From an uncultured Gemmatimonadales bacterium (GTDB taxonomy: Bacteria; Gemmatimonadota; Gemmatimonadetes; Gemmatimonadales; GWC2-71-9), in contig CAWGED010000005.1 of the NCBI GenBank assembly GCA_963821525.1, positions 1,200,012 to 1,264,011 of the forward strand: DNA of 64,000 bases, in the 5' to 3' direction. Below the pieces are notes generated by a model. That model did no database searches, was not told the origin of the DNA, and saw only the letters and a program-made list of their open reading frames with translations. The stretch's first letter is position 1. Every line of letters begins with the position of its first letter. Positions 1 to 64,000 of this stretch are shown one piece after another. A program made the translations under genes and the position numbers.

Positions 1-1364
1 AAGCGAGCACAACCCGGCGAAGCGCGCCTCCGACCCGAACACCTCGCGGACGCGGTATCCAGGACGACATTCGGAGCGCCGGGCCATACGGCGCTCCGGC
101 TGAGGCGAAGCCGGGTGGCCGGCTGGGTCGAGGGAATGCTGTCGCCGCCCGGATAGTAGAGCGGCTTTCCATCATCGCTGGTCTGGTCATCGGCGATCGC
201 CGTAATACTCGAGCCCTGCTCGCCAGCTCCCCGGACGATGAGCCAGACCGGTCGGGGGCGTCGCAGAACGGGGAGCACGGCACGGTCGGCACCGAGAACT
301 TCTCCCGAGTCGGACGCTGGAAGCCGGGTGACGATCGAAGCCGACCAGAGCGTCGGCGGATTCGGCATGCGAGGAGCCGCATCCGGACGATCGCTGGTCG
401 AGTCCCGCAAGCCGGTGAGACCGTAGGCCAGCGCCTCGAGCCGGCGCCGATCCATCTGGTCAACCGGCGAGGGGCGAGCGCCGGCCAGCAACGCCGGGAA
501 AACATGGTGCCCGACCAGCGACACAGTGATGAGGACACCCCAGCCAGCGGCCATCAGCACGTGATTGGCGCGCCAGGCCCAGACCAACGAGAGTGCCGCG
601 GTCATGAGCGCCACACCCGCCAGGATCTGGGTGGTTATCCGCTGATAATTGAAGAGGCCCAGCTGAGTGCCGCCCCCGATTCCAGAGACCAGCTCGTACG
701 GCTCGAGCAGATATCCCCAGACGAGGCACAGCGCCAACGCCGCCAGCAGCATGCCGAGGTGCACCCGGGCATGACTATTCAGGGCGAGGTGGCTGTCGGT
801 CCACCGCACGGCCCCGATCACGACATAGAGGGTGAGCACTCCTCCCAGGCCCAGGAGCACCAGGAGTAACGCGTGCCCGTGCAACGATCGCCAGAGTGGA
901 AGCTGGGCGAGGTACAATCCGAGATCGTGACCGAGCAGCGGCTCGGTTTCTCCGTAGCGCACGCCAGTCCAGGCCAGCGCCAGCGTCGGAGTCCAATCGC
1001 TCAGTCCTCTCCCGACGATGAAACCCAGCAAGGCTCCACTCGCGACACCGCCGAATATCAGGACTCGGGTATTGAGCGCCTCACGAATCTCGAGATTGGC
1101 AAGCTGCCGGGGGACCTGAACCGATCCGATGGCGCGGAAGACGATCAGCAGGTGGCCGATGAACCAGGCACAGGCGATCAGGACGCCGCCCGCCTCGAGG
1201 GTAAAGCGAAGAAGATTCCAGTCCATCACGAAGCGGGAAGCCTCGGGCGAGACCAGCTCGGCCCACCACCGATCGGCGAGGAGTGCGGCTCCCCAGCGTC
1301 CCACGAAGAGCAGGATGACGAGCGCCGAGAGGCTCAGCGCGATCGTGACCCCGCGGCGGCTCAT
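1..1364 (-). CDS. UPF0182 family membrane protein (runs off the left edge)
   Basis: Hand translation from ATG 1364 (ATGA overlap with the PMM stop): MSRRGVTIALSLSALVILLFVGRW..., several TM helices, motif YGETEPLLGHDLGLYLAQLPLW resembling UPF0182 'FG..DP.FG.DI.FY.F.LP'. Absent from the ORF track, probably because no stop lies in the window. Confidence 0.7.
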   Translation of the reverse strand, partial: MSRRGVTIALSLSALVILLFVGRWGAALLADRWWAELVSPEASRFVMDWNLLRFTLEAGGVLIACAWFIGHLLIVFRAIGSVQVPRQLANLEIREALNTRVLIFGGVASGALLGFIVGRGLSDWTPTLALAWTGVRYGETEPLLGHDLGLYLAQLPLWRSLHGHALLLVLLGLGGVLTLYVVIGAVRWTDSHLALNSHARVHLGMLLAALALCLVWGYLLEPYELVSGIGGGTQLGLFNYQRITTQILAGVALMTAALSLVWAWRANHVLMAAGWGVLITVSLVGHHVFPALLAGARPSPVDQMDRRRLEALAYGLTGLRDSTSDRPDAAPRMPNPPTLWSASIVTRLPASDSGEVLGADRAVLPVLRRPRPVWLIVRGAGEQGSSITAIADDQTSDDGKPLYYPGGDSIPSTQPATRLRLSRSAVWPGAPNVVLDTASARCSGRRRASPGCAR

Positions 1365-2723
1365 ACCCTTCCTGCCAGCCAGCCCAGGACCTCGGCCTGG
1401 TATTCGTCGCGGGAGGCCGCGTCGCTGGCTTCGAACCGGAGCACCAGGACGGGTTGGGTATTGGAGGCGCGGATGAGTCCCCAGCCCTTGGGGAAGGTCA
1501 TGCGGACACCATCGATGTTGTTGACCGGATAGCGGGCCCCGAACCATTCGGCCGCGGCCTTCACCACCTCGAACTTGGTCTCATCCGGACAGTCCACCCG
1601 GATCTCGGGAGTCGCAAAGGTCCTGGGAATATCGGCCAGCAGCCGGCTGAGCCCGCCCGGTTCGGCAGACACGATCTCGAGCAGGCGCGCCGCAGCGAAG
1701 AGCGCGTCGTCGAACCCGAAGTAGTCGCCGCCGAAGAACATGTGGCCGCTCATCTCGCCGGCGAGCGGAGCGTCAAGCTCCTTCATCCGCGCCTTGATGA
1801 GCGAATGACCGGTCTTCCAGAGCTCGGGCCGGGCCCCTGCTTTCTTCAGCATCTGAGGAAGCACCTCGGAGCACTTTACGTCGAAGATGACCGGTACGCC
1901 CACCCCGAACCTGCGAACCGCGTCGCGGCCATAGAGCACGAGGAGCTGGTCCCCGTAGATGATCTGGCCCGACGTCATCCACCGCGCCGATGCGGTCGGC
2001 ATCACCATCGAACGCGATTCCCAGCTCGGCGCCGGTCCGGCGAACCTCGGCTTGAAGATCGGCGAGATTCTCCGGAACGGTGGGATCGGGATGGTGATTG
2101 GGGAAGGTTCCGTCGGATTCGCAGAAGAGCGGCGTCACTTCGGCGCCGAGCGTCCTCAGGGTCGAAACCGCGATCAGGCTGCCGACTCCGTTGCCACAAT
2201 CCACCACGACATGCACCGGACGTTCGAGCCGGTTGCGCTCGACGATGGCCTCGCGGTAGGAGGGGAGGACGGAGGTGTCGTGTCGCTCGCTGCCCCGCCC
2301 CGTCCGCCAGGTCTCGCCAGAAATGATGTCGTAGAGCGCGCCGATACCGTCGCCGTGCAGCGACTCTCCGGCGAGCACCATCTTGAAGCCGTTGAACTCG
2401 GGAGGATTGTGGGAGCCGGTGACCTGGAGTCCGCCGTCGGTCTTCAGGGCATGAACCGCGAAGTAGAGCGCCGGCGTGGGCAACATTCCCACATCGACGG
2501 CCGTCGCCCCCGTCTGGGCAATGCCGGAACGGACCGCGGCAGCGAGACTCTCGCCTGAAGGACGATTGTCCCGGCCCACCGCGAGAACCGGGGGACGTCC
2601 CAGGCGATCCCAGGCCGCGGTGGCATACGCGCGCCCAAGGGCGAGGGCAAAGTCGGACGTCAGTTCCTCATCGACCAACCCCCGGATGTCGTATTGGCGG
2701 AAAATGGAGCGTGGGGCCTGCAC
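1361..2723 (-). CDS. phosphomannomutase/phosphoglucomutase (frameshift near 1970)
   Basis: IFRQYDIRG, VTGSHNP, FDGDADR, GEMSGH and RASNTQP motifs, split over ORFs 1773..4043 and 1361..2008. GTG start at 2723 with GGAG upstream. Confidence 0.92.
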
Positions 2724-2731
2724 GCCCGCTC

Positions 2732-4244
2732 CTAGCGGCCGGCTACCGCGGAGGCAGCGCCATTCAACAGCGACGCCGCACTGGCTCCCGCGGCGTTGAG
2801 GAGTTCGGTGGGCCAGACTCCGAACACGAGCGTCGCGATGATGGCGATCGTGACCGTGGCTGCGGCGGCGGGTGCAAGCTTCACCGAGTAGTAGACGAGT
2901 GGCGCCCGGGCGGGACGCATGTACATCGCCATGATCACCGGAAGGTAGTATCCCGCCGATACCACCGTGGTCAGGACCAGCACCACCGCGAGCGCGGCGT
3001 TCTTCTCTGCGATCACGGCGGAGAGGATGTACCACTTGCCGATGAACCCGAGGGTTCCGGGGAAGCCCAGCAGGGAGAGCATGCAGACCGCGAGGCCGAA
3101 GGCAAGCCAGGGCCGACTCTGTGCCAGCCCGGAGATCTCGGCCAGTGTAACGTCTCGCTCTCCACCGGTGCCCAGGGCGCTCAGGATCCCGAACGCGGCG
3201 AACGTGGTGACGCCGTAGGCGATGAGATAGAGCAACAATGATGCGGTGCCGAGCGGGCTCCCGGGCCAGAGTGCGACCAGGAGATACCCGGCGTGGGCGA
3301 CCGAGCTGTACGCCAGCAGCCGCTTGAGCGATCGTCTGGTTGAGTGCCACCAGATTACCCAAAACCATCGTCACCACCGCGAGCACCCAGATCACCGGCC
3401 GCCATTGAGGCGCGGCCTGAGGGAAGCAGGACAGCAGCACGCGGGCGAACGCGACGAACGCCGCCGCCTTGACTCCCGTCGCCATGAAACCGGTGACCGG
3501 AGTAGGCGCTCCCTCGTAAACGTCCGGAGTCCACATGTGGAACGGGACCGCTGCCACCTTGAAGCCGAACCCGATCAGGAGCAGGCCCATCCCGAGCAGA
3601 CCCATCACCGGGATCGGGCGATCGGCGAACTGAGCCCCGATCAGCGCCAGATTGGTGCTGCCGGTGGAGCCGTACAGCAAGGCGATCCCGTAGAGCAGGA
3701 ACCCGGAGGCGAAGGCGCCGATGAGGAAGTATTTGAGGCCGGCTTCGGATGAGGCAGGGCTCCTCCGGTCATAGCCGGCGAGCACGTAGACCGCCATGGA
3801 CATCGTCTCCAGCGCGAGGAAGAAGACGATGAGGTCCTGCGAGGCGGTCATGAACATCAGGCCGACGGTCCCGAGCAGCAGCAGCACGTAGTACTCGGGC
3901 GCGGTGATTCCCTCGCGCTCCAGGTAGCCGATCGAGAGCAGCGTGCTGGCGAGAGCGAGCACGAGCACCAAGGCCGACGACAGATAGCGGAATCCGTCCA
4001 TGGCGATCATGAACGGCAGGCCTTCGCTCTCGAACTGCTGCATGGCCAGCCACGCCAGCGCCGCCCCGGTCAGCGATCAGCGAGGCGACGCTGAGCCAGC
4101 CGGCGAGACGGCTGTCCGCCGGCGGTCTCGTGGCGCCAGCTCACGACCAGCAGCACCAGCATCGCGCAGATCGAGAGTACGATCTCCGGGAGTGAGGGAG
4201 AGCGTTATCCCGAGCGGTGAGGTGAGATCGAGCACCGGGTTCAT
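2732..4244 (-). CDS. nuoN: NADH-quinone oxidoreductase subunit N (frameshifted)
   Basis: EAGLKYFLIGAFAS, FKVAAVPFHMWTPDVYEGAP and LSLLGFPGTLGFIGKW in different frames; last gene of the nuo operon. Confidence 0.93.
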
Positions 4245-5806
4245 CGATCGCGCTCCGCGCGGATCTCTTCCCTCGGTGCGGAGTAGCGGTCCCTGCCCGG
4301 CTGAGTCAGCTCGACGTAGCGCTTCGAGGCAGCCTCCATGCGGCTCAGCACCGGCTTGGGATAGAGGCCGAGCCAGACCATGCCGAAGATCAGGGGGAGC
4401 ATCACCGACAGCTCGCGCGGAGTCAGGTCGGACAGGTGCTCGTTGTCGGGATTATCGAGCTTGTTGAAGAAGATCCGCTGCACCGCGGGCAGCAGATACA
4501 CCGCGGCGAAGATCACGCCGGTCGTGGCAAGGCCGGTCGCCAGGGGATGGCGGGCGAAGCTGCCGAGCAGCACCAGGAACTCGCCCACGAAGCCGTTCAG
4601 GCCCGGGAGTCCGATCGAGGCGAGCGAGGTCACGACGAAGATGAGGCTGCAGCACCGGCACCACACGGGCGAGCCCGCCGTAGGCGGCGATCTCCCTCGT
4701 GTGGCGCCGCTCGTACAGCATGCCGATCAGGAAGAACAGCGCGCCGGTGGAGAGGCCGTGACCGATCATGATCATCAGCGCGCCCTGCACGCTCTGGAGC
4801 GAACCGGCCCAGATGCCGAGCATCACGAATCCGAGGTGGCTCACCGAGGAATAGGCCACGAGCTTCTTCACATCCGGCTGCACCATGGCGACGAGGGCGC
4901 CATAGATGATGCCTACCACCGCCGAGACCAGCACGATCGTCGTGACGACGGGGCTCAGTGCCACCTCGGGGAAGAACGGGCACGGCAAACCGAAGGAAGC
5001 CGTAGGTCCCCATCTTGAGCAGGATGCTGGCCAGGATCACGCTGCCCGCGGTGGGCGCCTCAACGTGCGCGTCGGGGAGCCAGGTGTGGAACGGGAACAT
5101 CGGCACTTTGATCGCGAAGGCCAGGGCGAAGGCCGCGAAGAGCCAGGGAGCCAGGGTTCCCAGCTGTGGCGCGTGCTCCAGCAGGTCGGCGTAGGCGAAC
5201 GAAACCGTTCCGGTGCTCTCGGCCACCTTCCATACCATGACCAGGATCGCCACGAGCATGAGGAGCGAGCCGAGGAAGGTGTAGATGAAGAACTTGATGG
5301 CCGCGTAGAGCCGGTTCTTCCCGCCCCAGACCCCGATGATGAAGTACATCGGGATCAGCATCACTTCCCAGAACACGTAGAAAACGAAGAGATCGAGCGC
5401 GAGGAATACCCCGAGCATGCCCGTCGTCAGGAGTGAGCATGAGAGCGTAGTATCCCCGCTCTCGTTCGGTGATGTAGTTCCAGCTTCCGAGCACTGCGAG
5501 CGGCATGAGCCCGGTGGAAAGCAGGACCATGAAGAGGGAGATGCCGTCGAGGCCGACCCGGTAGTTGATTCCCCATTGCGGGAGCCAGGGCGCCACGACT
5601 CCGAACTGGATCGCGCCTGAGGTCGGATCGAAGGCCCACCAGAGTCCAGCAGAGAGCAGGAACTCCAGAATGGTGACCACGAGGGCGATGTGCTTGGCGC
5701 TCCTGGACGGCGCCAGCAGCACCGGCAGCACGCCAACCAGCGGCAGCACCAGCAGCGCGGTCAGGATCCAGGTCTGGTAGTTCAGTCCGAACAGGAAGTC
5801 TTGCAT
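4241..5806 (-). CDS. nuoM: NADH-quinone oxidoreductase subunit M (frameshifted)
   Basis: [46 protein letters not shown] and [13 protein letters not shown] across four ORFs. Confidence 0.95.
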
Positions 5807-5831
5807 GGCCCGCGAGTTGAAGGTTCTGTCT

Positions 5832-7879
5832 CTACCACACCAGCCGGCCCAACACGTACAGCGCCCCGACCACGAACACGGCCACGTAGACGCCCACCTG
5901 GCCAGTCTGCAGCCGGCCGCCGAGCCAGCCCAGTGCTCGCATCAGGCCGGCGGATCCATTCACCGCGGCGCCATCGATCAGGCCCTGGTCCACCTTCCGC
6001 CAGAGGACGACTCGAGAGATCGTCATCAACGGGCGAACGATGATCGCATCGTAGACCTCGTCGATGTAGTACTTGTGGTAGAGCACCTTCCAGAATCCCT
6101 GGTCCGGTGCCGCCTCGTGGGCCGGGACGATGGCGCGGCCGAGGGTGCTTCGATAACCCCAGACCAATCCGATGATGGCAATGGCTATGGCGATACCGAT
6201 GAGGGTCATCTCGGTCGAGCCATGAGGCAACACGGGCTCGCCCACGAGCTGGGTTGCCTTGCTGGTGACCGGTTCGAGCCAGTGGTGCAGCAGCTCGGTC
6301 GGACCCAGCGCCCTGGCGAACTCGGGAAGATTGAGCCAGCCCCCGGCCAGGCTGAGCAGTCCCAGGACCACCAGGGGCCCGGTCATGATCCAGGGCGCCT
6401 CGTGCAGGTGCTCCTTCTCTTTGGTGCCGGTCCGATTCTCCCCGTGGAAGGTCATCGCCATGAGCCGCGCCATGTAGAACGCGGTGATCAAGGCGGCCGT
6501 CGCTCCCATCGCCCAGAAGACCCGGAAAATCGGCTCGTGCTCGCCGCGGCCAAAGGCGAAGGCCAGGATTTCATCCTTGGAGAAGAAACCGGCGAAGGGA
6601 GGAATCCCGGCGATCGCGAGGGTCGCGATCCACATCAGCACCCAGGTCACCGGGAGATGGTGGCGCAGCCCGCCCATGTTGCGCATGTCCTGCGCGTCCT
6701 CGTGTGAGTGGGTGGCGTGATACGCGTGGTGCATCGCGTGGATCACGCTTCCCGAACCGAGGAAGAGCAGCGCCTTGAAGAAGGCGTGGGTCGCGAGGTG
6801 GAAGATGCCGGCGGTGATGGCGCCGGTCCCCACGCCCAGGAACATGTAGCCGAGCTGGGAGACGGTGGAGTACGCCAGGACGCGCTTGATGTCGTACTGG
6901 CGGAGACCGATCGTGGCGGCGAAGAGCGCCGTGAGCGCGCCGACGCCGGCGACGACGGTCTGGCTCACCGGCGCCAGCGCGAACAGCACATTGGCCCGCG
7001 CGACGAGATACACGCCGGCGGTCACCATCGTGGCGGCGTGGATCAGGGCGGAGACCGGCGTGGGACCGGCCATCGCGTCGGGCAGCCAGGTATAGAGCGG
7101 GATCTGGGCCGACTTGCCGGTGCAGCCGAGGAAGAGGAACAAGGTGATCGCGGTTACCAGCGCGCCGCCCGCGGGCAGGACCTCGCCCGCACGGCTGAAC
7201 ACGTCGGTGAAGTTCAGGCTCCCGAACGCCTGCCAGATCAGGAACATGGCGATCAGGAAGCCGAAGTCGCCGATCCGGTTCACGATGAAGGCCTTCTTGC
7301 CCGCGTCGGCATTGGCCTTTTCGGAGAACCAGAAGCCGATCAGGAGGTAGGAGCAGAGGCCGACGCCTTCCCACCCGATGAACATCATCGGGAAGCTGGC
7401 GCCCAGCACCAGCACCAGCATGAATGCGACAAACAGGTTGAGGTACGCGAAGTACCTCGGGTAGCCGTCGTCCGCCTTCATGTACCCGATGCTGAAGAGG
7501 TGGATCAGGCTTCCCACGCCTGTCACCACCAGCAGCATCACCATCGACAGATGATCGAGCAGGAAAGAGAAGTCGACCTTCAAGTCGCCGACCGGGAGCC
7601 AGCTCCAGAAGGTGATGATCGGCGAGGCTTCGGGGTCGGCCTGCCATGCCGGCGCCAGTTGCCGGAAGGCGACGAGTGCGGTGGCGAATGCGCCGAGGAG
7701 TACCCCGGCGCCAATGATGGAGACCGCCGCCTTGGCTCGAGGCTGCCAGAGGGAGAGCGCTCCGTTGAGCAGGAACCCCAGGAGCGGCAGCCCCAGGATC
7801 AGGCCGACCAGGAGGTTCAGATTTTCCGGCAGCGCCGTCTCCGGCCCCTGCCCAAGAACGACAGAAGATCCAGGTGCAT
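5832..7879 (-). CDS. nuoL: NADH-quinone oxidoreductase subunit L (N-terminal frameshift)
   Basis: GKSAQIPLYTWLPDAMAGPTPVSALIHAATMV and HAFFKALLFLGSGSVIH. Start ATG overlaps the nuoK stop. Confidence 0.95.
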
Positions 7880-8175
7880 CAGCCCCTGAGCAGGTTGACG
7901 TTTCCGAGATCCACCGAGCGGTGGTGCCGGAACATGGCGATGATGATCGCGAGCCCTACCGCAGCCTCCGCGGCGGCGACCGTCATGACGAAGAAGACGA
8001 TGACCTGGCCGCCCAGACCGTGGGCCTGCGCCAGGGCGATGAAACTCAGGTTCACGGCATTGAGCATGAGCTCGATGCACATGAACAACACGATCGCGTT
8101 ACGCCGAAGCAGCACCCCGGCGACACCGATGGTGAAGAGAATGGCCGAAAGGCCCAGCGCCTGACCGAGCAGCAT
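7879..8175 (-). CDS. nuoK: NADH-quinone oxidoreductase subunit K
   Basis: [20 protein letters not shown] and [10 protein letters not shown]. Confidence 0.97.
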
Positions 8176-8732
8176 CAGACCCTCCGTTTAGCCAGCACGA
8201 CGGCGCCGACGATCGCGGTGAGCAGGAGTATCGAGGTGAGCTCGAACGGGATCAGGTACGTCTGGAACAGGGGAGCCGCGATTGCCCCGGTAACCCCCTG
8301 CGTCTGAACGGCGGCGGCAGCGGTCTTCCCCGCGTCGAATACCATCGAGGGATCGGCCAGCCGGCTCGAACCGGTGTACTCCAGTGCCAGCCGTTCCGCG
8401 CTGTAGTGGGGCAACGCGGCCAGCTCGGCCAGCAGCAGGACGACGACTCCGGCGGCCAGGATCCAGACCGGCCAGCGCTTGAGGTCGGATTCCCCGCGGC
8501 CGAGGTTCAGCAGCATGATGACGAACAGGAAGAGCACCATGACCGCGCCGGCGTACACCAGGACCTGGATGATCCCGATGAACTGGGCATTGAGCAGCAC
8601 GTAGATGCCCGCCAGGCAAAGCATGGTGGAGATCAGCCAGAAGGCGGAAGCGATCGGATTGCGCTGGGTCACGCAGAGGAGCGCCGATAGCACCGCCACC
8701 GTGGCGAACAGGTAGAAGACCGCCTCGGTCAT
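8175..8732 (-). CDS. nuoJ: NADH-quinone oxidoreductase subunit J
   Basis: [19 protein letters not shown] and [10 protein letters not shown]. Confidence 0.96.
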
Positions 8733-9240
8733 CTATTCACCCTTGGGATCGGTGGGATCCCACAGCGTCGAGACGCTGTGTGTCTGGGAAGAGAGCCGCT
8801 CGAGGTCGTACACGAAACGATCCCGGCTGTATTCGGAATTCTCGAAGTGCACCCCGACGTGAATGGCCTCCTCGGGGCAGACTTCCTGGCAATACCCGCA
8901 AAAGACGCAGCGGAACTCGTCGATCTCGTAGATCAGCGGGTACCGGTTCCCCTCCTCGTCCTCGCCGGGCACCAGCTTGATGCAATTGGCCGGGCAAATC
9001 TGGGGACAGAGTCCGCACGCGACGCACTTCGACCGGCCTTGCTCATCGGTGAGCATCCGGTGGGTGCCGCGCCAGCGCGGGGAAATCGTGTAGTCCGCGG
9101 TGCTCTTCGCCTCCGGGTACTCCATCGTCACCTTGGGCTCGAAGAGCTTCCTGAACGTGAGCCCCATGCCCTTGAGCGCGGCCCGGACGTAGCTGACCTC
9201 GGCTCTCCGGGCGCTTCAGCACCTTCACCCCGATCGTCAT
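8733..9240 (-). CDS. nuoI: NADH-quinone oxidoreductase subunit I (frameshift near 9200)
   Basis: Two 4Fe-4S motifs, CVACGLCPQICP and CVFCGYCQEVCP; probable start MTIGVKVLKRP at 9240. Confidence 0.95.
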
Positions 9241-10479
9241 GCCGCCTCCTCCACACCCGCGTTTACCCGGGGAGCTGGGGCCCGACGCGCCGCCGAGCCG
9301 CTGACCAGGCGCCCGCGGTCGAGCACCAGGAAAACCAGGAACATCGAGGGGAAGATTGAGCAGGAAGAGCACACCCATCTTGACGGTCGGGGAGCTACCG
9401 CTCAACAAGGTATCCACGCCGTAGATCCCGAGACCCACGAGCATCACATAGGCGAGGCCGATCGGCATCAGCACCTTCCAGCCCAGCGACATCAGCTGGT
9501 CATAGCGGAACCGGGGCAGCGTCCACCGGACCCAGATGAAGACGAAGAGGAAGAAGAAGGTCTTGAGGAACATCACGACGCCGGTCGCCAGCGTCTGGAG
9601 CAGGCCGCCGGCTTCATCCCAGTGTCCCGGGAGATCCCAGCCGCCGAAGAAGAGCACCACCATCATCGCGGAGGCGGTGATCATGTTGGCATACTCGGCG
9701 ATGAAGAAGAGCGAGAATTTCATCGCACTGTATTCGGTGTGATATCCCGCGACCAGCTCGGACTCGGCCTCGGGCAGATCGAACGGGACCCGGTTGGTCT
9801 CCGCGAAGGCCGACACCATGAACATGAAGAAGGAAAGGAAGAGCGGGAGCACGAACCAGAGTCCTGCCTGCTGCCGTGCGATGATTTCGTGGAACGAGAC
9901 GTTCCCGGTGATCAACACCACCGGGATCAGGCTCAGGCTCATCGCGACTTCGTAGGAGACCATCTGGGCGCTGGCCCGGAGCCCGCCGAGCAGGCTGTAC
10001 TTGTTGTTGGAGGACCATCCGGCCAGAGCGATGCCGTAGACCCCCATCGATCCGATGGCGATGACGAACAGGAATCCGATGGGAAGATCGGCTACCGCAA
10101 TCGGCATGAGCCCGTGATGCACCCAGCGGCCCAGAAGCGGCAGGGAGAAGTCGAAGTCGACCGGCAGCGGCGCGGCCCAGGGCAGGACCAGCGACATCAT
10201 CGTCGCGGGAATCAGGGATAGTGCCGGCGCCAGCACGAAGAGGATCTTGTTCGAGTCGGCGGGGAACGTCTCTTCTTTGAGGATGTTCTTGAGCCCGTCG
10301 GCGAGCGGCTGGAACCACCCGTTGGGTCCCACCCGGTTGGGGCCCAGGCGGTACTGCATCCACGCGCAGACCTTGCGTTCCACCAGCGTCAGGTATGCCA
10401 CGCTGATCAGGGTAATGGTAAAGATGGCGAGCAGCTTCACCACCGTGAGGAGCAGGAAGCCCTTCATTTCGGGAGTCAT
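9237..10479 (-). CDS. nuoH: NADH-quinone oxidoreductase subunit H (C-terminal frameshift)
   Basis: RLGPNRVGP, AETNRVPFDLPEAESELV and RWTLPRFRYDQLM. Confidence 0.96.
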
Positions 10480-12047
10480 GAGGTGGCTCCCGCCGCTACC
10501 GGCTTCTCAGCGACCCGGCCGGTGAAGCCGAGTCCGGCGAAGGTGAGCCCATTCAGGGCAGGCACGCTCGCCGCGATCAGGTCAAACGCAGCCGACACAC
10601 CAGAGGGAGCCGGCTTTCCCGATATCAGCGCAAGAGCCGATGCCGCAACCCACCAGGCCGGTTGCGCCATACCGGGGCTCGATTTGGCCTGGTCATAGCG
10701 CTGAACCCGACGGTCGCGGTTCACGAAGGTGCCGATTTCCTCGGCCACGTTGGTGACGGGGAGGACGACGGAAGCACCGGCCAGTTCCTGCGACTGCACC
10801 GTTCCGAAGACCACGACCGTGTTAGCCTTGCTCACCTGGGCCGCTTCAGCCTCGGTAAGCTCCACATCGAGCAGGACGACGAGCGACGCGCTCGATGCGG
10901 CCTTGAGCGCCGCACTCCATTCCGTGCTGTAGCCCAGAATCCGCGCGCCTTCCCCATTGGGCGCCCGCTCCTTTCGCAGCGCCAGATTGGGCACGCCCTT
11001 GAGCGGTGCTTCGTCTCCCTGGGGCAGCTGCACCGCGGCGGTGAGCTTGGTTCCCTCGAGCAAACGCTTGACCATGCCCAGGGATTCGGTCGAGGCGCGG
11101 CCCGAGGCGAGCAACACCGCCGACCCGCCCTGACGGACCGCTTTCACGACGCGGGCCAGGGCCTGATCCCAGTCGGTGGCCACCAGCCGCTGGCCCTCGC
11201 GAACCAGGGGCGCCTCGATCCGGTCGCCCCGGTTCATCCAGCGGTAGTTCATCCGGCCGTGATCGCAGATGAAGTGGCGATTCACCTCGAGGTTCGGCCG
11301 CGGCCGTAGACGCACGACCGCCGCATCACGGGTATCGATCAGGATGTTGCACCCCTGACTGCATCCGGTGCAGACGCTGGCCGTCTTGTCCAGATCCCAG
11401 GCCCGAGCCTTGTGCAGGAAGTCCTTCGAGATGAGCGATCCGACCGGGCAGAGATCCACCACGTTGCCGGCCCACGGATGGTCCAGCTCGTGGTCGGGAT
11501 CGATGCCGATGAAGGCCCGGTCTCCCCGTTCCGAAACGTTGAGGACCGCCTCGCCCGCAACGTCGTCCATGAACCGCACGCAACGGGTGCAGAGGATGCA
11601 CCGGTTGGCGACGTAGAGCACATCGGGGCCGAATTCTTCGACCGGATTGTACCGCTTGGCGTATTCGCTGTACCGGGTGCCGGCCCGGCCTTCCTGGAAG
11701 ACGTAGTTCTGCAGCTCGCACTCGCCGGCCTGATCGCAGATGGGACAGTCGAGCGGATGGTTGATCAGCAGCAGCTCGAGCACTCCCTCGCGCGCCTTCT
11801 TGGCCTGCTCGCTGTCCACGTGGACGACCTGGCCCTCGGCCACAGTGGTTACGCAGGCCGGCATGAGCTTGGGCGCCTTCTCCACCTCGACCAGGCACAT
11901 GCGGCACACCGCCGGGGATGGCAACGACGGGTGGTAGCAGTAGTGGGGGATCAGCACCCCAGCCTGCTTGGCGGCCTCGATGATGGTCGTCCCCTTGGGG
12001 ACGGCCAGGGTGAGGCCGTTGATGGTGACGTTGACGTTTTCGGTCAT
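10476..12047 (-). CDS. nuoG: NADH-quinone oxidoreductase subunit G (short, 523 aa)
   Basis: CYHP..CRMC, HPLDCPICDQAGECELQ, CILCTRC and CTGCSQGC Fe-S motifs. Confidence 0.93.
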   Translation of the reverse strand: MTENVNVTINGLTLAVPKGTTIIEAAKQAGVLIPHYCYHPSLPSPAVCRMCLVEVEKAPKLMPACVTTVAEGQVVHVDSEQAKKAREGVLELLLINHPLDCPICDQAGECELQNYVFQEGRAGTRYSEYAKRYNPVEEFGPDVLYVANRCILCTRCVRFMDDVAGEAVLNVSERGDRAFIGIDPDHELDHPWAGNVVDLCPVGSLISKDFLHKARAWDLDKTASVCTGCSQGCNILIDTRDAAVVRLRPRPNLEVNRHFICDHGRMNYRWMNRGDRIEAPLVREGQRLVATDWDQALARVVKAVRQGGSAVLLASGRASTESLGMVKRLLEGTKLTAAVQLPQGDEAPLKGVPNLALRKERAPNGEGARILGYSTEWSAALKAASSASLVVLLDVELTEAEAAQVSKANTVVVFGTVQSQELAGASVVLPVTNVAEEIGTFVNRDRRVQRYDQAKSSPGMAQPAWWVAASALALISGKPAPSGVSAAFDLIAASVPALNGLTFAGLGFTGRVAEKPVAAGATS

Positions 12048-12066
12048 AGTTCCAGGACAGAGCGAC

Positions 12067-12129
12067 TAGCTATTAGCTATTAGCAATTAGCTGTTAGCGA
12101 TTGGAGCTAATAGCTAACGGCTAACGGCT
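12067..12129. repeat. inverted heptamer tandem-repeat element (TAGCTAT-type)
   Basis: tagctat tagctat tagcaat tagctgt tagc ... gctaata gctaacg gctaacg gct, between nuoF and nuoG. Confidence 0.9.
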
Positions 12130-12133
12130 GCTT

Positions 12134-13438
12134 CTACACCGCCATTGCCGTCTTCCGGTTCCCATTCAGGTACGCCTCGAACTCGCCGCGGAACTTCTTG
12201 ATCCCGCTCACCACGGGCGCGGCGCAGGAATCGCTCAGCACGCAGATCGTCTTGCCGGTCATGTTGTCGGACAGGTCAAGCAACAGGTCCAGATCCTCGA
12301 TCCGGCCCTTCCCCGCCAGCATGCGCTCCAGAATCCGGGTGGTCCACGCGGTGCCTTCGCGGCACTGGGTGCACTGGGCGCAGGATTCGTGGGCGTAAAA
12401 GCGGGCGAGCCGCATGATCTGGTAGACCAGGTCGGTCGAATCATCCATGACGATCATGCCACCCGATCCGAGCATCGAGCCCTTGGCTACCACCCCTTCG
12501 TAGTCGAGCTGGCAGTCTTCGACCTCGGCCGCGGTCATGATCGGGACCGAGGAACCGCCGGGAATCACCGCCTTGAGGGTACGACCTGGACGCATGCCCC
12601 CCGCCATATCGTAGATCAGCTCCTTCATGGAGCTGCCCATCACGACCTCATAGTTGCCCGGACGCTGCACGTGCCCGCAGACCGAGATCAACTTGGTGCC
12701 GGTACTCTTGGGGTTGCCCCGGCACAGGCTCTTGTACCACTCGGCACCCCGCACAATGATGTGCGGAGTTGCGACCAGCGTCTCCACGTTGTTGATCGTG
12801 GTCGGCATCCCGAAGACACCCGCGGCGGCCGGGAACGGCGGCTTGATGCGCGGGTTGCCGCGGCGGCCCTCGATGGAGTTCATCAGGGCGGTTTCTTCGC
12901 CGCAGATGTAGGCACCGGCACCCCGGAACAGCACCAGATCGATCCGTTTGCCACTGCCGAAGGCGTTGGCCCCGAGCGCGCCCTTGTCGTACGCCTCCTT
13001 GATGGCGCCCTCGAGAATCTTGTACTCGACGGTGAACTCGCCGCGCACGTAGATGTATCCCCGCTCGGCGCCGATCGCGTGACAGGCCAACGCGCAGCCT
13101 TCCAGCAGCGCGTGGGGCGTCCAGCGCATGATCTCGCGATCCTTGAACGTGCCGGGTTCCGATTCGTCGGCGTTGCAGCAGAGGTAGTGTGGTTTGCCGC
13201 TGTTCTTCGGCATGAACGACCACTTGAGGCCGGTCGGGAACCCGGCGCCGCCCCGCCCGCGCAGACCGGAGTTCTTGATCTCCTCGATCACCGCCTCGGG
13301 AGTCATGCCCAACGCCTTCTTGAGCCCTTCGTAGCCGGCGCGCTTCACCCAGCCGTCGAAGCTGCGTGCGCCCGCGTCTCCGAAGTAGCGGGAGAGAACC
13401 GGCTCTTCTTTTGGATGACTGGGATGGGGAAATCCCAT
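12134..13438 (-). CDS. nuoF: NADH-quinone oxidoreductase subunit F
   Basis: GLRGRGGAGFPTG, NADESEPGTFKDR, GAGAYICGEETAL and CAQCTQCREG. Confidence 0.98.
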   Translation of the reverse strand: MGFPHPSHPKEEPVLSRYFGDAGARSFDGWVKRAGYEGLKKALGMTPEAVIEEIKNSGLRGRGGAGFPTGLKWSFMPKNSGKPHYLCCNADESEPGTFKDREIMRWTPHALLEGCALACHAIGAERGYIYVRGEFTVEYKILEGAIKEAYDKGALGANAFGSGKRIDLVLFRGAGAYICGEETALMNSIEGRRGNPRIKPPFPAAAGVFGMPTTINNVETLVATPHIIVRGAEWYKSLCRGNPKSTGTKLISVCGHVQRPGNYEVVMGSSMKELIYDMAGGMRPGRTLKAVIPGGSSVPIMTAAEVEDCQLDYEGVVAKGSMLGSGGMIVMDDSTDLVYQIMRLARFYAHESCAQCTQCREGTAWTTRILERMLAGKGRIEDLDLLLDLSDNMTGKTICVLSDSCAAPVVSGIKKFRGEFEAYLNGNRKTAMAV

Positions 13439-13941
13439 TACTTGTACCCCTGGAGAATGCCCGGAACCCGTTCCGGAGTTACGCCTTCGATAAAGTCGTC
13501 ATCAATCAGCACCGGGGTAGCGAAACCGCAGGCCCCGAGACACTCGACTTCGATCATGGTGAACCGGCCATCGGGACTGGTCGCTCCCAACTCGCCGCAT
13601 CCGGTGTGCTTGAGGAAGGCTTTCACCACGTCTTCCGCGCCGCAGATGTTGCAGGGCGACGTGGTGCAGACCTGAATGAAGTGGCGGCCGACCGGGTGAG
13701 TGTGGTACATGGTGTAGAACGTCACCACGCCCTTCACGTACGCCGGCGTAAGACCGAGCACCTCGGCCACCTCGGCAATCGCGCCCTCGGAGATCCAGCC
13801 CCGCCGCCGCTGGACGATCCACAGCGCCGGCAGCAGGCACGCCATCTTCGTCGGGAAATTGGGGAACACCGCCTCGAGCTCCTGGAGCGCCTCCCCGACG
13901 AAGACCGGCTGGTGTTCCTCCTCGACGTGAGCCGAGCTCAT
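13438..13941 (-). CDS. nuoE: NADH-quinone oxidoreductase subunit E
   Basis: VCTTSPC...ECLGACG 2Fe-2S motif. Confidence 0.96.
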   Translation of the reverse strand: MSSAHVEEEHQPVFVGEALQELEAVFPNFPTKMACLLPALWIVQRRRGWISEGAIAEVAEVLGLTPAYVKGVVTFYTMYHTHPVGRHFIQVCTTSPCNICGAEDVVKAFLKHTGCGELGATSPDGRFTMIEVECLGACGFATPVLIDDDFIEGVTPERVPGILQGYK

Positions 13942-15233
13942 CGGTCGATCTCTCCCATGACGATGTCCACGCTGGCGTTGATCGCGATCACGTCGGACAG
14001 CAGCACGCCCTCGCAGAGCTTGGGCAGGCAGGCCAGGTTGATGAAAGACGGGGGACGGATGCGCCAGCGCACCGGCTTGGCGGTCCCGTCGGATACGAAG
14101 TAGTAGCCCAGCTCGCCCTTGGGGTTCTCGATCCCCATGTAGGCCTCGCCCGGAGGCGCCTTCACACCTTCCATCACCTGCTTAAAGTGGAAGATCATGG
14201 CTTCCATATCGCTCATGGCGCGCGACTTGGGAGGCAGGATCAGCCGCGGGTCCGACACGTTGATCGGGGCACCCTTGAGCCGCTCCAGACGGACCAGGGC
14301 CTGCTCCAGAATGCGGACCGACTGTCGCATCTCCTCCATGCGGACGATATAGCGATCGTAACAGTCGCCGTGCTCACCCACCGGCACGTCGAAGTCGTAG
14401 TTCTCGTAGCCCAGATACGGGCGATCCTTCCGCACATCGTACGCGACGCCGGAAGCCCGGAGCATCGGCCCGGACAGCGAGTAGTTGATCGCGTCCTCGG
14501 GGCCGATCGATCCCACGTTCTGAGTCCGGCCGATCCAGATGGCGTTCCGGGTGAACATCCGGTCGACGTCATCGAGGGTCTTGGGGAAGGTGCGGCAGAA
14601 CTCGGCCAGTCCCGCTTCCCACCCGTCGGGAATGTCGGCCATGAGGCCGCCCACCCGGGTAAGGCTGGTCGTGAGTCGAGCGCCGGTCCACGATTCCTGC
14701 AGGTTGTAGATCCGCTCCCGCTGCTGGAAGGTCCAGAGGAACGGGGTGTAGGCTCCAATATCGATGCCGGTGGTTCCCAGCCAGACCAGGTGGGAAATGA
14801 TCCGGCTCATTTCACAGGCCATCACCCGGAGCACCGTGCACCGCTCGGTGATCTCGATCCCCATGAGCTTCTCGGCCGCCAACGCCAGACAGACGTTGTT
14901 GGCCATGGGCGAGAGGTAGTCGGTCCGGTCGGTGAGCGGGATGATCTGGTTGTAGTGCCGGTACTCGCCGAGCTTCTCGAATCCGCTGTGCAGGTAGCCG
15001 ACGTGAGGCACGACCCGGATCACGGTCTCCCCATCCAGCTCGACGACCAGCCGGAGCACGCCGTGGGTAGCTGGATGCTGCGGGCCCAGGTTGATGAGCA
15101 TGTGCTCGGCGTTCATCTCGTCCGACGGCTCGGGCACCTTGGGCAGCCGGATGCCGACCGGGACCTGCCGGACGTTCCCCTGGGCGTCGAGGCCGGGGGT
15201 GCTGAGCGCCATTTCCACGCTGCGCAGGCTCAT
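13938..15233 (-). CDS. nuoD: NADH-quinone oxidoreductase subunit D
   Basis: NLGPQHPATHGVLRL and C-terminal DIVMGEIDR. Confidence 0.98.
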   Translation of the reverse strand: MSLRSVEMALSTPGLDAQGNVRQVPVGIRLPKVPEPSDEMNAEHMLINLGPQHPATHGVLRLVVELDGETVIRVVPHVGYLHSGFEKLGEYRHYNQIIPLTDRTDYLSPMANNVCLALAAEKLMGIEITERCTVLRVMACEMSRIISHLVWLGTTGIDIGAYTPFLWTFQQRERIYNLQESWTGARLTTSLTRVGGLMADIPDGWEAGLAEFCRTFPKTLDDVDRMFTRNAIWIGRTQNVGSIGPEDAINYSLSGPMLRASGVAYDVRKDRPYLGYENYDFDVPVGEHGDCYDRYIVRMEEMRQSVRILEQALVRLERLKGAPINVSDPRLILPPKSRAMSDMEAMIFHFKQVMEGVKAPPGEAYMGIENPKGELGYYFVSDGTAKPVRWRIRPPSFINLACLPKLCEGVLLSDVIAINASVDIVMGEIDR

Positions 15234-15859
15234 CGCAGGGTCCCCCGCTCGCCCCGGCTCAGCCGCTCGCGGACGTCGGCCGGCAGCTCATGATAGGACT
15301 CGACGATGCTCAATTCTTCCAGGGAGTAATGCGCTTCGGGGTTCGCGGCGAGGGCCTGCCGGGTCTGCTCCGCCCGGCTGAAGTGGCCGCGGAGCGGAAA
15401 ATCCTTCCGCAGGGGGAAGCCCTCCGAATAGGTCTCCCACATGAGGATCCGGCGCAGGTCCGGATGACCGCGGAAGACGACGCCGAACATGTCGAAGACC
15501 TCACGCTCCAGCCAATCCGCGCCCTTCCAGAGGTCGTAGACCGAGTCCACCTCGAGAGGCGCCCGCTTGTCGAGCTCGATCTTGCACCGCAGGTCCGCCT
15601 TCCGGTCCAGGGAGCGGAGCTGGTAGACGACTTCGAGCGGCCGCTCCATGTCCCGATATTCGACCGCGGTCACGTCGGTGAGATAGTCGAACCGCTGAGC
15701 GGGATCGTCCTTGAGCCAGGCCAGGATTTCATGGGCCCGGTCACCCGCGAGGTAGGCGATCGTGTCTCCGCAGGAGACTTCGTGTCGCAGCACCGCGGCC
15801 CCGAAGCGGGACTTGAGCGCGGGAATCGAGGGCGACGGCTCCGGGCGATTGGGGCTCAC
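15230..15859 (-). CDS. nuoC: NADH-quinone oxidoreductase subunit C
   Basis: [24 protein letters not shown] and PLRKDFPL. Confidence 0.97.
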
Positions 15860-16473
15860 GCCGACCTCGTCTGGTGCACCGAATTACCGAACGGCTCGGA
15901 CAGCTCGTCGATCCGGTCTGCGGGAAGGAACAACCCCTCAGGCCCTACCGTGTGCTCCTGGCGGAGATCGTCATCGGTGATGCTCTCGCCCGAGATCTTC
16001 TTTTGCAGCAGCAGGATGCCGTAGAGCAGGCCCTCGGGACGGGGCGGGCAGCCCGGCACGTAGACGTCCACCGGCACGATCGTGTCGATGCCCTGCACCA
16101 TCGTGTAGGTATCGAAGATGCCGCCGGTCGAGGCGCAGGCGCCCATCGAGATGCACCATTTAGGCTGGGGCATCTGATCCCAGATCCGGCGGATGACCGG
16201 AGCCAGCTTGAAGGGCAGCCGGCCGGCGCAGATCAGCACGTCCGACTGGCGAGGTGAGAAGGCCTGCCGCTCCATCCCGAACCGGGCGATGTCGTAGCGG
16301 CTGGCGGCGGTGGCCATGAACTCGATAGCACAACAGGCCGTCCCAAACGGCATCGGCCAGAGCGAATTCTTACGGGCCCAGTTGGTGAGATCGCTCAGTT
16401 TGGCGGTCACCCAGTTGGGGGAGACCCCGGAAACTTCGGTAGTGAGCGGTTCACCCGGTTGGGTCAATTCCAT
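15856..16473 (-). CDS. nuoB: NADH-quinone oxidoreductase subunit B
   Basis: [18 protein letters not shown] and VPGCPPRPE; start MELTQP at 16473. Confidence 0.97.
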
Positions 16474-16829
16474 TCCAGCGCTCCCCGCTTCCAGACGTAG
16501 ACGTATCCGACCGCAAGGATCACGACGAACACGAACATTTCCACCAGCAAAAGGCCGCGGATCTCCTTCATCTGCTGGAAGGCCGCAGCCCATGGAAGCA
16601 TGAAGACGGTTTCGATATCAAAGACGATAAACAGCATCGCGACGAGGTAGAACTTGACCGAGAAGCGCTCACGGGCCTGGCCCAGGACGGGCATGCCCGA
16701 CTCATAGGGCGCAATCTTCCCGGGGGTGCGGCGGTAGGTCGAGAAAATGTGGGAGACCGCCAGCATGAGAATCGCGTTCGCGATGACGAGCGCGATGACC
16801 AGCAACAACGGGATGTATGGTTGGAGCAT
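16464..16829 (-). CDS. nuoA: NADH-quinone oxidoreductase subunit A
   Basis: [19 protein letters not shown] and WKRGALEW. Confidence 0.97.
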
Positions 16830-16844
16830 CGATGAAGCCCCGAT

Positions 16845-16862
16845 TCGTGAAAAGATTCACGT
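16845..16862. promoter_or_regulatory. Rex-like operator upstream of nuoA
   Basis: TCGTGAA-AAGA-TTCACGT matches the Rex box TTGTGAA-N4-TTCACAA; 15 bp upstream of the nuoA ATG. Confidence 0.7.
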
Positions 16863-17016
16863 GCAGGCGGGTAAGTTAATGTTCGCCAAGGACGAACGGT
16901 AGCCTCGGGTTCGGAGTGCCACAGGCCCTCAACACCCTCTATATTGCCGCCCGTCCACGGGGACGGAGCCCATTCCGTCCGCCATTGTTCGCCTCACCGC
17001 CTGTCTGCCCAACACT

Positions 17017-17595
17017 ATGTCCATCAAGTCCGACCGCTGGATCCGCCGGCTGGCCCAGGAGCACAGGATGATCGACCCTTTTGTGGAGGGCCAGGTCCGA
17101 TCGGTGGACGCGCACGGGCGTAAGGTGATCTCCTACGGGGTGTCATCCTACGGCTATGACATGCGGGTGGCGCCCGAGTTCAAGATCTTCACCAACGTAC
17201 TTTCGGCAATAGTCGACCCCAAGGAGTTCGACAGCCGGAGTTTCGTGGAATTCGAGGGTGAGGTCTGCATCGTTCCGCCGAACAGCTTCGCGCTGGCCCG
17301 GTCGGTGGAGTACTTCCGGATCCCGCGTAACGTCCTGACCATCTGCGTGGGGAAGAGCACCTACGCCCGGTGTGGTATCATCACCAACGTGACGCCGTTC
17401 GAGCCCGAGTGGGAAGGACATGTCACGCTTGAAATCTCCAATACCACCCCGTTGCCCGCCCGCATCTACGCCAACGAGGGGATCTGCCAGGTCCTGTTCT
17501 TCGAGGCCGATGCCGACGACGTGTGCGAGGTGAGTTACAAGGACAAGGCTGGCAAGTATCAGAAGCAGACGGGGGTGACGCTACCGAAATTGTAG
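17017..17595 (+). CDS. dcd: dCTP deaminase
   Basis: [20 protein letters not shown] and TPFEPEWEG. Confidence 0.97.
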
Positions 17596-17682
17596 AATGA
17601 TGAATGGCGGAATGGTCGAGGAGGCCGCGGCGAGCGCAGGGCTTCGCCACCGCCCCAGCGCTTTCTGCCATTCCGCCATTCC
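17595..17682. repeat. inverted octamer tandem-repeat element (AATGGCGG/CCGCCATT)
   Basis: gaatgatg aatggcgg aatgg ... ttctgcca ttccgcca ttcc, starting at the dcd stop. Confidence 0.7.
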
Positions 17683-17788
17683 AAACGGGCGTTTCCTCAC
17701 AGGAAATAGGCATCCGCATCATATAGTTTAGGGTTGGTCTTCTAGTTTCTGGTTAGTCTTCGTCGTTCCCCATCCAAGCGCGGTACTC

Positions 17789-17959
17789 ATGCGTTCCCTG
17801 CTCCGCCTCGCCTTGGCCGGCGCGGCATTGATTGCTTGTAACCTCAACCAGTCGCCGGGCCCCAGCTCCATCGAAGATCAGGTCACCACCGACGCCTTCG
17901 GGCCAGGCCCCACTGGCGGCGGGACACTTTGTCGCCCCCTAATGACGTCACCTCGGTAA
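17789..17959 (+). CDS. short putative lipoprotein or truncated gene (56 aa)
   Basis: Hand translation MRSLLRLALAGAALIACNLNQSPGP...; signal peptide with LIAC lipobox. Confidence 0.4.
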   Translation: MRSLLRLALAGAALIACNLNQSPGPSSIEDQVTTDAFGPGPTGGGTLCRPLMTSPR

Positions 17960-18121
17960 AGCCGGCCGATCGAAATCGGCCGCCCAGTGCCCGCCGGCGA
18001 TCACCGTGCGCGAGCACCAAGGGCGAGGGCGACTGCATGGGTCTACAGGAGGCCGGTTAGATTTCTCGCTATTCACCCGGGCGGATTACGCCGCCCTTTG
18101 TTTTCTCGGACTGGACGGTCC

Positions 18122-20132
18122 ATGCGATACCTGTTGCTTGCCTTCACGTTGGCCGCGCCGCTCGCCGCGCAGCAACCCACAACACCCCCTACGCCACAAG
18201 CACCCAAGGCTCCGAAACCCAGCACCCAGACAAGCCTGCGTCCCGCGGTCGCCGATACCGGCATCTTCGCGCCGATCGATCTTCCACCGGGGAACGAGAT
18301 TCGGCGGGTGAATGGCGCCCCAGGTCCCAAATACTGGCAGCAGCGAGTCGACTACTCGATCAAGGCCATCCTGGATACCGCCGCGAATCGGCTGACCGGC
18401 ACGATGGCGATCCGGTACACCAACAATTCTTCCGACACGCTGACTCGAGTGTGGATGCAGCTGGACCAGAACCTCTTCAAGCCGGGAAGCGTCGGATCCC
18501 TGCTCAATTCCGAGGAGAGCCGGTTCGGTGGAGGCGGGTTTCAGGGCGGGTTCGAAATCCCGTGGATCGTGCAGTCTCAGACCGGGATGCGAGCGGCCAA
18601 GCCTCTCAAGCCTCCAACGGCAGTCGGCCTGCAGCAGAAGCTTCGGACCCGGGTGGACGACACCATGATGGAGGTCTACCTCACGACGCCGCTGGCGCCG
18701 GGGGCGACGACCCAGTTCGACCTCTCTTACGCGTTCAACATTCCAGAGCATGGCGCCGACCGCATGGGGCGGGATGGAACTCTCTACGAGCTCGCGCAAT
18801 GGTATCCCCGCATGGCCGTCTACGACGATGTCCATGGCTGGAATACCCTCCAGTACCTGGGCCAGGGGGAGTTCTATCTGGAGTATGGTGACATCGACTA
18901 CGAAGTCACAGTCCCGGCTGGGTACATCGTCGCGGGAACCGGCACGCTTCAGAATCCCCGTCGAGGTCCTGACCGCGTCGCAGCGGACCCGCCTGGCTGC
19001 GGCGGCGCGTTCGGACAGCATCACGCACATCGTCACCGCTGACGAGCTCACCAGCGGTGCGGCCCGGCCTCGCAGCTCCGGCACTCTGACATGGAAGTTC
19101 AAGGCCACCAAGGTGCGGGATGCGGCCTGGGCGGCAAGCCCGGAATACCTCTGGGACGTCTCCTCGTGGAAGGGAATCGTCGCCAACGCCTACTACCGGC
19201 CCAGCGCGATCGAGACCTGGAAGGACGCGGCGGACATGAGCCGCTACTCCATCATGGAATACAGCACCCGTTGGTTCTCCTATCCCTATCCCCAGATCTC
19301 CGCCGTCGAGGGACCAGTATCGGGGATGGAGTACCCAATGGTCGCGATGGAAGTCCAGAGGGAGACGGCAAAGAGGACCTCTACAGCGTCGTCACCCATG
19401 AGATCGGTCACATGTGGTATCCCATGACCGTCGGGATCGGACGAGCGCCGCTATGCCTGGATGGACGAAGGGTTCAACACCTTCATCAACACCTTCAGCG
19501 AAGAGGGGTACTTCAAGCGGGATGACATGACGCGCCGCCGGGGAGAGGCCTCGTACGTCCTGCAGATCGATCAGATGCCGACGGCACAACCGATCATGAC
19601 CTATGCCAATCGCTACCGCACCGGCTCCAATCTGGGGTCGCTGGCGTACGTCAAGCCGTCGATCGGACTCCTGACCCTGAGAAACAAGATCCTGGGACCT
19701 GAAGTCTTCGATTCGGCGTTCCGGGAGTACACCAGGCGCTGGGCCTTCAGGCATCCCCAGCCGGCGGATTTCTTCCGCACGATCGAGGATGTGAGCGGCC
19801 GGGATCTCGACTGGTTCTGGCGCGGCTGGTTTCTCAGCACCGCGGCGCTGGATCAGTCGGTCGATACGGTCACCCAATCTGCGGGGCAATGCCAGGATCG
19901 TGATCCGCAATCTCGGGACAGCAGGTGATGCCGGTCGAACTGCAGGTAACGTTCGGGGATGGTACCACCAAGCTGCTCGAGTATCCCGGTCGAGATCTGG
20001 TATGCGGGAGACAAGTACGTTGCCAAGATCATGACGGACCAGACCATCACCGCGGCAACGGTCAATCCCGACGGGCAGTTCCCCGATATCAATCCGGCGA
20101 ACGACGGATGGAAGGCTGCGCCGACGCCGTAG
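18122..20132 (+). CDS. secreted M1 family metallo-aminopeptidase (several frameshifts)
   Basis: Signal peptide [39 protein letters not shown] (HEXXH), WMDEGFN and HPQPADFFR in different frames. Confidence 0.9.
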
Positions 20133-20384
20133 GCGGCGATTTGATCCGGCAGGCGTCTATTGGATGACGCTGCGCCGAGAGCCGACACTGAAATTAGAAG
20201 GGGGGGCCCCCTGATGGGGGCGTTCAGCGGTTGGATCCGATCAGTATCCGCGGTTTTCTGATGACGGTCCGACAGGAGTCCGGGCAGATATTCAATAACA
20301 GGGGGGCCCCCTACTGGAGGCCCCCCTGAGTGCGCCAAACCTCGAGTCACCTCCTCTCGAGGCACCTCCCTTCTCTGCCTCGCC

Positions 20385-22095
20385 CTACTGCGGAACCGAC
20401 ACCTGCCAGAACCCACTCAGCATGTCGCTGGCATAGACCGACCCGTTATAGAGCTGCACCCCCCAAGTGAGGGTATTCCCCGACCCACCAGGCTGAATCC
20501 GGCCAGCTCTCGGCTGGCCATGCTCCCGCTGATGATCCCGGAGATGTCCAGCGCTACTACGCCCGCATTGTAGAACGCCGCGTACAGAATCTGATTGGGT
20601 TCATCCACCCAGAAGTTGTGGGTCCCAGCATTCGCGATATGGAAGAACCCGACCTCCACCGGAGCCGTGAGGTCGGAGACATCCACCACGTGAATGTCGC
20701 CTGAGGCGTTGGACCCGTTGAACGGTCCCTCCTCCCCGATAAACAGGTATCGCTTCTCTCCGTTGGGATTCCAGAACCACCACCCGTTGTGGGTTTCTCC
20801 GCCGAAACCGAGCGTGTGGCTGAGCTGAACCGGGTGGCTTGGGGAGCCTCCGTGGGAGCCATTCCCGACATCGAAAATGTACAGGCCTTCGTCCCAGGCG
20901 AACACGAAGGCGTAGCCGTCGCGCACGAAGGTATCGTGAATGCAGTAGTGATCAGGTATCGGCGTGCTGCTGGCCGTCGTGATGGTCCCCGCTCCCGCTT
21001 GGGAGAGATCAAAAATCATCAGCGCGCAGTTGGCAGGATCCTTGGCTGTAAACGCGTAGAGTTTTCCGCCGATGTCCGCCAGTGTACCGGTGTGCAGATC
21101 CTGCAGACACGGTAGTCTTGGCCCGGAACACCGGCGTTCCGGGACTGGTGAGCTCATAGACGTAGATCCCCGAGCCGGGGCCACCCTCGGCAGTGAAGAC
21201 CAGCCACGCCCCATCCTCCGACACTTGGATGTCACTCACCGTCCCGATGTTCGGCGTGATGATCGAGTCGTACAAAACCGGAGCGCCACTGCCGTCCAGT
21301 TGCCAGATGAAGACGGCGTTACCGTTGCCGCCCCAGGTACCGGTGTAGCCGAACCCATCCTTGACCCAGAGATCCGAGGTAGTGCGGCTCGGGAACATTG
21401 TTCCCGCCACCCAAGATCGAGAAGCTGAGCGGGACGATTGCCTTCGAGTCGAAGGTGACGGTACCGAGCCCGGTTACCGTCGCGGTGACCGTCGTGGTGC
21501 CCGCGGTCGCGCCCATTGCGTGGACCACCGAAGCCGTGCCGTCCAATCCTGTCGTGTTGTTGGCCGCGGAGATGCTGCCGCCACCCGAGGTGAGCGCCCA
21601 ACTCACGCTTTGACCGGACACGGGGTTGTTGTACTGGTCGGTAACCTTGACCTGGAGGTTCTGCGGCAGAGGCTGGCTGACTTTCCCCACCTGACCATCC
21701 CCGCCCGACTTCACGAACAGCGTCGGAGGTCCCGCCTCGCCTGTCGCCGTGAAGACCACCGCGCCATATCCCGACGCCGAGGCGCGAACCGTCTGAGAGC
21801 CGAGCTGGGTGCCGAGGGTCGCGACCGCTTCTGCGATTCCCTGCGCATCGGTCACCGAACTGGCCGGCGTCACACTGCCGCCACCCGAGGCCACCTGCCA
21901 GGAGACGGTGAGTCCGTCTACCGGACCGCTCCCGTTGCTGACCTTCACCGAGTAGGGCTGCAGCGCGGTCCCGACCGGCGCGGTCTGGTTTGCCCCGGCC
22001 TCCACGGTGATGGCCCCACCGGAGCTGCTGGTGGAGTCGGAGCCGCACGCGACAGCAACAAGAAGACAGAGAGCCCCACCTGAACGTCGAATCAT
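20385..22095 (-). CDS. lipoprotein with Ig-like domains and an LVIVD-like beta-propeller (frameshifted)
   Basis: Lipobox VAC; two Big_1-like repeats (VSWQVASGGGSV / VSWALTSGGGSI); HDTFVRDGYAF, THNGWW and THNFWVD propeller motifs. Confidence 0.7.
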
Positions 22096-22160
22096 CCAGT
22101 GCCTCCGTAGGGTTCCACTACATGTCATGCTGGTGCTCGTGCATCATGCTCGGCGCCTCG

Positions 22161-23378
22161 TCAAGCAGACGCGCCATAGCGCCCCATTCGGTGGCCGCGC
22201 AATTGCCAAGACGCACGCACCCCGAGACTCAGCGATCGAACCGATTCCTTGCCGTAGAAGGCCTCAATGTCGAACAGTCCGCCATTCACGTTCTTCACGT
22301 TGCCGAACGTGCCCTCGGCGAAAGGCTGCAGGTCGAGCCGCCCCTGGGCGAGGGAAAAGCCGTAGCCGTACCCGATGGTCAGAAGGGTCCAGCGCGTGGT
22401 TCCCAGAATCGAATTTTCCAGGTGAGGCCTTACCGAGCGGAACGGATCGATGGTCCGCATGTCCTCGGGGCGTTCGGTGCGTTCCAGCCTGAAGTAAGGA
22501 CGATGGCGACCCACCGTCCATGCACCTTCGGTAAGGAGACTCCTGAAAACAAAGAAGCCGTCGGCTTCCTCGGTCCGGGCCCACTCCGCCAGTCCGTACA
22601 CCTTGGAGTTTCCTACCGGACCCTCGTAGCGGGCAGAGACATCCCACTTCCAGGCATCGGTCCCGGCGCCAGGCCGGTGCTCGGGAGAATGGACCTTGGC
22701 CCGGGATCCCTGCACCTCGAGATGCCGGACTGGAATGACCGTTAGCCTGAGGGCCCAGGAGTCACCGAAGCGCCATTCGTCGCCGGTCTTGATGAGTGGC
22801 CACTGGTCGGGACGTTCCGGCTCGTCGCCGTCAAACAGCGATCCTTCCGCAATCACGGGCCCAGCCCGGAAGCCGGCGATCGCCACGGCGCGCTCCAGAA
22901 TCTGGGCGAGATGGTGATTGACCGGGTACCTCACGGGCGGACGACTCATCGGATCGTCGGTGCCGAATGGGACGAACCCCTTCCCTGCGCTCAGCGACAG
23001 TCGAGCGGAACCATCCAGAGTCCCCAGCAGATCGACTCCGGAGATCATCAACTCATGCGCGTAGGTGTGCGGGTGCCGGCGATCGTTGAAGCCTTCACCC
23101 CAGACTCCGGGTGCCAGCTCCCCGTCGGGAATGGTCTTCCCTTCCAGGTTGAGCGTTCCCGAGAAGCGGAGATGATCGTTGAGCGCACTGGCGTGCAGCA
23201 TCACCACTGGCTGCACCACTCGCAACTCATCGAGTGTGCTGCCACCCGGAATCGGATCTACGGATGTGTAGAGCGGAATGAGTTGGGCTGCCAGGCGGGC
23301 CGTGATGGGGGATTGGGCCTCGACCTGCTGAGTGAGAACCAGTGCCAGCAGTACACTCGTGGCGACCGGTCGGATCAA
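22161..23378 (-). CDS. hypothetical exported/outer-membrane protein with conserved His motifs
   Basis: Signal peptide, [13 protein letters not shown] and NHHLAQILE, beta-strand-like pattern; start overlaps the sdhB stop. Confidence 0.65.
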
Positions 23379-24148
23379 ATGGCCGCCTCAGCCGCGACCT
23401 CGTCCCGGGCAGTGGCGTTGGCCACCATGTAGTCGTAGTACAGCCGGGTAATCCAATCGATACGGATTTCCTTGGGACAGGCCTCCTGACATTCGCCGTG
23501 CCAGGTACACCCGCCGAATCCCTCGGCGTCCATCTGCTCGACCATGGAGAGCGCCCGCCGGGACCGCTCGGGCTGGCCCTGGGGCAGCATGCCGAGGTGA
23601 CCCGCCTTCGCGGCGGTGAACAGCATGGCCGAAGCATTGGGGCACGCTGCGACGCAGGCACCGCAGCCGATGCACTGGGCGGCGTCCATCGCGGCATCCG
23701 CATCGCCCTTGGCGATGGGTAACGCATTGGCGTCGGGAGCGCTCCCGGTAGAAACCCCGATGAACCCACCGGCGGCTATGATGCGGTCGAACGCACTCCG
23801 GTCCACGACCAGGTCCTTCAGCACGGGGAAGGCCCGGGCGCGCCAGGGTTCGATGTAGATCGTGTCCCCGTCCCTGAAGCTCCGCATGTGCAGCTGGCAG
23901 GTGGCCGTCCCACGCGACGGGCCGTGTGCCACTCCATTGATCATCATGCCGCAGGAACCGCAAATCCCCTCGCGGCAGTCATGATCGAAAGCGATCGGCA
24001 GCTCACCCCGCTCGATCAGGCCCTCGTTCACCATATCGAGCATTTCCAGGAACGACATGTCGGGACTGATGGCCGTGGCCTGGTAGGTCACCAGCTTCCC
24101 GGCCGCAGCCGGGGAGGGTTGGCGCCAGACGTGGAGCGTGAGGTTCAT
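23375..24148 (-). CDS. sdhB: succinate dehydrogenase/fumarate reductase Fe-S subunit
   Basis: [21 protein letters not shown] and [12 protein letters not shown]. Confidence 0.96.
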
Positions 24149-24151
24149 GAT

Positions 24152-26065
<1,914 letters not shown>

Positions 26066-26092
26066 GCGACTCCTTCAGGTCGGTGGTCCTGT

Positions 26093-26164
26093 GTCATGGG
26101 TCATGAGTCTTGGGTCGTGGACCTGAATAGCTCTCGGACTCCCCGACCCACGACTCACGACTCA
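26093..26164. repeat. inverted heptamer tandem-repeat element (GTCATGG/CGACTCA-type)
   Basis: gtcatgg gtcatga gtcttgg gtcgtgg ... cgaccca cgactca cgactca, between sdhC and sdhA. Confidence 0.85.
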
Positions 26165-26173
26165 ACTCCACCC

Positions 26174-26833
26174 TCACTTCAGCCACCCAAACCACACCGC
26201 GACCGGAATCACCGACATGCCCAGCCACACGATCAGCGCGATTACCAACGCGATGGGACGATGCCGGGGATTGGGCGATGGGCGGGCCACCCCAAGCGAC
26301 CGGAGGCTGGCCCAGGTGCCGTGATAGACGTGGAGGCCAACCGCGATCAGCGCAATCAGGTAGAAAACGACTATCAGCGGGTCGCGGAATCCCACCACGA
26401 GGTTGTGGTAGACGTTGCCCTCGACGAAATCGGGATGGGCGGTGCCCCAGGTGAAGTGACTGAGGTGATAGACCAGGAAGACCAGGATCAACACCCCGCC
26501 CCATCGGAGCGTCTGCGACGCGAGGGTCGAGGCCTGCGGGACCTGCTTGGCGTACTGTACCGGTCTGGCCTTGCGGCTCATCACAGTGAGCTGAGTCGCG
26601 GCGACGACGTGCAGTATGAGAGCGGCCAGCAGGATGACCCGGCTGAGCAGCAGGAGCTCGTGCGCCGGACCGTGCAGCAGAGCGGCATACCCGTTGAGCT
26701 TCTCCGCTCCCGCGAAAGCCTGGAGGTTCCCCGCCATGTGGAGCACCAGCCAGACGATCATGATGAGACCGGTAATTCCCATCACGACCTTCTTGCCCAG
26801 CGTGGAGCGCCAGAAGGCGAGGATGCGGCTCAC
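26174..26833 (-). CDS. sdhC: succinate dehydrogenase cytochrome b subunit
   Basis: [13 protein letters not shown] and HMAGNL; His ligands; five TM helices. Confidence 0.93.
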
Positions 26834-27756
26834 CCCAGCGCCTTCATCGTATCCATGACCGCCGCGGCGGACTTGTGCAGATCCGTCTTCTCCTGATCCG
26901 ACAGCGTCACCGTGACGATCTGCTCCAGTCCCTTCCGGCCCAGCTTGCAGGGCACGCCGCAGAAAACGTCGCGTAGACCGTACTCGCCCTGGAGCCATGC
27001 GGCGCAGGGGAGAATCCGCTTCTTGTCGAGGGCGATGGATTCGGCCATCTGGACCGCCGCGGCGCTCGGCGCGTAGTAGGCCGATCCGGTCTTGAGCAGC
27101 GCCACGATTTCAGCACCGCCATTCCGGGTCCGGGTGACAATCGCGTCCAGCTTGGCCTGGTCAATCAGCTGAGTGACGGGAATGCCGGAAACCGTCGTGT
27201 AGGAGATGAGCGGCACCATGGTGTCGCCGTGTCCGCCCAGCACCATCGCCTGAATGTCTTCAACCGATACGTCGAGCGCCTCGGCCAGGAACGAGCGGTA
27301 GCGGGCGGTGTCGAGCACCCCCGCCATGCCGAGGACGCGTTCCCGCGGGAAGCCCGTCCCCTTCATTGCCACATAGCACATCACGTCCAGCGGGTTGGAG
27401 ACCACGATCACAATCGACTGCGGCGCGACGCGCTTGATCTCCCGGCTCACCGCCTCGACGATCCCCGCGTTGGTCTTCACCAGGTCGTCCCGGCTCATGC
27501 CGGGCTTCCGGGCGATGCCGGCGGTCACGATGAAGAGTTCGGATCCGGCCGCTTCGTCATAACCATTGCTGCCGATGACGCGCGTGTCGAAACCTTCGAT
27601 CGGTGCCGACTCCCACTGGTCGAGAGACTTGCCCTGAGGGACGCCTTCAATCACGTCCACCATGACGACGGAGCGGGCCAGCTGCTTTTCGGCGACGCGC
27701 TGGGCCGCGGTTGCACCCACGTTGCCAGCGCCGACGACGGTGATCTTGTTGAGCAT
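26830..27756 (-). CDS. mdh: malate dehydrogenase
   Basis: [24 protein letters not shown] and GGHGD. Confidence 0.97.
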
Positions 27757-27824
27757 TGGGATTGTAGAGTCGAGGTGAAGCTTGAAATTAGCGTGCAGAG
27801 GAAGAGGCTGGTAGGCCGCGGCGG

Positions 27825-28346
27825 TCACCCCGATTTCTTGCGGCGAGGTCTGCGACTCCGGCCGCGGCGCGGCGCGGTTTTCTCAGGCTCGCCGGGAATT
27901 CCCAACTTCCGAAGGCCTTCGTAGAGCACCACGCTCACCGCGTTGCCAAGGTTGAGGCTTCGCACGTCGCCCGGCATCGGAATCCGGAAGCACCGCTCCG
28001 GATGCTTCTCCAGGATCTTGGTCGGCAGGCCGTCGGTCTCATTACCGAAGACCAGGACGCTGTTGGTATTGAAGGGAGCCTCTCGGTAATCACGCTGGGC
28101 ATTGGCGGAGAAGTAGAGGCAACGATCCCGGCTGATCGCATCGCGAAAGCGGAACCAGTTGGGATGCACCCAGAGATCGACCTTTTCCCAGTGGTCGATG
28201 CCGGCCCGCTTCACCGCGGTGTCGTCCAGGCTGAAGCCCAGCGGCTCGATCAGGTGCAGGGGCACATCAGCACCCACGCACAGCCGGGCAATGTTCCCGG
28301 TGTTGGGCGGGATCTGCGGGCAGATCAGGGCGACGTGAAGCGTCAT
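27825..28346 (-). CDS. trmL: tRNA (cytidine/uridine(34)-2'-O)-methyltransferase
   Basis: [20 protein letters not shown] and IPM..RSLNL. Confidence 0.93.
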
Positions 28347-28366
28347 GCGCAGGGACCCGGTCGCGG

Positions 28367-29437
28367 CTAGCCGCCCCGGGTGTGCATCTCCCGCAACGGG
28401 TCGGACCGCAGGCTCGTCAATGAATACAGTGCTCCGCGATGCGGCTCGGCCCCCCGGGCCTCGGCACCACGGTCGTCGCGTTCCTTCCAGGCCTGCACGA
28501 TCTGCTCCCGGATCTCCTCGTCCGTGGCACCGCTCCTCAGCGGCTCCCTCAGGTCGACTCCCTCGTCGGCGTAGAGGCAGAGGAGGAAGTGTCCGTCGGC
28601 AGTCAGCCGGGAGCGATCACAGGTGCGGCAGAATGGCTGAGTCGTCGAAGCGATGATCCCGAAAGTCGTGCCGTCGCCGAGACGGAACCGTTCCGCTGGC
28701 GCGGCTGGATCGCTCCCGCTCACCAACGGTTCAATCCGCCCGTAGCGTCTGCTGAGACGATCCAGGATCTCGCGGCGGGAAACGACCTTCTCCAGACTCC
28801 ATCCGGTGGCCCCACCCACATCCATGTATTCGATGAATCGCACTTCCCCGCCGAACGACTTCCCGAAATCGACCAGGTCTTCCAGCTCGTCGTCGTTGTA
28901 CCCGCGCACAATCACGCTGTTGAATTTGACCGGCGTGAAGCCGGCATCGCGGGCAGCGGTGATTCCGGCGAGGACATCGCCGTGCTTGGCGCTCCGGGCG
29001 AAGGACTGCATCCGTTCCGGGCGCAGGGTGTCCAGGCTGACCGTCAACCTTTTCAATCCGGCTGCTCGCAACGGGGTCGCCTGAGTCGCGAGCAGAATTC
29101 CGTTCGTCGTCAGGGCGAGATCGGTCAGCTCAGGACGCGAGGCCAACCGATGCACCAGGTCGGGAAGACCGTGACGGAGAAGCGGCTCGCCACCGGTGAG
29201 CCGGATCTTGCGGACTCCGACGCTGGCGAAGATTCCGGCGAGCCGGTCGAGCTCTTCGAAAGAGAGGATCGAGCTGCGTGGGAGCCACGCGTACTCGGCT
29301 TCGGGCATGCAGTACCCGCACCGCATGTTGCAGCGATCGGTGACCGAGATCCGCAGGCTGGTGAGCGGCCGGCTGAACTGGTCAACCACAACCGTTCGCT
29401 GGTTCAATGCCCTGGTCGGCCCGAGAGCGCTAGCCAT
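28367..29437 (-). CDS. moaA: GTP 3',8-cyclase
   Basis: CNMRCGYC, FCRTCDRSRLTADG and C-terminal GG. Confidence 0.96.
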   Translation of the reverse strand: MASALGPTRALNQRTVVVDQFSRPLTSLRISVTDRCNMRCGYCMPEAEYAWLPRSSILSFEELDRLAGIFASVGVRKIRLTGGEPLLRHGLPDLVHRLASRPELTDLALTTNGILLATQATPLRAAGLKRLTVSLDTLRPERMQSFARSAKHGDVLAGITAARDAGFTPVKFNSVIVRGYNDDELEDLVDFGKSFGGEVRFIEYMDVGGATGWSLEKVVSRREILDRLSRRYGRIEPLVSGSDPAAPAERFRLGDGTTFGIIASTTQPFCRTCDRSRLTADGHFLLCLYADEGVDLREPLRSGATDEEIREQIVQAWKERDDRGAEARGAEPHRGALYSLTSLRSDPLREMHTRGG

Positions 29438-29906
29438 GCCGTCCACCTGCGGCGCCGATGGCGACCTCTTCCGGCGCATTTGCAGCGTGTGCGGCCGCCG
29501 GGTTCACCCAGTCCGAGCTGCCATCGGCGTACCACTCACGCTTCCAGATCGGCACCCGGCGTTTCAACTCTTCAATCACGTAGCGGCACGCCTCGAACGC
29601 CTCGCCGCGGTGCGGTGCTGCCACGGCGATCGCGACCGCTGCCTCTCCCACTTCGAGCGTTCCGATCCGGTGGGAGAGCGCAACTCGTACCGGCCACTTG
29701 GTCTCCGCCTCAGCTACGATCACGGCGCATTCCGCTTCGGCCATCGGGGCATAGGCCGAGTATTCCAGGCGCTTCACTTCCCTGCCGGCGTGATGGTCAC
29801 GGACCAGTCCCACAAAAGATGCGATCCCGCCACGATCCGAGGCGCCGACACTCGCAAGCAATGATGCAAGGTCGAGGGGGTGTTCGGTCAGATAAGGTGA
29901 ACTCAT
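29430..29906 (-). CDS. moaE: molybdopterin synthase catalytic subunit
   Basis: LEYSAYAPMA, HRIG and LKRRVPIWKRE. Confidence 0.95.
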   Translation of the reverse strand: MSSPYLTEHPLDLASLLASVGASDRGGIASFVGLVRDHHAGREVKRLEYSAYAPMAEAECAVIVAEAETKWPVRVALSHRIGTLEVGEAAVAIAVAAPHRGEAFEACRYVIEELKRRVPIWKREWYADGSSDWVNPAAAHAANAPEEVAIGAAGGRHG

Positions 29907-29907
29907 C

Positions 29908-30174
29908 TCAACCTCCAGCCAGAGGCGGGAGGAGAGCCACCTCGTCTCCCTCACGAAGCGGCGAATCGACTGTCGCATGGACCGCGTTGATGGCGCTGAG
30001 AGGACGGGTGGGAAGGCGGTCGGCTTGGGGGAATTCGTCGCGCAGCTGGCGAACCAGATCGGAGACTGTCGCCGGAGCCGGCAACGAGACCTCTACGGTA
30101 TCCCGCCCAATCCAGTCGGCGTAGCTGGCGAACAGGAGCACCTTGACCGTTACAGTCTCAACCGAAGCAGTCAT
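29908..30174 (-). CDS. moaD: molybdopterin synthase sulfur carrier
   Basis: VLLFA and C-terminal GDEVALLPPLAGG. Confidence 0.95.
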   Translation of the reverse strand: MTASVETVTVKVLLFASYADWIGRDTVEVSLPAPATVSDLVRQLRDEFPQADRLPTRPLSAINAVHATVDSPLREGDEVALLPPLAGG

Positions 30175-30222
30175 TCTGAGCAGTATAATCGCTTATCGGA
30201 TGCGGGGCCCACCCGGTCCCCT

Positions 30223-30252
30223 GAAACGAAGAGAGCCGGGCTGGCCCGGCTC
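30223..30252 (-). terminator. probable intrinsic terminator after HU
   Basis: GAGCCGGG-CCAG-CCCGGCTC hairpin followed by TCTTCGTTTC on the minus strand. Confidence 0.6.
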
Positions 30253-30283
30253 CCATTACTCCACGAAGGCTCTGATCCTCAGA

Positions 30284-30616
30284 TCACTCGGAATGGGGCT
30301 GAGAATCAGCCGATTCCGGAGTCTCGTCCGCCACTAAAGCCCGCAACTCCTTGCTGGGCTTGAACACAGGCACCGGACGCGCGGCCACTTCAACCGGATC
30401 GCCGGTGCGTGGATTCCTCGCCATGCGAGTCTTCCGGCGGCGGATCTTGAAGGTGCCGAAGCCGCGTACCTCTATGTTGTGTTGATTCTTAAGTGCTTCC
30501 TTGACCGCGTCCAAGAACGCGTCGACCACTCGCGCGCAATCTTTCTTGGAAATCATGGGGCCCGCCGTGCGCGCGATGGAGGCGGTGACCTGTTCTACGA
30601 GATCGGCCTTCGTCAT
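30284..30616 (-). CDS. HU/IHF family DNA-binding protein
   Basis: MTKADLVEQV, IEVRGFGTF and ARNPRTG. Confidence 0.95.
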   Translation of the reverse strand: MTKADLVEQVTASIARTAGPMISKKDCARVVDAFLDAVKEALKNQHNIEVRGFGTFKIRRRKTRMARNPRTGDPVEVAARPVPVFKPSKELRALVADETPESADSQPHSE

Positions 30617-30675
30617 GCGTTCCCCCCTGGAGGGTCTCATGCCCGGCTCGGTCCCTAGCAGCAAGGCTGCATGAG

Positions 30676-30704
30676 ACACTACGAGCTTACACGTTGACTG
30701 TCAA
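30676..30704 (-). promoter_or_regulatory. sigma70-type promoter for the HU gene
   Basis: TTGACA-17 bp-TAGTGT on the minus strand. Confidence 0.7.
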
Positions 30705-31816
30705 GGGGTTGGCCCATCCGGGCGGGGTGACCCGCCAATCATTCGCACGAATTCGGCAAAGTGGGGGTAGGCGTCATGCGGTCCTGGGGAGGCTTCCGGA
30801 TGGTATTGGACGGCAAAGACCGGAAGTGCTTTGTGCCGAATGCCTTCCACCGTTCCGTCGTTGAGATTGACGTGAGTGACCTCCAAATCGCTCGCCCCGG
30901 GGACGGCGCCCTGCTCGCCCTGAACCGCAAAGCCGTGGTTCTGCGACGTTATAAGTACTTGTCCTGTACGGAGATCCCGCACTGGGTGGTTACCGCCGCG
31001 GTGCCCATAGGGCAGTTTTACCGTCTCTCCCCCAAACGCGAGGCCCAGGAGCTGGTGGCCAAGGCAAATGCCGAACGTGGGCAGCCCTGATTCGGCCAGT
31101 TCCTTGATGTTCTGGATGGCGTAACCCACCGCGGCCGGGTCGCCAGGCCCGTTTGAAAGGAAAAGTCCGGCCGGCTTCCTCTTTTGTACTTCCTTCACGG
31201 TCATGGTCGCCGGAACCACCGAGACCCTGCACCCCGAGGCCGCCAGCATCCGCGCAATGTTGCGCTTCATGCCGTAGTCATAGGCCACAATCAGCGGTCC
31301 ATCCCCCTCCTGATAGGCCTTCGGCGTCGTCGCCCGGGACGCGAGGTCGAGCCCGTTCATCGAAGGAGAATCCATCAGCTGCAGCGTCAACTGCGGCGTC
31401 GGTTCCCTGCCCTCCGCAATCACGCCGCGCATGGCTCCGCGTTCCCGGATGTGCCGGGTGAGTCGCCGGGTGTCCACGTTCTCGATGACCGGAATGCGTG
31501 ATTCGGCAAGCCATTCGTCGAGCGGACGCGTGGACCTCCAGTTGGAGGTGTGGCGCGACATCTCCCTCACCACAACTCCGGTGATCTGAGGCTTGCCCGA
31601 TTCCATGTCTTCGGGATTGACCCCATAGTTGCCGATCATGGGGGCGGTCATGACCACGATCTGTCCCAGATAACTCGGGTCGGTGAAGACCTCCTGGTAC
31701 CCACTCAGGTTCGTGGTGAAGACCACCTCCCCGAACGCCGAGTCCAGTGGGCGCAGAGTCGTCCCGGGATACCAGGTCCCGTCCTCCAGCAATACGAAAG
31801 CGGGGCGATCGGTCAT
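30701..31816 (-). CDS. carA: carbamoyl-phosphate synthase small subunit
   Basis: GEVVFTT, LSNGPGDP, GICLGHQ and QYHPEASPGPHD. Confidence 0.97.
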   Translation of the reverse strand: MTDRPAFVLLEDGTWYPGTTLRPLDSAFGEVVFTTNLSGYQEVFTDPSYLGQIVVMTAPMIGNYGVNPEDMESGKPQITGVVVREMSRHTSNWRSTRPLDEWLAESRIPVIENVDTRRLTRHIRERGAMRGVIAEGREPTPQLTLQLMDSPSMNGLDLASRATTPKAYQEGDGPLIVAYDYGMKRNIARMLAASGCRVSVVPATMTVKEVQKRKPAGLFLSNGPGDPAAVGYAIQNIKELAESGLPTFGICLGHQLLGLAFGGETVKLPYGHRGGNHPVRDLRTGQVLITSQNHGFAVQGEQGAVPGASDLEVTHVNLNDGTVEGIRHKALPVFAVQYHPEASPGPHDAYPHFAEFVRMIGGSPRPDGPTP

Positions 31817-31856
31817 CCGGTCACCCCGCGTGAAGTCTTCTCCATAGTGCCTCGAG

Positions 31857-32249
31857 TTACGGTGCCGGCTTGGATGGCTGCGGTGCCGGAGCCTGTGACC
31901 CCTGACCCGCGGCGTCGTTGCTGGGCGTAGTGGGAGTGGCACCTTCCAACGGAATCGGTGCGGGCGCCGCGGGGGCCGGCTGGTTCTGCAGCTGCTCGAG
32001 CACCTCGCTGGATGCACCGCTACGGGTCGGCGAGACGATGGACAGCAACAGCGACAGGAAGAGGAAGGTGCCGCCGCAAATCCAGCTCATCTTGGTAAGC
32101 AGGTTGGCCGCCTGACGGCCACCAACCACGAGATCGGTGGTGCCTCCGCCGAGAGAGGCGAGACCACCTCCCTGCCCGGCCTGAAGCAGCACGACGGCCG
32201 CGAGCAGCAGCCCGTCCAGGATCAGCAGAACTAGCAAGAGATAGTACAT
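31857..32249 (-). CDS. secG: preprotein translocase subunit SecG
   Basis: VLLQAGQGGGLASLGG with two TM helices; follows tpiA. Confidence 0.93.
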   Translation of the reverse strand: MYYLLLVLLILDGLLLAAVVLLQAGQGGGLASLGGGTTDLVVGGRQAANLLTKMSWICGGTFLFLSLLLSIVSPTRSGASSEVLEQLQNQPAPAAPAPIPLEGATPTTPSNDAAGQGSQAPAPQPSKPAP

Positions 32250-32300
32250 GGCGGCCGCAAAACTAATCAGGGGGCCATCTTGTCGGTAGGGGCGGTTTTC

Positions 32301-33044
32301 TTACAGCTGCACCAGTTCGGACCAGCCTTCCGGATCGAGACTCGCACCGCCGACCAGCACTCCATCGATCTCGTCTTGCGCCACCAGAGCCTGGACATTG
32401 CCCTTGTTCACGCTGCCGCCGTAGAGCACCGTCGCCCGACCGCCAAGGCCGAGTTCCGCCACGACGCCGCGAACCGCTCGATGGACCTCGGCAGCGTCCT
32501 CTGGTGTGGCGTTCTTGCCGGTACCGATAGCCCAGACCGGTTCGTAGGCGATCAGAACGCGGGCGAGATCGGCGGGCGAAAGATTGTGCAGTCCTTCTCT
32601 CAGCTGCCTGGTCACGACCGACTCGGTCTGCTGGGCTACACGTTCTGCCAGCGTCTCCCCGACGCACAACATCGGGGTCAGTCCTGCCTCGAGAAGCGCC
32701 CGCACCTTTCGGCGGGTCTCCGCGTCGGTCTCCCCGAAGACATGTCGCCGTTCGGAGTGACCCACCAACGCTCCGGTTGCCCCAGCACCCTTGGCGAGCT
32801 GGATCGACGTCTCTCCAGTGAAGGCACCTTTCGGTTCCCAGTGCACATCCTGAGCGCCGACGCTGATGTCGGGACGTCCCTTCAGCGCAGTACTGGCTGC
32901 CTCGATGGACACAGCGGAAGGAAAAAACCAGTATGAGCGGCCTTCCTGGGGCCGAGTCCGGGCGAGAAACGTCGCCGCGAAAGCCCGGGCGTCTCCCGGA
33001 GGGAGATGCATTTTCCAGTTAGCGGCGTAGACGAGAGTGCGCAT
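32301..33044 (-). CDS. tpiA: triose-phosphate isomerase
   Basis: AANWKM, GHSERR and AYEPVWAIGTG. Confidence 0.97.
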   Translation of the reverse strand: MRTLVYAANWKMHLPPGDARAFAATFLARTRPQEGRSYWFFPSAVSIEAASTALKGRPDISVGAQDVHWEPKGAFTGETSIQLAKGAGATGALVGHSERRHVFGETDAETRRKVRALLEAGLTPMLCVGETLAERVAQQTESVVTRQLREGLHNLSPADLARVLIAYEPVWAIGTGKNATPEDAAEVHRAVRGVVAELGLGGRATVLYGGSVNKGNVQALVAQDEIDGVLVGGASLDPEGWSELVQL

Positions 33045-34234
33045 CAGGCATCGTCCAGGGCGGCGACACCCGGGAGTGTCTTCCCTTCGAGGAATTCGAG
33101 AGATGCCCCGCCACCAGTGGAGACGTGAGTCATCTTGCTGTCGAGTCCCGCTTGCGCGACGGCCGCCGCAGAGTCGCCACCGCCGACGACGGTGATCGCG
33201 CCGCGACCGGTGGCATCGGCGAGAGCATGAGCCACCGCGAGGGTTCCGTGATCGAAGGGCGGAGTTTCGAATACTCCCATCGGTCCATTCCATACCACGG
33301 TGCCGGCAGCGGCGATGCGCGACGCGAAGTCCTTCTCGGTCTTGGGGTCGACGTCGAACATCGCCCAGCCGGCGGGAATCTTCTCTCTCGCCACCACCTT
33401 CGTCTCCACGTCGCTCTTGAGTTCCTGGGCGATGACTGCGCCGACCGGCAGGACCAGCCGGTCCCCACCCTTCTTGATCAACTCCTTCGCCAGCTCCACT
33501 CGGTCTTCCTCGACCAGCGATTTCCCGGTCTCGAGGCCCATCGCGCGGAAGAAGGTGCAGGCCATCGCACCTCCGATCAGGATCGCATCGACCCGGGGTA
33601 ACAGGTTCTCGATCAGATCGATCTTGCCGGAGACCTTGGCTCCTCCGAGCACGGCGACGAAGGGGCGCTTCGGTTGATGGAGCGCTTCGCCCAGGTACTT
33701 GAGCTCGCGTTCCATGAGAAATCCCGCGACCGCAGGCTTGAGCAGCGTGGCGACCGCCTCGGTGCTCGAGTGAGCGCGGTGGGCCGAACCGAACGCGTCA
33801 TTCACGTAGAAGTCGCCGAGGCCTGCGAAGGTCTTCGCGAGTTCGGGGTCGTTCTTTTCCTCGCCCGGGTAAAACCGAGTGTTCTCCACTATGGCGACCC
33901 CGCCGCGGGGAAGCCGCTTGGTGACGGTCACCGCGTCCGGTGCGGCGGGATCCGCGATGAAGCTCACCGGAGCGCCGAGCAGTCGCTCCAGCTCCAGGGC
34001 GCAGGGTGTCAGGGAGTATTTGGGATCAGGTCCGCCCTTGGGTCGTCCCAGGTGGGATAACAGCACCACCCGGGCGCCCTTCTCCCGCAGGTAGGTAATG
34101 GTGGGCAGCGACGCGCGGATCCTGGTGTTGTCGGTGACCACACCGTCCTTGATCGGACAGTTGAAGTCCACCCGCACGAGAGCCCGTCGTCCGTCCAGGG
34201 CCGCGGGCTGGAGATCACGAAGAGAGCGTTTCAT
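33044..34234 (-). CDS. pgk: phosphoglycerate kinase
   Basis: RVDFNCP, SHLGRP and STGGGASLEFLEG. Confidence 0.98.
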   Translation of the reverse strand: MKRSLRDLQPAALDGRRALVRVDFNCPIKDGVVTDNTRIRASLPTITYLREKGARVVLLSHLGRPKGGPDPKYSLTPCALELERLLGAPVSFIADPAAPDAVTVTKRLPRGGVAIVENTRFYPGEEKNDPELAKTFAGLGDFYVNDAFGSAHRAHSSTEAVATLLKPAVAGFLMERELKYLGEALHQPKRPFVAVLGGAKVSGKIDLIENLLPRVDAILIGGAMACTFFRAMGLETGKSLVEEDRVELAKELIKKGGDRLVLPVGAVIAQELKSDVETKVVAREKIPAGWAMFDVDPKTEKDFASRIAAAGTVVWNGPMGVFETPPFDHGTLAVAHALADATGRGAITVVGGGDSAAAVAQAGLDSKMTHVSTGGGASLEFLEGKTLPGVAALDDA

Positions 34235-34319
34235 CCGGGACGGGATCGTGGTCAGGGTTGGAGGGCGGACACGAGGTCCGCCCGAACGGGTTGCAGGGGC
34301 GACCCTTGCGGTCGCCCTG

Positions 34320-35336
<1,017 letters not shown>

Positions 35337-35383
35337 TCACTCCCCACCAATGGTTGATCCCAGGTCAATTCCGCCGGTTCACG

Positions 35384-36103
35384 TCACGCGATCGGTACCG
35401 TCGCGCGAGCAAAGGTAACCGCTTCCACGCGCGCCGCTCCAGCCTCGGCCAACGCGAGCGCCGCGGCGGCGAGAGTCGCCCCGGTGGTGAACACATCGTC
35501 CACCAGGACCAGGCGCTCCGACCGGATCGGGGCCGCTCGAAAGGCCCCCTCCACGTTCGCCTTTCTGGCCTCAGGAGTGAGGGCGGTCTGAGTCGCCGTC
35601 TCCTGCACCCGGCTGAGCAGATCCTCTCTCACCGACAGTCCGCGCAGGGCTCCCAGCGCCCGGGCGATGCGCTCGCTCTGGTTGTAGCCGCGGCGCCGCA
35701 GCCTCTGCAGAGCGAGAGGAACCGGAACGAGTACGACCCCCGGTTCCAGCGGCTCCAGGCGTCGCATGCTGCGCGCCGCTACGTCCGCCACTCTCCACCA
35801 GCCCTCGTACTTGAGTTGATGGATGGCTCCTCTGACCGAGCCGTCGAACCATACCGCGCTCCGGACCCGTTGCAGCGCGCTGGGCCAGGCCTCGCAGATC
35901 CGGCAGCTGATTCCCGGGTCAAGCGGCTGGCCACAACGGGCGCAAACCGGCTCCGGGAGTCTGCGCCACCGGCTCTGGCACAGTTCGCAAACCAGCGAGT
36001 CTCCGGCACGCTCCTCGACCGCTTCGTGACACAGGAGACACTCCGACGGTAACAGCAGCCGCTCGGCCGCCAGAAGAGTCCGGGTGACGTCAGCGAAGCG
36101 CAT
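35384..36103 (-). CDS. comF: ComF family protein
   Basis: N-terminal CxxC zinc motifs, RRGYNQS and LVDDVFTTGAT. Confidence 0.92.
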   Translation of the reverse strand: MRFADVTRTLLAAERLLLPSECLLCHEAVEERAGDSLVCELCQSRWRRLPEPVCARCGQPLDPGISCRICEAWPSALQRVRSAVWFDGSVRGAIHQLKYEGWWRVADVAARSMRRLEPLEPGVVLVPVPLALQRLRRRGYNQSERIARALGALRGLSVREDLLSRVQETATQTALTPEARKANVEGAFRAAPIRSERLVLVDDVFTTGATLAAAALALAEAGAARVEAVTFARATVPIA

Positions 36104-36893
36104 CGTTCACCGCCGCCTTCATTACTTCAATCGGCGGCTCTTCGTCGGGGAACCACCGGCGGAAAGACTGTGCTCCCTGCGCTACCAGCATGGCCCGACC
36201 ATCCGCCGCCCGCAAACCGCCCTGTCGCATGAGACGAACCCAGGCGGTTTCCCCCGGTGCATAGATCAGATCCAACGCGATCTGCGCTTCCGGAGCATCA
36301 TCCACGGCGAGGGGGAGGTGATCTCCCGGATGAAGGCCCAGAGGAGTGGCGTTGATCATCACCTCACACTCGGCGGAACGGGCCAGTGCCACGCCTTGAT
36401 CCTTCGCCCACTGTTCGAACGCCTGTCGCCTGGAGGGATCGCGCGATCGTACGGCAACGGCAGCCCTCGCCTCCCTCGCCGCGGCGACAACCGCCCGGGC
36501 AGCCCCACCGGTTCCCGCTACCAGCCACGCGTTGGTGGGCGCCTCGAGCAGGCGCAGCGCCTCTTTCAGGCCGTCTACGTCGGTATTGTCGCCGACCACC
36601 GCCGTATCATCGCCCCAGAAGGTGTTGCACGCTCCCAACCGTTGGACTCGATCGCTCGGCCGGGTAATCGCTTTGGCGGCGGTCTCTTTATGGGGGATGG
36701 TGACGTTCCCGCCGCCGCCGGCTCTCGCGAGTGCGGTGACCAGTCCCGGGACGTCGGCGGCATTGCAGCGGAGCGGGACGTAGGTGGCATCGAGGCCCAA
36801 CGCTCGGAACGCCGCGTTGTGCATCGCGGGGGATAGCGTGTGCTTGAGGGGATCGCCGAGGATGGCGAAGACCCGGGTGCTACCGCCGATCAC
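36090..36893 (-). CDS. aroE: shikimate dehydrogenase
   Basis: HTLSPAMHN, NVTIPHK, NTD and GTGGAARA. Confidence 0.93.
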   Translation of the reverse strand: MIGGSTRVFAILGDPLKHTLSPAMHNAAFRALGLDATYVPLRCNAADVPGLVTALARAGGGGNVTIPHKETAAKAITRPSDRVQRLGACNTFWGDDTAVVGDNTDVDGLKEALRLLEAPTNAWLVAGTGGAARAVVAAAREARAAVAVRSRDPSRRQAFEQWAKDQGVALARSAECEVMINATPLGLHPGDHLPLAVDDAPEAQIALDLIYAPGETAWVRLMRQGGLRAADGRAMLVAQGAQSFRRWFPDEEPPIEVMKAAVNDALR

Positions 36894-37353
36894 CCGATCG
36901 CTCCCGCACCAGGCGATCCGTCGCGGCATCGGTCAATTCGGCGAGGTCGTCGTAGGTCTGACGGTAGCCTTCGAGATCGCCACCGAAGGGGTCGCGCACT
37001 TCGGCCGATTCCCCCACGCGGCCGGCATACTCGCCAAGCACAAAGACCTTCTCAGCGCCACCGAGGTCGGTGACGCGCGCACGGTGATGGCGCGACATAG
37101 TGAGAATGAGATCGGCTTCCTGCGTCATCTCTCGAGTGAGCAACCGGGCCCGGTGCTCCGAGAGATCCAGCCCGTGTTCCAGAGCGATGAGATAGGCCCC
37201 CTCCGAGACCGGAGCGCCATCCCATGCCCCGGTGCCGGCCGAGGCTACCGTAACCCCATCCACGCCCCGTCGCTCCAACGCCTCGCGCAACAGGATCTCG
37301 GCCATCGGACTGCGGCAGGTGTTTCCCGTACAGATCAGCAAGACCCGAGTCAT
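36880..37353 (-). CDS. low-molecular-weight protein arginine/tyrosine phosphatase
   Basis: CTGNTCRSPMAE and DPFGG. Confidence 0.92.
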   Translation of the reverse strand: MTRVLLICTGNTCRSPMAEILLREALERRGVDGVTVASAGTGAWDGAPVSEGAYLIALEHGLDLSEHRARLLTREMTQEADLILTMSRHHRARVTDLGGAEKVFVLGEYAGRVGESAEVRDPFGGDLEGYRQTYDDLAELTDAATDRLVRERSGDRR

Positions 37354-37362
37354 GGCTTCAAT

Positions 37363-37542
37363 GTAAGGAGTAAGAGGTCAGGGGTAAGGAGGGATGTGGG
37401 GATGTTTGGATTGAGGGATTGAAGGATGTGGTAGTTGGGATTGGGGACTGCCTACGAATCGCATCCTCACATCCTCACATCCTCAACATCCCTCAATCCA
37501 AACATCCAAACATCCCTCAATCCCTTACTCCTCACTCCTACT
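37363..37542. repeat. nested inverted tandem-repeat element (outer 7-mer arms, inner 8-mer arms)
   Basis: GTAAGGA-like x4, then GGGATGTG/GGATTGAG-like x5, a spacer, CATCCTCA/CAATCC-like x8, then TTACTCC-like x2-3. Confidence 0.9.
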
Positions 37543-38233
37543 GTCTCCAGCGCTCTTCGCGATCAGCTCCGCCAGCCGCAGATCCTCGGCTGTGGTGACC
37601 TTGAGATTCCGCTCCGAACCCGGCACCAGGCGAACCTCGTGGCCCAGTCGTTCCACCAGCGCCGCGTCATCGCTCGCGCCTTCTCCACCGGCGGCGGCAT
37701 GGGCCTGAACCAGAAGTTGTCGGGGAAAACCCTGCGGAGTCTGTGCCCGCCACAGCCGATCCCGAGGAACGGTGCGCTCCACCGTGTGTGCTCGACGGTC
37801 CCCTGCTCTCCTTCACGGTGTCGCTGAGTGGCAGGGCTGGGACGGCGCCGACCCCGGTTCGGGCGGTCTGGATCACGGCGTCAACGACCGCTCGCTCCAC
37901 GAAGGGCCTTGCCGCGTCGTGGACCAGCACGATCTCGCACGCGGGAGACAGGGCTTCCAGTCCGGCAGCGACCGAAGCGCTTCGCTCGGCACCGCCCGGT
38001 ACGAGAACGAGAGAGCCGCCGGTGAGCGTCTTGAGCCAGGCTGGAGGATTGGCGGCGTCTGCCGCGGGCAGCGCTACCACGACCTGGGCAACTTCGGGAT
38101 GGGAAGTGAAAGGACGGAGGGCGCGCAACAACATCGGGACGCCGGCAATCTCGCGATACTGCTTGGGGACCTTGCCGCCCAGACGTTCGCCGCGTCCTGC
38201 GGCTACGACGACGACGCCAACGTCACGCGGCAA
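37525..38233 (-). CDS. ispD: 2-C-methyl-D-erythritol 4-phosphate cytidylyltransferase (frameshift near 37790)
   Basis: AAGRGER, VLVHDAARP, AQTPQGF and NLKVTT. Confidence 0.93.
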
Positions 38234-39599
38234 GCGCTCGCACCAGTTGTTCGACGTGATCCAGTCCGACGATCGAGAATCCAGGGATCGGGCCGGCGGT
38301 TCGTCCTGAGGTGAACACTCGGCGGAAGCCGAGTCGGGCGGCTTCAGCGAGCCGGCGCTCCAGCCCGCCGATGGGCCGCACCTCGCCGCCCAGGCCGATC
38401 TCTCCCAGGAAGAGCACGTCGGGGGGAGAGGGCCGGTTCAACACGCTCGAGAGCAACGCCGCCGCTATCGCCAGGTCCGCCGAAGGTTCGGAGAGACGGA
38501 CGCCGGCGGTCGCCTGCACGAAGACGTCGAGGTCGGCGAACGAGGTCCCGCCCCTCCGTTCGAGCACGGCGAGCAACACCGCCAGGCGCTTCTGATCCAG
38601 GCCGGTCGCCACGCGTTGGGGAGTCCCGAACCCTGAACGCGCGGCCAGGGCCTGAACTTCCACCAGCACCGGTCGCGTGCCTTCCATGAGTGCGGTGACC
38701 GCGCTGCCACTGGTGCCCGCGGCCCGGGCCTCCAGGAAGAGCGCCGACGGGTTCGGGACCGGAACCAATCCGTGACTGGTCATGCTGAAGACGCCGATCT
38801 CGTCCACCGAGCCGAAGCGGTTCTTGGTCGCTCGCAACAAGCGATAGTCGAGCGATGCCTCACCTTCGAAGTAGAGCACGGTGTCGACGATGTGCTCCAG
38901 CGTTTTGGGTCCGGCGAGTCCCCCACCCTTGGTGACGTGACCGACCACGATGACCGCGGCGCCCGATTCCTTGGCGAAGCGCATCAGGCGCGCGGCACAC
39001 TCTCTGACCTGGCCGACGTTGCCTGGCGCGCTCTCCAGCTGCTCGGTGTAGACGGTCTGGATCGAATCGAGGATCAGGATGTCCGCGCCTACCCGGGTAG
39101 ATGCGTCGATCACTCCTTCGAGGCTGGTCTCGCCCACCACATGAACCGGACCTGCGTCTTCTTCGAGCCGGTCGGCGCGGAGTCGCAACTGCTCCACCGA
39201 CTCTTCGCCACTCGCATACAGCACAGAGCGACCGCCAGCCTCGAGTCTGGCGGCCGCCTGTAATAGGAGGGTGGATTTGCCGATGCCCGGCTCACCACCC
39301 ACCAGCGTCATGGAGCCCGGGACAATGCCGCCGCCCAGGACGAAGTCGAGCTCGGGGAGTTCAGTGGACCAGCGGACCAGCCGCGATTCTTCGATGTCGC
39401 GCAGGCGGGATGGCGGGACGTCGGCACGTCGGGGGGTGCTGCTGTGGCCGCCTTTCCGCCCTCCCGCCCGCCCGCCCGACACGACAATGGGTTCCTCCGC
39501 CACGGAGTTCCACGCCCCACACCCCTCGCACCGCCCCACCCACTTGGGATGCTCGTGGCCGCATTCGGTGCAGCGATAGACCGAGCGGGGCTTAGCCAT
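38223..39599 (-). CDS. radA: DNA repair protein RadA/Sms
   Basis: CTECG..WVGRCEGC, GEPGIGKST, KNRFG and a Lon-like C-terminus. Confidence 0.97.
   Translation of the reverse strand: MAKPRSVYRCTECGHEHPKWVGRCEGCGAWNSVAEEPIVVSGGRAGGRKGGHSSTPRRADVPPSRLRDIEESRLVRWSTELPELDFVLGGGIVPGSMTLVGGEPGIGKSTLLLQAAARLEAGGRSVLYASGEESVEQLRLRADRLEEDAGPVHVVGETSLEGVIDASTRVGADILILDSIQTVYTEQLESAPGNVGQVRECAARLMRFAKESGAAVIVVGHVTKGGGLAGPKTLEHIVDTVLYFEGEASLDYRLLRATKNRFGSVDEIGVFSMTSHGLVPVPNPSALFLEARAAGTSGSAVTALMEGTRPVLVEVQALAARSGFGTPQRVATGLDQKRLAVLLAVLERRGGTSFADLDVFVQATAGVRLSEPSADLAIAAALLSSVLNRPSPPDVLFLGEIGLGGEVRPIGGLERRLAEAARLGFRRVFTSGRTAGPIPGFSIVGLDHVEQLVRALAA
39404..39479. repeat. inverted octamer tandem-repeat element inside radA
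   Basis: ggcgggat ggcgggac gtcggcac gtcgg ... ccgccttt ccgccctc ccgcccgc ccgcccga. Confidence 0.65.
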
Positions 39600-39613
39600 G
39601 CCGGCCGCCACGG

Positions 39614-41020
39614 TCAGGCATGGGCTGCCTCATCCCGTTCGGTCTGGCTGGCAAACCGGGTGAACTGCTTATAGAAGTGGAGATCAATGACGCCGGTCGG
39701 GCCGTTGCGGTGCTTGGCGACGATCAATTCTGCCTTGCCTTCGAGGCTGTTGCCGTCCTTGTCCACCGGACCCTCGTACATCTCGGACCGATGGATGAAG
39801 AGCACCAAGTCGGCATCCTGCTCAATGGCGCCCGAGTCCCGCAAATCGGAGAGAATCGGTTTCCGCTCGCCACCTCGCTGTTCCGACGCGCGGGAGAGCT
39901 GGGATAGGGCGATCACCGGAACTTCCAGCTCCTTCGCGAGGGCCTTGAGCGAGCGGGAGATGTCAGAGATCTCCTGCACCCGGTTCTCGGAGTACTGGGG
40001 GCTCCGCATCAGCTGCAGATAGTCCACCACGATTAATCCAATGTCATTCTCGATGCGAAGCCGGCGAGCCTTGGCCCGCATCTCGAGCAGGGTCAGGGCG
40101 GGAGTATCGTCGATCCAGATTGGGCAGCTCGACAGCACCCCAGCCGCTCGGGCCAGCATGGTGAAGTCCGAGTCACTCAGCGTTCCCCGCCGCACCCGCT
40201 GACTATCCACCCGGGCCTCGGCACAGAGCAGGCGCTGCACCAGCGATTCCTTGCTCATTTCGAGGGAGAACACTGCCACACCGCTGTGCGTCTCCGCGGC
40301 GTGGGCGGCGACGTTGAGGCAGAACGCGGTCTTCCCCATCGAGGGACGGGCGGCGACGATCACCAAGTCCGAGCGCTGGAACCCGGAAGTCATGTCGTCC
40401 AAGTCTACGAATCCGCTGGGCACGCCGGTAATCGTTTTGCCTTCTTGATGGAGCTTTTCGATGCGCTCCATCGTCGGCCACAGCATCTCCTTGAGCCGGG
40501 CGAACCCCTCGGCTTTCCGCTGCTGCGCAATCTGAAAGATCCGCGACTCGGCGGCGTCGAGCAGCTCGCCGGCCGGCTGGCGGGCGTCGTAGGCCTGGGA
40601 AACGATCTGGGTCCCGGCCTCGATCAGGTGCCGGAGAATGGCCTTCTCCCGAACAATCGCGGCGTGGGCTTCGAGGTTCGCCGTGGTAGGAACCGCGTCT
40701 ACCAGCTCCGCGATGTACAGCTCGCCACCCGCGGCGTCCAATTCGCCGCGACGCATCAGGTCGTCGCGTAGCGTTACGTGGTCGATGACCACCCGCTGTT
40801 CGACCAGACGTCGCATCGCCCGAAACAACCGGCGGTGCGCTTCACGGTAGAACAGGCTGTCCTCCAGCAGCTCGGAGCCGCGGAGTGCCGCGTCCTGGTC
40901 CAACAGCATCGCACCGAGTACCGCCTGCTCGGCTTCGTTGCTCCAGGGTATGCCGCGGAGCACATCACCGATGGGCGTGGCCTCCGGTACGGAGGGCTGA
41001 TCGAACGAGACTGAGGTCAT
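39614..41020 (-). CDS. dnaB: replicative DNA helicase
   Basis: AARPSMGKT, VDYLQLM and SDLRDSGAIEQDAD; no intein. Confidence 0.98.
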   Translation of the reverse strand: MTSVSFDQPSVPEATPIGDVLRGIPWSNEAEQAVLGAMLLDQDAALRGSELLEDSLFYREAHRRLFRAMRRLVEQRVVIDHVTLRDDLMRRGELDAAGGELYIAELVDAVPTTANLEAHAAIVREKAILRHLIEAGTQIVSQAYDARQPAGELLDAAESRIFQIAQQRKAEGFARLKEMLWPTMERIEKLHQEGKTITGVPSGFVDLDDMTSGFQRSDLVIVAARPSMGKTAFCLNVAAHAAETHSGVAVFSLEMSKESLVQRLLCAEARVDSQRVRRGTLSDSDFTMLARAAGVLSSCPIWIDDTPALTLLEMRAKARRLRIENDIGLIVVDYLQLMRSPQYSENRVQEISDISRSLKALAKELEVPVIALSQLSRASEQRGGERKPILSDLRDSGAIEQDADLVLFIHRSEMYEGPVDKDGNSLEGKAELIVAKHRNGPTGVIDLHFYKQFTRFASQTERDEAAHA

Positions 41021-41198
41021 GTTTGACGGCGAGTGTGCAGCGGGGAGAGGAATCAGCTTCTACTCAACCCAATCCTACAAATTCACCGACCTTCTCGCAA
41101 CAGAAAAACGCGTACCGACATTATCCACGCCGTCCCCAATCATCAACAAAGTTTCTACATGGACTGTGGAAGGTAATTCGTGCTGATTGGATAGCCGA

Positions 41199-42049
41199 CT
41201 ATTGATCAAGCAATTGACGCGCGATCCGAACATCATCCCACGTCGGCTTCTTCCAATTCGGATTGCGGAGCAGAGCGGCGGGGTGATACGTGACAATGAG
41301 AGGGGTACCGGCGTAGCGATGCACCTGATTGCGCAAATCGCCGAGGCCGCGCTTGGTGTTGAGCATTGCCTCTGCGGCGGTTCCGCCAAGCGCCAGGATC
41401 ACCTTGGGGCGTATCAGCGCAATCTGGCGATGAAGGTACGGCATGCAGGCGGCCGCCTCATCGGGCAACGGCTTGCGGTTCTGCGGGGGACGGCACTTCA
41501 CGATGTTGGCGATGTAGACCTGCTCCCGCGGCAGGCCAATCGACGCCAGAATCCCGTTCAACAACTCCCCAGCCTGACCGACGAACGGCCGGCCAGTGGC
41601 GTCCTCGGTGGCACCCGGTCCCTCTCCAATACACATGAGCTGAGCGTTGGGATTCCCTTCCCCGGGCACCGTATGCGTTCGTGCGGAGCAGAGCGGGCAC
41701 TTCCGGCATCCCTTCACCATCGCGGCAACCGCGTCCAGCGATTCGAGCCTGGAGATCTCGTCGCTCATCAGGTCCATCGCGGGCGGTTCGATGATGATGC
41801 CCGGACCCGGAATGGGAGGGAGGTCCTTCTTCCACCTTGGGGATGAGGTACTGCGCGGATGAGTCCTCGGGAAGTACCGAGTACCGAGTACCGGGTACCG
41901 AGGGTTTGGCAGGTACGGGCTCAGCCACGACGCCGTCGGCAGGGATCGCGTCCTCAGGTACTCGGTACTCGGTACTCGGAACTCAAGTACACTTCCGATC
42001 CGCCCAACTCAGCCTGCTGCCGGAGATACTGTTCTCGCTTACTTGCCAA
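41199..42049 (-). CDS. family-4 uracil-DNA glycosylase with N-terminal extension (two apparent 1-nt insertions)
   Basis: CRKCPLC, GEGPG, KCRPP and TYHPAALLR. TTG start at 42049 ([17 protein letters not shown]) with GGAGG RBS. Confidence 0.9.
41873..41990. repeat. inverted heptamer tandem-repeat element (AGTACCG/CGGTACT) inside UDG
   Basis: agtaccg x3, ggtaccg ... aggtact cggtact cggtact cggaact. Confidence 0.9.
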
Positions 42050-43237
42050 GGCGTGCCTCCACCGCGTCGAGGATGGCCTCCGCGACTTCGCGTTTGCCTG
42101 CGAGGGGAATGGCCTTGCGTCCACCATCCTTGTCCAGGATCGTGACCCGGTTGGTATCCCCTTCGAACCCCGCTCCCGGCTCGAGGGCGTCGTTGACGAC
42201 GATGAGGTCGAGATTCTTCCGGCGCAGCTTCTCCGCCCCCTTAGCGTCGGCATCGCCGGTCTCGAGCGCGAATCCAACGATCACCGATTGCGGGCGCCGG
42301 AGAGAAACGGTCCCGCTCAGGATATCCTCGGTCGGCTCCAGCTCGACGGCGAGTTTCCCAGTCGCGCGCGGCCGCTTGTGGTCTCCGGGATCCTTCGGAC
42401 GATAGTCGGCCGGCGCCGCGGCCATGATCAGCACATCGGCAGTCGGCAGCTCTTCCCGCACCACGGCGTCGAGCTGCGCGGTCGTGTCCACCAGGCGCAT
42501 CAAGACACCGGTCGGGGGCGGGAGCGTGGTGGGTCCGCTCACCAGAACGACGTGTCGCTCCCCTCTCCCAGGCCGCTTCGGCAATCCGGTATCCCATCTT
42601 CCCGCTCGACCGATTGCTCACGACCCGGACTGGATCGATCGGCTCACGGGTCGGCCCGGCTGTCACCACGATCCGCTTGTTGGCCAGAGGGCTTCCGCTC
42701 CCGAGCAGGCGCGCTGCGTGGGCGATGATCGTCTCCGGCTCACTCATCCGGCCGGGCTTGTCGGAGGGGCCTTCAGCCAGGGCTCCGACCTCCGGGCCCA
42801 CGGTCGAGAATCCGCGCGACCGTAAGCGTCCCGAGATTGGCCTGAGTCGCCGGATTGGCGAACATCTCGTCATTCATTGCCGGCGCCAGCAGCACGGGTG
42901 CGGTTCGGGCCAGCAGCAACGCGGTGAGCAGGTCGTCGGCCACGCCCTGAGCGGTTTTCGCGATGAGATTGGCCGTGGCGGGTGCCACGATGATGAGATC
43001 AGGGGACTGAGCGAGCCTGATGTGTTGCAGAGCGGTGCCTGGCTCCCAGAGCGACGTGATCACCGGCCGACCCGAGAGGGCCTCAAACGTGAGAGGCCGC
43101 ACGAATTCTGCGGCCCCTTCGGTCAGGATCACATCAACCTTGGCACCGGCTTCGACCAATCGCCGGACCAGGATGCAGCTCTTATAGGCGGCAATGCCGC
43201 CCGACACGCCGAGGGTGACGTGGCGGCCGGCCCACAC
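42039..43237 (-). CDS. coaBC: bifunctional phosphopantothenoylcysteine decarboxylase/ligase (frameshifted)
   Basis: [34 protein letters not shown] and GFALET. Confidence 0.95.
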
Positions 43238-43239
43238 GG

Positions 43240-43452
43240 TCAGGCCTCGGAGCGGCGCCGGCGAGAGATCTTGTAGTTCAGCTCGCCCGAAACCAGCGAA
43301 TCGAGCGACATGGTGGTCAGCTTCTGCTCCCGATCCTGAATTCGCTCCTTCGGCAGCTCATTGAGATGCCGGGCGAACTTTGCAGCCACCAGCACGCCGA
43401 GATACTTGTTCCCCGCCCGGTTGGCGGCTTCGATCGGTGTGTAAATGCGCAT
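43240..43452 (-). CDS. rpoZ: RNA polymerase omega subunit
   Basis: 70 aa, NKYLGVLVAAKFAR; canonical position between gmk and coaBC. Confidence 0.85.
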   Translation of the reverse strand: MRIYTPIEAANRAGNKYLGVLVAAKFARHLNELPKERIQDREQKLTTMSLDSLVSGELNYKISRRRRSEA

Positions 43453-43484
43453 GGATACTCCTTGTGTGGTTGACCCACGAGTCG

Positions 43485-43549
43485 CAGCTCTCAGCTGTTA
43501 GCTCTTAGCTATTGCAGCTAACAGCTACCAGCTAACAGCTAACGGCTAT
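43485..43549. repeat. inverted heptamer tandem-repeat element (TAGCTGT/CAGCTAA-type)
   Basis: cagctct cagctgt tagctct tagctat ... cagctaa cagctac cagctaa cagctaa cggctat; overlaps the gmk stop. Confidence 0.9.
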
Positions 43550-44213
43550 CCTTCACTTCAACCTTCTTCTGCTCCGTACTGATCCGCATCGCCTCCGCGG
43601 AGATGGTCCGGCGCAGATTGTCTACTACTTCCGGCAGATTGTCTTGCCGCGGAACCCTGAGAGCCTCACCATCGATGATGGCGCTCACCTGAGCCACCGC
43701 GCGGTCCAGGTCTTCATTGACCACGGCGTAGTCGTACTCGCCGACGGCCTTGAGTTCATCCAGCGCGTGAGCCAGGCGGCGCTTCAGCGCCGTGAACGAC
43801 TCGGTCTTTCGGTCCCGCAGCCGGGCCACCAGAGCCTCACCCGAAGGCGGCAGCACGAAGACATGGATCGCGCTGGGGAACCGATCCCGGACCTGCCGGG
43901 CCCCCTGGATCTCGATGTCCATCACCACGTGGCGACCGGTCGCGAAACTGCGGTCGATCTCGCTCCGCAGGGTGCCGTAGCGTTCGCCGTTGTAGGTCGC
44001 CGACTCGATGAAGGCGCCTCCAGCCTCGAGTCGCTCGAACTCTTCCCGGGAGAGGAAGTGATAGTCCCGGTCGGGTTCCTCTCCGGGGCGTTGCTTCCTC
44101 GTCGTGGCCGACACCGAATAGGCCACATCATTCCGCACCGTCAACAGGCGCCGGGCGATGGTCGTCTTCCCGCCGCCCGAGGGCGAAGAAAGCACCAGCA
44201 GGAAGGGCTTCAC
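43539..44213 (-). CDS. gmk: guanylate kinase
   Basis: SSPSGGGKTT, SATTR and YGT. Confidence 0.96.
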   Translation of the reverse strand: MKPFLLVLSSPSGGGKTTIARRLLTVRNDVAYSVSATTRKQRPGEEPDRDYHFLSREEFERLEAGGAFIESATYNGERYGTLRSEIDRSFATGRHVVMDIEIQGARQVRDRFPSAIHVFVLPPSGEALVARLRDRKTESFTALKRRLAHALDELKAVGEYDYAVVNEDLDRAVAQVSAIIDGEALRVPRQDNLPEVVDNLRRTISAEAMRISTEQKKVEVKDSR

Positions 44214-45085
44214 TCCAGATTCTCGAGCTGTTCCCGGAACTTCTCCAGCTCGCCCTTCATCGCGATGACCTGCTGAATGATCTCCGCGTCGTTCCCCTTG
44301 GCGCCCATGGTGTTGACCTCGCGGCCGAGCTCCTGGGCCAGAAACCCGAGTTGCTTCCCTACCGGTGCGTCACCGGCCAGCGCATCGCGCGCGGCCTTGA
44401 GGTGGGCGCCGAACCGGACCAGTTCCTCGGTGATGTCGAGCTTGTCGGCGAGAAACGCCAGCTCCTGCGCCAACCGCTGCTCGTCGACACTCCTTCCGTC
44501 CAGTAACTGAGCCACGTTCTGCCGTAACCGGTCTCGCTCTCGCGGCAATCGCTCCGGCGCGCGTTCGGCGATCACCTGGCTCGACCGCTCGAGCAGGGAG
44601 AGACGATGTCGCAGCTCGTCGGCGAGCACGGCTCCTTCCCTGCGCCGCATCGCCTTGCACTCCGCGATCGCCTGGGCAACAACCGGCTCCAACTCGCTCC
44701 ACGCTACCGCGGTTTCATCACTCGGCGGTGCCGTGACCACGTCGGGCTGGCGAACGATCATCGCCAGGTCCACCTCACCCGGAATTCCCAGCGCCTGCTG
44801 CAGGGCCCGGAACTGGGCGGCGACGGCGCGGGCCCGTTCCAGATTCACCGTGAGACTCGTGTCCCGCTCCGGAGCCTCGGTCCACCGCGCCGAGACCGAG
44901 ACGTGCCCGCGGTCGAAGTCCTTGCGCAGCCGCTCCCGTAGTTCGGCCTCGAGCGGGATGAGATCTCCCGACAGCTTGAGCGAGGGATTGAAGTGGCGAT
45001 GGTTGACCGTGCGGATCTCGACTCGGACCCGTCCTCCGGCCACCGCCCCCTCCGCCGCTCCAAAGCCGGTCATACTGTAGGGCAC
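44210..45085 (-). CDS. yicC: YicC/YloC family endoribonuclease
   Basis: SMTGFG, DITEELVR, REVNTMGAK and REQLENLE. Confidence 0.93.
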   Translation of the reverse strand: MPYSMTGFGAAEGAVAGGRVRVEIRTVNHRHFNPSLKLSGDLIPLEAELRERLRKDFDRGHVSVSARWTEAPERDTSLTVNLERARAVAAQFRALQQALGIPGEVDLAMIVRQPDVVTAPPSDETAVAWSELEPVVAQAIAECKAMRRREGAVLADELRHRLSLLERSSQVIAERAPERLPRERDRLRQNVAQLLDGRSVDEQRLAQELAFLADKLDITEELVRFGAHLKAARDALAGDAPVGKQLGFLAQELGREVNTMGAKGNDAEIIQQVIAMKGELEKFREQLENLE

Positions 45086-45203
45086 GGCCGACTCAGACCC
45101 CCGGTTTCGGGAAAGAGCCGAAATGTAGTCGGGAAAGGGGTTTAGGGGTAGTGACCGGCCCCCACTGGTCGTCCGATAGCCCAGTGGGGCCGGTTCGCTC
45201 CAT

Positions 45204-45370
45204 AGCCGCAGATAAACGCAGATGAACGCAGAAACGGGGCTGTTGGGTGAACTTGGGCACACCCACGTTGGAATGGGATCCTTCAAGGTTCACCGTTAAG
45301 AGTACGTTAAGCAAACCTGCCCTAATCTCTGTGCTGTTTTATCTGCGTTTATCTGCGTTCATCTGCGGCT
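45204..45370. repeat. inverted decamer tandem-repeat element (AAACGCAGAT/ATCTGCGTTT)
   Basis: agccgcagat aaacgcagat gaacgcagaa ... tttatctgcg tttatctgcg ttcatctgcg gct, with a spacer of about 105 bp. Confidence 0.9.
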
Positions 45371-45391
45371 TCTCGCCAGTTAGCCGAAACC

Positions 45392-45559
45392 CTACTCCCC
45401 TTCCCCCGACCCAAACAAGTTGAACGCTGGCGGCGCCATCCCGTTGAGCCGGAAATAGCTCACCAGCTCGCCCCGGGTCCAGACACTGTGCTCGTGGGCG
45501 AGCTCCAGGATCCGCCAACGCGTCATGGTGTATTTCGCGAAGGTTGTCGTTCCGGCCGA
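45392..45559 (-). pseudogene. C-terminal fragment of a DinB-like protein
   Basis: Hand translation ...TRWRILELAHEHSVWTRGELVSYFRLNGMAPP resembles the DinB C-terminus (H..HHRGQL..YLR..G..PP); no N-terminal half. Confidence 0.5.
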
Positions 45560-47398
45560 TCAGTTACTGAATTCCCACCTCACGCCGAAAGTGCTTCCGA
45601 ACTTGGGAATCAGGAAGCCGGGAACATAGGTCTGCTGGTTGGCCCGAAGGTTCACCCGGTCCCAGTAAATGGTAAAGCGGTCGAGCTGGACCTCGATCAG
45701 GCTGCGGAAGAACGTTGCACCTCTAAGCGGAATCGGCTGGCCCGAAGCATCGCGACCGATGACACCGTCACCCCAGGCTTCCATGGTTCCCTGCAGCTTG
45801 AAATCAAAAATGCCGCTGGGAAACGACCGCCAGAACTTGGAACGGATCGTGGCCGAACTGAGCGAGTGTGTCGGAGGCAGAGCCTTCTGGTGCTCTGCCG
45901 CGAGGGTTGCTGTACCAGCCGTCGAGGGTGAACCACTGTAACGGCGTGAGCCGCCAATTCACCGTTACCCATTCGGTCTCTCCCGAGGGTGCGATCGAGT
46001 CCACGGTGGGAAGGAAGGGCTGGTAGGCAAAGGGACGAAACGCCGCGGTCCTGCCCGTAACCCAGCTCGAGGCCGATCCACTTCTGCTCCCAGCCGACCA
46101 GCCCCTGCCAATCGGTGAAGTCCTGGGCCTGGTCCTTGAGGATCGTCGGAGCGGCTACGATGCTCCCGGTCCGAACCACCCCCGTCAGGTCAACGCCGTA
46201 AGGGAGATGAATCCCCGCTCGGCCCCCGACCCATTGGCTGTGCCGGTCGAGGTCGTGCTTCTGATACCCAGCCTCCCCGGATGCGGTAAACCATTTGTTG
46301 GGCGCCCATCCCGCGTTGGCACTCAGATCCCACGGAGTCCAGCGAGAGCGATTGAACGCCCTCGCTCCCAGCTGGAGAGTCGGCGTGCGCCACTCGGCGA
46401 CCACCCCGCCCTGCCGCATCGTTTCATTGACGCCGGAACCGTCCCAGGTCGTCGCCCCCAGCAACAGGTCCACCCGAGGGCCGAGTTCGTCGGTACGCTT
46501 ACGCCAGTAGAGCCGAAGCTGCGCGTCACGCCTGGTTCCGTTGAGCTTTTGATCCAACGTGTCGTTGTTGTTGTCTACATACGCCTTCCGGTCCGGCGTG
46601 TTCTGGAGCAGCTGAGCCTGAATCCCGAACTTGGTATTGGGCACATAGCCCGCCTGCAGCCAGAGCGAATTCATGTCGAAGTCGCTGGACGATCCCGAAG
46701 CCGTCGGCGACGAGAACCGTTCGGCGTCTATCCCGAAGCCGAGGCCGTTTTTGTAGCGCCGCTCCAGGGCGCCGATGTAGCGGGCGATGTCGTCGTCGCC
46801 CGCCGAAATCCCGATGCGTGACACGGTCGAGTTGCGATCTAACGCGGCGAGTATAGAGCCGAACCCGCAATCCCTCGGGCCATCGCTCGATCTCGACGCG
46901 GCTCAACATGCTCAAGGCAAAGATGGTCGGGTCCACTCCGATGCTGTCGGGCCCCATCGGCACAAACGGAAGTCCATCCAGCAGGTATTCGACGGAGGTG
47001 GGACCTCGAGCGCGGAAGTTGGGGGGCTGGTAGCGGCCGAACCAACCGCCACGCCAGAGGTAGACGCCGGGGACCTTTTGCAGCAGGTCGGACAGCGTCT
47101 CCGCATTGGTCCACTCGATCGAGTCCCGGGTGATGACGATCCTGCTGTACGCCGGAAGCGGTCCGTCGTTTCCGATCGTGGGAAGTACCGGGAGGCGAAC
47201 CTGGTTGGCGGTCTGGGCCTTGAGGAAAAGCTCCGTCTGGTCGACCGAATCCCGGGGGGGCTGCGTCGTATCGGCGGGGACTGAATCGTAGGGGATCTGT
47301 GCTGACGCCGAAGGAGCGAGGATCAGGCCAATGAAGAAGCGTGAGCAGTGAGCAGTAAGCAGTGAGCGGGCCACTGCGCAACGGCTCAAGCCGATCAA
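45560..47398 (-). CDS. plug-domain (TonB-dependent receptor-like) outer-membrane protein (frameshifted)
   Basis: Signal peptide; ITRDSIE..TLSDLLQKVPGV..LDGLP plug motif; beta-barrel strands; C-terminal FGVRWEFSN. Confidence 0.75.
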
Positions 47399-47464
47399 GT
47401 CGCAGAGGCAAAGACCGGGTCTCGGGGCAAGACCCGCTCACCGCTCACCGCTCACAGCTCACCA
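47341..47464. repeat. inverted heptamer tandem-repeat element (GTGAGCA/CCGCTCA)
   Basis: gtgagca gtgagca gtaagca gtgagcg ... ccgctca x3, cagctca. Confidence 0.9.
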
Positions 47465-47476
47465 CAACCAAACCGC

Positions 47477-48964
47477 TTACCCCGCCGCCCTGGCAAGCAC
47501 GAATTCGGCGAACAGTCGCATGCAGGCCCCGGTGGGACCGCGCGCCCCGGTGGGGTCTTCCCGCTCGGTGTACGCAGTGCCGGCGATGTCGATATGGGCC
47601 CACTTGAAGTCGGACGCGAACTCCCGGAGGAACCATCCCGCGGAAATACTGCCGGCGGGCCGCCCGCCCGAGTTCTTCATGTCGGCGATGTCCGACTTGA
47701 TGAGATCGCGGTACTCGTCCCAGAGCGGCATGGGCCAGACCCGTTCTCCCGACCGATCGCCGGCTCGCCGGACTTCTTCGATCAGAGAATCATCGGTGCC
47801 CATGACTCCGGATGCCGCATGACCGAGTGCCACAACAATGGCGCCGGTCAGAGTCGCCGCGTCGAGGACGCAGGCCGGGGCGAAGCGCCTCGCGTAGGAG
47901 AGCGCGTCACACAGGATCAACCGCCCCTCCGCGTCGGTGTTCACGATCTCGATCGTCTTGCCCAGGTGGCTCTTCACCACATCGCCCGGCTTGAGCGCGG
48001 TGCCGCTGGGGAGATTCTCGGTGGAGGGTACCAGGCCGATCACGTTCAGCTTGGGCTTCAGGCGACCCAGCGTCTCGAAAACGCCCAGGACCGCCGCCGC
48101 ACCCGACATGTCGTACTTCATGTCCTCCATCTTGTCGGCCGGCTTGATCGAGATGCCACCGCTGTCGAACGTGACGCCCTTGCCGATCAGCACGACGGGA
48201 GCACCCTTGCCTCCCTTGTACTCCAGGGCGATGAAGCGCGGCTCCTGGGTGCTGCCCTGCGAAACGGACAGGAGTCCACCCATCCCTTCCTTCTTGATGG
48301 CGGCAAGATCCAGGACCGTGGCGCTGAACCCATGGCGGCGCGCGAGATCCTGAGCCGTGGTGCCGAGGTAGGTGGGAGTGCAGACATTCCCCGGCAGAAC
48401 CTGAAGACCGCGGGTCAGATTCTGCCTGCCCGCGATGGCCGCGCCGATCGCATGGCCCGCCTCGAACTCGGTCGGCCGGTCTCCGGCCAGAATGTCGATC
48501 TGCTCCAGGTCGGGCCGCTTCTCCTCGGGCGGCTGCTTCATCTCCCCGTAATACCATCCACCGTAGGCCAGACCCTCGGCGATCACCTGTCCCGCGTCCT
48601 TCGCCGTGACCGGCCCCAGCGCCTCGGGAGCCAGATGGAACGCGCCCGCCGGAACTCCGAGGGCCCGGGCACGCTTGGCAGCGATCGCCGCCGCACGCCG
48701 GATGGCCCCCCGAGTCTGCTCTCCCGCCTTGCCCATGCCGACGAGCAGGATGCGGGCGGCGGGACCCGGCGGGTGCAGCAGGGCCCACTCATCCTTCTTC
48801 CCCGCGAAGTCTCCCGTGCCCAGGACTCTGCTCAAGGCCCCCTGCACCTGGCGATCCAATGCGCCGAGGGAAGCCGGGAGTCCGCCGGTTGGCAGGGCAA
48901 GAATGAGCAGAGGCGTCTCGTACCCAGCGGGCGCCGCGGCACGGACGGTCGTCGTGAGGGGCAT
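47477..48964 (-). CDS. pepA: leucyl aminopeptidase (M17)
   Basis: GKGVTFDSGG, MKYDM and NTDAEGRL; probable start MPLTTT at 48964. Confidence 0.95.
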   Translation of the reverse strand: MPLTTTVRAAAPAGYETPLLILALPTGGLPASLGALDRQVQGALSRVLGTGDFAGKKDEWALLHPPGPAARILLVGMGKAGEQTRGAIRRAAAIAAKRARALGVPAGAFHLAPEALGPVTAKDAGQVIAEGLAYGGWYYGEMKQPPEEKRPDLEQIDILAGDRPTEFEAGHAIGAAIAGRQNLTRGLQVLPGNVCTPTYLGTTAQDLARRHGFSATVLDLAAIKKEGMGGLLSVSQGSTQEPRFIALEYKGGKGAPVVLIGKGVTFDSGGISIKPADKMEDMKYDMSGAAAVLGVFETLGRLKPKLNVIGLVPSTENLPSGTALKPGDVVKSHLGKTIEIVNTDAEGRLILCDALSYARRFAPACVLDAATLTGAIVVALGHAASGVMGTDDSLIEEVRRAGDRSGERVWPMPLWDEYRDLIKSDIADMKNSGGRPAGSISAGWFLREFASDFKWAHIDIAGTAYTEREDPTGARGPTGACMRLFAEFVLARAAG

Positions 48965-48993
48965 GGATGGCAGGTGCTGGAAAGGTGGAATGG

Positions 48994-50134
48994 TTACGTC
49001 CGGCGGCTGCGAATCGGCCGGTAGGGGCGATCGACCGCACCAATATACTCGGCTCGCGGCCGTAACAGGCGCTCGTCCTGGTATTGCTCGAGAACATGCG
49101 CGGCCCAGCCGGGCATGCGGCTCACCGCGAACACCGCGGTAAACAAGCTCGTCCGGGATTCCCACCGCGCGGTAGAGCGGTGCCAGGTAGAAATCCACGA
49201 TCGGGTACCGTCCGCTCCGTTCGACGACGCAGGCTTCGAGCGCTTTAGCGGTCTCCATCAGCGGAGTCAGTCCCGCGCGAGCGCATTGCGCCTCGGCCAG
49301 ACCGCGGAGGAATCCCGTCCGTGGATCCTCTCCCCGGAATACCTGATGCCCGAACCCCGCAATTCGGCTCCCTGCGGCCATTCGGGCCGTGACCCAGGGC
49401 TCGACCGCATCGGGGCGCCCGATCTCATCGAGGACTGCCGCGACGTTCCGGGCGTGAGCCCCATGCCGCGGCCCCGACAACGCCGACCACGCGGAAAGGA
49501 TCGAACCGAACAGGTCCGCTCCGGTTGCCGCCGTGACTCGGGCGGCAAAGGTCGAGGGATTCAGCTCGTTGTCGGCCCGGAGGATCAAGGCCGCATCGAG
49601 CGCGCGCACTGCCTCGGCGCTCGTATCCGCGCCGGGGAGCAAGGTGAGGAAGTTCTCAGCGAACCCGAGCGATTTCCTGGGGAGCACCGGCCGCTCGCCG
49701 CGTCGCAGCCGCGCCACCGCACCAACCATCGTGGGTGTGAGCGCCAGGAGCCGCATCGCCTGCTTGAGTCCGGTTTCGGCCGTGGGAGCCGATTCCCCTT
49801 CCTCGGTTGCCAGCACCGCCAACCCCACCCGCACCGCAGCCATGGGATCCGCCTGAGTGGGGACCTGTTTCAAGGCTCGCAGGATGGCAGGCGAGAGTTT
49901 CCGGCGGGAGCGCAGCACGCTGTTGAACTCGCGAAGCTCGGCGCCGGTCGGGAGGTCTCCGCGCAGGAGAAGGAAGGCGGTCTCTTCGAAAGTGGAACGC
50001 TCTCCCAATTCCCTCACGTCATAGCCGCGGTAACCCAGCCGGCCATCCGACGCGGAGAGCCGGCATACACTGGTTTGCAGGGCGATGACGTCGTCGAGAC
50101 CGCGCAGCGGCGCGGCCAGAGTGGGTCCGGTCAT
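48994..50134 (-). CDS. citrate synthase family protein, divergent (frameshift near 49145)
   Basis: GRLGYRGYDV, STFAARV, GPRHG, GFGH..DPR and VDFY; alternate-frame tail SRMPGWAAHVLEQ..LLRPRAEYIG with its own stop. Confidence 0.85.
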
Positions 50135-50163
50135 TCTCGGAGCACTGGACGTGGGGAGCGACG

Positions 50164-50187
50164 AAAAGCCCCGGCGAATGCCGGGGC
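50164..50187 (-). terminator. intrinsic terminator after cysA
   Basis: GCCCCGGC-ATTC-GCCGGGGC-TTTT on the minus strand. Confidence 0.75.
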
Positions 50188-50231
50188 GTGAAAGCTGGTG
50201 CGCGAGTCGCTGCCGGGCAACTGGCCGGCGG

Positions 50232-51290
50232 TCAGCGAGGGAAGATCCGGGCACTCCGGGGAGAGACGTAGACCTTGTCACCGCGGGAGAGAGCCAGCTC
50301 TTCGAAGCGGTGGCGAGACACTTCGGCCTCGATCAACTGGCCATCCTCCACCCGGTCCATCTCCAGCCGCACCATCGGGCCGTAGCGGCGAACGTGACGC
50401 ACCTCGGCCTCGATCGCCGGCCGCCCGTTCGGGGTCCGGGCAAGATCCACCTCGTAGGTCCGGACGTAGGCGACGGCGTCCTGGTCCGGAGCGCCCGCGA
50501 AATCAGGCGCATCCCATTCCCCGCCCTCGATTTTCACCCGGCCTTCGCTGAGCCGGCCATGAAACAGGTTGACGTTGCCGAGGAAGCTGTAGACGAAGGG
50601 TGTCGCAGGACGCTCGTAGACCTCTTCGGGCGTCCCCATCTGTTCCACCTGGCCCTCGTTCATCACCACGACCCGGTCGGAGACCTCCATGGCCTCTTCC
50701 TGGTCGTGGGTGACGAAGACGCTGGTGACGTGAACCTCGTCGTGCAGCCGCCGCAGCCAGCGCCGCAGTTCTTTCCGCACTTTGGCATCGAGCGCGCCGA
50801 ACGGCTCGTCCAGCAACAGAACCCTCGGCTTCACCGCCAGTGCGCGCGCCAATGCCACCCGCTGGCGTTGACCGCCGCTGAGCTGCGAGGGAAATCGATC
50901 CGCCAGCCAGTCCAGCTGCACCAGCTTGAGGAGATCCATGACCGTGGTCCTGATCTCATCTTGAGAAGGACGCACGTCCCGAGGACGGACTCGGAGGCCG
51001 AAGGCCACGTTCTCGAACACGCTCATGTGGCGGAAGAGGGCGTAGTGCTGGAAGACGAATCCCACCCGCCGCTCGCGAACATGCCGGGTCGTCGCGTCTT
51101 CTCCCGAGAACAGGATGGAGCCCGCATCGGGAGCGTCGAGTCCCGCGATGATCCGGAGCAGGGTCGTCTTGCCGCTGCCGGAAGGACCGAGCAGCGCCAC
51201 CAGCTCGCCGTCGGGAATTTCCAGCGACACGTTCTTCACCGCGGCAAAGGTGCCGAAGGCCTTGGTGACGCCTCTGATCTCGATGCTCAT
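50232..51290 (-). CDS. cysA: sulfate/thiosulfate ABC transporter ATP-binding protein
   Basis: [28 protein letters not shown] and [13 protein letters not shown]. Confidence 0.96.
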
Positions 51291-52201
51291 GCGGCTCTCC
51301 TCTCGGGAACGCCTTCGGGCTCGACCGTCATCGCGGCGGTCGCGCGGGCCAGGCGCCATTCCACCGCGGTCTTCGCCGCGAGAGTCACCAGCGCCAGCAG
51401 CGTCAGAATCGAGGCCGCGGCGAAGGAGGCGGTGAAGTTGTATTCGTTGTAGAGGATCTCGATGTGAAGCGGCAGCGTGTTGGTGAGACCCCGGATGTGA
51501 CCCGAGACGACCGACACCGCACCGAATTCGCCCATCGCCCGGGCATTGCAGAGGATCACACCATAGAGCAGGCCCCACTTGATGTTGGGGAGCGTGATTC
51601 TCCAGAAGGTGCGGAGACCGCTCGCCCCCAGCACCATCGCCGCTTCTTCTTCTTCCGGCCCCTGCTCCTGCATCAGCGGGATCAGCTCGCGGGCAACGAA
51701 CGGGAAGGTCACGAATGCCGTCGCGATGACGATGCCGGGAACTGCGAAGACAATCTTCAGGTCATGGTCCTGAAGCCAGGGACCGAAGACCCCCTGCGCG
51801 CCGAACAGCAGGATGAACACCATGCCCGCGATCACCGGTGAGACCGCGAACGGCAGATCGATCAGCGTGATCAGCAGGTTCTTGCCGCGAAATTCGAACT
51901 TGGCGATGGCCCAGGCGGCCGCGACGCCGAAGGTCGCGTTCAGCGGCACCGCGATCGCCGCGGTGAGCAGAGTCAGCTTGATGGCCGCCGCCGCATCCGG
52001 TTCAACCAGTGCGGCCAGGTACACCTCGATCCCCTTCCGCAGCCCTTCGTAGAAGACGAGGACCATCGGCACCAGGAGGAAGAGCGCCAGGAACGAGAGC
52101 GCGAGCCCCGTCAGCGTCATCCGAACCCAGCGCGGCTCGGTCGTGGCGCGAGGTGCCACCGCATCCTTTCCCAGCCTTCGCATTCCCGTGGTACCCGCCA
52201 T
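51287..52201 (-). CDS. cysW: sulfate ABC transporter permease CysW
   Basis: [12 protein letters not shown] and [16 protein letters not shown]. Confidence 0.96.
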
Positions 52202-52210
52202 TGTGCCTCC

Positions 52211-53038
52211 TCAGGCCGCTGCCCGCCGGCGGCCTGCCCACTGGAGCAGGTTGATGCCGAGCAGGATGATGAAGGAGAACACCAGCATGACCACGGCGAT
52301 CGCGGTGGCGCCGGGATAGTCGAATTGTTCCAGCTTGGTCATGATGAGGAGCGGGGCGATCTCGGTCTTCATCGGCATGTTGCCGGAGATGAAGACCACC
52401 GACCCGTACTCTCCCACCGAACGGGCAAACGCGAGCGCGAAGCCGGTGAGCAGTGCCGGCATCAGCGGCGGCAGCAGCACTCGCCGGAAGGTCTGCCACC
52501 GGCTGGCACCGAGGCTGGCCGCCGCCTCTTCGATTTCCCGCTCGAGATCCTGTAGCACCGGCTGAACCGTGCGAACTACGAAGGGCAGGCCGATGAACGT
52601 CAGCGCCACCGCGACGCCGAGGGGCGTGAAAGCCACCTTGATGCCAATCGCTTCCAGCCAGCGCCCGATCCAGCCATTCGGGCCATACAGTGTGGTCAGG
52701 GAGATGCCGGCGACCGCGGTCGGCAGCGCGAAAGGCAGATCAACCAGCGCGTCGATCAGCTTGCGTCCGGGGAAGCGGTAGCGCACCAGCACCCAGGCCA
52801 CGAGCAGGCCCGTCACGGCGTTAATCAATGCCGCGAGGAAGGCGGCCCCAAAGCTCAACCGATAAGAAGCAAGCACCCGCGGCGAAGTCGCACTCTCCCA
52901 GAAATGGCCCCACCCCAGCTCCGCCGACCGGAAGAAGATCGTCGAGAGCGGCAGCAGGACGAGCAGACTCAGATAGGTGATGGTGATCCCCATCGAGAGC
53001 CCGAAGCCCGGCAGCACGGAGTGGCGGCGGGAACTCAT
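52211..53038 (-). CDS. cysT: sulfate ABC transporter permease CysT
   Basis: [26 protein letters not shown] and [12 protein letters not shown]. Confidence 0.95.
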
Positions 53039-54166
53039 TTGGTCGAAGCGTCCTTCCACGGTGACCCTGACGCGGTGCCAGGCATTGTTCATGTAGCCCT
53101 TGAAGTTCCAGAGCGGCCGGGGATCCTCGGGTTGAGTGTTGCCCTCGGAGTCCCAAGCCCGGGCTGTGAGAACGTTGCTTCCGACTGGGAGGGTGAGCTC
53201 GAGCTGCCACAGGGTCCAGCTCCATGGGTCGCCCACTTTGGAGAGCTGAGCGTAATGCCAGCTGGCTCCACCGTCCGCGCTCACCTCGACCCGTTCGATC
53301 GTCCGTCCGCCATTGGCGCAGGCCCATCCGCTCACCGGTACCCTGCCCTGCGGCAACCTGGCCTCGGCTTGCGGCGACCAGATGACCGAGTTGAGCGGCA
53401 TATCCGACAGCGCGACACCCTGCTCCCACACCACGGAGGTCGCATCAACCTCAGGTGGAAACATCCGGTAGGCGTGACTCTGGAAGTAGTTGGTGGTTGG
53501 CGTGGTCTGCAGGTGAATGTTCGTCACCCACTTCACACTCCGGGCGCCGATGTAGCCCGGCACGATGACGCGCAACGGAAATCCGTGTACCGGAGGCAGC
53601 GGTGCGCCGTTCATCTCCCAGGCAAGCAGAGTTTCCTCGGCCATCGCCTTGCTCAACGGAATCGAGCCCCCGAATCCGAATCGTTTGCCCTCGCGCTCGA
53701 TTTCGTCGAGGCCGGTGAAAGCCGCATGCCGCGCCTCGGGACGGATTCCCGCCGTATCGAGCACTCGAGCCAGGCTCACGCCCCGCCACACCCCATTGCT
53801 CACCGGCTCGGCCCCCCACACCACCTCTCCCGGGATCGGGCGGACAGCGATCAGCTCGTCCCGCCGCAGTCCGGCGCAGGAGATGGTGGCCGGTACGGTC
53901 TCGACCGGGTAATCCCGGCGCAGCTGCTCCAGGGAGAGGCTCAGCGGTCGCTCCACCAGGCCATCGACGGTGAGCCGATAGCCCGCGGGATCGACCGATG
54001 GCACCGCCCCATGATTGCGGGTGAAAAACAGCTCCGTCGGCGTCACAGGGTGATCCCGCAGCAGTTCGGGCGGAGGGCCCGAGTTGAACCAGCGGGCGTC
54101 TCGCACCAGTTGCTTTGGATGTTTCCCATAGGGCATCGCGTCGGGTCGTTCGGTCATACGCACCAT
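53039..54166 (-). CDS. sulfite oxidase family molybdoenzyme (in frame with cysT in this assembly)
   Basis: FFTRNHG, CAGLRR (Mo-ligand Cys), [20 protein letters not shown] and [14 protein letters not shown]; no Tat signal or heme domain. Confidence 0.9.
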
Positions 54167-54170
54167 TTCT

Positions 54171-55181
54171 TTAGCGGTTCTCATAAATCTGATCGAAGAC
54201 ACCGCCATCTGCGAAGTGCGTCGCCTGTGCCTTGGTCCAGCCACCGAACACCTCGTCGATCGTGAACAGCGTGATCTGGGGGAACGTGGCGGCGTACTTC
54301 GTCGCGACCGCCTGGTTGCGCGGGCGATAGTAGTGCTTCGCGACCAGCTCCTGGCCCTGGTCGCTGTAGAGGAACTGGAGATAGGCCTGCGCTACTTCCA
54401 GCGTGCCCCGCTTCTTCGCCACCTTGTCCACGACCGTCACCGGCGGCTCCGCCAGGATGCTGACCGAGGGCACCACGATCTGGAACTTGTCCGGTCCCAG
54501 CTCCTTCACCGCCAGCAAGGCTTCATTCTCCCACGCGAGCAGGACGTCTCCGATTCCCCGCTCGACGAAGGTCGTGGTCGAGCCGCGAGCGCCCGAGTCG
54601 AGAACCGGAACGTTCTTGTAGATCCGGGCGACGAAATCCTTCGCCTTGGCCTGATCGCCGCCGAATTTCTTCAGGGCGTAGCCCCAGGCCGCGAGGTAAT
54701 TCCAGCGAGCGCCACCGGATGTTTTTGGATTCGGCGTGATTACCGAGAGGCCCGAACGGGCGATGTCATCCCAGTCCTTGATGTTCTTGGGATTCCCCTT
54801 CCGGACCAGGAAGACGATGGTCGAGGTGTAAGGGGCGCTGTTGTTGGGCAACCGCTTCTGCCAGTCGGCCGGAAATAGCTTGGCCTTCTGGGCGATCTCG
54901 TCGATGTCATAGGCGAGAGCGAGGGTAACCACGTCGGCCTCCAGGCCGTCGATTACCGAGCGGGCCTGTTTGCCTGAACCCCCGTGAGACTGCCGGATCG
55001 TGACGTCGACACCCTTCTCCGCCTTGTACTTCGCGGCGAAGGCGGCATTCACGTCCTGATACAACTCCCGGGTCGGATCGTAGGAGACATTGAGCAGAGT
55101 GACCGGCTTCTGGGCCTCGGCCGCCGTCGCCAGGCCGAGGGCAAGTGAAGCCGCCGCAACACCACGAATCAGGAAAGCCAT
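54171..55181 (-). CDS. sbp: sulfate ABC transporter substrate-binding protein
   Basis: [24 protein letters not shown] and [11 protein letters not shown]. Confidence 0.96.
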
Positions 55182-55191
55182 TGCACGTTCC

Positions 55192-56592
55192 TCAGAAGGA
55201 GGTCTGGAACCGAGTCGCGAAGAACTTCTCGTCGGGACGGTCACCAGTCGTGGCGCCCCCTTCGAACTGCGTCTGCTCATAGTTGAACATCAGCTTCACG
55301 TTCCGGCCGAGGTGCCAGTTGAGGCCGACGGCCCAGGCCTTCTCCTCGGTGACGGACGCGGTCGGGCTCGCATAGATCGGGAACGCGTCGTCGTCGAAGT
55401 CCAGCTCGCCATAACGCGCGACCAGCTCGAAGGCACCCCATCCCCCGGCGAACGGATCGAACTGCTTCTTCGGGGTGACGCTCTTGAAGGAGTTCTTCTC
55501 TCCGGTCAGGAAGAACGAACCCTCCACCTGCCACGCCTTGTGCTCCAGCTTCTCCGTGGTGCGGGTGACGCCGGTGTCACGAGCCACCTCCTGACGGGTG
55601 ATGGCGTACTCCGCGAGCAGGCCCAGGGGACCTTTGTTGAGGTAGGCTTGGGGAATGATTCGTTCCCTGCGCCCGTCGGCGATGACGGTCCCGGTGACGG
55701 GCGCCGTAGTGCTCGTCAGGTAGCGGAAGACCGTGGCCTGGCCGGGCGAGCGATATGAAGGAAGGGCCGTGGTCGTGATGTTGCCGAGCTCATCCCCGGT
55801 GCTCGCGGCGATGCCGAAACCGAGATCAACCGGTGGATTCTCCGCCTTCTTGGCGAAAGGCACGATGAAGAGGCGGCCTACGAGGTCTTTGCCGTCGGCC
55901 ACGTCGTTCAGCCCGCTGGCGAGATCAGGGACGCCGTCGAAGATCGCCGCGTTGTAGTTGAGGATTCCGCCCGCCAGGTCGCCTGCGACCTGGAGACCGA
56001 CATCTCGGCTGGGTACCAGGTTGGTGGGCAGGCCGCGCTCGATGAACTTCACGTCCGTGGCCGACTGATACCGCTCGAGACCGAGTGCCGGCTTGTACTT
56101 CCCTGCCCGCACCGCGAATTCCGGCTTGAAGCGGGCTTCGAAGTACGCGTCGAAGATCGTTGGCGCGGCGCCGGCGAAGTCCGGCATGATGCGGAAGTCG
56201 TAGTACTTGTAGACCGTGCCCTCGAGGATGGGCCGTACCCGGCGCAGCAGCAGGTCGTTGGTGAGGACCTGGGCGTCGTCGCTCAAGTAGACTCGCGCGT
56301 CCGTCTGGAGATACCCGCGCAGCTTGAGCACGAAGTTCCCATCGGCCGATTTGAGCTGGAACCCTGTGGCGCCGGCGGTCACCGACGGACGCGACTTGGC
56401 CGCGTTGATCACGCTGTCCTGGTAGAGCTCCCAGCGACGGCTGAGGACCTTGATCTGCTGATCGAGGTCATCGAGACGCTGCTGCGTGGCCTCGGCAGCG
56501 CTGTCCTGCTGCGCCACGAGTTGTGGCGCTCCAACCACAGCGCTGAGGGCCCAGAACAGCATGAGGCCCGTCTTCCATCGGATCGTCACCAT
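55192..56592 (-). CDS. OprO/OprP-like anion-selective porin
   Basis: Signal peptide plus coiled coil; [27 protein letters not shown] and GAFELVARY; terminal Phe. Confidence 0.85.
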
Positions 56593-56682
56593 CGGCTAAT
56601 CTCCGTGAAAACGGGGGCCTCCGGCTGTCCGGTCAGTCCCCAGGGTGAAGTACGGTTCCGGCTCATTCGAGCCGGGCGAAAT

Positions 56683-56844
56683 TCAGGAGCCGCTGGGCCT
56701 AACTTCCGTGCCCAAGCGGACTTTCTCCCGCCGTTCCAGCTGCACGATGCGCCCTTCGTGGACCACGATTTCGAGCGAGCCGAACCGGAGTCCGTGCAGC
56801 GCCTGCGCTACTGCCGCCAACATCGCCTTATCTATATCTGTCAT
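56683..56844 (-). CDS. YezD/OscA (DUF2292) small sulfur-starvation-associated protein, 53 aa
   Basis: Hand translation MTDIDKAMLAAVAQALHGLRFGSLEIVVHEGRIVQLERREKVRL...; GGAG RBS; below the ORF-track cutoff. Confidence 0.85.
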   Translation of the reverse strand: MTDIDKAMLAAVAQALHGLRFGSLEIVVHEGRIVQLERREKVRLGTEVRPSGS

Positions 56845-56882
56845 ATTACTCCGATTAAGTCTAGCGGCTTAGTAGGGTAATA
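56845..56882. promoter_or_regulatory. putative Rrf2 operator
   Basis: AT-rich imperfect palindrome ATTACTCCGATTAAG...CTTAGTAGGGTAAT between rrf2 and the YezD start. Confidence 0.55.
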
Positions 56883-56901
56883 GAGCAAAGCATATGCCGC
56901 T

Positions 56902-57354
56902 TCAGCCCCGAGCCCGCCGCCGGGGCCGCGCCGCGGCCAGTTCCCGCCGGGCCAGCGTCGCCAGGCTCATCTTGTCCAGGATCCGCGCCGTCGCATCCCG
57001 CACTTCCTTCATCGCGAGCCGTACGCCGCAGGCCGCCTCGTCCGCGCAGTCGTCGCACCGCACGTAGCCGGTCTGGCTGGCACAGGGCACCGGGGCCAGC
57101 GGGCCATCGAACAGCCGGACCACCTGCCCTACCGGGATCCGCGAGGGGTCCCGCGCCAGCAGATAGCCGCCGCGCTTCCCCTTCCGGCTCTGGACCATGC
57201 CCTGATTGCGCAGGTCGAGCAGGATCAGCTCGAGGAACTTGGGCGGGATCCGCTCGCGGGCCGCCAGGTCGGCGATCCGCACCGGCTCATCGCCCTTATG
57301 TTCGGTGAGGGCAAGCAAGGCCTTGAGAGCGTACTTGGCCCGTTTTGAGAGCAT
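56902..57354 (-). CDS. Rrf2 family transcriptional regulator
   Basis: KYALKAL, IPPKFLELIL, SRKGKRGGYLL and a Cys-rich C-terminus. Confidence 0.95.
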   Translation of the reverse strand: MLSKRAKYALKALLALTEHKGDEPVRIADLAARERIPPKFLELILLDLRNQGMVQSRKGKRGGYLLARDPSRIPVGQVVRLFDGPLAPVPCASQTGYVRCDDCADEAACGVRLAMKEVRDATARILDKMSLATLARRELAAARPRRRARG

Positions 57355-57394
57355 GGAAGGTGGGTGGGTTGGGTTCAGCGTAAGATAGCGGTAC

Positions 57395-57493
57395 AGTACC
57401 GAGTACCTAGTACCGAGTACCGAGTACCGAGTACCTGCCGAGGCGGAGCTCCCAAGGAGGCACTCGGTACTCAGGTACTAGGTACTCGGTACT
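57395..57493. repeat. inverted heptamer tandem-repeat element (AGTACCG/CGGTACT)
   Basis: agtacc(g/t) x6 ... cactcggtactcaggtactaggtactcggtact; same unit as the UDG element. Confidence 0.92.
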
Positions 57494-57501
57494 TCTTACT
57501 T

Positions 57502-58494
57502 CTAGTCCTTCAGATACTCCTCCCTATACATCTCCATCAGCTCAAAGAAGTACGACAGCGCCAGCGGGCCGATGAGGATGCCGAGGAGCCCGAAGTAGCC
57601 GATGCCGCCGATGGCGCCGATCAGGGTGATCAGGACCGGCACCTGGGCGAAGCGGCGGAACACGGCCGGACGGATCACGACGTCCACGTTGCCCACGACC
57701 ACCGCTCCCAGCACCGCGAGGAAGATGGCGGCGCCGATGCGGTCGCTGAGCGCCAGGGTAATCGCGGCGGGCCCCCACACGAGACCAGCTCCTACCACCG
57801 GCAGGATGCCCAGCACGGCAGTCACCACACCCCAGAACGCCGCGTTGCCGAGTCCCGTGAGCATGAATCCGAGCGTCACGAGACAGCCCTGCACCACCGC
57901 CACCAGGCCCGTCCCCACGATCGTCGAGTAGGTCACGTCCCGGAACCGTTCCCGCAGCCGCTCGGCGTTCTCGGGCGAGAAGGGGATGAAGTCCCGAATC
58001 CGCTCCCAGGAGCTGGCCGGCTGGAGGAGCATGAAGTAGGCGATGAAGAACGCGATGGTGAGGTTGAAGCCGATCCGGGTCGCCGTCCCGACCAGTCCGA
58101 AGACACTGCTGGCGATCTTGGAGACCAGCTCCTCTCCGGCCTGGACCAGCCGGGGGCCGATCGGCACTCCCGAGATCGTGAGGTGACTCAGCCGCTCGAG
58201 GATCGGGCCCTGAATGACGCCGGTGGCCAGCGACTGGGCCTGGCCGACCAGCAGCCCGGTTATCCACACGGTCGGGATGACGAGGACGGCCAGCGCGACG
58301 ATCACGACCAGGAGTGCCGAGAAGCTCGGCCGGATCCACCGCGTCAGCAATCCATGAAGCGGAGCCAGCATGACGAACAAGACCGGCCCGCCGAGCAGAC
58401 CAGACGCAAAGGGAGCCAGCGCCACCAGGATACAGATCCCGAGAATCAGGATCAGGAGGCTGGCGCGGTCTCTATCGGTATCGAGAAAGGGCAT
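57502..58494 (-). CDS. AI-2E family transporter
   Basis: Multi-TM protein; LPVVGAGLVWGP, DVVIRP and GGIGYFGLLGILIGP. Confidence 0.92.
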   Translation of the reverse strand: MPFLDTDRDRASLLILILGICILVALAPFASGLLGGPVLFVMLAPLHGLLTRWIRPSFSALLVVIVALAVLVIPTVWITGLLVGQAQSLATGVIQGPILERLSHLTISGVPIGPRLVQAGEELVSKIASSVFGLVGTATRIGFNLTIAFFIAYFMLLQPASSWERIRDFIPFSPENAERLRERFRDVTYSTIVGTGLVAVVQGCLVTLGFMLTGLGNAAFWGVVTAVLGILPVVGAGLVWGPAAITLALSDRIGAAIFLAVLGAVVVGNVDVVIRPAVFRRFAQVPVLITLIGAIGGIGYFGLLGILIGPLALSYFFELMEMYREEYLKD

Positions 58495-58596
58495 TAGCCG
58501 GAGGTCGGTGAGGGCCGAAGGGGTGGCGCAACATACGCCCGCTCATGCAGTCCGACAAGCAGCCCCTGCCCTCCTCAAGCAATGCTTGAACTGGTA

Positions 58597-58613
58597 ACTT
58601 GCAGAAGGCAAGT
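58597..58613. promoter_or_regulatory. putative HxlR operator
   Basis: Perfect palindrome ACTTGC-N5-GCAAGT upstream of hxlR; degenerate copy at about 58629-58645. Confidence 0.55.
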
Positions 58614-58667
58614 AACGATGTCCGAGTGAGTTGCTTTCTACAAGGCACTACACTCCCAGAGGGAAAA

Positions 58668-59018
58668 GTGACCAGAGAGCTCAATCCCACCGCCCGGTCC
58701 GACCGGCGCTCGGACTGCCCCATCGCCTGCTCTCTCGACCTGATCGGGGACCGCTGGACCCTGCTGATCGTGCGGGACCTGTTCCGCGGAAAGCGGCGGT
58801 TTTCCGAGTTCCTGGCCGCGGACGAAGGGATCAAGACCAACATCCTGACCGATCGGCTGAAGCGGCTGGAAGAGGCAGGTCTGGTGCAGCGCTCCCCGTA
58901 TCAGAAGCACCCGCCCCGGTACGACTACTACCTGACCAGCAAGGGACGGGACCTGTCTCCGGTCCTCAATGCGATCTTCGCCTGGGGCCGGGGATACTTC
59001 GACACCCACCACACATGA
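58668..59018 (+). CDS. HxlR/DUF24 family transcriptional regulator
   Basis: CPIACSLDLIGDRWTLLIVRDL, LTDRLKRLE and YYLTSKG. Confidence 0.93.
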   Translation: MTRELNPTARSDRRSDCPIACSLDLIGDRWTLLIVRDLFRGKRRFSEFLAADEGIKTNILTDRLKRLEEAGLVQRSPYQKHPPRYDYYLTSKGRDLSPVLNAIFAWGRGYFDTHHT

Positions 59019-60085
59019 AACCCAACGACGCTAACGGTCGACTGGCCCCGGAGGACCGGCCCTTCCGGGTCCTGGTCATCGCGGGCTCCAACCGCCGCCA
59101 ATACGACTGCCCCGGGATCGACTCCAAGGCCCGGACCCTGATGTTCCGCATGGCCGACCGGCTCCCCCAGGACTGGGAGATCGACCTCGAGGATCTGGGA
59201 AACATCTGGAACCGGGAGCAGATCCGGACCTGCAACGGCTGCGTCTCCACCTCGGCGGCGCTCTGCGTCTGGCCCTGCAACTGTTACGAGAAGGGCAGCT
59301 GGAACCAGCCCGACCTCATGTGGAACCTCGACCTCTATGCCCGGCTCGACCTGGCGGACGCCTGGGCCATCATCGGGCCGGTCAACTGGTACAACGCCAC
59401 CAGCAACCTCAAGGCGATGTTCGACCGGCTGGTCTGCATGAATGGAGGGAACCCGCGGGAGGACCTGATCGGACACAAGGACCCGAGTCTCGCCATTCAG
59501 CTGGAACACTCGGCTGAGTGGAACAAGCTGAGCCAGAACCATCTCGAGGGCCGGACGGCAGGCTTTTTCTGCTATGGAGACGGCGGCGCCGACGAGCTCA
59601 CCGAATCAGGCCGGCCCCGGTTCCTGCACCACCGCTCCTATTTCGATCCGGAAGAAGAGCCGTTCGAGGACATGCGGGACGCCTATGCGCCGATCGTCTG
59701 GCAATGCCGCTACAGTGGGATCGAGGTGCCGGACGCGCTCTGGCACTATGTCGAGTTTGGGCGGGACAAGAAGTACAGCGACAACCAGGCGGAGCACATG
59801 GTGGAAGACCCGGAGGTCATGGGCGAGTTCGACGCCTGGACGGACGCGTTCGCCAAGCACGTTGCGAAGAAGAGCCAGGTGAAACCGGGGCAATACCGCG
59901 CCTACGGCTACCGCCCGCCTTCACATCTCTGGGCCGATCTCAAGACCAAGTGGCGTGGGCTGCGGATGCTCCTGGGCAGGCCGATCCCGGGAACCTCACC
60001 CGCAATCCAGAAGGAGCGGGGGTTGAACCGTGATGCGGGGATCTTCTATAAGAAGGGAGAGGGTGCGAAGCTGCGGGACTCGTGA
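59015..60085 (+). CDS. flavodoxin-fold NAD(P)H-dependent reductase with Cys cluster
   Basis: VLVIAGSNR, CNGCVST..CVWPCNC and GPVNWY..LKAMFDRL; ATGA overlap with hxlR. Confidence 0.8.
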   Translation: MKPNDANGRLAPEDRPFRVLVIAGSNRRQYDCPGIDSKARTLMFRMADRLPQDWEIDLEDLGNIWNREQIRTCNGCVSTSAALCVWPCNCYEKGSWNQPDLMWNLDLYARLDLADAWAIIGPVNWYNATSNLKAMFDRLVCMNGGNPREDLIGHKDPSLAIQLEHSAEWNKLSQNHLEGRTAGFFCYGDGGADELTESGRPRFLHHRSYFDPEEEPFEDMRDAYAPIVWQCRYSGIEVPDALWHYVEFGRDKKYSDNQAEHMVEDPEVMGEFDAWTDAFAKHVAKKSQVKPGQYRAYGYRPPSHLWADLKTKWRGLRMLLGRPIPGTSPAIQKERGLNRDAGIFYKKGEGAKLRDS

Positions 60086-60277
60086 GCCGATATGTGAGAT
60101 CCGCTGTTGTGACGGGCGTGTGCTCCGTCGAATCTTTCTAGCGCTCTCGAATCGAATCGCCGCCAGCCTTTCGGAATGGTGAAGCCTTGAGTTCAGGCCT
60201 CTCGCCCAGTGTGATCTCCTCCTCGGTTCCCTCTGGGGGCGCCAAAGCCCCTTCAGCGAACAGGCTCTCTGAAGCAG

Positions 60278-60900
60278 TCACAACTCGATTATCGCCCATG
60301 CCGCCCGAATCTCGATGGTCGCGATCTGCTCCCTTAGCTGCTCTCGCGCTGGACCTTGCTCATTCGGACGCATAGTCTTGAGCCGCACGATAAGCGACGG
60401 AAGACCGTCTAGAACCTGCTTCACATCCCTTAGGTGAATCAGTGAAGAAGTTACCGCGTGAACGGTTCTCTTGTTTGAACAAGTCAGGCCGGCTCGACAC
60501 CTCACGTAGCATGGGATGATCCAGCCAAGACCCGACTCACGAGTCGGGAACCCACCGAGCGAAGTCAATGACTTGAGACGCTCCGAGATATTTCATCAGT
60601 TCAGCCAGTGCCGCTGTCGCTAGGCTCTCCCGCTGCTCGAATGACCCTCCGCTGCTCTCGATCCCGTAACTCCGCGACATTGGCCCGAGCATGTTCAAGG
60701 GACTCTCTGGTGAAATAGGTGTACCAAACCAACCCAATCACTGTTAGCGCCGTGAGGGCGACAATCGGCTCGTAGCTAGATGGTTGGCCGCGGAATGCCG
60801 ATTGAGTTCCTGCCAAGTCGATGCCAGAATCGTCGTCGCCGTTCCGACCCAAGCGACGATCAGAGGAGATCGCCGTTTGGGTCCGAAGCCTTGCTCAAGA
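60278..60900 (-). pseudogene. fragmented hypothetical membrane protein
   Basis: TM-like segment IVALTALTVIGLVWYTYFTRESL in one frame with protein-like continuations in others; lower GC than flanks; boundaries approximate. Confidence 0.3.
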
Positions 60901-61066
60901 GCGTTTCCCCCCTGTAGACGACTCGGCTGGAGGGATTCTTCCCGGAGGGTCGGTTCCTTGAGGTTCGAATTGGGCACAGAAACCACGGTTGGGCCAAATC
61001 CCGGTCCAGGGTCGAGCGACAGCGAGGCTTCTGGGCGGTCCTTAGGCTTGATTGACTTGCTCATTA

Positions 61067-61121
61067 TGCCCGAGGCGAGAGTCGAACTCGCACGGGGTTG
61101 CCCCCGGCGGATTTTGAGTCC
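61067..61121 (-). mobile_element. tRNA-Leu(CAA) 3' fragment, probable att site of an integrated element
   Basis: GGA-CTCAAAA-TCCGC, long variable arm GGGG-CAA-CCCC, T-arm GCGAG-TTCGACT-CTCGC and acceptor 3' strand CTCGGGCA; D-arm and 5' acceptor strand absent. Confidence 0.85.
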
Positions 61122-61568
61122 TGTCTTGGATGGCGTTATTCGCGTGTTTCCCCGTAGGGAGCCGGGTGTAGAAGCGGTGAAGTGGGGTCAAGAAGGGCCA
61201 AATTGTTTGAGCCGTGGCCCGGGGAACGACCCAGGTCATAAATGACACGCTGCTAGATTATCCGAGGAAGCGAACCGAACCTGAACAGGAGTGAGTTATG
61301 CCCGAAGGTCCTTTTGAAGAGCTCGGCCGGAGACTGTGGAGCGGCAATATCACATCGGATGGGTCTTGCGATGTCGATTACACGCGCAAGAAGTACTCTC
61401 GATGATTCAAAGCCGCTCGATGACTATTGGCTTGAATTAGCCCGAGAGGTCAGTCGAGAACTGGGTGCCAGGCGCGACCGGCTTTTTGGCGGGCCGGGCG
61501 ACGTTCAGCGCGAACATGCTTGAGGCAGCACGCCACGGGCCACAGTAACCAAAGAAAGGAGGAGAAGA

Positions 61569-62063
61569 GTGGAACGCAATCGGGGTTGGGACCACGATAT
61601 TCGGCTGGCAACCGAGGAGGAGCGAAAGCTCTGGAAAGCAGACGAACCGAGTTTTGGTCCTCATTGCCGGTACTGCAAGTTGGGGGTGGCCTACGTCGCC
61701 AGTTGGACTCGTTGGCATGGGACGCGGAGTGCGGTCACAGGAACGGAAAAACGAGAACCCTGGCGCCGCGAAATCAATCTCTGTGAGTTCCACGGCAGAG
61801 AATGGATTGCTCTGTATCAGCTTCCGATCGTGGGACAAAAACCACCACTACCCATTCCCACACCCCTCTGCCCCTCTTGCGGTCTCTCCGTAGGCCTCGA
61901 CCACACCATGAAACTGATGACTGAGCTCGGGCTGGGTATTCACGAGATCGAGTTTCAGTGCACGGAATGTCGGCGCGACTTTACCGCCACCCTGGCCTTT
62001 GGGCGGCAGATCGAGTCCCATGCCGGACCGGCCACGCTGCCGCCCGCGAGTCTTGCACCATAG
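61569..62063 (+). CDS. hypothetical protein with Cys/His zinc-finger-like motifs
   Basis: CRYC, CEFH, CPSC and CTEC; AGGAGG RBS upstream of the GTG. Confidence 0.55.
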   Translation: MERNRGWDHDIRLATEEERKLWKADEPSFGPHCRYCKLGVAYVASWTRWHGTRSAVTGTEKREPWRREINLCEFHGREWIALYQLPIVGQKPPLPIPTPLCPSCGLSVGLDHTMKLMTELGLGIHEIEFQCTECRRDFTATLAFGRQIESHAGPATLPPASLAP

Positions 62064-62292
62064 TGATACGCTTGTCGTCACTTGTCGTCAAAGGGCAGTG
62101 CCTCGCGCAGTTAGGGGCCCTGCCCTTCGCCGTTCGTACCCAGCATAGACAGCCCTTCACGCACAGAAGACGCACAACGGCGCGAGCGAAAGAGCTACGG
62201 CCCTTCTTGTACAGTTAGTGTGGGCTAGTGCTCGGCTACATCAGCGGCGACGGGGTTCTGGAAGTGTGTGCGAGCGCCACAGTTAGTCGCTC

Positions 62293-62351
62293 GGGTCCGT
62301 CGGTGCTGGCGCCTCCAAGCAGGAGGTCGCGTTCGAATCGCGCCGGGCCCG
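62293..62351 (+). pseudogene. decayed tRNA-like sequence (Arg-like)
   Basis: GGGTCCG...CGGGCCC acceptor stem, GTTCGAATC T-loop and GCCTCC-AAGC anticodon remnant; D-arm missing. Confidence 0.5.
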
Positions 62352-62426
62352 CTCACCACCATCTAGACCAGATGGTGGGCTGATATCTGGGACTTCCCAT
62401 GGCGAGAGGCACATCAACCACACGCC

Positions 62427-63009
62427 TCAGAGTAGTGCCTTCAGAATCTGTTCCTTGCGAACATGTGTTGGACAGATCTCCGAGGCAAGGGAGCAGTGCT
62501 TAAGTTCATGCAGTCGTGCAGTAGTGCTTCTGAATGTTCTTCCGAATTTGGCCGGGGAAACTATTCGTAGTGCTTTTGTAACTGATTGGTAGAAGATTGA
62601 ATATCTTCGACGCAATGGATGGCTTTGTGGAAAACATCGCGACTTCGTTCTCGACGCCCGGAGCGGGTTCTAAAGCGATAATTACGTCCGCAGACGTCGC
62701 TTGAACTATTTCCAATGTGATCGCGTCACTCGCTGCAATGCGAAATCGTTCTCTCACCTGCTTTGCGTATTCCTTCTGTTCAGGGAAGTAGGCGATGACT
62801 CCTGGGAGCTTTAGTAGACGATCCCGAATCTGCTTTCGTTTTTCGTAAAGGCGGTTCTCCTTGCCCGGACCAAAAACCAGCACGTGAACGGGAGTTTCAT
62901 TTAGCCTCCTTTCCACTTCATCAAGTTTTGGGCTTATGGACTCGGCAAAGGTTCTTAGTGGACCTTTGAAGGAAGACACGGCGTCATCGCTACTCTTCCG
63001 CCCGCTCAC
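62427..63009 (-). CDS. nucleoside deoxyribosyltransferase-like / retron St85-effector-like protein (C-terminal frameshift)
   Basis: VLVFGPG, RKQIRDRL, AYFPE, LEIVQATSADVIIALEPAPGVENEVAMF and SF follow the motif order of NDT-fold retron effectors. Confidence 0.55.
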
Positions 63010-63469
63010 GCCAGTCCGGCCTGTTTGACGAGCGCAAACCCTCTTGTACTGGCGCCGACCCTAGCACCTTCACTATCGAGAAGTCCCCGATCATACAGAT
63101 CGAAGATTGTCTCAAACACTTTCGATCGGTCACCGTATTCGATGAGCTGGTCAACGGAGATTGGGGCATGAGCAGCCACGAACGCCAAGAGCGTGAGTAC
63201 AAACCTAGGATCTCTGGATAAGAGTTCAGCCGTTCGCCGAGCCTCTTCCAGCCGTTGTTCTGGTCCCCAATCGGCCAGCTTCCATGTTCATTCAGCGTGG
63301 CATCAACCCAGCTATCTCCACGGTCTCTCGGCACCTTGGTTTCAGGCCCAGGATGCAGTGTAGTTACCAGTGCATCAGGCTGGTCCCTTGAGGTTGCATC
63401 GGCCTCTTCATTGGACGATGACGAGATTGAGGCTGCCTGGGTTGTCTCGAGCATTTTTTGGGTTGTCAT
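63006..63469 (-). CDS. hypothetical protein with disordered N-terminus and winged-HTH-like C-terminus (frameshift near 63200)
   Basis: ORF 62990..63469 N-part joined to 63006..63188 (ISVDQL..VFETIFDLYDRGLL..STRG); 4-bp overlaps with both neighbours. Confidence 0.5.
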
Positions 63470-64000
63470 TGGATTTTCGCCTCCTCTTCGCTCAAGAGCT
63501 TGGCTGCCACGGCTTCTGCCACCTTGAATAGAGACTGATGTTCCCCGATTAAGTGGTCGATCTGCTCTCTTTTCCGAATGTTGGTGATGTAGCGATCCAA
63601 ATCGATCAGAAGAGCTCCGTCCTGGATGGCCACTGGTTCCCTTGAACGCTTGTACGGATAGTCACTTATGAACTTTGCCGCTTGTTCAGCGGTAAGGACA
63701 CCGATTGAAATATTGAGACCGTCTTCCTCGGAACCGTGATAGACCGAACAGGCAAAGTCGCGGGGCGGACCATAGGTATTCACCATCCACCACGGTAGCT
63801 GACCAGTTAAGACGCGAGTCCTTACTTGAGGTAGCAATTTCGCGAACGATGAACCCTCAGTTACACACTGGATCCGCCATCCGAAGCGAGCTGGCTCTGA
63901 ACCAGCAACCACTGAGTTCAGATAATCGTCCACCACTGCGACGACGTGCTTTCGAAGAGAGGGGAATCACGGGAATCATCAAAATCGAACCCGAGGAAAG
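63466..64000 (-). CDS. hypothetical protein, possibly TIGR04255-like (5' end outside window)
   Basis: PARFGWRIQ and LLIDLDRY loosely resemble the RIGLRY and LDID motifs; an open alternate frame reaches the window edge. Confidence 0.4.

Follow-up and report, generated by a model that had tools for sequence, protein, structure and literature searches.

At one end of the 64-kb window (the whole stretch of DNA analysed here) lie three genes on the minus strand: ORF1 (63466..>63998, truncated at its 5' end and running to the contig end at 64000; about 240 aa in its relatives), ORF2 (63006..63469; about 150 aa) and ORF3 (62427..63009; about 193 aa). The genes are coupled by 4-bp overlaps, with ATGA shared by ORF1 and ORF2 (63466-63469) and GTGA shared by ORF2 and ORF3 (63006-63009), exactly as an earlier, sequence-only reading of this DNA had described. 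That reading also placed the genes in low-GC DNA, and the GC content around them (60-64 kb) is indeed 0.53-0.575, against 0.60-0.68 elsewhere in the window; the contigs of the window's own genome (G000) range from 0.63 to 0.66. About 50 nt past the ORF3 stop, a 9-bp inverted repeat with a 5-nt loop is visible by eye (62356..62378, minus strand), which is a possible terminator. As the window stops at the exact end of contig C5, the DNA 5' of ORF1 is unreadable here. Homologues of ORF1 are about 240 aa long, and hence about 70 N-terminal codons are missing and the GTG at 63936 is not the start of the gene.

All three genes also contain frame breaks, amounting to three indels within 1.6 kb. In ORF3 the frame shifts near 62510, with the C-terminal motif C..A..ICP.HV lying in another frame, where it matches intact homologues. 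Comparison with intact homologues likewise places a break in ORF2 near 63285, and ORF1 has a probable one near 63960 (by eye). However, genes elsewhere in the same assembly are broken in the same manner; three fragments make up rpoB and two make up valS, in differing frames. Because these are split too, the frame breaks in the trio are probably sequencing or assembly errors rather than signs of decay. The matched frames of the three genes contain no internal stops.

ORF3 carries the motifs VFGPG, FPE, LE, ADVIIALE.APG and NE..MF, in that order, on which the sequence-only reading had based its call of an NDT-fold, retron-effector-like protein. This call was borne out by several searches. ORF3 matches the PADLOC model NDT_II-A (E 3.6e-5), and STM3845 clusters rank first when it is compared with the ESM Atlas (0.91). 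It also matches the STM3845/RcaT family model NF038232 (E 2e-6), although with 27.7 bits where the cut-off is 100 and over model positions 4-118 of 277 only; with this score and no C-terminal DNA-binding domain, it falls outside that family as defined. An exhaustive protein search found 69 relatives, including 17 at E <=1e-10 (a word-index search gave 0/49 candidates), and the nearest homologues are 163-203 aa long, mostly about 190-200 aa. A profile built from 20 rows of this family matched two PDB entries, both of them retron effectors, with the Eco1 effector at E 4.9e-9. The predicted structure of an intact relative (P0080, pLDDT 96) also had the Eco1 effector as its best fold match (Z 13.3, rmsd 3.7, 146 residues aligned). 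Pfam contained nothing above cut-off for ORF1, ORF2, ORF3 or their homologues. By sequence profile and modelled fold, ORF3 is a short NDT N-glycosidase of the RcaT/Eco1 type, with the retron-effector fold and the catalytic glutamate, consisting of the NDT domain and an N-terminal helical extension and having no C-terminal DNA-binding domain.

ORF3 E122 aligns with E106 of the Eco1 effector (the E106A chain 8qbl shows an alanine in the same column), and E100 aligns with E85 of RcaT-Sen2, whose triad is reported as F28/E85/E107 (10.64898/2026.10.13.758329). The two glutamates are 22 residues apart, the same spacing as E85/E107 in RcaT-Sen2 and E82/E104 in alignment A8, and by manual count the catalytic one is present in 19/20 rows and the second in 15/20 rows of the family alignment (A1). 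However, the triad phenylalanine (F28; the invariant F30 in A8) is a leucine in the window's ORF3, with an aromatic residue two positions on; S100 of Eco1 is replaced by alanine, and D69 of Eco1 is not clearly kept. The substrate of ORF3 may therefore differ from that of the retron effectors, or its activity may be weak. Published activities vary. The Eco1 effector hydrolyses NAD+. The title of PDB entry 8qbk names an ADP-ribosylated effector, RcaT-Sen2 is described as binding NAD+ (10.64898/2026.10.13.758329), and depletion of adenine and nucleosides has also been reported (10.1101/2023.08.16.553469).

Close behind the Eco1 effector in the fold list come MilB, DNPH1, NDT and TIR structures (Z 10.3-11.6 vs 13.3), and one could imagine ORF3 as a MilB/DNPH1-like nucleotide N-hydrolase with a salvage or sanitising function under the control of ORF2, or the window's copy as a pseudogene. 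The replaced phenylalanine would fit this, and so would the cluster of indels, although the latter loses weight given that essential genes of the same assembly are frameshifted too and that the matched frames are free of stops. At the level of sequence profiles, the only PDB matches are the retron effectors (2/2), and the sporadic, mobile distribution described below also argues against a metabolic role. We consider such a metabolic or decayed locus very unlikely.

We looked for the three genes in other genomes. All three occur in the same order at each of the three independent loci for which DNA is at hand (3/3): the window, L014 (the same locus as L015, and counted once with it) and L016, the trio being intact in L014/L015 and in L016. 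The expectation that the genes would be conserved together thus holds at two further loci. In a metagenome scan, at least 2/601 stretches were confirmed (L014 and L015), and a genome scan gave L016, from a Gemmatimonadales MAG (1/437). The only convincing match in a sample of the phylum was the window's own genome (1/401). No ORF3 relative was found among 50 candidates on viral contigs, and tblastn found no match for ORF1 in phages and plasmids or for ORF3 in plasmids. Four homologues of ORF1 were found among 7059 candidates (a second search, with five sequences, gave at least 2 proteins from 8000 candidates). Two of the four come from L015 and L016; each of the other two has the exact longest-contig size (2431 and 4481 bp) in common with an ORF3 homologue, and these are likely encoded together. 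Among the 17 nearest ORF3 homologues (E <=1e-10), three show signs of an ORF1 partner, the others lying on contigs without a readable neighbourhood. The family is thus rare, sporadic and mobile.

In the literature, NDT effectors are described only together with reverse transcriptases (RTs) in the available part of PMC7736814, and an RT gene comes straight after the effector in three of four RcaT loci on plasmids. No RT gene lies downstream of ORF3 in the window, nor is one present in L014/L015 or L016. The RT-type DD motif is absent from all long frames of L014, L015, L016 and L001, and RVT_1 was found in neither of two genomes (G000, which is 81% complete, and the genome of L016). Rfam identified tRNAs alone, although it may miss divergent retron RNAs. 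The DNA upstream of the trio is unrelated between L014 and L016, with no long common element or convincing shared RNA; that of L016 contains a palindrome.

The trio is therefore not a retron, as it is intact at two other independent loci without an RT. The effector and its catalytic glutamate would suit a type II-A retron, but the adjacent RT is lacking in both complete relatives. For the window itself, the earlier claim that the effector has no RT partner holds only in part, since it is supported by these relatives while the window's own upstream DNA is unassembled. A normal type II-A retron could hide there, with its RT and non-coding RNA past the contig end, all the more in a genome that is 81% complete. 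However, this would require the window to differ from both RT-free relatives, where the upstream DNA is unrelated and Rfam finds only tRNAs, and the RT to sit away from its usual place directly after the effector, where the DNA is readable and RT-free. We regard this as extremely improbable. No description of the trio was found in the main texts of the openly accessible literature searched. The trio could be covered by models in DefenseFinder or in newer versions of PADLOC.

A 42-row tree places the full-length RcaTs, together with one truncated member, in a group of their own (support 100/97), with the NDT proteins of the trio elsewhere among the short proteins. Its hand-picked rows comprise 37 of the 69 ORF3 relatives (including P0054), P0001, P0080 and four plasmid RcaTs; the tree is midpoint-rooted, has long branches and lacks a one-clade test, and what it supports is limited to the separate grouping of the RT-linked RcaTs. 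ORF3 is hence not nested among the full-length RcaTs. Compared with the RcaT effectors of type II-A retrons (Retron-Eco1/Ec86 and Retron-Sen2/St85), ORF3 has the same NDT fold and both glutamates at the same spacing, and, as in RcaT, its N-terminal helix would pack against a winged-helix-like domain according to the model. In contrast, it is about 193 rather than about 300 aa long, has no fused DNA-binding domain, has leucine for the triad phenylalanine and falls outside the RT-linked clade; instead of an RT or msr-msd, neither of which was found, it has as partners two unrelated proteins whose genes lie upstream.

The trio lies in what the sequence-only reading had called a tRNA-anchored island. 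ARAGORN found no whole tRNA in the 64-kb window. However, the 3' 56 bp of a tRNA-Leu(CAA) are present at 61066-61121 (minus strand), as an att-like repeat bounding the low-GC island, so the claim survives in the form of a tRNA remnant. This 56-bp repeat is 100% identical in several relatives, and the copy in L011 overlaps a whole tRNA-Leu(CAA). The tRNA-Leu(CAA) gene is missing from the G000 assembly (81% complete), which fits an intact copy sited past the contig gap. A 3' fragment of tRNA-Arg(CCG) at 62311-62350 (plus strand; 88% identity over 43 bp to positions 170644-170686 of G000 contig C5, E 1.6e-5) is possibly an old att scar. ORF1 of L014 is preceded, at a distance of about 150 nt, by the end of a tRNA-Trp gene, and what look like integrase remnants can be seen by eye after the trio in L014/L015. 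The trio of L016 has a tyrosine integrase gene (PF00589) and tRNA-Leu(TAA) about 3.5 kb away. The trio is carried by integrative elements, with tRNA att sites or integrase genes at 3/3 loci.

This setting would suit a toxin-antitoxin pair that maintains the integrative element itself, with the same anatomy and with loss of the element or stress as the trigger in place of phage. No known defence genes were seen beside the trio in L014 or L016 (from ORF lists, with some ORFs scanned), which also fits such an addiction module. However, simple addiction modules need no third gene. The closest characterised enzymes are also anti-phage effectors, and DS-42, a system of the same layout discussed below, protects against phage according to the available part of PMC13092281. 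Overall, we find addiction a distinctly unlikely explanation.

ORF2 consists of two parts. In all three copies, the N-terminal 60-85 aa are rich in S/T/P/E/D/Q and low in hydrophobicity (hydrophobic fraction 0.17-0.22, vs 0.33-0.38 in the C-terminal part). The C-terminal part forms a conserved helical domain with the end motif TIFDLYD..LL...G.RV and is 43-46% identical to the ORF2 of L014 and L016. It had been called wHTH-like by eye; Pfam and profile searches returned only weak hints in this direction (E 0.11-0.14), and ORF2 had no meaningful match among PDB sequences.

Structure prediction points to ORF2 as a binding partner of ORF3. The complex was modelled across loci, with ORF3 taken from L014 and the C-domain of ORF2 from L016, using self-made alignments. 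The predicted complex scored 0.78, against 0.26 for the best of three controls; for this score, the mark used is passed by 116/157 solved pairs and 2/215 mismatched ones. Contact agreement was at least 91%, and the pLDDT of the partner at least 86. The predicted interface covers ORF3 residues 3-32 and 179-194, that is, the N-terminal helices and the last helix, and leaves the catalytic glutamate free. As the corresponding region forms part of the DNA-binding domain in RcaT-Sen2, where residues 1-21 match the N-terminal helix used here, the score may reflect likeness to solved RcaTs. The N-terminal helix motif [LF].G.[LFW] occurs in 12/15 of the nearest ORF3 homologues vs 1/54 of the others, which suggests that the predicted ORF2-binding surface marks the subfamily. 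From these models, the C-domain of ORF2 is predicted to bind ORF3, and ORF2 is likely its antitoxin.

The same interface could be read differently. The DNA-binding domain of RcaT-Sen2 is given as residues 1-21 and 187-320 (10.64898/2026.10.13.758329), and type II-A2 retrons are described as already separating the two domains by a frameshift, with the DNA-binding half fused to the RT (PMC7736814, in the part available). The ORF2 C-domain might thus be the DNA-binding half of the effector supplied in trans, ORF2 and ORF3 together being the toxin and a TBP-like ORF1 serving as inhibitor and sensor in place of RT-msDNA, for instance by sensing phage DNA. The wing of ORF2 does match the C-terminus of a full-length effector, weakly, over 30 columns (pairwise E 0.0074), and TBP tops the Foldseek list of ORF1 (see below). 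However, the profiles of the ORF2 C-domain and of five RcaT C-termini showed no significant match, 2/40 and 9/40 shuffles equalling the score, and the full-length RcaTs group apart (100/97) from the short NDT proteins that include the trio members. We therefore rate a divided effector of this kind as rather unlikely.

The piece of ORF1 in the window is 35-49% identical to four full-length homologues. An AlphaFold2 model of one relative (P0081), based on five sequences, has a pLDDT of 72 and a pTM of 0.74 and shows two repeats of a strand-helix-strands-helix unit. TBP appears throughout the top ranks of a Foldseek search with this model (E 3e-5), although with a TM-score of only about 0.35. With an exhaustive aligner, the matches to McsB kinase, spermine synthase, the SerRS N-domain and TBP were at background level (Z 7-8), and one viral protein reached a TM-score of 0.55. 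SecB is absent from the listed fold matches, in which TBP-like folds lead. Neither PDB sequences (no meaningful match) nor the ESM Atlas queried with the 5'-cut protein (nothing useful, best 0.75) added to this. The model thus predicts a duplicated TBP-like saddle fold for ORF1.

ORF1 had also been called possibly TIGR04255-like. The TIGR04255 HMM (30-bit cut-off) gave no match at E <=1 for either the window piece or the full-length homologues, so the proposal fails as a direct family assignment. However, a remote profile-profile match lends it weak support; hhalign against 17 TIGR04255 members gave a probability of 55.6 and a pairwise E of 1.2e-4. The two profiles align collinearly from end to end, with the motifs YP, R.G.R and LD.D.Y in register. 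The global alignment (216 columns) scored above 40/40 column shuffles, although the local score was equalled by 2/40 and the score of a first alignment lay within the shuffle range. Like ORF1, TIGR04255 proteins are of similar length and come first in a coupled three-gene unit. Taken together, these comparisons weakly link ORF1 to TIGR04255 as a remote relative.

TIGR04255 is far more common than the trio, being found in 48/401 genomes of the phylum sample. In the loci we fetched, a coupled second gene was present in 30/30 and a third in 27/30, although these tallies rest on lenient ORF rules in GC-rich DNA, lack a control and include many loci that are close kin. Pfam named 3/13 of the third genes (RES, DUF7689 and DUF3800), and none of the 13 scanned was an NDT protein; helix-turn-helix hints were found in 3/12 second genes. 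The main texts of the searched literature do not mention TIGR04255, and in the supplements of PMC13092281, as far as available, it appears only in the form of predicted novel defence genes and of neighbours.

Two known arrangements resemble the trio. DS-42 (PRO1, from DefensePredictor) is described as a three-gene, replicated defence system with proteins of 238, 190 and 363 aa, the last being an MBL hydrolase (PMC13092281, in the part available). As in the trio, its coupled genes encode a first protein of about 240 aa, a small protein whose N-terminus looks low in complexity and an enzyme, and its locus (L050) is on mobile DNA; in contrast, its third gene encodes an MBL hydrolase and that of the trio an NDT protein. 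Comparisons of the first DS-42 protein with ORF1 or TIGR04255 stayed within the shuffle range (a single sequence against profiles, with low sensitivity), and hence the resemblance is confined to the layout. HigBAC and CmdTAC offer a parallel in logic; here, a SecB-like chaperone is reported to stabilise the antitoxin through an extension and to double as a phage sensor, with modular toxins (10.1101/2024.02.24.581848). The three-part logic we propose is alike, but ORF1 is predicted to be a TBP-like protein of about 240 aa, unlike their SecB-like chaperone.

Our preferred reading, which we put just short of an even chance, is that the trio is an RT-free abortive-infection toxin-antitoxin system, in which ORF2 clamps ORF3 and phage sensing by ORF1 releases it. 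In the model, the C-domain of ORF2 would grip the N-terminal helices and last helix of ORF3 and leave the active site open; it would therefore control the oligomeric state of ORF3 and not block the site itself. For RcaT-Sen2, toxicity is reported to need dimer-to-tetramer assembly (10.64898/2026.10.13.758329), and ORF2 may, by analogy, restrain ORF3 from oligomerising; some RcaTs are described in the same source as non-toxic alone. By analogy to toxin-antitoxin-chaperone systems, the disordered N-terminus of ORF2 might make the protein labile or serve as a tether, and the concave sheet of the TBP-fold ORF1 would hold it. Competition for ORF1 from a phage protein or nucleic acid would then lead to the loss of ORF2. 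Freed ORF3 would cleave the N-glycosidic bonds of NAD+ or nucleotides, and the infected cell would be arrested.

A broader version of this proposal is possible but somewhat unlikely. ORF1 and TIGR04255 may together define a previously undescribed class of tripartite anti-phage toxin-antitoxin systems, with a TBP-fold sensor, an antitoxin with a disordered tail and a swappable toxin as the third gene (RES, DUF3800, DUF7689 or, possibly, MBL as in DS-42). The locus described here would then be the version armed with a retron N-glycosidase.

The exact trio is rare and its hosts are uncultured, and the family is known here from sequences and models. RcaT-type N-glycosidases have been described as retron effectors restrained by RT-msDNA. 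A short NDT protein in an RT-free operon, with a predicted grip by a separate small protein, provides a minimal system for questions about the NDT domain, its substrate and the route by which it entered retrons. If ORF1 and TIGR04255 belong together, this common uncharacterised family, and possibly DS-42, would gain a testable mechanism, and if the reading as a class of sensors is true, a sensor made of protein alone can take the place of RT-msDNA in governing RcaT-type toxins. Should our preferred reading of the locus be correct, protein-only control of a retron-type toxin would be a previously undescribed form of regulation.

The tRNA-Leu repeat at one edge of the low-GC island (a 56-bp 3' piece of tRNA-Leu(CAA)) occupies a site that is an integration hotspot. 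At the corresponding site of the same-genus genome G003 (C2:15970-24693), two tRNA-Leu 3' repeats enclose other cargo, next to the same flavodoxin-like gene as in the window. By eye, the cargo ORFs there look Ser/Thr-kinase-like, oxidoreductase-like and aminotransferase-like. Directly downstream of ORF3, the RcaT-like NDT gene of the trio, lies a 3' fragment of tRNA-Arg(CCG) (window 62311-62350), oriented against the tRNA-Leu repeat, and its presence suggests nested integrations. Low-GC DNA also continues outside the tRNA-Leu repeat, over an immediately adjacent small minus-strand gene with one hydrophobic segment (window 60601-61064), which is split over two listed ORFs by an apparent frameshift.

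Three long window ORFs, read by eye, each appear to run two unrelated genes together: citrate synthase and leucyl aminopeptidase (47477-50281), sulfite oxidase and a sulfate permease (52211-54244), and a regulator and a flavodoxin-like gene (58631-60085). These are probably further assembly indels.

In L016, another locus with an intact trio, the three genes are preceded by a divergent trypsin-like peptidase gene (7247-8158, minus strand) and followed by a 199-aa gene of unknown type (10787-11386, plus strand). A perfect palindrome with 7-bp arms (L016:8758-8772) lies approximately 65 nt upstream of ORF1, and a resembling 15-mer precedes ORF1 in the intact-trio locus L014 (715-729). The palindrome could be an operator for autoregulation by ORF2, the predicted partner of ORF3, although the likeness of the two 15-mers taken alone is, by a rough estimate, no better than chance. 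The best structural match to ORF1 itself is an unnamed viral protein of 202 aa (BFVD A0A515MGR4; TM 0.55/0.64), with the remaining matches far lower.

The TIGR04255 loci (L017-L046) are likewise coupled three-gene units, with the TIGR04255 gene first and a variable third gene. By eye only, several of the unnamed third genes look like known enzymes or toxins: ADP-ribosyltransferase-like in L023, L024, L036, L038 and L040-L046, and PemK-like in L017-L022, L025, L028, L030, L034 and L035.

Among the ORF3 homologues from the exhaustive protein search are many further stand-alone RcaT-like NDT proteins (within P0021-P0072), short (165-230 aa) and devoid of the N-terminal motif, and these may mark additional RT-free systems.
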